Position numbers and translations under genes: made by a program. This document shows, piece after piece, positions 1 through 32,000 of a stretch of 32,000 nt of DNA. Below the pieces are notes generated by a model, which saw only the letters and a list, made by a program, of their open reading frames with translations, was not told the DNA's origin and searched no databases. Position 1 is the first letter of the stretch, and every line of letters begins with the position of its first letter. Origin of the DNA: Candidatus Saccharimonadota bacterium (GTDB lineage Bacteria; Patescibacteriota; Gracilibacteria; UBA4473); the NCBI GenBank assembly GCA_020632335.1, contig JACKFV010000001.1, positions 450,001-482,000 on the forward strand, written 5' to 3'.

Positions 1-47
1 AGGTACCGTTTGCCTTCCGGCCGTTGTGGTGGTGGGTCTAGCAGTCC

Positions 48-1265
48 CTACTGCGTAATGCTATGCGCGATGCTGAGGAGGGTATCCCTCAGTGCTGCCG
101 GGCCGGTGAGCGAGAAGAGAGTACGGCTGTCGCGCGGGACGTGCACGGTGATGGTATCGCCATTCTGGATCTCTCGGAGCGTGCTGGGGGGGTTCTGTGT
201 CTTTAAGATATCGAGCCGGAACTGCATGGTCTGCTCGGTGGGGATTTCTCCCGTTGCAAAGCCGATGGTGGTGATGCTCTCCCCCACTGGCCCAAAGTGC
301 ATGTAGTAGTACTGCCAGGGTATCTGTACATTGAACCCGTAGTAGTTGCTGGTGTAGCTGTGGTAGCGGCTGCCGAGCATGGGGATGTAGTCGCTGGGGT
401 TGCCCTCCTCGGGCAGGGGGTCTGGCGTGGGGGGGGTGGAAGGATCCGTACTCGGTGAAGTCTCTGCCGGTGCGGTGGGAGGGGATTCTGGCGTGGGGGG
501 TTCCCCCTCCAGGAAGGTATTGAGCAGCGCCGCAAAGGCACGCTTACGGCTGTAGTCCTCGGCAGCGCTGGTGAACCAGAACCGGTATTCCTGCCCCGGC
601 GAGGCCTGAGAACGGAGAATGACCTCTTGGCGCTCGGTACCGTTGGCCTCCAGCACGACGGTCTTGATGGCCGGCAGAGAGCCGATCTGGCTCTGCGCGG
701 GGGTGTCGGGCGAGGTAATGGCCCGGCGCTCGAAGCTGAGAAAGACCTTCTTCAGCTCGTCCTCGGCCTGGAAGAAGTAGGCGATTCCCTCGGGGGAGGG
801 GCTCCAGCGCCAGTCGGCCGGCACGGTGAACTGGTAGCCGTCTCCCGTATAGTGCTGCTCGGTGGGGGGTGGGGTCTTGGTGGGGAGTGGGAGCTCGGGC
901 GTGGTGACGGCCTCTACCCAGAATATCCGGCGCATTTTCTCGGGTCGGAACCTCCCGGTGAGTTCTACGCTCGTGTTCTCGCTCTCCTGCAGGGGTACTG
1001 CGCTGCTGGCCAGGTAGGCGATGAGCTTGCCATCGGCCTCCAGCCGGTGGGTGGCGGCGGTGGGCACACTGACGGAAAACGGCAGCACTACCCCCTCGAG
1101 GGTCTGCAAGGTGGGTTCCTCCAGCGCGGCCATGGGGTCACTATCGGCCAGCTGACCGGCTACCCCGGTGGCGGCGTCGTGCACATAGGTCTTCAGGCTG
1201 GTGCCTGCACAGGCCGTCAGCCCCACCCCCAGCAGTACCACGAGCGTATAGCGTAGCATTCCCAT
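48..1265 (-). CDS. Putative secreted lipoprotein with Pro/Thr/Ser-rich linker, function unknown
   Basis: 405-aa ORF. The N-terminus MGMLRYTLVVLLGVGLTAC has a hydrophobic signal segment ending in a lipobox-like L-T-A-C. There is an internal low-complexity linker PPTPESPPTAPAETSPSTDPSTPPTPDP. No family recognised by eye. Confidence 0.55.
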   Translation of the reverse strand: MGMLRYTLVVLLGVGLTACAGTSLKTYVHDAATGVAGQLADSDPMAALEEPTLQTLEGVVLPFSVSVPTAATHRLEADGKLIAYLASSAVPLQESENTSVELTGRFRPEKMRRIFWVEAVTTPELPLPTKTPPPTEQHYTGDGYQFTVPADWRWSPSPEGIAYFFQAEDELKKVFLSFERRAITSPDTPAQSQIGSLPAIKTVVLEANGTERQEVILRSQASPGQEYRFWFTSAAEDYSRKRAFAALLNTFLEGEPPTPESPPTAPAETSPSTDPSTPPTPDPLPEEGNPSDYIPMLGSRYHSYTSNYYGFNVQIPWQYYYMHFGPVGESITTIGFATGEIPTEQTMQFRLDILKTQNPPSTLREIQNGDTITVHVPRDSRTLFSLTGPAALRDTLLSIAHSITQ

Positions 1266-1345
1266 CTCTCCCAGCGTAGATTCTGCAGAGGGATCGTCAA
1301 CTGAAATACTTGCTCTTGGCGCTTCAGCGCTGGTATACTAGGGAG

Positions 1346-3781
1346 ATGCCTTTTCGGATACCCTTGCTGTCTCGTTACCTGCAGATACCGCCGGTGCTGC
1401 TGCCCGGGCTGCGGGTGACCTTCTGGCTGCGCTGTCTCTTTACCATCGGCATGATCATCAGCTGGACGGTGCTGCTGAGCCTGTGGGTAGAGCAGTACAG
1501 CATAGACTCGCTGCTGTGGTTCTTTGCCGCGGACGGGGTGGCGGCGCTGGTGGGGGGGCTGCTGAGCCTGTGGCTCTCGGCCCGCTACAGTACAGACGAG
1601 CACTGCTGGCTGACGGGCCTGGCGACTCTGGTGAGCCTGAGCGCGGCGTTTGCGTTGCTGCCGGTATCTGTGGAGGGGTTCTTTGCGCTCAGCTTCATCG
1701 CTAAGGGGGTGTTTTTCTTCCCGCTCTCGCTGCTGCTGTACCGGCATGCGGAGGAGCAGCTGAGCCCTTCAGATGCTCGGCGAGTGATGCCGTTGATCAA
1801 GTCTGGGGCGACCATAGGGGTACTGCTGGGGGCGGGGGTGCTGCTCATTGCGCTGCCCTACCTGAGCGAACCCGTGCTGCTGAGCCTCTGGGGTGTGGCG
1901 ACCCTCGGGGTGCTGCTGCTCTACCAGACGCGGGATTTCCTCGCGCCTGAGGTGCACATGCTGCCCCCGCAGGAGGCCCAGCCACCGGTGACCTTTGCGG
2001 CCCTGTGGCAGACGGTGCGCCAGACGCCCCTGCTCCAGAGTCTGCTGCTGCTGACTCCACTGGCGGCGCTGATCTTCACGGTGATTGAGTTCCAGTTCAC
2101 GGTAGAGCTCTTCGACCACTACGTGCATACGGCGCTGACTCTCCCTCCGCAGAGCCTGCAGGCGAGCATACTGGGCGACGCAGTACGGGGGCTGCAGCAG
2201 GTGGCACAGAGTACCGTGCACGAGATACAGAGCCTGAAGCAGACGGTCATCAGCACCCAGCTGATGCACCACACGCTGCTGCACGATCTCTCGTTTTTTC
2301 ATCTGCTGTTTGCGGCGATTGCCCTGCTCTTCCAGGCGATGGTGACGCCGCTGGCACTGCAACGGTGGGGGATCATCGGCACCATGCTGAGCTACGCAGT
2401 GGCGGTGGCGGGGCTGCTGACGGGCTATGCGACGGGGCTGTATGGCGCCAGTACGCTGCGGACGCTGCAGCACGGGGTGTATAGCCTGGGTACGGTGCCT
2501 AACCACATGATGTACTATGTCTTTCCGCCGCACATGCGGGAGGCGCTGCGGGCGCTGTATGGTGGGGTACTGGAGTACGGCGGCATGCTGCTGGCGCTGC
2601 TTTTCATCGGGTTGCTGCCCGTGGTGGAGGTGACGGGCCTGGCCATCATCGCGGGGATGGTGGGGGTGGGGCTCGTCTGGCGGATGCGCGAGCAGTTCAC
2701 CCAGCTGTGCATAGCGCGGAGCCAACGGCACCATGACCCGACCAGTGTCTTCCATGCGCTGGAGTTTCTCTCGCACCGGAGCCTACCGGTGACCCATACG
2801 CTGACGGATATGCTGCTGCTCCAGAGTAAGCAGACCCCCTACGCGGAGCAGCTCCTCCGCACAATAATAGAGCGGCAGGACCCCGAGTCCCTCCCACAGC
2901 TGGTGCGGGCGCTGCAGCAGCAGGAGAATAGCGAGCAGCTCCTGGAGCGGGTGCTAGACGCGCTCAGTGCCCTCAAGGGCATTCCGGAGTTTCTCCAGCA
3001 GCATGCCTTTACGCATCATGCGCTGGTGCAGGTGCTGGAGGGCTTCCTCCACCACCATAATTCCTACATCAAGAAGCAGGCGGTGCTGCTGCTCATGCGC
3101 ATCATCCCTACGCAGGAGGTGGTGCCGTTCTTCCTCCAGACGCTGCAGCATACTGACCCCAAGCTCCAGGCTATCTATCTGCGCAGCCTGACCGCCGTGC
3201 ACGACCCGCAGATGACCCAGTATATCTTGCCCTACCTGCACCACCAGCAGGACGTGCGCGTACGTACCCGGGCGCTACTGGTGCTGTGGCAGTATATGGA
3301 GCAAGGAGAACTGCGGGCGCAGCTCCACACGCTGCTGCAGGGCGAGGAGGCCGAGGAGCACATTGCGGCGCTGTACACCCTGGGAGAAGTCCATGACGCA
3401 GAGAGCCTGCCGCAGATAGCCCAGCAGCTCACCTCTCCAGACCCCTATGTGCGGCTCCATGCGCTCATCGCCCTGGCCAAATGTGGGCAGACGCAGTACC
3501 TGGGAGCGCTGGTGCATATCCTCATGAACGGGGAAAAGGACTACCGGTTTGCGGCCTTTGGCATGAGTAAGCGCCTGCCAGACCACGTAGCGGCGCAGCT
3601 GCAGCACCTGCTGCATGAGCGGGTCAGTCGGGCCATCGGGGGGATCCTCCACACCCACAACCACACCCGGCTGCCCTATAGCGCGCGGCAGAGCCTGCAC
3701 TGGCTTTACAAGCTGCTGGGCAAGTATGACGCCATCATGCAGCTGCAGCACTGGCATAGCGGAAGCGAAGACGATAGATAG
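1346..3781 (+). CDS. Polytopic membrane protein (MFS/TLC-transporter-like N-terminal half) fused to C-terminal HEAT/PBS-lyase-like repeats
   Basis: The long ORF is listed from TTG 1310; the first ATG is at 1346. The N-terminal ~460 aa consist of many hydrophobic helices. The C-terminal ~330 aa contain repeated HEAT-like units (e.g. DPKLQAIYLRSLTAVHDP, QQDVRVRTRALLVLWQY, SPDPYVRLHALIALAKCG). The 3' end overlaps convergent trmB by 47 nt. Confidence 0.6.
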   Translation: MPFRIPLLSRYLQIPPVLLPGLRVTFWLRCLFTIGMIISWTVLLSLWVEQYSIDSLLWFFAADGVAALVGGLLSLWLSARYSTDEHCWLTGLATLVSLSAAFALLPVSVEGFFALSFIAKGVFFFPLSLLLYRHAEEQLSPSDARRVMPLIKSGATIGVLLGAGVLLIALPYLSEPVLLSLWGVATLGVLLLYQTRDFLAPEVHMLPPQEAQPPVTFAALWQTVRQTPLLQSLLLLTPLAALIFTVIEFQFTVELFDHYVHTALTLPPQSLQASILGDAVRGLQQVAQSTVHEIQSLKQTVISTQLMHHTLLHDLSFFHLLFAAIALLFQAMVTPLALQRWGIIGTMLSYAVAVAGLLTGYATGLYGASTLRTLQHGVYSLGTVPNHMMYYVFPPHMREALRALYGGVLEYGGMLLALLFIGLLPVVEVTGLAIIAGMVGVGLVWRMREQFTQLCIARSQRHHDPTSVFHALEFLSHRSLPVTHTLTDMLLLQSKQTPYAEQLLRTIIERQDPESLPQLVRALQQQENSEQLLERVLDALSALKGIPEFLQQHAFTHHALVQVLEGFLHHHNSYIKKQAVLLLMRIIPTQEVVPFFLQTLQHTDPKLQAIYLRSLTAVHDPQMTQYILPYLHHQQDVRVRTRALLVLWQYMEQGELRAQLHTLLQGEEAEEHIAALYTLGEVHDAESLPQIAQQLTSPDPYVRLHALIALAKCGQTQYLGALVHILMNGEKDYRFAAFGMSKRLPDHVAAQLQHLLHERVSRAIGGILHTHNHTRLPYSARQSLHWLYKLLGKYDAIMQLQHWHSGSEDDR

Positions 3782-4349
3782 GCTGCCCCTGCTTGGCCTG
3801 CTCCCACTTGGTCATGACGCCGTGGGGGCTCTGAGAAAAGCGCTCCCACTCCCACCCCCCGAGCTCCTCCAGCAGTGCGAGGGTGTCCTCGTAGTAGCGG
3901 GGTTGGTCAGTCTGGAGGAGAAACGTGGTACTGGCGGGCACCCAGGGCATCAGGCTCTGGAGGAAGGCGCGGCTTAGCACCCGGCGTTTGTGGTGGCGGG
4001 GTTTGAGCCAGGGGTCTGGGAAGTTGATATACACTTCCTCCAGCGTGGCTCCCTTGGCGAGACAGGGCTCTAGTATGGCGCGGAAGTTCCGGCAGGCATC
4101 ACCACCAAAGACGGCCACCCGGGGGTCATCAGCCCAGTGGTCTTGTAGCCACTGGACGATAGGCTCTCGTACCTCAAAGGCAATAAAGGCATGCCCGGGC
4201 AGCTGCGCTCGCAAGCCGTCGAGGAACTCGCCCTTCATACAACCGATGTCGACGATGATCGGCCAGGGCTCCGGGAAGCCCGTAAAGGTGTGGGTCTGGA
4301 GCTGGCTGAGCGGGTTGACGTGTGGCCGTACCCGACGAGGGAAGAGCAT
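3735..4349 (-). CDS. trmB: tRNA (guanine-N7)-methyltransferase
   Basis: 204-aa ORF with the TrmB signature INFPDPWLKPRHHKRR and an upstream SAM-binding-like segment IVDIGCMKGEF. The length is typical for the family. Confidence 0.85.
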   Translation of the reverse strand: MLFPRRVRPHVNPLSQLQTHTFTGFPEPWPIIVDIGCMKGEFLDGLRAQLPGHAFIAFEVREPIVQWLQDHWADDPRVAVFGGDACRNFRAILEPCLAKGATLEEVYINFPDPWLKPRHHKRRVLSRAFLQSLMPWVPASTTFLLQTDQPRYYEDTLALLEELGGWEWERFSQSPHGVMTKWEQAKQGQPIYRLRFRYASAAAA

Positions 4350-4404
4350 GCCTGCACGCTAGCGGGAGGCGAGGGGTTGTCAAAAAGGAGTCTGCAACAC
4401 CTAC

Positions 4405-4432
4405 TTGATTCTTGTAAAAAAAGGATTATAAC
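4405..4432 (+). promoter_or_regulatory. Candidate sigma70-type promoter TTGATT-N16-TATAAC upstream of the TPR gene
   Basis: TTGATT at 4405-4410 and TATAAC at 4427-4432. The ATG at 4439 lies only 6 nt after the -10 element, so the mRNA may be leaderless. Confidence 0.3.
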
Positions 4433-4438
4433 CATAGC

Positions 4439-5056
4439 ATGGCTATGCGTTCCTACCCGGATGCTATCTATACCCTCCTCGAACAAGCCTGGGAGGCCAA
4501 GCTGGAGGAGGAATACGAGGAGGCGATGGCGCTTCTCCAGACCATCATCCTGGAGGAGCCAGCGTGCCTGGAAGCCTATGAGGAGCTGGCGGACGTGTAC
4601 CTGCACCTGCGGGAGCTGGATAAGGCCGAGAAGGCCATCACCCGGGCGCTGCAGCTGGACCCTCGCTCGGCCAATGCGCACTACCTGCGGGGCTTCCTCT
4701 ACAGTCTGGAGAGCAACTGGGAGGCGAGCGTAACCGAGCTGGAGCAGGCGGATAAAGCTACGCCGAACCACCCGGAGATCCTCCGCTGTTTGGGCTGGAG
4801 CCTCTATAATGCGCAGCGTCGCGCGCAGGGCATCAGTGTGCTGGAGCGGTCGGTGGAGATGTTCCCGGAGAATATAGACGCGGCCAGTGACCTGGGGGTC
4901 TGCTATATGAATAGTGGGGAGTTTACCAAGGCCGAGGAAGTCTTTGAGCGAGTGCTGGAGCTGGATAGTGATAGTCCGCATGCCCGGGAGTGTCTGAAGT
5001 TTGTGCGGCAAATGAAGAAGCTCCTGGACGGTGGTGAGGGCGCTGATGCCTCCTAG
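4439..5056 (+). CDS. Tetratricopeptide (TPR) repeat protein
   Basis: 205-aa ORF with consecutive 34-residue TPR-like units (e.g. AYEELADVYLHLRELDKAEKAITRALQLDPRSANAHYLRGFLY and ILRCLGWSLYNAQRRAQGISVLERSVEMFPEN). Confidence 0.75.
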   Translation: MAMRSYPDAIYTLLEQAWEAKLEEEYEEAMALLQTIILEEPACLEAYEELADVYLHLRELDKAEKAITRALQLDPRSANAHYLRGFLYSLESNWEASVTELEQADKATPNHPEILRCLGWSLYNAQRRAQGISVLERSVEMFPENIDAASDLGVCYMNSGEFTKAEEVFERVLELDSDSPHARECLKFVRQMKKLLDGGEGADAS

Positions 5057-5409
5057 AAGTGGTTACGACTGCAAAGAGGCAATAGTATTGCTCAGTGGTT
5101 TGCCAGGAGCCTGTTTTACAGTATCACTACGGTTGATGGGCGAGGGCTATGAAAGAGACCTCGACGTTCACTTTTTATGCTACTACACAACGGCGCGCTA
5201 TTACAAGACTTACAAAGCCGCATTACACTACCACCCACACCATAGAGCTGGTCCCCTGTATATGGCCGCCATGGATGCCCCATACTGCTCTATAAAAGAG
5301 GGAGAGGGTGGATGGAGTATATTTGTGTAACGTATGAAAGCTGTTTTATATTCTTGATATCTCTAAGCGGAATCGTACACTAGCATTTGTAATTATTAAC
5401 TGTAAAATA

Positions 5410-6351
5410 ATGTTGGCAAAAACACTCAGCATGGGAACGACTCTCACTGGTGGAGAGACCTCTACACTCTGTTATATCTACAAGAATGGGGATGGTCCTT
5501 CTACATTTATAAATGGTGGTACACATGGAGGAGAAATTACCTATCCTGTATTTCGTAAATTGGCTGCGCATTTGGAGAAGCATGAATTCAAGGGAAAGAT
5601 CACACTACTACCGGTATCCAACCCCATAGCGTGGTCGCAGCGGTTGTACTTCTCTACCGCTGGTAAGTTCTCTATGTACGATGGTAAAGACTGGAACTGG
5701 AGATACCCTGGCAACGCAGATGGTGTAGTGCAAGAACGATTTGCCCATATGGTATTCACCGAGGTTGTACAGCATGATTTTGTGATAGATCTGCACACTT
5801 CACGATGGAGTAAACCATTCCTCATTACTGGGAAGTCAGAACACCTTCCGTTAGCCAAAGCAAGTGGGATAGACTATACTTATGCTTCGTTAGACGCGCA
5901 TGATCTGAAAGGAACAAACATTATGCCATTGAGCTACGCCGCTGATATGCACTGTAAGAATGGTGGAGTGACACTTGAATGTGGCTCGCATGACAGTATG
6001 AATGACGCAGTGTTTGAATACTGCTACAAGGTAGTGTTGAATATGCTGGTTTTCCAGGGGCATTTTGATGACTATATTCCATTGAGTAATGGTATGTATT
6101 ACACGGGATATCATACCTATACTGCACCCGAAGCTGGCTTTGTGGAGTATCATCATGCCTTCTGGGATACCGTAAAAGCAGGTGAGGTGTTGTATACCCT
6201 CTACCCAGCTAATGACCTGAAACGAAAAGTCGAAATAATAGCTAAGGCTGACTGCCTGGTAGCTAAATACCAGCCTACGCACATAGCCCAGCCTGGAGAT
6301 CAAGTAGTAATGACCGTGCCGACAGACCAGCTACACCTGTACTCGCAGTAA
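5410..6351 (+). CDS. Succinylglutamate desuccinylase/aspartoacylase (AstE/AspA, M14-like) family zinc hydrolase
   Basis: 313-aa ORF in an AT-richer segment. Family hallmarks occur in the expected order: GGTHGGE (His/Glu zinc ligands), DWNWRYPG (variant of D-x-N-R-x-F-P-G), IDLHTS (third zinc His) and TLECG. Confidence 0.7.
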   Translation: MLAKTLSMGTTLTGGETSTLCYIYKNGDGPSTFINGGTHGGEITYPVFRKLAAHLEKHEFKGKITLLPVSNPIAWSQRLYFSTAGKFSMYDGKDWNWRYPGNADGVVQERFAHMVFTEVVQHDFVIDLHTSRWSKPFLITGKSEHLPLAKASGIDYTYASLDAHDLKGTNIMPLSYAADMHCKNGGVTLECGSHDSMNDAVFEYCYKVVLNMLVFQGHFDDYIPLSNGMYYTGYHTYTAPEAGFVEYHHAFWDTVKAGEVLYTLYPANDLKRKVEIIAKADCLVAKYQPTHIAQPGDQVVMTVPTDQLHLYSQ

Positions 6352-6363
6352 GAAAACACACGC

Positions 6364-6413
6364 AAAATAAATAACCGTAGAACCCAGGGAACTACGGTTA
6401 TTTGTTTTGTGTG
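6364..6413. terminator. Bidirectional rho-independent terminator between the convergent deacylase and ATP-grasp genes
   Basis: Perfect 8-bp stem AACCGTAG (6373-6380) / CTACGGTT (6392-6399) with an 11-nt loop. It is flanked by an A-rich run on the left (aaaataaat) and a T-rich run on the right (atttgttttgtgtg). Confidence 0.6.
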
Positions 6414-6433
6414 TCAGCATTAAAATCAGCTAG

Positions 6434-7972
6434 TTAGGCCAATACAGTACGGTATTGCTCCAACCCGGCATAGCGGTAAAATGTGCTGGCAAGAAGCTCA
6501 CCAAGCTCACTCAAATTATAACCATTGCCGCTCACAAAAAGCGGTGACTTGTTATGACTTGATAGTCCGACGTAGCCTGCGGGGAAACCATCACCAACAA
6601 GTTTGTAGTGCTGTCCAGGTCGCCCCCAGCCATAAGATCGTACCACTACACGAAGTTGATGTGGATCGTGAAAATCCCTCATGGTTGCAGGGATGAGTTG
6701 TCCTGCTTCCACAAACCAATACCCGTTAAGGTCTTTTGTGATCATGACTTTTTCGGTTTCGGTGAATACTGGCGGAAATAGTTTTAGGTATCCTCCAGGC
6801 GCCATAGCGAGTACATGCTCGTTGTAAACGCCTGGATCAGGGAATAGGCTTTCTTCTACACCCAAACCGGCAGCTAACGCCAGCATACTCATGCTGGGGA
6901 TGCCAGCGTCGTGACATGCGGTGTCGCATTGGTCATCTGGACCTTGGCCTCGAGCATTGATTTCGTTGTTGAGTCCAATGCTATTATCAGCTGATAATAT
7001 CCAGTCCAGGCCACACTTTCCGTAAAACTCTAATACTTTGGCGGCATAGGTTCCGATGGCGGTACAGCTGGTCACGAAGTGGGCGTACTGATTTTCTGTG
7101 AGCAGGCCACTACTGAGTTTGCCAGATTCCCAGTCGTTACCAGGACCAGCACCAGCAGGACAAAAACAGGATTTTAATCCAACAGGTTTGATAGAGGGAC
7201 CACCAGCACGGAAGTATGTCCCGTGAGGTGTTATCACCATACCACTGTTACTGGGCAAACCTTCCACAAATGGCATGATACGCAATGCTCCATGTCCTTT
7301 GTGAAATTCTACTGCTTCTGTGTAATTTTTTTCATTTTTAATGAATGAAATACTACTAGCACCGTCCGTGAATCTGGTGCCGCCAGCACTTTGTAGAATT
7401 TGGAGTACTAACCTCTTGCTTCCACAAAAAGTAACGGCTTCCTCGTAGGTCATGTCAATTCTGGAAGCATCGACATAGGCTTTTAACGGTATGCTGTAAT
7501 TCAGGCCCATACCAGCATAAAACATGGGTAGTGAAGCCTTATTTTCCAGGATTTTTTTCAACTGTTTTGGTGGAGACAAAACAGTAACATTTGGCATAAC
7601 TCGTAGTGTGTCTACAGCGTCATGCGCGGCGTAGTCTGGGATAAACAATACCTTTTTGCGGTCACGAAGTGCCTTACGACACAAGCTGGTGATAGCATCC
7701 CAGTAGGGTTGGTAGCTCCATACAGAGCCTTGCTGTGGACCGTCTGGGTATTCGGTCTCTAGTGCGAAGAGTTTGCTTGTCCAATCCCCTTCCAATGCTC
7801 CCGCACTGGCAGTGTAGTAATGTGTAAAAGGGGGTAATACCCCCTGGCACACCAAGTGTGGTAACGAGGTCGACGCCTTGTTTGCCATGCCAACGACATA
7901 GTCAAAGGTTCGCCATTTTTTCGCGATGGCCTCTTGTAATAATTTGTAAGAGGCCTCTAGTTTTGTTATCAT
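6434..7972 (-). CDS. ATP-grasp fold ligase-like protein (large, with unassigned N-terminal region)
   Basis: 512-aa ORF, AT-richer than the backbone. ATP-grasp-like segments occur in canonical order: ENKASLPMFYAGMGLNYSIP, KRLVLQILQSAGGTRF, ALRIMPFVEG and GKCGLDWILSADNSIGLNNEINARGQG (D...E-x-N-x-R type metal/ATP motif). Assignment is by eye only. Confidence 0.6.
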   Translation of the reverse strand: MITKLEASYKLLQEAIAKKWRTFDYVVGMANKASTSLPHLVCQGVLPPFTHYYTASAGALEGDWTSKLFALETEYPDGPQQGSVWSYQPYWDAITSLCRKALRDRKKVLFIPDYAAHDAVDTLRVMPNVTVLSPPKQLKKILENKASLPMFYAGMGLNYSIPLKAYVDASRIDMTYEEAVTFCGSKRLVLQILQSAGGTRFTDGASSISFIKNEKNYTEAVEFHKGHGALRIMPFVEGLPSNSGMVITPHGTYFRAGGPSIKPVGLKSCFCPAGAGPGNDWESGKLSSGLLTENQYAHFVTSCTAIGTYAAKVLEFYGKCGLDWILSADNSIGLNNEINARGQGPDDQCDTACHDAGIPSMSMLALAAGLGVEESLFPDPGVYNEHVLAMAPGGYLKLFPPVFTETEKVMITKDLNGYWFVEAGQLIPATMRDFHDPHQLRVVVRSYGWGRPGQHYKLVGDGFPAGYVGLSSHNKSPLFVSGNGYNLSELGELLASTFYRYAGLEQYRTVLA

Positions 7973-8025
7973 AGGAATTTAATTTTTGCCCGCCCCCGTG
8001 AAGGTTTGGGCGTGAAAAAAATAAT

Positions 8026-8181
8026 TTACTTTTGGTCGGTTGCGGGATAAACAGGTTTCTTTAGATCGTCGCCTTTTTGCGTCTCATCCGCACCGACGGT
8101 TGTTGCGATGGTACATTTATCATCGCTGAGTGGTTGCTGCTGCTGCGTATTTTTCTGGTCGCCACCTTGTTTTCCTTTCAT
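8026..8181 (-). CDS. Small ORF (51 aa) not in the supplied track: candidate substrate/precursor peptide for the downstream ATP-grasp enzyme
   Basis: Hand translation of the minus strand from ATG 8181 to TAA 8026 gives MKGKQGGDQKNTQQQQPLSDDKCTIATTVGADETQKGDDLKKPVYPATDQK. It is on the same strand as the ATP-grasp gene and 53 nt upstream of it. An AT-rich promoter-like region lies upstream (TTGAAA ... TTAAAA). No Shine-Dalgarno sequence was found, but other genes in this window also lack one. Confidence 0.35.
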   Translation of the reverse strand: MKGKQGGDQKNTQQQQPLSDDKCTIATTVGADETQKGDDLKKPVYPATDQK

Positions 8182-8398
8182 GGTAGAATTTTTTTAAAAA
8201 AAGATAATAATAGGTTTCAATGCTGATGACGTAAAACAACAAACCCACCTGCTGGCGGGAGTGGTAGAGCGATAGAATATTCTCTGATTCTACGCCATCA
8301 CACTACCCGCTGGAGCAGCCCAGCGAATACAGTGACAGCGTACAACGAGAAATTTCGATTGCATCTGATGAGACTTATAAATTGCTCTGGCAATATTG

Positions 8399-8422
8399 TC
8401 AAGCAAATTCCCACTTGCTTGA
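8399..8422. repeat. Perfect 8-bp inverted repeat TCAAGCAA-N8-TTGCTTGA upstream of the R-M gene
   Basis: Read directly from the sequence at 8399-8406 and 8415-8422, about 50 nt upstream of ATG 8472. It could be an operator or a hairpin; function unknown. Confidence 0.4.
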
Positions 8423-8471
8423 TTTGCTACCAGTCTAGACACCAGCACCGCACGGCCTACACTGCAGAAGC

Positions 8472-11400
8472 ATGCCCATAGCCGAGTACCTCCAGAGCGT
8501 GATAAGCATCTACGAGCAGGGCAATGGCACCGAGCACAGCTACCGTCCGGCGCTGCAACAGCTGCTGCATTCGCTCAGCACAGGCGTCACGGCGACTAAT
8601 GAACCTAAACGAGAGAAGTGCGGCGCGCCCGACTATATTCTCACGCGTGGGCAGATTCCTATCGGCTACATTGAGGCGAAGGATATCTTGCCCGGCATAC
8701 TGGATAAACGGGATACCCAGGCGCAGGTCCATAAGTATTTTGACGGGGAGCTGGGGTACAACTTCCTCCTGACGGACTACGTGGAGTTTCGCTTCTACCG
8801 TGGCGGGACGCTGGTGGAGACTGTGCGCATTGCTGACCGTTGGAATAACGCGCTCACTCCGCTGCCAGACCACTATGAGAAGCTGCGACTGCTGCTCGAG
8901 AGCTTCTTGCAATATCGTGGGCAGACGCTCACGTCGTCGGCGCAGCTGGCCGAGATGATGGCGGGGAAGGCCCGTATGATGCGCCAGGTGATCCGTGAAA
9001 TGTTGGCTGATGCGGACGACCATGGTGGCGAGATTGGCGGGCAGTTGCAGGCGTTTCGGAGGATCCTCATTCATGACCTCAGCGCTGAGGCCTTTGCCGA
9101 TATGTACGCGCAGACCATCACTTATGGGCTCTTTGCCGCGCGGTATGTGGACCCCACGCTGCCGACCTTTGACCGTTATGAGGCCGCACAGCTGCTGCCC
9201 AAAACCAACCCTTTTCTCCGGAATCTCTTTGGGCAGATAGGCGCGGTGAACTTCGACGAGCGACTCCGGTGGATTGTGGACGATCTCATCGAGGTCTTTA
9301 AGGCCTGTAACGTGGCGGAACTGCTGGCGGAGTACGGCGTTGCCAGCCAGCGCCATGACCCCATTGTGCACTTCTACGAGGACTTTCTGGCTTCTTATGA
9401 CCCCGCGCTGCGCAAGGCCAGGGGGGTATGGTACACGCCCCAGAGCGTAGTGGACTGGATTGTGCAGGCGGTAGATGCGGTGCTTGTACAGCACTTTGGC
9501 TTGCCTATGGGTCTCTCAGATACGAGTAAAATCACCGTGCAGTATGGTGACGGTCCTCCGCGAGACCTCCACAGCGTGCAGATCCTCGACCCGGCTACCG
9601 GAACGGGGACCTTCCTCGCGCGGGTAGTAGAGCAGGTGCACCGCCGCATAGGGGTGAGTATGCCAGCGCTGTGGCCGCAGTACGTCGCGCAGGATCTCTT
9701 GCCACGTTTGCATGGGTTTGAGCTCCTCATGGCCAGCTACGCTATGGCGCACTTGAAGATGGACATCGTACTGCGGGAGCTAGGCGCTCCGCCACCAGAA
9801 CGCGTGGGCATTTACCTGACCAATAGCTTGGAGGAATCGCACCCGGATACCGACAGTCTCTTTAGCCAGTGGCTGAGTGATGAGGGCAATGCCGCCAACC
9901 GCATTAAGCGGGAGACGCCCGTGATGTGCGTGCTCGGCAATCCGCCCTATAGTGGCATCAGTAGTAACAAGGGCGACTATATTACTCGTCTGATAGAAGA
10001 TTATAAGTATGTAAATGGGGTACACTTTGGCGAGAAGAAGCACTGGCTGGGAGATGATTATGTGAAATTTCTACGCCTAGCGGAGCACCTGGTGGAGAAA
10101 AACGGCGAAGGCGTGGTGGGCTACATCACCAACCACGGCTATCTGGATAACCCCACCTTCCGTGGTATGCGGTGGCACCTGCTGCAGACCTTTGACGACA
10201 TCTACGTGGTGGACCTGCACGGGAATAGCTTGAAGAAAGAGATGGCTCCTGATGGGTCCGCGGATCAGAACGTCTTTGACATCATGGCAGGGGTAGCGAT
10301 ATTCCTCGGGGTGAAGACGGGGAAGAAGCCTGCAGGAGCGCTGGCACGAGTGCACCACACGGAGCTCTATGGCAAGCGGCAGGAGAAGTACGCCGCACTG
10401 GAACAGATGACGCTACAGGAGGCTCCGTGGACGGAGATAGAGAACCGTGCGCCGTACTACTTCTTTGTGCCGAAGAACTATGATATGGGAGAGGAGTACA
10501 ACAAGGGTATGAGTGTGCGGGAGATATTCCCGGTGAATGGTGTGGGGGTTGTCACGGCCCGTGATTCTTTCTGCATTGATGGCGATAAAAAAGAGCTGCA
10601 GGACAGGATTATGGACTACTTAAATACCGACACTTCTGATAGTGAGGTCCGTAGAAAATATGGACTAAAGAATTCTAGTACTTTTAAACTGTCAATTTTC
10701 CGCGAACGAGCCAGACAAAATCATAACAATAACCTTTTTAAAAAAGTATCTTATAGACCGTTTGATAATCGCTGGATTTACTATACAAAGGATGTGGTGG
10801 AACGACCGGGGACAAAACACATGCGCCATATGCTAGCGGGGGAAAATGTGGGGTTGGCATTTAATAAACCAGCACAGGGGGGTCCTGATACATTTACTGA
10901 TATATTCGTATCAAATACTATTGTAGACCAGAGCATATATTCTGCTGTTAAGAGGTCACCACATTTAGCCCCCTCTACCTCTACCCCGAAGAAACACAGG
11001 CCACCATAGACGGCAGCCTCTTACGCACACCTAACCTCAGTGACGACGCCACAGAGCGCTTTTCTGCTGCCACTGGGCTGCGGTTTGTACCTGACCACCA
11101 GCACCCAGAAGCCGGCAATACGGATACCTTCACACCGCTGGACGTGCTGGACTACATCTACGCTGTGCTGCACAGCCCACGCTACCGAGAAACGTACCAG
11201 GAGTACCTCAAGATCGACTTCCCCCGTGTGCCCCTACCAGAGGGAGCGGAACAGTTCCGAGCCCTGGCTACACTCGGTGCTCAGCTGCGAGAGCTGCACC
11301 TGCTGCAGAGTCCGCTGGTGCACCAGTACCACATGACGCTAGAGGGCGGTACAGATATGACAGTCGGCAAAATAACGAAGAAGAGCTACCAGAGCGCTAC

Positions 11401-11614
11401 CGGGCGGGTGTACATTAATGATTCGGTGTACTTTACTGGGGTGACACAGACGGCATGGGAGTTCTTCATCGGTGGCTACCAGCCTGCACAGAAGTGGCTA
11501 AAGGACCGCACTGGCAGAGTACTTGGTCTCACCGACGCACAGCACTACATGCAGATGATTGCCGCACTTGAACATACCGCGCGAGTGATGCGGGAAATAG
11601 ATGAGGCATACTGA
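8472..11614 (+). pseudogene. Type IIG (fused endonuclease / N6-adenine methyltransferase / specificity) restriction-modification enzyme, interrupted by a frameshift near 10950
   Basis: N-terminal PD-(D/E)XK-like motif (GAPDYILTRGQIPIGYIEAKD). Methyltransferase motif I (ILDPATGTGTFLA) and motif IV (VLGNPPYSG). Conserved downstream blocks YRPFDNRWIYY, then, in a different frame, PLYLYPEE...DVLDYIYAVLHSPRYRETYQEYLKIDFPRVP. The first frame stops at 11007-11009. The second frame is open from 10952 to the stop at 11612-11614. Confidence 0.75.
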
Positions 11615-11664
11615 AAAATACCAGAGTGGAGCATCTGCACCGGGCCACACACTGGTATTTTCAT
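11615..11664. terminator. Bidirectional rho-independent terminator after the R-M gene
   Basis: aaaaataccagagtg (about 11615-11628) pairs with cacactggtatttt (about 11647-11661) with one mismatch. A-run on the left and T-run on the right. Confidence 0.55.
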
Positions 11665-11813
11665 CGGGCTATCTCCGGCCCTTTGGTTTGCGTTTCCCCG
11701 AAGGTTTGCCGCCATTCTTTACGAATGAGAACCAGCCTTTCCCGCGTCCCTTGCAACCATTGTTATTGGTGATGCCAGTGTGTTTTTTTGGGTTTTTTTG
11801 TTTTGTCTTCATA

Positions 11814-12173
11814 CTATTTTCTCTTCTTTTTGGTGAAAAATTTGGTAACCTTTAGAAAATGTTCCGCGCCAGCAGCTATACCTGCTGCCCATTGTTCAAT
11901 AACGGGAGAGCCGCTGCGGCCATTGCTGTAGTAGTCCTGCACTATTTTCTCCGCATTTATTCGGCGCTTACCGAGGGTTCTCTTTGCTCTGGAATCTTTT
12001 TGTGCCATAACATACTGATTTGTAGAGTGATGATTCTGCCATCGCTCGGGGTGAATAATAAAATGTCTCCACTCTGGATTGTGAAGGATCTGTGAAGGAG
12101 AGTGTTCGCTCCTTACACTCCCTGTATACGAGCTAGGAGCACGAGTGTCAATGGGAGAGGATACTGTTCTCAT
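11814..12173 (-). CDS. Hypothetical basic protein (orphan ORF)
   Basis: 119-aa ORF lying between two terminators in a lower-GC spacer. The C-terminus is Lys-rich (KFFTKKKRK). No motif recognised, so coding status is uncertain. Confidence 0.3.
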   Translation of the reverse strand: MRTVSSPIDTRAPSSYTGSVRSEHSPSQILHNPEWRHFIIHPERWQNHHSTNQYVMAQKDSRAKRTLGKRRINAEKIVQDYYSNGRSGSPVIEQWAAGIAAGAEHFLKVTKFFTKKKRK

Positions 12174-12188
12174 GTGCTTTATCTAGCG

Positions 12189-12212
12189 AAAAAACAGAGG
12201 TCCATACCTCTG
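12189..12212 (-). terminator. Rho-independent terminator immediately downstream of tRNA-Met
   Basis: 7-bp stem CAGAGGT (12195-12201) / ACCTCTG (12206-12212) with a 4-nt loop. On the minus strand it is followed by TTTTTT (plus-strand A-run 12189-12194). Confidence 0.6.
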
Positions 12213-12224
12213 AAAATGCTGGAG

Positions 12225-12301
12225 TGGTGGCGAGGGGGGGACTTGAACCCCCGACCTCCGGGTTATGAATCCGACGCTCTAACCAGCTGAGCTACCTCGC
12301 C
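12225..12301 (-). tRNA. tRNA with CAU anticodon (elongator Met; Ile2/lysidine type not excluded), CCA encoded
   Basis: The reverse complement folds as a 77-nt cloverleaf. Acceptor GGCGAGG/CCTCGCC. D arm GCTC-AGCTGGTTA-GAGC. Anticodon arm TCGGA-TTCATAA-CCCGG, which has one T-G pair and one A-C pair. T arm GGGGG-TTCAAGT-CCCCC. 3' end ACCA. The G1-C72 pair argues against an initiator tRNA. Confidence 0.85.
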
Positions 12302-12304
12302 ATA

Positions 12305-12727
12305 TTATGCTTTACACGCTTGGCACAGACCATAGAAAGTCATCTCCACATGGTCAAGTGAAAACTGCTTCTCTTCCGCCAATTGCCTGGCGATGCCCTC
12401 TTTATAATTCAGCGTAATCTCCTCAGCCTGCCCGCAGCTGGTGCAGAGGAGGAAGTGGTGGCTCATCCCCGTAGACTGGTAGGCCGTGGTGCGGATGAAC
12501 CCGGTGTCTATCTGCGTCACACACCGGAGTTCCTGCAGGCGTTCGAGGATGCGGTAGACGGTGGTGATGTCGGTATGGTGGCCACGAGAGCGCAGCATAG
12601 CCGTCAGCTCATTGGCGCTGAGGAGGGTGGTGGACTGCTCGAAAATAGTGATGAGGTTGCGCACTGCCGCGGTGAGCCGCCAGTTGTGCTCGGCGTAGGC
12701 TCGGAGGATATAGTCACGAAAGTCCAT
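12305..12727 (-). CDS. Fur-family metal-responsive transcriptional regulator (Fur/Zur/PerR type not resolved)
   Basis: 140-aa ORF. It has a winged-helix segment (ITTVYRILERLQELRCV), then HHFLLCTSCG and LCQAC (paired CxxC motifs of the structural Zn site). The start codon overlaps the upstream gene's stop codon (TAATG). Confidence 0.8.
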   Translation of the reverse strand: MDFRDYILRAYAEHNWRLTAAVRNLITIFEQSTTLLSANELTAMLRSRGHHTDITTVYRILERLQELRCVTQIDTGFIRTTAYQSTGMSHHFLLCTSCGQAEEITLNYKEGIARQLAEEKQFSLDHVEMTFYGLCQACKA

Positions 12728-13263
12728 TAGGTGAGGGTGCTAAGCGGGATCACGGTGCAGAGTGTGCTGTCTTCTTGCAGGTCAGTGGGGGAGAGGGTGC
12801 ACTGTGCGCTCTGGGCCAGGGTGAGCTGCGATGGGAGGATCTTCTGCAATGCGGGGGCGCTGAGGCTAGTGACCACCACGACCGCCTGGGGTACCACGCT
12901 GTCCACCAGTTTTTTCACCATGGGGAGGGAGGATTCGTCGGTAATGCGCAGCAGGAGCACGTGGATGGTTTCGCCCAGGGTGTCGCTCTTCTGCATGGTG
13001 GCGGGCACGGCGCGCTCGGGTACAAAGACGGTACTCATGCCCTGGCTGGTCACGCGGTACACCACGGTGTCGTCTACCTGTATGCCGGTGATGAGCAGCC
13101 CCGAGAGCTCGTACTCGCCCGGGAGCGCAATGGAGTCTTGCACGGGGGTGGGCACGGTGCTCAGCAGCGTATGGAGGGTGAGGTCCCCGGGGGTGTCGAT
13201 CCCCACGGTTTTAGGCGTGGTACGGAGTAAAAATCCGTCTCTCTGTGCTTGCAGGGCTATCAT
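12727..13263 (-). CDS. Hypothetical protein (weak resemblance to the C-terminal part of MBL-fold/UPF0173-like hydrolases)
   Basis: The listed 250-aa ORF has an implausible Cys/Ser/Ala-rich N-terminal extension that overlaps tsaE. I chose the internal Met at 13263 (MIALQAQRDG...), which gives 178 aa. Segments such as LPGEYELSGLLITGI and IHVLLLRI...VKKLVDSVVPQAVVV recall MBL-fold proteins, but no HxHxDH motif is present. Confidence 0.4.
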   Translation of the reverse strand: MIALQAQRDGFLLRTTPKTVGIDTPGDLTLHTLLSTVPTPVQDSIALPGEYELSGLLITGIQVDDTVVYRVTSQGMSTVFVPERAVPATMQKSDTLGETIHVLLLRITDESSLPMVKKLVDSVVPQAVVVVTSLSAPALQKILPSQLTLAQSAQCTLSPTDLQEDSTLCTVIPLSTLT

Positions 13264-13300
13264 CGTTGTGTAGGGTACGCTAGTACTATAGGCAAATGCC

Positions 13301-13777
13301 ATGAGGTCGCAACTGGTTTTTACGCGAAATATCCCCGATGTCACCGCGCTGGCGCTGCTGGCGGAGGAGCTTCTCGCGCTGCAGAGCCCAGGGCAGGCGG
13401 CGGCGTACTTCCTCTCTGGGCCGCTGGGGGTGGGCAAGACCACGCTGGCGCAGCAGCTCCTGCAGCATATGGGGGTCACAGAGCCGGTGACGTCTCCTAC
13501 ATTTAGCCTGCTGCAGCACTATACGGTACCCGGTACGGAGCGTGAGGTGGTGCATATGGACTGCTACCGGATGGAGGACGCGGAGGAGTTTTTCGCTCGT
13601 GGAGGGGAGGAAGCCGCTGCTGACCCCCGCCTGACCTGCCTGGTGGAGTGGCCCGAAAAGCTCTCGGCCAGTGCCCGAGAGTGCTTCACCGCGCCGCAGC
13701 AGTACACGCTAGCCCTGGCCTACGCGCCTGATGGTGGCCGCACCGTGACCGTAACGCAGCATACTCCTCCCTCATGA
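13301..13777 (+). CDS. tsaE: tRNA threonylcarbamoyladenosine (t6A) biosynthesis ATPase TsaE
   Basis: 158-aa ORF with P-loop SGPLGVGKTTLAQ, then SPTFSLLQHY, HMDCYR and EWPEKL, the characteristic TsaE/YjeE blocks. Confidence 0.85.
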   Translation: MRSQLVFTRNIPDVTALALLAEELLALQSPGQAAAYFLSGPLGVGKTTLAQQLLQHMGVTEPVTSPTFSLLQHYTVPGTEREVVHMDCYRMEDAEEFFARGGEEAAADPRLTCLVEWPEKLSASARECFTAPQQYTLALAYAPDGGRTVTVTQHTPPS

Positions 13778-14376
13778 CGAGCCTCCCTCCAGCGGTCACG
13801 GCGGTGATAGACGCGCTCTCGGCGCTGCCAGGGATAGGCCAACGGAGCGCCGAGCGGCTGACGCTGCGCCTGCTACAGACGGGGGACTCGCTGGCACTGA
13901 CGCTCTCTCAGGCACTGCAAGACATGACCACCCAGGTGCACGAGTGCCAGCGCTGCCACCACCTCTGTGAGGGGACGCTCTGCAGCCTGTGCAGTGACCC
14001 CGGGCGCGACCAGCACCAGCTGTGTGTGGTGGAGAGCCCGCTAGATGTCTTGGCACTGGAGCGAACGCACAGCTACCGGGGGGGCTACCATGTGCTGCAC
14101 GGTACGCTGAGCCCACTGCGCAAGGTGTCTCCGCAGGATATCCGCCTGGCGTCGCTGCTGGAGCGGCTGCGGGAGGGAGAGATCACCGAGCTTATCCTCG
14201 CCACGGGGGCCAGTACGGAGAGCGAGGCCACGGCCCTCTACCTATTACAAGAGGCCGAGGGGATCTACACCGGCAGCGTCACGCGGCTCTCACGCGGCAT
14301 CCCCAGCGGTATGCAGCTGGACTCGCTCGACGTGGGGACGGTCACCCGCGCCATGACCGAACGCCGCAGCTGGTAG
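13774..14376 (+). CDS. recR: Recombination protein RecR
   Basis: 200-aa ORF. It has helix-hairpin-helix LSALPGIGQRSAERL, zinc finger CQRCHHLCEGTLCSLC, and a Toprim-like segment LCVVESPLDVLALE. The ATGA overlap with tsaE suggests translational coupling. Confidence 0.9.
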   Translation: MTSLPPAVTAVIDALSALPGIGQRSAERLTLRLLQTGDSLALTLSQALQDMTTQVHECQRCHHLCEGTLCSLCSDPGRDQHQLCVVESPLDVLALERTHSYRGGYHVLHGTLSPLRKVSPQDIRLASLLERLREGEITELILATGASTESEATALYLLQEAEGIYTGSVTRLSRGIPSGMQLDSLDVGTVTRAMTERRSW

Positions 14377-14486
14377 TGCTGCGCGGTGTCTGGCCTGCTC
14401 CTGTGTAGGGAGATAGTATGGATAGCAAGTGTGCTCCACCCTCGCATAGCAGCAGGGGCGCGTCAGAGGATACTCCAGAAAAAGAC

Positions 14487-14515
14487 TTGACGAACGCACT
14501 TAGCAGTCATACAAT
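14487..14515 (+). promoter_or_regulatory. Candidate sigma70-type promoter of dnaK: TTGACG-N17-TACAAT
   Basis: TTGACG at 14487-14492 and TACAAT at 14510-14515, with an exact 17-nt spacer. The -10 element ends 22 nt before the dnaK ATG. Confidence 0.5.
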
Positions 14516-14526
14516 GAGTCTGCTAA
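14500..14526. promoter_or_regulatory. CIRCE-like inverted repeat (putative HrcA operator) overlapping the dnaK promoter
   Basis: TTAGCAGTC-N9-GTCTGCTAA compared with the CIRCE consensus TTAGCACTC-N9-GAGTGCTAA. The outer 7 bp TTAGCAG/CTGCTAA are perfectly complementary. Confidence 0.5.
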
Positions 14527-14537
14527 TATCTGAAACT

Positions 14538-16457
14538 ATGACAGCAAAAATAATCGGTATAGACCTGGGTACCACCAACAGCTGCGTGGCGGTGATGGAG
14601 GGTGGCAAGGCTACCGTCATCGCGAATGCGGAGGGCCAGCGCACCACTCCTAGCGTGGTAGCCAGCAAAGACGGCAAGACGCTCGTGGGGCTGAGTGCTA
14701 AGCGCCAGGCGCTGGTAAACCCCAAAAATACCATCTTCTCGGCCAAGCGTTTCATCGGGCGCAAGTACGATGAGGTACAGGAAGAGCGCGAGGAGATGCC
14801 CTATGAGACCACTAAAGCCAGCAACGGCGAGGTGCGCATCACGTATGAGGGCAAGGAGGTAACCCCGCAGGAGATCAGCGCTAAGGTACTGCAGAAGCTC
14901 AAAGCTGACGCTGAGGCCTACCTGGGCAGTACGGTAACCAAGGCGGTCATCACGGTGCCGGCGTACTTTAACGACGAGCAGCGCAAGGCCACGAAAGATG
15001 CGGGGAAGATCGCCGGGCTGGAGGTCGAGCGCATCATCAACGAGCCCACCGCGGCCGCTTTGGCTTATGGAATAGACAAGAAGGGAAAGGAGGAGAAGGT
15101 CGCCGTGTATGACCTGGGGGGCGGTACCTTTGATATTTCTCTGCTGGAGATAGACGACGGGACCTTTGAGGTGCTGGCAACCAACGGCGACACTCACCTG
15201 GGGGGGGATAACTTCGACAGCGTGATTATCCAGCACCTCATCCAGGAGTTTAAGAATGCTACGGGCACCGACGTGACCAACGACGCCATGGCCATGCAGC
15301 GGATAAAAGAAGAAGCTGAGCGGGCCAAGAAAGAGCTGAGCAGCACTACCGAGACCGACATCAACCTCATGTACCTGACGGTGACCGACGCTGGGCCGCA
15401 GCACCTGACCACGAAACTCACCCGTAGTAAGCTGGAGCAGCTGGTGGAGCCGCTCATCAAGCGCTCATTAGAGCCCGTGAAGAAGGCCCTGCAAGACGCA
15501 GGACTCCAGCCAAAGGACATCGACGAAGTGCTGCTGGTAGGGGGTATGACCCGTATGCCAGCGGTCAAGCAGGCGGTGGAGAGCTTCTTCGGGAAGAAAC
15601 CCCACGAGGGCGTGAACCCCGACGAGGTGGTGGCGCTGGGCGCTGCGGTGCAGGGGGGCGTACTGCAGGGCGACGTCACGGACGTGCTGCTGCTGGACGT
15701 GACGCCGCTCACTCTCTCTATAGAGACCGCCGGGGGCATCGCCACGCCTATGATAGAGCGTAACACTACCATCCCCACCAGCAAGAGCCAGGTCTTCAGC
15801 ACCTACGCTGACCAGCAGACCCAGGTAGACATCCACGTGCTGCAGGGCGAGCGGGAGATGGCAGATGGGAATAAGTCGCTCGGGCGCTTTATTCTGGACG
15901 GGATCCCCCCAGCACCGCGCGGTGTACCGCAGATAGAGGTGACCTTTGACATCGACGCTAACGGGATCATCAGCGTAAAGGCCAAGGACAAAGCCACGAA
16001 TAAAGAAGCCAGTGTGACCATCCAGGACGGTGGTGGGCTAAGCGACGCCGAAGTAGAAGCCCTGCGCAAAGAAGCCGAGGAACACGCCGCGGACGACAAA
16101 GCCCGCAAGCAGCGCGCCGAGGCAAGGAACCACCTGGACAGCGCCGTCTACCAGGCCGAGAAGACCGTGAAGGAAGCTCAGGAGCTCCAGAAGGACGAGC
16201 TGCAAGACGCGATCACCGCGGTGGAGGCAGCGCTGCCAGCGGCCAAAGAACTGCTGGCCGCAGACGACGCAACGCCCGAGGCGATGCAACAGGCCACCGA
16301 GAAGCTCCAGAAGGAGCTCATGCAGCTGGCCACCAAGATGTACGAGGCCGGCGCTGAGCCCCATGCTGCGGCTGGTGAGGCCAGTGCAGACGCCGCTGGT
16401 GAGGGAGAAATCCCTGGCACTAGCGACGCGGAGGACGCCGACGTGACCGAGAAATAG
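14538..16457 (+). CDS. dnaK: Molecular chaperone DnaK (Hsp70)
   Basis: Canonical Hsp70 sequence from [19 protein letters not shown]. Further blocks are [10 protein letters not shown] and [13 protein letters not shown], with a C-terminal lid. The ORF listed from 14418 has a non-homologous 40-aa extension; I chose the ATG at 14538. Confidence 0.95.
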
Positions 16458-16492
16458 CCTGCCGTCGTGCCACCAGAGGAGCGCTGTAGCGT

Positions 16493-16556
16493 GCAAAATC
16501 CTGCCCCTGTGAGGTGGGATTTTTGCTGTGTGGTTGCGGTTTTTCTTCTTTTTTGC
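16493..16556 (+). terminator. Probable rho-independent terminator after dnaK
   Basis: GCAAAATCC (16493-16501) pairs with GGATTTTTGC (16517-26) with one bulged T, followed by a T-rich tract (ggtttttcttcttttttg). Confidence 0.45.
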
Positions 16557-16564
16557 AAAATAGC

Positions 16565-16593
16565 TTGACAGCTCCTCTGCCCCGGGGTACATT
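16565..16593 (+). promoter_or_regulatory. Candidate rRNA promoter TTGACA-N17-TACATT with an upstream T/A-rich (UP-like) tract
   Basis: Consensus -35 TTGACA at 16565-16570, a 17-nt spacer, and TACATT at 16588-16593. It is preceded by ttttcttcttttttgcaaaatagc and lies about 170 nt upstream of the 23S 5' end. Confidence 0.55.
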
Positions 16594-16692
16594 CGCCCGT
16601 GCTGGTGGGGGCAGAAAGGGAACACCATGCGCGAGATCATTGACGTATCGACAGACAAGTGCAAACATAGGTGGCGTTTCGCTATAGCTTCC

Positions 16693-16731
16693 CAGCTGAG
16701 AGGCGCTCACAGATGATTGCAACGTCTGAGT
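16693..16731 (+). other. 5' arm of the 23S precursor processing stem (pairs with 19950-19990)
   Basis: Leader cagctgagaggcgctcacagatgattgcaacgtctgagt is nearly the reverse complement of trailer actcagaacgtggcaatcatcttgtgagtgcctcccagctg, with a few mismatches and bulges. This is the classical RNase III-type stem bracketing a large rRNA. Confidence 0.6.
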
Positions 16732-16763
16732 AAATGTAACACATATGTAAATATGTGTTCGAC

Positions 16764-19945
<3,182 letters not shown>

Positions 19946-19949
19946 AACC

Positions 19950-19990
19950 ACTCAGAACGTGGCAATCATCTTGTGAGTGCCTCCCAGCTG
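19950..19990 (+). other. 3' arm of the 23S precursor processing stem (pairs with 16693-16731)
   Basis: See the 5' arm. Complementarity was read directly from the sequence. Confidence 0.6.
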
Positions 19991-20055
19991 TGAAGGCTGT
20001 GAGAGGCGGTAACTTGTCTGTTGAATACTATTCATGCGGTCTGGCTAAGAGAATA

Positions 20056-20175
20056 CCGTGTTGATGACTGTAGCAAGGAGGGTACACCCGGTCACATTCC
20101 GAACCCGGCAGTTAAGCTCCTTCGCGCCGATGGTACTTGGATCATTCCTGGGAGAGTAGGTCGTCGTCAACACGG
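20056..20175 (+). rRNA. rrf: 5S ribosomal RNA
   Basis: 120 nt. Helix I is ccgtgttgatgac / gtcgtcaacacgg. Conserved 5S blocks are cccggtcacattccgaacccggcagttaagc, gcgccgatggtac and gggagagtagg. It is followed by tgtttttttg. Confidence 0.9.
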
Positions 20176-20198
20176 TGTTTTTTTGTGTACCCAAACCA

Positions 20199-20226
20199 TT
20201 GACACTCGCGGCCCTGTGCCCATAAT
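20199..20226 (+). promoter_or_regulatory. Candidate promoter of the V-type ATPase operon: TTGACA-N16-CATAAT
   Basis: TTGACA at 20199-20204 and CATAAT at 20221-20226. It lies between the 5S terminator T-run and ATG 20260. Confidence 0.55.
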
Positions 20227-20259
20227 GCCGCGTGTTATTCTCACTAATCTCTCTACGCT

Positions 20260-20562
20260 ATGGAGTTTTCTCAGGTGATCCTCGATGCTGAAGACCGCGC
20301 GCGGGTGGTGGTAGCCGCCGCGCATGAGGCCGCGCAAGACCGTATAGCTGCCGTGCAAACCGCCGTGCAGCGGGAGCGGGACATCGCAGAGGCGTCGCAC
20401 GCAGAGGCCTATGACGCCGCGCTGGAGGCTCTTAGAGTGGAGCAAAAAGAGACGGAGCTCCGTGCCGAGAAGACCGCGCGCGCAGCGGCTGAGGAGCGCT
20501 ATCGTATGGATGCCAAGCGCTTGTCGGCGGTGCTGGATTCCCTCTTCGCCACCATTAAATAA
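20260..20562 (+). CDS. V/A-type ATPase peripheral-stalk subunit G/H-like (small coiled-coil protein)
   Basis: 100-aa Ala/Glu/Arg-rich predicted coiled coil. It is the first gene of the operon, the same position as subunit G in Thermus-type G-I-L-E-C-F-A-B-D operons. Assignment rests on position and composition only. Confidence 0.5.
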   Translation: MEFSQVILDAEDRARVVVAAAHEAAQDRIAAVQTAVQRERDIAEASHAEAYDAALEALRVEQKETELRAEKTARAAAEERYRMDAKRLSAVLDSLFATIK

Positions 20563-20571
20563 GCGCACGCT

Positions 20572-22551
20572 ATGGCTATTCTCCCGTTACAAAAAATACG
20601 AATTATGGGCCTGCGTGCAGAGCAGAGTGCCGTGATGACCACGCTGCAAGACAGGGCGCTGGTGCATCTGGAGGCGCATCAGGAGCTGACGGAGCCCCAC
20701 CACTCTGATGCTGAGATCGCCCGCGTGGCGCATGCTATCACGCTGCTGGAGGGCTACACCGATGCTATGCCAGAGGTGACCTTCCCCGAGGGCAAGCAGG
20801 TGGTGACCCGCCGCGAGTATGAGAAGCGCCTCACGGCCTTTGCGCCCAAGCGAGAAGAGGTGCTCAGTAGCACAGAGGACGCCAGTGAGCGGCTGTCTCG
20901 CCTAGCGGTGGAGCAGGACCAGACCGAGAAAGAGCGGGAGGCCGCGCGCATCTGGGAGAGTTTCCCGGCTACGGCGGCGGACCTGCAGCCTACTGCGCAG
21001 ACGGCCTATCAGCTCCTGCAGCTAAGTGACCGCCACTTGGAGGCGCTGCAAGAGACGCTGGAGGCGGATACCACGCTGCTCATAAGTCTTCTCTGGGGGC
21101 AGGCTCGTGGCCGGCAGGCGCTGGCATTGCTGCTCTATCACCAGAGCGCTGAGAAGCAACTGCGCGATATCATCGCCGCGACGGAGGCTCAGGCCATCAC
21201 GCTGGAGCCCGGTGACGCCCCTGCAGAGCGCCTCTCTCAGGCGGAGAAAAAACTCCAACGCCTGGCAGAAGAGCAACGAGAACTCCTGCAAAAGCTGCAA
21301 CAAAACACCTATTACCTGGAGGACCTGCGCTTCTACGCGGATCACCTCACTAGCGAAAAAGCCCTCCACGAGGCTGCGGCACGCGCGTTTCAGTCCGAGC
21401 GGGTCTTTGTGCTGGAGGGCTGGGTGGCAAAGAAAAACGAGGCTACGCTGCGGGAGGCATTGCGAGAGGGCTTTGGGGAAGGGGTGATCTTTGAGGCGAT
21501 AGCGCCCGCGGAGGGAGAGAAGCCCCCCGTACTGACCGAAAACAAGAAAAATGTGACCGAGCCCTACAAGCTCATTACCGAGATGTACGGCACCCCCAGC
21601 GCGGCGGATATAGACCCCACGCCTAGCATGACGCCCTTCTTTTTCATTAGCTTTGGGCTGTGCCTGAGCGACGTGGGCTATGGCATTATGCTGTTGCTCC
21701 TGGGGCTGTACCTTAAGCACAAAACCACCCATAGCGATGACTGGAAGCAGATCTTCCAGCTGCTGGTGTATTGCGGGATTGGGGCGTTACTCGGCGGTAT
21801 TGCGGTGGGCGGGTACTTCGGCATTACCCCTGCGCAGGCGCCACTTTTCCTCTTGGAGCGCGGGTGCGACGCGGCCGCAAAGGCAGACTGTTCCTTTATC
21901 GGGCAGTTTATCGACCCTATGGGTAGCCCAATTAGTTTTCTGATTATCGCGTGTTCGTTTGGCATGCTCCAGCTGATGTGGGGTATAGGAATGAACGCGT
22001 ACAAGCACTTCCTCAAGGGGGATCGCCGCGATGGCATTGTGAGTGTCGGCTGGGTGCTGACGCTGCTCATGCTGGTGCTGACGGTGGTCTTCCAGTACGT
22101 ACTGGGCACGGCACCCTTTAATATGTGGTACCTGGTGGGTGCGGCGGCGCTGGTGGTCTTCACTGGCGGGGCGTTGAAGGGCTCGGGGGTCATGGGGCGC
22201 TTCTTCTCGGGGCTACTGGGCTTTGCGGACGTGACCAGCTACCTCAGCGTCGTGCTGAGTTTCTCCCGGGTGATGGCCCTGGGGATGGCAACGGGCGTGG
22301 TGGCCTTTGCCATGAATCTCACCGCTGGGGTCCTCTATGACGTGGTGGGCGTGCCGGTGCTGGCGCATCTCATTGCCGTGGCCTTCCTCATCTTTGGCCA
22401 CCTGCTGAACTTCGGCCTCTCGATGTTCAGTGCCTTTGTGCACAGCATGCGTCTGCAGTTTATCGAGTACTTTGGCCAGTTCTTTGCTGGTGGTGGGCGC
22501 GCATTTGCCCCTCTGCAAAAAATCCGCAAATACGTCTTGTTCTCTTCGTAG
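20572..22551 (+). CDS. atpI: V/A-type ATPase subunit I (a-subunit, membrane stator)
   Basis: 659-aa ORF. The N-terminal soluble coiled-coil half begins MAILPLQKIRIMGL...VHLE. The C-terminal half is polytopic and ends with the conserved R-containing helix context (FVHSMRLQFIEYF). Confidence 0.85.
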   Translation: MAILPLQKIRIMGLRAEQSAVMTTLQDRALVHLEAHQELTEPHHSDAEIARVAHAITLLEGYTDAMPEVTFPEGKQVVTRREYEKRLTAFAPKREEVLSSTEDASERLSRLAVEQDQTEKEREAARIWESFPATAADLQPTAQTAYQLLQLSDRHLEALQETLEADTTLLISLLWGQARGRQALALLLYHQSAEKQLRDIIAATEAQAITLEPGDAPAERLSQAEKKLQRLAEEQRELLQKLQQNTYYLEDLRFYADHLTSEKALHEAAARAFQSERVFVLEGWVAKKNEATLREALREGFGEGVIFEAIAPAEGEKPPVLTENKKNVTEPYKLITEMYGTPSAADIDPTPSMTPFFFISFGLCLSDVGYGIMLLLLGLYLKHKTTHSDDWKQIFQLLVYCGIGALLGGIAVGGYFGITPAQAPLFLLERGCDAAAKADCSFIGQFIDPMGSPISFLIIACSFGMLQLMWGIGMNAYKHFLKGDRRDGIVSVGWVLTLLMLVLTVVFQYVLGTAPFNMWYLVGAAALVVFTGGALKGSGVMGRFFSGLLGFADVTSYLSVVLSFSRVMALGMATGVVAFAMNLTAGVLYDVVGVPVLAHLIAVAFLIFGHLLNFGLSMFSAFVHSMRLQFIEYFGQFFAGGGRAFAPLQKIRKYVLFSS

Positions 22552-22593
22552 ATCCTGTTATATTCAGCCGCGTATCATTTCTAACTCTTTCTG

Positions 22594-23046
22594 ATGATGA
22601 CCACTCCACTCATTCTCGCACTGTCTGGTGCTTTCCTTTCTGTATTTCTTTCGGGCCTGGGGTCCTCTATGGCGGTGCGCATGGTGGGAGCGAAGGGCAC
22701 GGGGGTGATGGCCGAGAACCCGAATCTCTTCGGGGAGGTGGTGAAGTTTACCGCTCTGCCGTCGTCTCAGGGCTTCTACGGCGTGCTGATCGCTATCCTG
22801 ATCCTCGTCTCTATGACGGCAGATATGGACCTGGCTCGAGGAATCAAACTCTTCTCTGCCGGGATGATCATGGGGATTATGGGTCTGGTATCGGCTATCT
22901 ACCAAGGGAAAGTAAGCGCCGCGTGTGTAGCCGGTGTGGGGCGTAATGAGAGCATCGGTGGGCGGCTGACCACCCTGGCCGCGCTGAACGAAACCTACGC
23001 CATCTTGGCGCTGATCGTTGCGGTGCTGCTCATCTACGCTGTGTAG
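22594..23046 (+). CDS. atpK: V/A-type ATPase subunit K (16-kDa, four-helix proteolipid)
   Basis: 150-aa duplicated hairpin proteolipid. It has Gly-rich helices (GLGSSMAVRMVGAKGTG and AACVAGVGRNESIGG) and a single ion-binding Glu in helix 4 (LNETYAIL). Confidence 0.9.
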   Translation: MMTTPLILALSGAFLSVFLSGLGSSMAVRMVGAKGTGVMAENPNLFGEVVKFTALPSSQGFYGVLIAILILVSMTADMDLARGIKLFSAGMIMGIMGLVSAIYQGKVSAACVAGVGRNESIGGRLTTLAALNETYAILALIVAVLLIYAV

Positions 23047-23127
23047 AGCTTTTCTCTTTGTGGCGCCACGCTATCCAAGAAGTTTTCCGAGGAGGTGGCG
23101 CTCGTCACCTCTTTTCATTTCTGTACT

Positions 23128-23676
23128 ATGGGACTCACCGCAATAGAACACCAGATCCAGGCCGATGCCGAGCGCGAGGCCCAGAGCATCGCCATCAAGG
23201 CCGATGAGCGCATCGCAGAGCTGCAGGCCAGTGCCAAACTCGCCCTGTCAGAGTCTGCCGCTGTATGGGCCGCGAAGCAAGAAAAGGCCACTGCCGAGGC
23301 GAGCAAGCGTCAGCAGTCACGCCTGCAGCAGATAGAAAAGCACGCGACGCTGGCCGCCAAACAGGCTGTGGTGGCGCAGGTGCTCGACGCTTTCTATGCC
23401 CATATGGTGGGGCTGGACGACGCCGCGTACACCGCCTTTATCACCAAGCGACTGGCCGACCCGAGCATTCAGAAGGGTACCTTCCTGGTGAGCGAAAAGC
23501 ACGAACGGCTTATGGAGCCTCTCGTGCCTAAGGGCTCACTGATCACGGTAGTCAAAAGCCTCCAGGGCGGCTTCATCTATAAGGGCGAGGGGGTGGAGAT
23601 AGACCAGAGCCTGCGCACGCTGGTGTACGACACCTGGCGAGAAGCGCTGACCATGCAGATTGCCTCCAATTTTTAG
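23128..23676 (+). CDS. atpE: V/A-type ATPase subunit E
   Basis: Long N-terminal Ala/Glu/Gln-rich helix followed by a globular C-terminal domain. Its position between K and C is canonical. ATG 23128 (MGLTAIEHQI...) is preferred over the listed GTG at 23095. Confidence 0.7.
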   Translation: MGLTAIEHQIQADAEREAQSIAIKADERIAELQASAKLALSESAAVWAAKQEKATAEASKRQQSRLQQIEKHATLAAKQAVVAQVLDAFYAHMVGLDDAAYTAFITKRLADPSIQKGTFLVSEKHERLMEPLVPKGSLITVVKSLQGGFIYKGEGVEIDQSLRTLVYDTWREALTMQIASNF

Positions 23677-23678
23677 CC

Positions 23679-24680
23679 ATGAGTGACTTCTATTTCCTCA
23701 GCGGTCAGATACGCGCTCTGGAGGGCAAGATGTTCAGCCGGCAGCAGCTGGACCGTATGATTGCCGCGTCTACGCCTGAGAAGGCTTTTGGGGTGTTGAC
23801 GGAGCTGCAGTACGCACAGTTTATCGACGCTGACCTGAAGGCTACAGACTTTGACCAGGTGCTGGAGCAGGGCCTCCAGGAGACCAAACGGTTCATAGAA
23901 GAGGGCGCTACGGGGCGACACAGCATTGCGTTTTTTTGGCTGCAGTATGACCTTAATAACCTCAAGCGTGCGCTGAAAGAGGTGCTGGTGGAGGGAAACC
24001 CTGCCCTGCCCGTGCTGCAGAGCCAGACGCAGGAGGGCTACCTTTTCTTCGGCAGCTATACCCCGGCAGAGCTTCTGGAGATTATCACGACTGGGGATGA
24101 GGAGCAGAAACTCCCCAAGCCCTGGCATGCGGTGGTGCGCCGGGCACTGCGGGGTGGGTATGAGAGCTTTTACGACGCTGAGCTTGCGCTGGAGCAGGCC
24201 TACTTTGCATTGCTACAGCAGCTGGCCAAGCGGTCTGGGGATGCCACGTTGCGGGAGGTCTATGCCCTGCTGGTGACGTCTTATCAGTTGCGAGTGACGG
24301 CCCGGAGTGTCTTGCTGCGGCACCGGGCACCAGAGGGGCGGGAGATCCTCCCCACGAAAGACCGCTCTCTTTACCTCCAGTGTGAGACGCCACAGCAGCT
24401 CCAGCTCCTCCTAGAGCGGGCGGGTTACGCAGACGCGCTGGAGTCCTGGGCGATGCTCAGCCCCTATGAACAGGCGCAGCAGCTGGACAGAGCTACCGAC
24501 GCGCGCTATATGCAGACCCTTCATGAGGCTGACCAGGGGGCCATTGGCGGGGCGATTATCCCGCTGTGGTACTTCGAGAAACGCCTGCGCAATAGCCGGC
24601 TTATTCGGGCTATTATGCTGGCCAAATTCCAGGGCATGGCGAGCGAGGACATCTACACGCTTCTTGATACCGTTTCTTAA
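23679..24680 (+). CDS. atpC: V/A-type ATPase subunit C (d-type rotor socket)
   Basis: 333-aa all-helical ORF starting MSDFYFLSGQIRALEGKMFSRQQLDRM...TELQY. Size and operon position match subunit C. Confidence 0.75.
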   Translation: MSDFYFLSGQIRALEGKMFSRQQLDRMIAASTPEKAFGVLTELQYAQFIDADLKATDFDQVLEQGLQETKRFIEEGATGRHSIAFFWLQYDLNNLKRALKEVLVEGNPALPVLQSQTQEGYLFFGSYTPAELLEIITTGDEEQKLPKPWHAVVRRALRGGYESFYDAELALEQAYFALLQQLAKRSGDATLREVYALLVTSYQLRVTARSVLLRHRAPEGREILPTKDRSLYLQCETPQQLQLLLERAGYADALESWAMLSPYEQAQQLDRATDARYMQTLHEADQGAIGGAIIPLWYFEKRLRNSRLIRAIMLAKFQGMASEDIYTLLDTVS

Positions 24681-25033
24681 TGGACAAAACCTACTCGCTG
24701 GCTGTCATCGGATCCCCCAGTACGGTGCTGCTCTATCGCGCGGTGGGGGCGGTACCCTTTGCCGTGAGTACCGTGGCGGAGGCCGAAGAGACACTGCACC
24801 ACATGATGCGCACGGCCCAGGAGGGAGACACGGAGTACTACGCGGTGTGCTTTGTGGAGGAGCAGCTCTTCCAAAAACTCTCGGACCAGATCCGCGATAA
24901 GATGGCCAAGCGGTCACTCCCGGCGGTCATCCCCGTGCCTACAGGCGAGCAAAAAGGCAAGACGCCATACGGGGTGCAGCGCATCAATGAGATTGTCGAG
25001 CGTGCCATCGGGACCAATATCTTCCAGGATTAG
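24680..25033 (+). CDS. atpF: V/A-type ATPase subunit F
   Basis: 117-aa ORF starting with LAVIGSPSTVLLYRAVGAVPFAV (the typical ...viGd.d.v.gF.l.G... pattern). Its start overlaps the subunit C stop (TAATG). Confidence 0.75.
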   Translation: MDKTYSLAVIGSPSTVLLYRAVGAVPFAVSTVAEAEETLHHMMRTAQEGDTEYYAVCFVEEQLFQKLSDQIRDKMAKRSLPAVIPVPTGEQKGKTPYGVQRINEIVERAIGTNIFQD

Positions 25034-25092
25034 CCCTCATTTTGCGTCACTTTAGCTTGAGGCAGATGAAGAGTCTGTGATACCATGGGCTG

Positions 25093-25881
25093 ATGCCGCC
25101 ACTTCCTTCGCGTACGATGAAGGCGTTTATGAGACGCCATATGCTCCCGCTATTCTCCCTTGCCGGACTGCTCGTCATCGCTGGGGTCAGCCTGGCACGT
25201 GGGGTGATGCCGGTGGGGCACTATACCGCCAGTCTCATCCATACCCTGAGAGACGTCCCCTATGCTGCGGCCGACGGAGTGACGCCCGTGCTGCGGGATG
25301 ATGGCGCCAGTGCGGGAAGGGCGCTCCAGAGCGGACAATATGTGTTCTGGGAGAACTTCACGGAGCGAGAGAATTTCCCCACGCCTACGCGGTCTGCCGC
25401 AGACTTGCAAGAGACGCAGCTGGACTACGCTTCTCTGGTAACGGCTCTCCCACAGGCCACCGAGGCCCTGGGGCCGTTTAGTATCTACCCGCACCAGGGT
25501 TTCACGTCGCTGGAGGTTATGGCCTCTGGGGTCACGGCTGCGCATGCCCTGTCGCTCCGGGTAGAGGACGCCGCGGGGCAGGTATATGCCGCGCAGCCGT
25601 TGCACACGGGGGCAAACCGCCTGGAGATAGAGACGCAGACGGCAGGTCTGCAGGAGCTCTTTCTCGTCTTCACCTGGGAGAATACCGCGCCCGGGAGTGC
25701 CGCGCTAGACATCATTCTGCTGAGTTTTGCTGACGTCCGCACCGCGGAGGAGCAGGCTACGCTGCCCCCACAGCGCACTACCGTACGCCCCCTCCCCGGG
25801 CAGCCACGGAGCATAGAAGACCGCCTGAGCGCCCTGGAGCAGGCTCTTGCCACGCTGCAGCAGCGTATGCGTGAGGGATAA
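25093..25881 (+). CDS. Hypothetical signal-anchored/exported protein
   Basis: 262-aa ORF with an N-terminal basic-then-hydrophobic segment (MRRHMLPLFSLAGLLVIAGVSLA). Alternative starts are 25117 and 25129. The C-terminal end is a short coiled coil (IEDRLSALEQALATLQQRM). No family recognised. Confidence 0.5.
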   Translation: MPPLPSRTMKAFMRRHMLPLFSLAGLLVIAGVSLARGVMPVGHYTASLIHTLRDVPYAAADGVTPVLRDDGASAGRALQSGQYVFWENFTERENFPTPTRSAADLQETQLDYASLVTALPQATEALGPFSIYPHQGFTSLEVMASGVTAAHALSLRVEDAAGQVYAAQPLHTGANRLEIETQTAGLQELFLVFTWENTAPGSAALDIILLSFADVRTAEEQATLPPQRTTVRPLPGQPRSIEDRLSALEQALATLQQRMREG

Positions 25882-25927
25882 AAGACTTGCCACGCTGGGG
25901 CATTACGCGCATACTGGGGCAGTAATA

Positions 25928-26167
25928 ATGCTTACTATGCTGGCTTGGCTGGGGATACTACTCGGGGTCATTATCATCTGGAAGGCCAACGCCATCGAGC
26001 AATTCACCGGTGGCAGCGCCTGGGCTGAGCGTTATTTTGGCTCCACCATCACGGCCATACAGGTGGTGGGGTTGCTCATTAGTCTGCTCTCCATCATGTG
26101 GGTATTCGGCGGATTACAGGCCATCTTGAGCGGATTCTTCGCTCCCTTTACTCCCTCTGCGAGCTAG
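25928..26167 (+). CDS. Small two-helix membrane protein, function unknown
   Basis: I chose the ATG at 25928 within the listed ORF 25847..26167. The 79-aa product has two hydrophobic helices (LAWLGILLGVIIIW and VVGLLISLLSIMWVFGGL). Confidence 0.45.
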   Translation: MLTMLAWLGILLGVIIIWKANAIEQFTGGSAWAERYFGSTITAIQVVGLLISLLSIMWVFGGLQAILSGFFAPFTPSAS

Positions 26168-26249
26168 ATGCTCATGATGCTGTATTCTTGTCAAGCGGAC
26201 TTGCAGCCTCATCACTAGAAGGATCTCGAGCACTGTTTATGCTAGCGCT

Positions 26250-27308
26250 ATGCATCTGGACTTGCAACTGGCGGCGAGAGAAGAGTCGCCCGCTACCCCA
26301 TCTGCAACCATCTGGCAAAAGAGCCAGCTACTTGCCCGCATAGCGCAGTACTTGCAGTGGGCAGTGCCGCTGATGGTCTGGGTGCCGGTGGTATGGCAAG
26401 ACGAGGGCCTACTCCTCCCGCTCAGCATCACCCCGGTGCTGGCGCTGCTGGTGGTGCAGGGGCTACGGGGGCAGCTCTCGCTGCAGTACGGGCAGATGCT
26501 CTGGTGGTTTGCCTCGGCGCTGGGGTTGGCACTGGTGACGAGCTTCAGCGGGGCCTTCTACGAGCTCTCGCTCACCTGGTGGAGTGTGTGGCTGGTGGGG
26601 AGTCTAGCGTTACTATTGCCCGAGGCGCTGCTCCCCAGTGATGCTGCTGGGCAGAGCGTGCTGACGGGCGGCGCGGTACTGGGGTTGCTGCTCTCGGTGG
26701 TCTTCCCGGGGTGGGGCATCAGCACTGAGCTGCTGAGTATCTTCTGTGGATTCATGGCCGTGGGGATACTTTTTTCGCGTTTTCACTCGCAGAGCTTTGT
26801 GCTGCTGCTTTTGCTGCTGTGGGGCACGGTGCAGTCGGGCAATGGGCCGTTTGGGCTGCTGGTGCTGCTGGCCTACATGAGCAGCGGCCTGTGGAGTGAC
26901 CGCCGCTTTAGTGAGCCAGAGCGTCGGGACATCCTGCTACTGGCGGGGTATATGCTGTTTCTGCTGCTCTGGTACAGCTGGCAGGGGGTGATGAGCTGGT
27001 CCCTCACCCCGAGCGGCCCGAGCGTGCTTGACGTCCCCACACTGCTGCTGGGGCATGGGCTGGGTACCTACGTCCCACAGGCGCTCAGTAGTATAGACGT
27101 CATGACTTTTGAGGGCGGCATTGTGGGCATGGCGGTGCTGGTGGGGTGGTGCGGTGCGGGGCTATGGGCGCAGCGTACCGGCAGCCAGTACCTCTGGACA
27201 GTCCTCCTCCTGGGGGCGGTGCTCATCAGTGGGGTCTTCCTCAGCACCACCACGGGGCTGGTGCTCTTCCTCCTTCTGGCCAGTAGCCGCCGCAGAGCCC
27301 TCCAGTAG
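26250..27308 (+). CDS. Polytopic integral membrane protein, function unknown
   Basis: 352-aa ORF with at least 8 hydrophobic segments rich in Leu/Trp/Gly. No catalytic motif recognised. The 3' end overlaps the convergent terS-like ORF by 147 nt. Confidence 0.55.
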   Translation: MHLDLQLAAREESPATPSATIWQKSQLLARIAQYLQWAVPLMVWVPVVWQDEGLLLPLSITPVLALLVVQGLRGQLSLQYGQMLWWFASALGLALVTSFSGAFYELSLTWWSVWLVGSLALLLPEALLPSDAAGQSVLTGGAVLGLLLSVVFPGWGISTELLSIFCGFMAVGILFSRFHSQSFVLLLLLLWGTVQSGNGPFGLLVLLAYMSSGLWSDRRFSEPERRDILLLAGYMLFLLLWYSWQGVMSWSLTPSGPSVLDVPTLLLGHGLGTYVPQALSSIDVMTFEGGIVGMAVLVGWCGAGLWAQRTGSQYLWTVLLLGAVLISGVFLSTTTGLVLFLLLASSRRRALQ

Positions 27309-27704
27309 CTGCTGCCGGAGGAGAATCCGTTGCTGCAGCCACACTCGCTGCGAGTCACTCTGTTCGCTTTTCTCATTGGCGGGGGTGTCTTTATCGGCCT
27401 TGTGCTGGAGGTCAAAGTACAGCTTGAGCGACTGCAGCTGCATCTTGGGGTCGGAATCGTCATAGACCAGTTTCATCAGGTGCATCTCCGCCAGCAGCTT
27501 GCCGCGGTCATCCAGTGCTAGTAGCTCCTGGATGTAGGCCAGCACGTCGGGGTTCTGCAGCAGGCGGTGCGCGGACTTTTTCGCGCCGATGTACTGGTCT
27601 TCGGTTTTCTCGTACGCGGCCATGTAGGCACGGGTGGCGTTACCGTATTCGGTCGTTACAAAGTGGTGGCAAAAGAGTCGTTGGTGTCTGTTCAGAGGCT
27701 TCAT
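27162..27704 (-). CDS. Terminase small subunit-like (Terminase_2-type HTH) protein, orphan
   Basis: The N-terminal ~70 aa (LNRHQRLFCHHFVTTEYGNATRAYMAAYEKTEDQYIGAKKSAHRLLQNPDVLAYIQELL) match the pattern of phage small terminase HTH domains (L..kq..F...Y...gNat.Ay..AGY.......a.a.rLL.n..v..yi). The C-terminal ~55 aa are low-complexity and lie antisense to the neighbouring gene. Confidence 0.55.
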   Translation of the reverse strand: MKPLNRHQRLFCHHFVTTEYGNATRAYMAAYEKTEDQYIGAKKSAHRLLQNPDVLAYIQELLALDDRGKLLAEMHLMKLVYDDSDPKMQLQSLKLYFDLQHKADKDTPANEKSEQSDSQRVWLQQRILLRQQLLEGSAAATGQKEEEHQPRGGAEEDPTDEHRPQEEDCPEVLAAGTLRP

Positions 27705-27744
27705 GGCATCAAATGGGTACCCAAAGTATACCGCTGGGTATCGC

Positions 27745-27772
27745 TTGCCATGGTGAGCTGGGTGGCTATAGA
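27745..27772 (+). promoter_or_regulatory. Candidate secA promoter TTGCCA-N16-TATAGA
   Basis: TTGCCA at 27745-27750 and TATAGA at 27767-27772, in the 89-nt divergent intergenic region upstream of ATG 27794. Confidence 0.35.
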
Positions 27773-27793
27773 TGGAGGTATTGCCACTACGCT

Positions 27794-30433
27794 ATGGGAC
27801 TCCAACAGTACTTTGACCGCCTCTTTGGGAGCTACAACGACCGAGAACTCCAGAAGCTCCAGAAGCGCCTGCCGGCCATACATGCCGCGGAGGAGCACTA
27901 CAGCGCCCTCACGCTTGACCAGCTGCAGGAGCAGTTTCTGCGATGGAAGGAGACCTGCGTCGCCCGCCCCGAGACGGTAGAAGAGCGGGACTTTACTCAC
28001 CGGGTCTTTGCGGCGATACGCTGTGTGGCGCGCCATCTGGCTGAGCAGCACTACGCCTATGACGTCCGCGGGAAGGAGGAGCAGTGGAATATGATCCCTT
28101 ATGATGTCCAGCTCATCGGCGGTATGGTGCTGCACGAGGGCAAAATAGCCGAGATGCGCACCGGGGAAGGGAAGACGCTGGTCTGTACGCTGCCGGTTAT
28201 CTTGAACGCGCTGACGGGCAAAGGCGTGCATGTAGTGACCGTGAATGACTACTTGGCTGTGCGAGACATGGAGTGGATGCGTCCGCTCTATGAGGCCTGT
28301 GGGCTGACGGTAGGCTGCGTGCTGAGCGACACCACGCCTGAGGACCGGCAAGTGGCCTATAAGTGCGACGTCACCTATGGGACGAACAACCAGTTTGGCT
28401 TTGACTACCTGCGCGACAACATGGCCCAGAGTGTGGACCGCATGGTGCAGCGTGGCCTGCACTATGCCATTGTGGACGAGGTGGACAGTATCCTCATTGA
28501 CGAGTCCCGTACGCCGCTCATCATCAGCTCTCCGGCGGCTGAAGGTACTGAGAAATATAAGCGCTACGCGAGTCTCATTACCTCCCTCCGAGAGAACGAG
28601 GACTATAACATCGACCACAAGCAGAAGGTAGCCGCACTGAGCGAAGCGGGTATTGCCAAGCTGGAGCGGGTTCTTGGCATAGAGAATATCTACACTGAGG
28701 CGGGATTCGACGAGGTGCATCACATCGAGAATGCGCTGAAGGCCAATGTCATCATGGAGCGAGAGAAGGACTACATCGTGCGTGATGGGGAGGTGATCAT
28801 CGTGGATCAGTTCACCGGGCGGCTCAGCCACGGGCGGCGCTTTGGCGATGGGCTGCACCAGGCACTGGAGGCCAAAGAGGGCGTACCCATACAGCGGGAG
28901 AGCAAGACGCTGGCTACCATTACCTTCCAGAATTACTTCCGCCTCTACGAGAAACTGAGCGGTATGACGGGTACCGCCGAGACCGAGGCCGAGGAATTCG
29001 CGAAGATTTACGGGCTGGATACCCTCGTTATCCCCACTAATAAGCCCATCGCTCGGGAGGATCTGCCCGACAAAATCTTCAAGAATGAGCGTGGCAAATT
29101 CACCGCTGTGGCGCGGGAGGTCCAGGCCCTGCACGAGAAAGGCCAGCCGGTGCTGGTGGGCACGGTGAGCATCGAGAAATCGGAGTATCTGAGCGCTCTG
29201 CTGCAGCAGATGCGCATCCCCCACACGGTGCTGAATGCTAAGCAGCACGAACGCGAGAGCGAGATAGTGGCCGAGGCAGGCAAGCGGGGCGCGGTGACCA
29301 TCGCTACGAATATGGCCGGTCGTGGGACGGATATTAAGATCCGTGAGGAGGTGCGTGCGCTGGGGGGGCTAGCGGTACTGGGCACTGAGCGCCACGAGAG
29401 CCGCCGTATAGATAACCAGCTGCGTGGCCGGAGTGGCCGGCAGGGTGACCCGGGGTTCAGCCAGTTCTATGTGAGTATGACTGACGAGCTCATGCGGCGC
29501 TTTGGGGGTGACCGTATGGCGGCGATGATGGAGCGATTCCAGATGCCCGAGGACGAGGCCATGGAGCACCGCATGCTCAGCCGCAGCATAGAGAGCGCGC
29601 AAAAGCGCATTGAGGGCCACCACTTCGACGCGCGCAAGCACCTGGTGCAGTACGATGACGTGATGAATATCCACCGGGAGAAGGTCTATGCCGAGCGGCG
29701 CAAGATGCTCAGTAGTGAGAGCGTGCTGGAGGAAATCACGCAGATGCTCACCCGCTACAGCGAGGACCTTACCCGGGCGCATGCCCCCACCGCAGAGCGA
29801 GCCGACACCTGGGACACGCAGGAGCTGGCGCAGACGCTCCATACCCTTTACCCGCTGCAGCGCTCCCTCAGTGACCTGGAGCAGCTGGTCTACGCGGACG
29901 ATGTGCAGGAGTTCGTCACCCAGTACCTGCACGATAGCTGGGCCGAGAAGCAGGCCGAGTACCCCCCCGCGGAGGTGGACAAGGTGGCCAAGTGGCTCAT
30001 TCTCCGGAGTACAGATGAGCTCTGGCTGGAGCACATCAACAGCATGGCGGGCCTGCGAGACCGGGTGGCGCTGAGCGGCTATGCGCAGAAGGACCCCGTG
30101 ATGGAGTACAAGCGCGAGGCCTATGAGACCTTTGTGCAGCTGCTGCAGAATGTCCGCGCGACGAGTGTGCGTAATCTCCTGCGGGTGCAGTTCCAGCAGG
30201 TGACCCCTGCGCCGATGGCCCCTGCGCAGCCCCTGGAGACGAATGAGGCGGCTATAGAGCACGCGCTGGAGGACACCGCTGAGTACAGCCTCGGGGAGGA
30301 GACGCTGGCACCGCAGCCGGTAGTACGGGAGGTGCCCGCGGGCATGCTAGCCCTCTGGAAGAAAACTATCAGCCGTAATGACCCCTGCCCCTGTGGCAGT
30401 GGCCTGAAGTTTAAGAAGTGCCACGGAGCCTAG
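27794..30433 (+). CDS. secA: Preprotein translocase ATPase SecA
   Basis: Canonical SecA from MGLQQYFDRLFGSYNDRELQK. It has Walker A MRTGEGKTLV, DEAD-like IVDEVDSILIDE, TNMAGRGTDI and the C-terminal zinc motif CPCGSGLKFKKCHG. The ORF listed from 27515 has a 93-aa non-homologous extension. Confidence 0.95.
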   Translation: MGLQQYFDRLFGSYNDRELQKLQKRLPAIHAAEEHYSALTLDQLQEQFLRWKETCVARPETVEERDFTHRVFAAIRCVARHLAEQHYAYDVRGKEEQWNMIPYDVQLIGGMVLHEGKIAEMRTGEGKTLVCTLPVILNALTGKGVHVVTVNDYLAVRDMEWMRPLYEACGLTVGCVLSDTTPEDRQVAYKCDVTYGTNNQFGFDYLRDNMAQSVDRMVQRGLHYAIVDEVDSILIDESRTPLIISSPAAEGTEKYKRYASLITSLRENEDYNIDHKQKVAALSEAGIAKLERVLGIENIYTEAGFDEVHHIENALKANVIMEREKDYIVRDGEVIIVDQFTGRLSHGRRFGDGLHQALEAKEGVPIQRESKTLATITFQNYFRLYEKLSGMTGTAETEAEEFAKIYGLDTLVIPTNKPIAREDLPDKIFKNERGKFTAVAREVQALHEKGQPVLVGTVSIEKSEYLSALLQQMRIPHTVLNAKQHERESEIVAEAGKRGAVTIATNMAGRGTDIKIREEVRALGGLAVLGTERHESRRIDNQLRGRSGRQGDPGFSQFYVSMTDELMRRFGGDRMAAMMERFQMPEDEAMEHRMLSRSIESAQKRIEGHHFDARKHLVQYDDVMNIHREKVYAERRKMLSSESVLEEITQMLTRYSEDLTRAHAPTAERADTWDTQELAQTLHTLYPLQRSLSDLEQLVYADDVQEFVTQYLHDSWAEKQAEYPPAEVDKVAKWLILRSTDELWLEHINSMAGLRDRVALSGYAQKDPVMEYKREAYETFVQLLQNVRATSVRNLLRVQFQQVTPAPMAPAQPLETNEAAIEHALEDTAEYSLGEETLAPQPVVREVPAGMLALWKKTISRNDPCPCGSGLKFKKCHGA

Positions 30434-30439
30434 TGCTGG

Positions 30440-30817
30440 CTAGTCAGTGAACCAGTGCACCACCATATTCACCAGCGCCAGTAGCACCCCCACCACCAGG
30501 TAGAGCCACCAGGCCTGTACCTCCAGTGCAGCCCCGAGTGAGAAGTAGCTCATGCCCACCGCCTGCACCCATAGCATCACCCCATGCACCAGGAAGGATG
30601 TGAGCCCCAGGAGGAAGAGACTGAGCGCGCCAAAGACCACCCGCAGCAGCGGATAGAGGGTGTAGTGCAGGATGATGAAGATCCCTGCGGTGATGAGATA
30701 GCCCTGCAGTGTGGCCGGCACCACAGCGAAGAGCTCGGGGAAGAGTACTGTACTGCAGGCCCACAGCACGCCCGCGTTGGCCACTAGCAGGAGTAGGATG
30801 CTCCAGAGAAAGCGCAT
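30440..30817 (-). CDS. Four-helix membrane protein resembling the phage holin family 4 / DUF360-type proteins
   Basis: 125-aa ORF with four hydrophobic helices. The pattern [12 protein letters not shown]...[23 protein letters not shown]...[14 protein letters not shown] resembles the Phage_holin_4_2 family layout. Recognised by eye only. Confidence 0.45.
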
Positions 30818-30868
30818 GAATCTACTCTAGGGTTCGGCCACGGCGAGGCAAGGAAAGCAGGGCAAAAC

Positions 30869-30897
30869 TTTACACCAGCCGCTCCTCTGCGTATAGT
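30869..30897 (+). promoter_or_regulatory. Candidate rpoD promoter TTTACA-N17-TATAGT
   Basis: TTTACA at 30869-30874, a 17-nt spacer, and TATAGT at 30892-30897. The -10 element ends 25 nt before ATG 30923. Confidence 0.5.
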
Positions 30898-30922
30898 AGG
30901 CCTGTTTTTACCACCACTCCGC

Positions 30923-32000
30923 ATGGCTGATATCCGCCAGAAGTCCCTCACGCTCCAGCGCCGCATAGAGGAATTCCCGGCAGAGGTGCAGGAACTCATC
31001 GCTAAGGGACGGGGCCAAAAGTTCATCACCGAGCAAGAACTCATGGAGGTGATCCCCAATACGGAGGACAATGTGGATATGATCGACATGCTCTACGAGC
31101 TGCTGTTTGACCTCAGCGTGGAGGTGATAGACGTGCGGGAGGAGAAGATCTGGAAGGAGAAACTCCAGCCTAAAGAAGCGGCTCCGGCCGAGAAAGCGGA
31201 TAAATTTGCGGCTATAGACGAGCCCAGTGAGGAGGACCTGGCCGCTGAGGAAGAGGAGGAAGAACGCCACCAGGGCAAGCACCAGCAGCGCGCGTTTGTG
31301 GACCTCTCTGACATCTCCAACGACTCCATCCGCATGTACCTGAATGAGATCGGGCGGATACCACTACTGACGGCCGAGCAAGAGGTAGAGCTGGCCCAGC
31401 GGATAGAAATGGGCGACCTGAGCGCTAAGCAGGCGCTGACGGAGGCGAATCTGCGGCTGGTGGTGAGTCTGGCCAAGCGCTATATCAACCGCGGGCTGCC
31501 CTTTCTTGATCTCATGCAGGAGGGGAACTTTGGCCTGCTGCGCGCGGTGGAGAAGTTTGATTTTCGCCGCGGATTCAAATTCTCTACCTACGCCACATGG
31601 TGGATCCGCCAGGCTATCACGCGGGCGATAGCCGACCAGTCCCGCACCATACGCATTCCTGTGCATATGGTGGAGACCATCAATAAGCTGCGCTACATCC
31701 AGCGGCGGCTACAGCAGGAGCTGGGGCGCAATGCCACCCCGGCTGAGATAGCCGCTGAGATGAAACTGGACGTGAAAAAGGTGCAGTATATCCTCAAGAT
31801 CAGCCAGGACATCCAGAGCCTCGACGCGCCACTGGGCAGCGAGGAGGACAGCAAAATGTCAGATTTTATCGAGGATGAGGGTACGGTGAGCCCCTTTGAG
31901 AGTGCGCACCGGAATATGATCAAGACCAATATAGACGAGCTGCTGCAGTACCTCAGCGCTCGTGAGCAGAAGATCATCAAGATGCGCTTTGGCCTGGAGG
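30923..32000 (+). CDS. rpoD: RNA polymerase primary sigma factor RpoD (5' partial, continues beyond window end)
   Basis: Absent from the ORF track because the frame has no stop before the window end. Hand translation from ATG 30923 gives MADIRQKSL..., an acidic spacer, then [96 protein letters not shown] (regions 1.2-2.4) and region 3. Confidence 0.9.

Follow-up and report, generated by a model that had tools for sequence, protein, structure and literature searches.

In tubulin tyrosination and glutamylation, an ATP-grasp ligase is known to work together with an M14-type peptidase. Amino-acid tailing has precedents in RimK, which acts on ribosomal protein S6, and in TTL/TTLL, which act on tubulin, with cytosolic carboxypeptidases as the trimming enzymes. 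The LysW/LysX/LysK system combines a small protein (~54 aa) with an ATP-grasp ligase, the RimK-like LysX, and with a metallo-deacylase, LysK, of the M20 type. In Staphylococcus, the conserved hmrA/ldmS operon encodes an M20D metallo-dipeptidase and an ATP-grasp L-Asp-L-Met ligase (PMC9486568). The dipeptidase CphZ splits the isodipeptide beta-Asp-Arg, and its gene clusters with cyanophycin synthetase, cyanophycinase or an aot transport operon (PMC9974463). In CphZ, R102, N112 and R113 form a clamp on the free alpha-carboxylate of the amino acid that is released, the acidic pocket D222/E223 takes the basic side chain (Arg or Lys), and D181/K366 contact the Asp moiety (PMC9974463).

We analyzed a 32,000-nt stretch of DNA (the window) from a Candidatus Saccharimonadota bacterium (GCA_020632335.1 JACKFV010000001.1:450001-482000). 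A first-pass annotation had placed three ORFs in an AT-richer segment, and both the ORFs and the segment are as it described. A gene for a Zn-dependent AstE/AspA-family (M14-like) amidohydrolase of 313 aa (5410-6351, plus strand; 306 aa in the public record, where the start lies 7 codons further on) converges on a gene for a divergent ATP-grasp carboxylate-amine ligase of 512 aa (6434-7972, minus strand). We interpret these genes, with a probability of about 0.55, as a two-gene module, complete in itself, for both the synthesis and the breakdown of a single small metabolite with an amide bond. The pair resembles hmrA/ldmS as a two-gene unit of a putative ATP-grasp amino-acid ligase and a dipeptide metallo-hydrolase in primary amino-acid metabolism. 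However, the hydrolase there is M20D rather than AstE/AspA, the two genes are transcribed as an operon instead of converging, the taxa are Firmicutes rather than CPR and Alphaproteobacteria, and the window ligase itself does not match the LdmS model.

The shared bidirectional terminator proposed earlier for the convergent genes is present as a hairpin at 6358-6414. This inverted repeat has 28-nt arms that are 86% complementary, with an A-rich run at its 5' side and a T-rich run at its 3' side, and resembles a bidirectional intrinsic terminator. Its minimum free energies on the two strands are -33.5 and -30.1 kcal/mol (z = -8.1 and -6.5), more stable than in any of 200 shuffles.

The module lies in a low-GC island that runs from the stop codon of a TPR gene to the start of a type IIG restriction-modification (R-M) gene (5057-8471). 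GC content is 44-49% in this region (~5057-8471) and ~58-64% in the flanks, and the loci related to the module have 30-47% GC. GC3 is 0.45-0.46 in the ligase and hydrolase genes versus 0.66-0.77 in the flanking TPR, TrmB-like and R-M genes, and we take the module in the window to have been acquired horizontally, as a low-GC insert of 3.4 kb within a GC-rich genome. We looked for direct repeats flanking the island and found none. In another locus (L001), an IS200/IS605-type transposase adjoins the gene pair. The module moves as a unit, as seen from the compositional island in the window and the transposase neighbor in L001.

The cassette abuts the R-M gene (PADLOC REase_MTase_IIG, E=1.7e-246) and is compositionally foreign, and the annotation had offered a role in a defense island, with or like this neighbor, as an alternative. 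We consider this improbable in the extreme. The R-M gene is frameshifted near 10940-10960, and its GC3 of 0.66 is host-like and differs from the 0.45 of the cassette, so the two were not acquired together; the R-M gene is a bystander. No PADLOC-DB family was matched by the ligase, the deacylase or the 51-aa ORF found upstream of the ligase. Searches of 72,556 plasmids, 50,697 phage records and viral contigs yielded no relatives of the pair. No defense gene was recognized beside the pair in any other related locus, where the neighbors are housekeeping genes (tRNA synthetases, GatB, DnaJ, peptidases).

The annotation had recognized the hydrolase as an AstE/AspA deacylase from its motifs, and Pfam, AF2 and Foldseek agree. 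The protein scores 55.5 bits against PF24827 (cut-off 25). Those motifs contain the three Zn ligands (H39, E42, H129) and the catalytic E190; these four residues and K86 are invariant in 48/48 homologs. The AF2 model (pLDDT 94) matched 3lwu/3fmc (TM 0.83), CphZ (8ein/8eip, TM 0.80) and DoeB (TM 0.79), and true AstE and ASPA structures reached a TM of only ~0.5. The DoeB model (TIGR02994) gave 57.5 bits against a cut-off of 402.7, and neither an AstE (TIGR03242) nor an ASPA model was among the NCBIfam matches listed for the hydrolase. The 313-aa protein is an intact AstE/AspA zinc amidohydrolase, and AF2 and Foldseek indicate that it keeps the C-terminal beta-domain of these enzymes at full length.

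Among AstE/AspA enzymes, the clade of the hydrolase is sister to that of CphZ, a beta-Asp-Arg dipeptidase and the nearest characterized relative. CphZ (also AotO; 8EIN/8EIP) ranks third against the hydrolase family profile (5e-24), is the closest characterized relative with a solved structure, and has the same two-domain fold (Foldseek TM ~0.80). Both have the same Zn triad and catalytic Glu and a 'G-[KR]-F' loop (R102 in CphZ, K86 in the window hydrolase), where the alignment with 2qj8 has a gap; the N-R carboxylate clamp may be shared as well. At the clamp positions of the 48 homologs, K86 stands for CphZ R102 in all 48, N96 is found in 46 and R97 in 35; the window hydrolase has W97-R98 where those 35 relatives have R97. 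However, the D222/E223 pocket of CphZ sits in a 12-residue insertion that is missing from the window family, and the D181 position is Ser (34/48) or Ala (13/48). No counterpart of K366 could be assigned, as the window hydrolase is ~55 residues shorter than CphZ. The CphZ neighborhoods described in PMC9974463 do not hold an ATP-grasp ligase of the window type.

The ATP-grasp call for the 512-aa ORF was also right, but only by way of its homologs and structure, as the protein by itself matched no Pfam model. An exhaustive HMMER search found 28 relatives, and these match the Pfam models ATP-grasp_3, ATP-grasp, YheCD, CPSase_L_D2, ATPgrasp_ST and ATPgrasp_Ter. The family profile matched biotin carboxylases and amino-acid ligases in the PDB. 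The AF2 model (pLDDT 89, pTM 0.90) superposes over its full length on biotin carboxylase, PurT, PurK and L-amino-acid-ligase structures. Foldseek returned 453 PDB matches at E<=0.001; 50/50 of those listed are ATP-grasp enzymes, with alignments spanning ~470-570 columns. The protein is a full-length member of the ATP-grasp superfamily and shares the structural class of biotin carboxylase, PurT and L-amino-acid ligases; its domains are, in order, a pre-ATP-grasp N domain, an ATP-grasp core and a beta-rich C-terminal region. The N-terminal ~130 aa that the annotation could not place is the ordinary pre-ATP-grasp domain of this class. Its view of the size and N-terminal region as anomalous holds only against graspetide ligases, which are the wrong reference class.

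Biotin carboxylase, PurT, PurK and L-amino-acid ligases (BL00235 3VOT, BesA 8YI6) have the same three-domain fold as the window ligase (Foldseek E ~1e-13, TM 0.5-0.65) at ~12% identity, and share its 'E-x-N-x-R-x-Q' segment and Gly-rich loop. The family signature comprises K145, Q191, the Gly-rich loop G197-G198 and E337-I-N339-x-R341-x-Q343-G344. Alignments of 9, 21 and 25 sequences show little or no variation at K145, G197/G198, E337, N339 and R341, which align to biotin-carboxylase motifs. These are the Mg/phosphate-site residues, and the ligase keeps them. By contrast, Q191, which never varies among the close relatives and is conserved to at least 90% in the wider alignment, is the counterpart of the Lys of 'IKA' in three carboxylase HMM alignments. 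We take this conserved Lys of the central beta-strand to be K159 of E. coli biotin carboxylase. ATP binding in the family may be atypical, because a Gln replaces the strand Lys. Two positions after the conserved Gln, the family has Pro or Thr where biotin carboxylase has its catalytic Glu, presumably E296 in E. coli.

The ligase reached no Pfam or NCBIfam cut-off, and all members of its family carry the name 'hypothetical protein'. The family is rare, has no curated model and is undescribed, the last as the annotation had suspected. Its resemblance to L-amino-acid ligases is structural (3vot), together with weak BesA/LdmS matches of distant relatives. A biotin carboxylase was considered and rejected, since the window protein scored 10.9 bits with NCBIfam PRK06524, whose cut-off is 684; even the best E-value that a relative of the ligase reached with this model, 5.8e-31, is far under the cut-off. 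No biotin-carrier (BCCP) or carboxyltransferase gene occurred in any neighborhood examined. No family member matched RimK or graspetide models, and RimK, MdnB/C, LysX, PGM1 and TTL chains were absent from the best 60 PDB profile matches. Model matches, PDB profile and fold class together rule out a ligase of graspetide, RimK or PGM1 type.

The 51-aa ORF (8026-8181, minus strand; H6771_02135, hypothetical protein) ends 53 nt upstream of the ligase start on the same strand. It encodes a peptide rich in Thr, Asp, Glu and Lys, which the annotation had proposed as the substrate of the ligase, with crosslinking or amino-acid tailing as the modification and the deacylase trimming or reversing it. Such a system would resemble those of graspetides, PGM1 or LysW. 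The ORF exists as given and is called as a gene in the public record, and its codon-position GC pattern, which is uninformative, is still compatible with coding. Graspetide systems occur in CPR bacteria, and similarity between the precursors of different clusters can be too low to detect (PMC8939145). Yet shuffling the 499-nt intergenic region yields an ORF of at least 51 aa in 39% of cases with ATG as the sole start and in 65% when every start codon is allowed, so its length is within chance, and several other ORFs of 34-52 aa lie in the same region. No homolog was found in ~14 related loci, and the ORF forms a singleton cluster and has no Pfam, NCBIfam or PADLOC match. Upstream of the ligase, only 32 nt separate it from DnaJ in L004 and 94 nt from an M1 peptidase in L006 (where three of three gaps around the two genes are <100 nt), which leaves no room for such an ORF.

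The ligase is also of the wrong class for a precursor. Graspetide (microviridin-type) macrocyclases and RimK belong to the same ATP-grasp superfamily but differ in structural class and size, and graspetide systems need a precursor gene, of which none is conserved beside window-type ligases. Neither the graspetide 'Phhx(1,2)h' leader motif nor an acidic LysW-like C-terminus was seen in the 51-aa sequence. The LysW system superficially has the parts list that the annotation envisaged, but its small protein differs from the window ORF, which is not conserved and lacks the acidic C-terminal tail, and window-type pairs have no kinase, reductase or aminotransferase genes beside them. A role as precursor is therefore very unlikely, and the ORF is probably a bystander outside the module. 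The ligase and the divergent R-M gene are separated by an AT-rich stretch of ~500 nt that contains the ORF and, just upstream of it, a promoter-like site (8235-8207, minus strand); this stretch probably holds the ligase promoter and leader.

The ligase and hydrolase genes are adjacent in 13/15 related loci from several CPR phyla and Alphaproteobacteria MAGs (the window, L001, L004, L006, L009, L011, L013 from CPR3, L016 from Nomurabacteria, L017 from Saccharibacteria, L018, L020, and L021/L023 from Alphaproteobacteria MAGs). The gap between them ranges from -4 to 91 nt, and among 12 distinct adjacent pairs 10 are convergent and 2 co-directional. In comparisons among 11 loci, the pairwise identities of the ligases rise and fall with those of the hydrolases (Pearson 0.95, Mantel p ~2e-4). 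No third gene recurs with the pair across the related loci. The annotation's coupling of ligase and deacylase is thus supported as a functional pair; since convergent genes do not form an operon, the coupling comes from adjacency and co-divergence alone. The survey of ligase homologs yielded the AstE/AspA partner it had foreseen but no conserved short upstream ORF.

The two enzymes might instead serve a one-direction salvage route, in which the hydrolase frees an amino acid from scavenged compounds (e.g. N-acyl-amino acids or isodipeptides) and the ligase builds a different compound. CPR bacteria are scavengers, and peptidases occur nearby (M1 in L006, M28/M20 in L009 and L014, the M20 peptidase of L014 lying near a ligase-like gene). 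The hydrolase also occurs without the ligase in L008, whereas L014 and L015 have a ligase-like gene but no hydrolase. Shared chemistry is the best fit to the tight co-divergence and constant adjacency, which makes such a route unlikely, although nothing else separates it from the two-gene module acting on one metabolite.

It is similarly doubtful that the ligase reversibly adds amino acids to the C-terminus of a (translation-related) protein and the M14-like hydrolase trims them. The tubulin precedent has this logic, the putative hydrolase clamp (K86, N96, R97) would recognize any free C-terminal alpha-carboxylate, and the neighbors are often genes of translation or proteostasis (AspRS, AsnRS, ArgRS, LysRS, GatB, DnaJ, trigger factor). 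However, the family does not match RimK-type models, RimK, LysX and TTL are outside the best 60 PDB profile matches, and no conserved candidate target gene lies beside the pair. The hydrolase also retains its beta-domain over the full length, and Bitto and colleagues reportedly held in 2007 that this domain of aspartoacylase restricts access to small substrates. Both characterized hydrolase relatives with solved structures, CphZ and DoeB, act on small molecules. With the matches of distant ligase-family members to PurT, BesA and LdmS models (LdmS-type models were matched by three), we lean towards a small-molecule substrate.

For the metabolite of the two-gene module, recurrent neighbors and the kinship with CphZ give a weak lead to Asp and a basic amino acid as possible substrates. 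These neighbors are non-discriminating AspRS, AsnRS, GatB, ArgRS, LysRS, an arginase-family ureohydrolase and an arginine-decarboxylase-like enzyme. Their enrichment was judged from ~14 loci with no genome-wide background, and includes inherited synteny in L004/L009 and L006/L020. Transfer RNA synthetases are common in small CPR genomes, which weakens the neighbor-based lead. A search for a riboswitch or other ligand clue found none. Beta-Asp-Arg itself is not favored as the substrate, with the guanidinium pocket D222/E223 absent and the D181 position Ser/Ala.

The gene pair is conserved mainly in ultra-small CPR bacteria. In the two-gene module that we favor, the ligase would use ATP to phosphorylate a carboxylate and then join this to a free amino acid at its alpha-amino group. 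The predicted product is either an N-acyl-amino acid or a dipeptide, the latter with an ordinary bond or as an isodipeptide of beta-Asp-X or gamma-Glu-X type. The hydrolase would cut the same bond that the ligase forms and free the amino acid. Convergent transcription with a common terminator would let synthesis and breakdown be controlled separately, which would fit a reserve, protectant or salvage compound.

The ligase and deacylase genes have been inherited together. Related loci (L001-L023) were reached by way of deacylase homologues as well as ligase relatives, and HMMs of both families were run on each locus retrieved; scans of GTDB and of metagenomes used a narrow motif pattern and returned 2 and 3 loci, respectively. 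The two genes are adjacent and convergent in the window and at L001, L004, L006, L009, L016 (Nomurabacteria), L017 (Saccharibacteria), L018, and L020, and adjacent and co-directional at L011 and L013 (CPR3). They are again adjacent and convergent at two GC-rich loci, L021 and L023, where the deacylase falls in the same 90% cluster as proteins named from Alphaproteobacteria MAGs and the ligase-like protein (582-588 aa) retains 'EINDRQQGPTDQ'. The gap between the paired genes ranges from -4 to 91 nt. Pairwise identities of the two proteins correlate over 11 loci (Pearson 0.95, Mantel p ~2e-4), so both adjacency and shared descent bear out the coupling claimed in the first-pass annotation. The AstE/AspA partner recurs across neighborhoods, whereas a conserved short ORF upstream of the ligase does not, and an all-against-all comparison of neighbors revealed no third recurring gene near the pair.

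In the window, the deacylase (5410-6351(+), 313 aa) and the ligase (6434-7972(-), 512 aa; H6771_02130, annotated as a hypothetical protein) meet tail to tail at a hairpin with 28-nt arms and A-rich and T-rich flanks (6358-6414). Its folding energies on the two strands (-33.5 and -30.1 kcal/mol; z = -8.1 and -6.5) fit a predicted bidirectional terminator common to both genes, as had been proposed. The ORF coordinates and the AT-richer segment noted earlier were also confirmed. GC content is 44-49% from the stop of the TPR gene (5056) to the start of the R-M gene (8472), compared with mostly 56-66% in the rest of the window, and GC at third codon positions is 0.45-0.46 in both cassette genes, compared with 0.66-0.77 in flanking genes. 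The cassette is therefore compositionally foreign. The related loci have 30-47% GC, close to the 45-48% of the cassette, which supports horizontal transfer of the two genes together into a GC-rich Peribacteria genome. A search for flanking repeats or integration signatures around the cassette found nothing convincing. No riboswitch was found in the leaders; the weak matches in that search were of the terminator hairpin to miRNA models and of a c-di-AMP model (E ~1) within the ligase coding sequence. At L001, which holds the closest related pair, an IS200/IS605-type Y1 transposase gene (5294-5728(-)) directly adjoins the deacylase.

Four loci depart from the pairing. L008 has a deacylase without a ligase, L014 and L015 have a ligase-like gene without a deacylase, and at L019 the AstE/AspA gene is a different one, separated from the ligase by one gene. 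Here (8660-10898(+)), an unannotated 436-aa ORF comes next after the ligase, then an overlapping, more distantly related 374-aa AstE/AspA-family gene, and there is no convergent partner of the usual kind; the partner may have been replaced or the region frameshifted. The Levybacteria ligase-like gene at L014 (1300-9476) lies near M28/M20 and M20 peptidases, together with a histone-deacetylase-family (PF00850) gene, a Lys/Orn/Arg-type decarboxylase, and LysRS, and the hydrolase there may have been swapped for a non-orthologous one. A 304-aa gene upstream of this ligase-like gene was considered as a partner and rejected, as it is not a deacylase. The Embleya scabrispora relative at L015 (8001-11146(+), 496 aa) is flanked by TrwC-relaxase genes and overlaps the ORF of a 552-aa protein that matches no Pfam model; unlike the CPR pairs, it lies in a mobile-element setting.

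The deacylase is an intact zinc amidohydrolase, probably one built for holding a free alpha-carboxylate. It matches Pfam PF24827 with 55.5 bits (cut-off 25) and the DoeB model weakly, far under that model's cut-off. About 60 homologues were found, with identities down to 28%, and those with a named source come from CPR lineages or unclassified MAGs. The AF2 model (pLDDT 94) is most similar to two uncharacterised Shewanella proteins (3lwu and 3fmc, TM 0.83), followed by the cyanophycin dipeptide hydrolase CphZ (8ein/8eip, TM 0.80) and then DoeB; true AstE and aspartoacylase are far poorer matches (TM ~0.5). Among characterised proteins with solved structures, the family profile places CphZ nearest (5e-24). 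We mapped the active site in 48 sequences using the published roles of CphZ residues (PMC9974463) and profile alignment. The Zn triad (H39, E42, and H129) and the catalytic E190 are invariant (48/48). At the position of CphZ R102, all sequences have Lys (K86), which lies in a 'G-[KR]-F' loop that CphZ also has and that is gapped in the alignment with 2qj8; N96 corresponds to CphZ N112. The next position is Arg in 35 of the 48 sequences, whereas the window deacylase has Trp97 followed by Arg98 (N-W-R rather than N-R-x), which suggests that the Arg holding the substrate carboxylate is displaced by one residue. Trp97 also occurs in three other members of the family. In contrast, the guanidinium pocket of CphZ (D222/E223) lies in an insertion that the deacylase family lacks, and the D181 position is Ser or Ala. 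Once these specificity residues had been mapped, membership in CphZ proper was rejected: the deacylase is a CphZ sister with a different side-chain pocket.

The ligase is an intact ATP-grasp enzyme of the small-molecule-ligase structural class. On its own, it matched no Pfam model, gave only noise against the PDB, and scored 10.9 bits against NCBIfam PRK06524 (cut-off 684). Word-indexed searches, run with the single sequence (against 5.8 billion proteins) and with the family alignment, retrieved nothing beyond the ligase itself. The word filter is to blame for this: when 1.84 billion cluster representatives were searched exhaustively with HMMER, 28 relatives emerged, of which five had E-values below 1e-25 (lengths 470-536 aa). 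Among 21 relatives searched against Pfam and NCBIfam, 10 matched ATP-grasp_3, 8 matched ATP-grasp, and 19 touched PRK06524, always far under its cut-off; a few matched PurT, BesA, and LdmS models, and RimK was absent from the families matched. The family profile matched biotin-carboxylase domains (7e-09), BesA (1e-06), and an 'ATP-grasp peptide ligase' in the PDB, covering the ATP-binding segment and the catalytic 'E-x-N-x-R-x-Q' segment. Invariant residues in the family alignments include K145, G198, E337, N339, R341, Q343, and G344. A further invariant residue, Q191, aligns with the ATP-binding strand Lys of biotin carboxylases ('VvQa' versus 'IKA' in HMM alignments). Gln at this position is unusual among ATP-grasp enzymes and may reflect an altered nucleotide-binding mode.

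An AlphaFold model of the ligase from 25 sequences (pLDDT 89, pTM 0.90) can be overlaid along its whole length on biotin carboxylase, PurT, PurK, and an L-amino-acid ligase (E ~1e-13, TM 0.5-0.65, ~12% identity). The N-terminal 130 aa, previously regarded as unplaceable, are therefore an ordinary pre-ATP-grasp domain, and the supposedly anomalous size is normal for the class. Profile-HMM searches, structure prediction, and structural searches thus upheld both enzyme assignments, ATP-grasp and AstE/AspA. The ligase family does appear undescribed, as had been suggested, as it has no curated model and all its members are annotated as hypothetical.

We propose that the ligase would couple a carboxylate to the alpha-amino group of an amino acid, yielding a dipeptide, isodipeptide, or N-acyl-amino acid, and that the hydrolase would cut the bond so made. 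Tail-to-tail transcription with a common terminator would allow synthesis and breakdown to be regulated separately. The hmrA/ldmS operon, a characterised unit of a ligase and a metallo-dipeptidase (PMC9486568), is a precedent for such a two-gene arrangement of ligase and metallo-hydrolase. An alternative is one-way salvage, where the two enzymes work on different bonds, which we consider improbable. A second alternative is RimK/TTL-like tailing of protein C-termini with trimming by the hydrolase. The translation-related genes near the pair fit it, but the class of the ligase does not and the characterised relatives of the hydrolase act on small molecules, and we regard it as unlikely.

Neighboring genes offer a weak lead to the substrate. 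Non-discriminating AspRS is encoded at L001, L006, and L020, AsnRS at L011, and GatB at L004 and L009. The L001 AspRS (2674-4476(-), 600 aa) carries a fused editing domain resembling YbaK/Cys-tRNA(Pro) deacylase. At L018, ArgRS and then an arginase-family gene immediately precede the ligase, an arginase-family gene adjoins the deacylase at L016, L004 has an arginine-decarboxylase-like gene, and L014 combines LysRS with a Lys/Orn/Arg-type decarboxylase. Together with the kinship to CphZ, these neighbors suggest Asp joined to a basic amino acid, a specific guess to which we give a low probability, as the CphZ pocket residues are absent and some of the loci share ancestral synteny. A bolder reading, to which we assign a probability of roughly 15%, is a hitherto unrecognised, CphA-independent cycle in ultra-small CPR bacteria and some Alphaproteobacteria. 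The Gln-bearing ATP-grasp family would build a nitrogen-rich reserve or protectant, either an (iso)dipeptide or a short poly-amino acid (for example, a beta-aspartyl-basic-amino-acid compound), which the CphZ sister would mobilise for tRNA charging and arginine/polyamine metabolism.

The first-pass annotation had taken the 51-aa ORF (8026-8181(-); H6771_02135, also annotated as a hypothetical protein), whose end lies 53 nt from the downstream ligase start, as a peptide that the ligase crosslinks or tails. Its product forms a singleton cluster with no match in Pfam, NCBIfam, or PADLOC, and tblastn against the related loci found no counterpart (best E ~2). The ligase start lies only 32 nt past DnaJ at L004 and 94 nt past an M1 peptidase at L006, where all three gaps around both genes are under 100 nt. 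ORFs of at least 51 aa arise in 39% (ATG starts) to 65% (any start) of shuffled versions of the 499-nt intergenic region, which also contains other ORFs of 34-52 aa, and the codon-position GC pattern of the 51-aa ORF is uninformative. A promoter-like site (8235-8207(-)), a consensus match only, suggests that the ORF lies in the ligase leader. Lacking a counterpart, of chance-level length, and with such tight gaps elsewhere, the ORF leaves the peptide-substrate model unsupported, and we consider a RiPP very unlikely. The LysW/LysX/LysK carrier-protein system was rejected as an analogue of the three-part model. The same intergenic region holds a terminator-like minus-strand hairpin (8244-8259(-)) after a 52-aa ORF (8290-8448(-)); with four such sites against a shuffle expectation of 3.0, it is probably due to chance.

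A role in defence, suggested earlier from the adjoining type IIG R-M gene, is the least probable reading. Neither protein was matched by PADLOC, no ligase relatives were found in plasmids, phages, or viral contigs, and the pair's surroundings at other loci are tRNA synthetases, GatB, DnaJ, trigger factor, and peptidases. The R-M gene (8472-11614(+)) has a host-like composition and is split into ORFs 8472-11009 and 11144-11614, with the Type_ISP_C domain divided between them. In a three-frame translation, the reading shifts frame from ~10950 ('EVTTFSPLYLYPEE...') into the 11144-11614 ORF, a frameshift that marks the gene as a pseudogene or else stems from misassembly. GC falls to 0.43 over 10501-11000, in the C-terminal Type_ISP_C region. 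The position of the cassette beside this gene is a coincidence, and the locus is neither a RiPP cluster nor a defence system. What the first-pass annotation observed thus largely stands, as do the coupling and the undescribed family; the peptide substrate, the anomalous architecture, and the defence alternative do not.

Elsewhere in the window, tRNA-Met (CAT; 12225-12301(-)) lies in a second lower-GC stretch (11.5-12.5 kb) without long ORFs. The 23S rRNA gene (16765-19945(+)) measures 3181 nt against a 2925-nt model, suggesting insertions of ~250 nt, and a 5S rRNA gene (20060-20172(+)) lies downstream. Within the window, a 679-aa ORF rather than a 16S rRNA gene lies upstream of the 23S gene, so the rRNA genes appear unlinked.

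Literature searches found no paper describing the ligase-deacylase pair. The two folds and their chemistries belong to known kinds. Nor did the literature searched bear out the comparative-genomic link between RimK-like ligases and AstE/AspA-family hydrolases cited in the first-pass annotation; the searches brought up nothing pertinent or else mammalian NAA/NAAG papers only. In the tiny genomes of CPR bacteria, which encode few enzymes for biosynthesis, the conservation of a horizontally mobile ligase that consumes ATP, together with a specific hydrolase, points to a metabolite that is important to CPR bacteria and invisible to current annotation. Both proteins are suited to an in vitro substrate screen. 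Identification of the product would annotate a family without a curated model and broaden the CphZ branch of AstE/AspA enzymes, itself a recent discovery, and it could bring to light a novel compound for storage or salvage in episymbiotic bacteria.

Follow-up and report, generated by a model that had tools for sequence, protein, structure and literature searches.

The stretch of DNA that we analysed, referred to here as the window, is 32,000 nucleotides long and includes a low-GC island in which exactly three ORFs are found: a hydrolase gene, a ligase gene and a small ORF (Table 1). Genes for transport or for a leader protease are absent from the island. The inverted repeat on which the hydrolase and ligase genes converge is probably a bidirectional terminator. 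No Shine-Dalgarno sequence precedes any of the three island genes, and the same is true of most other genes in the window. Judged from its sequence, the hydrolase is an AstE/AspA zinc amidohydrolase: it belongs to the succinylglutamate desuccinylase / aspartoacylase family (PF24827; cut-off 25 bits) and the HxxE and His zinc ligands are intact. Its relatives in the PDB are 2qj8, 3fmc and DoeB (6twm); the first of these aligns with it in the motifs GGTHGGE and DLHT.

Table 1. Features of the window, and arrangement of the hydrolase and ligase genes in the window and in homologous loci.
Feature	Position or locus	Strand	Remarks
Low-GC island	5100..8400		about 40-50% GC; flanks 58-65%
AstE/AspA-type zinc amidohydrolase, 313 aa	5410..6351	+	PF24827, E 6.9e-15; convergent with ligase
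Inverted repeat	6358..6414		28-nt arms, 86% complementary, 1-nt spacer; separates the converging ligase and hydrolase genes
Divergent ATP-grasp ligase (P0001), 512 aa	6434..7972	-	family profile and AlphaFold model
Small ORF (P0032), 51 aa	8026..8181	-	translated; exact sequence in NCBI nr; motif shared with L009
Sigma-70-like match TTTACG-17-TATTAT	8207..8235	-	consensus scan, 9/12 matches; ends 26 nt upstream of small-ORF ATG
Terminator-like hairpin CCCGCCAGCAGGTGGG, then T-rich run	8244-8259	-	shortly before the promoter-like site of the small ORF
Type IIG / Type ISP restriction-methyltransferase, two ORFs	8472-11009 and 11144-11614	+	Type_ISP_C positions 1-155 in the first, 193-341 in the second
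23S rRNA	16765-19945	+	3181 nt for a 2925-position model, about 250 nt extra
5S rRNA	20060-20172	+	after 23S rRNA
Convergent hydrolase and ligase	window, L001-4, L005-8, L009, L010, L011		
Co-directional hydrolase and ligase	L016, L017 (candidate division CPR3), L021		
Hydrolase overlapping ligase by 10 nt	L013/L014 (Candidatus Daviesbacteria)		

The island is directly adjoined by the restriction-methyltransferase gene; the Type_ISP_C model is divided over its two ORFs, so this gene has probably been frameshifted or interrupted. Further along the window, DnaK is encoded directly upstream of the 23S rRNA and no 16S gene is present, pointing to an unlinked rRNA arrangement.

Translation of the minus strand from the ATG at 8181 to the TAA at 8026 gives the hydrophilic peptide MKGKQGGDQKNTQQQQPLSDDKCTIATTVGADETQKGDDLKKPVYPATDQK. 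This reproduces the coordinates, the strand and the 51-aa length that a preliminary description had given for the small ORF, and every residue position that it had listed for the peptide was also correct. The ORF, which that description had noted as missing from its ORF track, is not unannotated: the identical 51-aa protein is already an NCBI nr entry (P0032, on a contig of 630,865 nt). The stop codon lies 53 nt upstream of the 512-aa ligase gene (7972..6434) on the same strand, and the peptide occurs only once in the window.

Taken alone, the small ORF is statistically unremarkable. Its length is within chance expectation: when the 499-nt intergenic region is shuffled, 39% of the products contain an ATG ORF of at least 51 codons. 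The residue composition that had been described as graspetide-like does not exceed chance either: Asp, Glu, Lys, Ser and Thr make up 45% of the peptide compared with 37 ± 6% in shuffles of the ORF's own nucleotides (P = 0.09). This richness is explained by the base composition of the coding strand (A 39%, T 12%); a strand that is A-rich and T-poor suppresses stop codons and produces Lys, Gln, Asp and Thr. The GC content by codon position is 0.60/0.37/0.46 in the small ORF and 0.54/0.44/0.45 and 0.52/0.39/0.46 in its two neighbours, the order being alike in all three.

The sigma-70-like match upstream of the small ORF is weak evidence for a promoter because ten such sites are present in the scanned region, where 5.3 ± 2.5 are expected. 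As for the terminator-like hairpin a little further upstream, no annotated gene of the minus strand would terminate there. A scan of the leader region with Rfam revealed no element, and a tRNA fragment that was suspected near 8260-8290 was found by neither ARAGORN nor Rfam. In the gap that separates the small ORF from the ligase gene the stem is not significant (z = -0.36), and we therefore dropped a reading of it as an attenuator.

It is comparison with another locus that lifts the small ORF above this background. When the peptide was searched with tblastn against all of the loci that we fetched, there was a single outstanding match, in the locus L009, immediately upstream of the ligase homologue P0003. 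The ORF at that position runs from an ATG at 77 to a TAA at 217, encodes the 46-aa peptide MKKLTDDKKTIAHTVGVGGSGHVGVKPADGKKNCSHIQPGGPGTGV and ends 10 nt before the start of P0003; the contig has a GC content of 38.5%, and the frame stays free of stops over 56 codons. It had been hidden because the start of P0003 was mis-called, so that the two overlap in different frames: the public gene call begins at L009:93, whereas the relatives of P0003 place the true start (MRELFFDGAP) at L009:228, making the first 45 residues of the called protein an N-terminal extension.

Residues 18-30 of the window peptide (LSDDKCTIATTVG) and residues 4-16 of the L009 peptide (LTDDKKTIAHTVG) are identical at 10 of 13 positions and share the pattern L-[ST]-D-D-K-x-T-I-A-x-T-V-G. 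The pairwise local score of 45 was reached in 19 of 20,000 composition-preserving shuffles of both peptides. A family-wise test was made on three frames of the 300 nt preceding each of seven homologous ligases, and none of its 1000 shuffles reached the maximum score of 46 (mean 24.7, sd 3.0; P < 0.001). At the nucleotide level the two motifs agree in 10/13 first, 10/13 second and 3/13 third codon positions, and seven of the ten conserved residues are specified by different synonymous codons. Such synonymous divergence at the third position is the pattern of a translated and constrained peptide and would be unexpected in a conserved RNA or DNA element.

The conserved part of the peptide is not the part to which attention had been drawn. 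D20, D21, K22, T24 and T28 are kept in L009, this being one homologue only, while outside the motif the two peptides are unrelated, C-termini included. The C-terminal 'core' stressed in the preliminary description (T34, D38, D39, K41, K42, T48 and D49) is absent from L009, and the segment KKPVYPATD, in which a loose resemblance to the microviridin core had been seen, has no counterpart there. The suggestion that conservation be sought upstream of homologous ligases was borne out in part: L009 provides an ORF of 46 aa in the expected position and with the motif, but in seven other loci (L001, L006, L012, L014, L015, L016 and L017), where 113-356 nt in front of the ligase can be read, nothing similar is found there or elsewhere in the fetched DNA, and the absence holds for L001-4, L005-8 and L013/14 as groups. 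L010, L011 and L021 were left out of this comparison as their sequences end too near the ligase gene; L010 and L011, whose ligases P0004 and P0005 are those most closely related to that of L009, stop 37 and 7 nt upstream of it. The small ORF is found upstream of the ligase in two contexts only, therefore, the window and L009.

Wider searches added nothing to this pair. Relatives of the small peptide were found neither among 5.8 billion called proteins nor in plasmid or phage records. The back-translated motif is GAYGAYAARNNNACNATHGCNNNNACNGTNGG, with Ser/Thr-flanked variants in addition, and a motif scan of viral contigs gave no match. Pfam, NCBIfam and PADLOC contain no family to which the small peptide belongs, and no precursor family fits either it or its L009 counterpart. 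With its syntenic and amino-acid-level conservation in a single comparison, the small ORF nevertheless has the sequence characteristics of a protein-coding gene, and we regard it as likely to be a real one. That two very distant loci link it to the ligase fits a functional partner and is suggestive of one. Together with its place in the ligase's low-GC island, the L009 relative makes it probable that the small ORF is a real gene linked to the ligase.

The ligase is a divergent protein. As a single sequence P0001 matches nothing in Pfam, NCBIfam or the PDB, and used alone as the query it retrieved no relative from genome or metagenome contigs; a 3-sequence alignment retrieved the Daviesbacteria locus only. 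A word-indexed search of 5.8 billion proteins with P0001 or with the family alignment returned the query itself and one unrelated protein that resembles carbamoyl-phosphate synthase. A HMMER scan of 1.84 billion cluster representatives was more productive and yielded 28 proteins at E ≤ 1e-3, four of them at E ≤ 1e-30, with the query counted. Plasmid records held no relatives of the ligase and viral contigs held none of P0003. The hosts of the family are candidate-phyla-radiation bacteria (Daviesbacteria, CPR3), and other members lie on low-GC metagenomic contigs.

Among 27 family members D323, E337, N339 and R341 are at least 90% conserved, the last three in an EINxRxQG motif, and the SxGG loop is also conserved in the alignment. 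PF02222 is matched by 10 of the 27 and PF02655 by nine. Against the PDB the family profile finds BesA, an L-propargylglycine-L-glutamate ligase (8yi6; E 4e-7, over 74 residues only), biotin carboxylases, PurK and LdmS (7r8p; identified from PMC9486568). A confident structural model was obtained with AlphaFold from the 27-sequence alignment (pLDDT 89.8, pTM 0.90), which is needed for the purpose, a single-sequence prediction having a pLDDT of 33. The best Foldseek matches to the model are biotin carboxylases, the L-amino-acid ligase of B. licheniformis (3vot, at rank 3), and PurD, PurT and PurK, with TM-scores of about 0.5-0.56 and E values of about 1e-13; across profile and model, biotin carboxylases score as well as BesA and 3vot do. 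The earlier identification of the downstream gene as ATP-grasp is thus upheld, by the family profile and the predicted structure only. Taken together, the catalytic residues, the profile and the confident model indicate that P0001 belongs to the ATP-grasp superfamily, and they place it in the amino-acid-ligase / carboxylase part of that superfamily and not with the graspetide ligases; the likeness to BesA, 3vot and biotin carboxylase is not one from which its substrate specificity can be read. The family has one peculiarity. Where ATP-grasp enzymes canonically have a nucleotide-binding Lys, as on the ...IKA..GGGG.G strand of biotin carboxylase, every member has a Gln (LVxQ...SxGG; Q191 in the window protein), while the Asp, the E-x-N and the Arg are kept.

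We recovered 12 distinct genomic contexts of ligase family members, the window included, and an AstE/AspA-type gene adjoins the ligase in 10 of them. The pair is kept across very distant genomes, and the hydrolases are the better conserved of the two partners (38-53% identity to the window protein compared with 24-33% for the ligases). The presence of the hydrolase beside the ligase in most contexts identifies these two genes as the conserved functional unit. We found nothing relevant in the literature on the pairing of an ATP-grasp enzyme with an AstE/aspartoacylase protein. Other neighbours recur loosely in the homologous loci: M20 peptidases, an aminotransferase, M16 and S51 peptidases and a DDAH-like gene. 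In a distant ATP-grasp subfamily (L019/L020) the adjoining gene belongs to the inositol-monophosphatase family and not to the AstE/AspA hydrolases, and in P0019 the two are fused. Upstream of the ligase homologue P0002, between positions 1110 and 1298 of L001, a promoter-like TTGACA...TATAAA is followed about 150 nt on by a strong terminator-like hairpin, CCCCGCCCAGGCGGGG, and a T run; with no convincing ORF in between, this segment may specify a small RNA or a leader transcript.

All of the homologous loci have a GC content of 30-44%, and that of the island is below that of its flanks. These observations suggest that the island was acquired horizontally, as a three-gene cassette, by a high-GC genome.

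Our proposal for the small ORF is a tentative one, on which we would place somewhat less than even confidence: the peptide, made ribosomally, is an optional partner that the ligase uses as acceptor or substrate, the DDK/T motif is a site of recognition or modification, and the hydrolase trims or reverses the bond that is made. The small ORF would be a translated gene that travels with a horizontally acquired module of ligase and AstE/AspA hydrolase, and its product would most likely act as the acceptor. The ligase would first convert a carboxylate to its acyl phosphate. An amide (or ester) bond would then be made at the conserved Asp-Asp-Lys / Thr motif, with the result that either an amino acid is attached or a side-chain link is closed. 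Enzymes of the AstE/AspA family cleave N-acyl-Asp/Glu amides, and the partner hydrolase would trim or reverse the bond made by the ligase. The variable N- and C-terminal parts of the peptide would be those that the ligase does not recognise. A substrate role of this kind is plausible. Since the small ORF is absent from most members of the family, the core activity of the ligase-hydrolase pair must be one that does not depend on a peptide gene directly in front of the ligase. A bolder version of the proposal, which we consider unlikely, is that the three genes represent an undescribed peptide-modification system in which an enzyme of the amino-acid-ligase/carboxylase branch writes an amide or ester on DDK-x-T-I-A-x-T, the hydrolase matures or erases it and the cassette moves between phyla.

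Several considerations count against a substrate role for the peptide. It has one relative only and most homologous loci have no such ORF, the ligase being accompanied by the hydrolase in 10 of 12 contexts and by the small ORF in two. The nearest solved relatives of the ligase by profile and model (BesA, LdmS, 3vot and the biotin carboxylases) are amino-acid ligases and carboxylases that act on small molecules, and the genes that flank it elsewhere (M20, aminotransferase, S51, DDAH-like) point to amino-acid or dipeptide metabolism. The same facts favour an alternative that we see as possible and only a little less likely, in which the ligase makes, out of free substrates, a dipeptide or an N-acyl-Asp/Glu-type amide that the hydrolase cleaves, and the small ORF is real without being a substrate. 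Its product could then be a small protein with a regulatory or accessory function, or it could be translated as a leader by which expression of the ligase is tuned, and the tight gap between the two genes (10 nt in L009, 53 nt in the window) would allow coupled expression. Where AstE/AspA relatives have a known function, as in the case of DoeB (6twm) and of succinylglutamate desuccinylase (8ein), their substrates are small N-acyl amino acids, and the association of the distant subfamily with an inositol-monophosphatase-like gene, fused or adjacent, also counts for this alternative. What this alternative explains less easily is an Asp/Lys/Thr-rich motif of 13 residues in the same position at two distant loci, for which a direct interaction with the ligase is the easier explanation; in addition, the hairpin that separates the two genes is not significant, so that no attenuator is evident.

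It is unlikely, in our estimation, that the small ORF is no gene and arose by chance where the ligase gene has a T-poor 5' leader, the L009 match being a coincidence. An ORF of this length is readily found in shuffled sequence, a coding strand with 12% T suppresses stops and yields Lys/Gln/Asp/Thr-rich translations, there is no Shine-Dalgarno sequence, and homologues are missing from the called proteins and from most homologous loci. However, other genes in the window lack a Shine-Dalgarno sequence too, and chance does not readily account for a match that was reached in no family-wise and very few pairwise shuffles, for conservation at the amino acid level with third codon positions saturated, or for a frame that stays open for 56 codons in L009 in a contig of that GC content.

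That the peptide is a graspetide in the strict sense, a leader-plus-core precursor on which the ligase installs microviridin-like omega-ester/omega-amide macrocycles between Thr/Ser, Lys and Asp/Glu, is very improbable: the small peptide does hold these residues, the conserved DDK-x-T-x-x-x-T offers both donors and acceptors and the ATP-grasp gene is immediately downstream, but P0001 is hit by none of the microviridin or graspetide ligase models of NCBIfam and Pfam, MdnC, CdnC, PsnB and RimK are absent from its profile-PDB matches at E ≤ 1 and from the Foldseek top 50, the C-terminal Thr/Asp/Lys pattern is not kept in L009, no GNAT, transporter/peptidase or O-methyltransferase gene is present, the peptide fits no precursor family, and the published graspetide census does not mention an association with AstE/AspA.

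If the peptide is the ligase's substrate, as we tentatively prefer, the locus would add an enzyme lineage and, with the AstE/AspA hydrolase, an accessory enzyme that are both new to the ribosomal peptides modified by ATP-grasp enzymes, and a motif based on two sequences would be available for mining. Even if it is not, the analysis defines a very rare and uncharacterised ATP-grasp family that is almost always paired with an AstE/AspA amidohydrolase. What we describe is a possible new variant of the ATP-grasp peptide systems, known from two loci; beneath it lies a solid ligase-hydrolase gene pair that had not been characterised before.

The island invites comparison with the graspetide systems (microviridin MdnA with MdnB/MdnC, plesiocin, thuringinin), in view of the graspetide-like composition that the preliminary description had seen in the peptide. 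Like them the island has a small peptide gene immediately upstream of an ATP-grasp ligase gene, and Thr, Asp and Lys occur in the conserved motif of the window peptide. The likeness does not extend to membership. From its profile and model the ligase lies outside the MdnB/MdnC, RimK-related clade and on another ATP-grasp branch, being a protein of about 500 aa that resembles L-amino-acid ligases and biotin carboxylases rather than RimK or MdnC. There is no recognisable leader/core family, the usual accessory genes (GNAT, ABC transporter, methyltransferase) are missing, and the constant partner is an AstE/AspA hydrolase. Nor is a precursor gene regularly associated with the ligase family, the window and L009 being the only instances and most relatives having no upstream peptide gene.

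The L-amino-acid ligases BesA (8yi6), LdmS (7r8p/7r8q) and Lal of B. licheniformis (3vot) provide the best profile and structural matches to the window ligase, with which they have a three-domain ATP-grasp architecture in common. They are only about 12-16% identical to it in sequence, with TM-scores of about 0.5-0.55, and in the window family the Lys of the canonical nucleotide-binding strand is replaced by Gln. They join free amino acids and have neither an associated peptide gene nor an AstE/AspA partner. That an ATP-grasp ligase outside the graspetides can join a small molecule to a ribosomal peptide has a precedent in PGM1 of pheganomycin biosynthesis (PMC8939145). The comparison with PGM1/PGM2 is one of function and not of sequence, and the pheganomycin cluster has many tailoring genes where the window island has only the hydrolase.

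The partner gene, for its part, is from its PF24827 match and its HxxE and His zinc-binding motifs a clear member of the AstE/AspA family (succinylglutamate desuccinylase, aspartoacylase, DoeB). The known members of that family function in the catabolism of arginine, N-acetylaspartate or ectoine and are not paired with this family of ATP-grasp enzymes. In the LysW/LysX/LysK system, a small acidic protein of ~50 aa is the carrier, an ATP-grasp ligase links the substrate to one of the carrier's carboxylates through an amide bond and a metal-dependent amidohydrolase releases the product. LysW has a zinc finger and a conserved C-terminal Glu, LysX is a RimK-type ligase, as is RimK itself, and LysK is an M20 enzyme. 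By contrast, the two peptides described here lack a conserved C-terminus, the partner hydrolase is of the AstE/AspA type and pathway enzymes are absent, but by analogy the three-part logic of the window genes would be like that of LysW, LysX and LysK, and of RimK with ribosomal protein S6.
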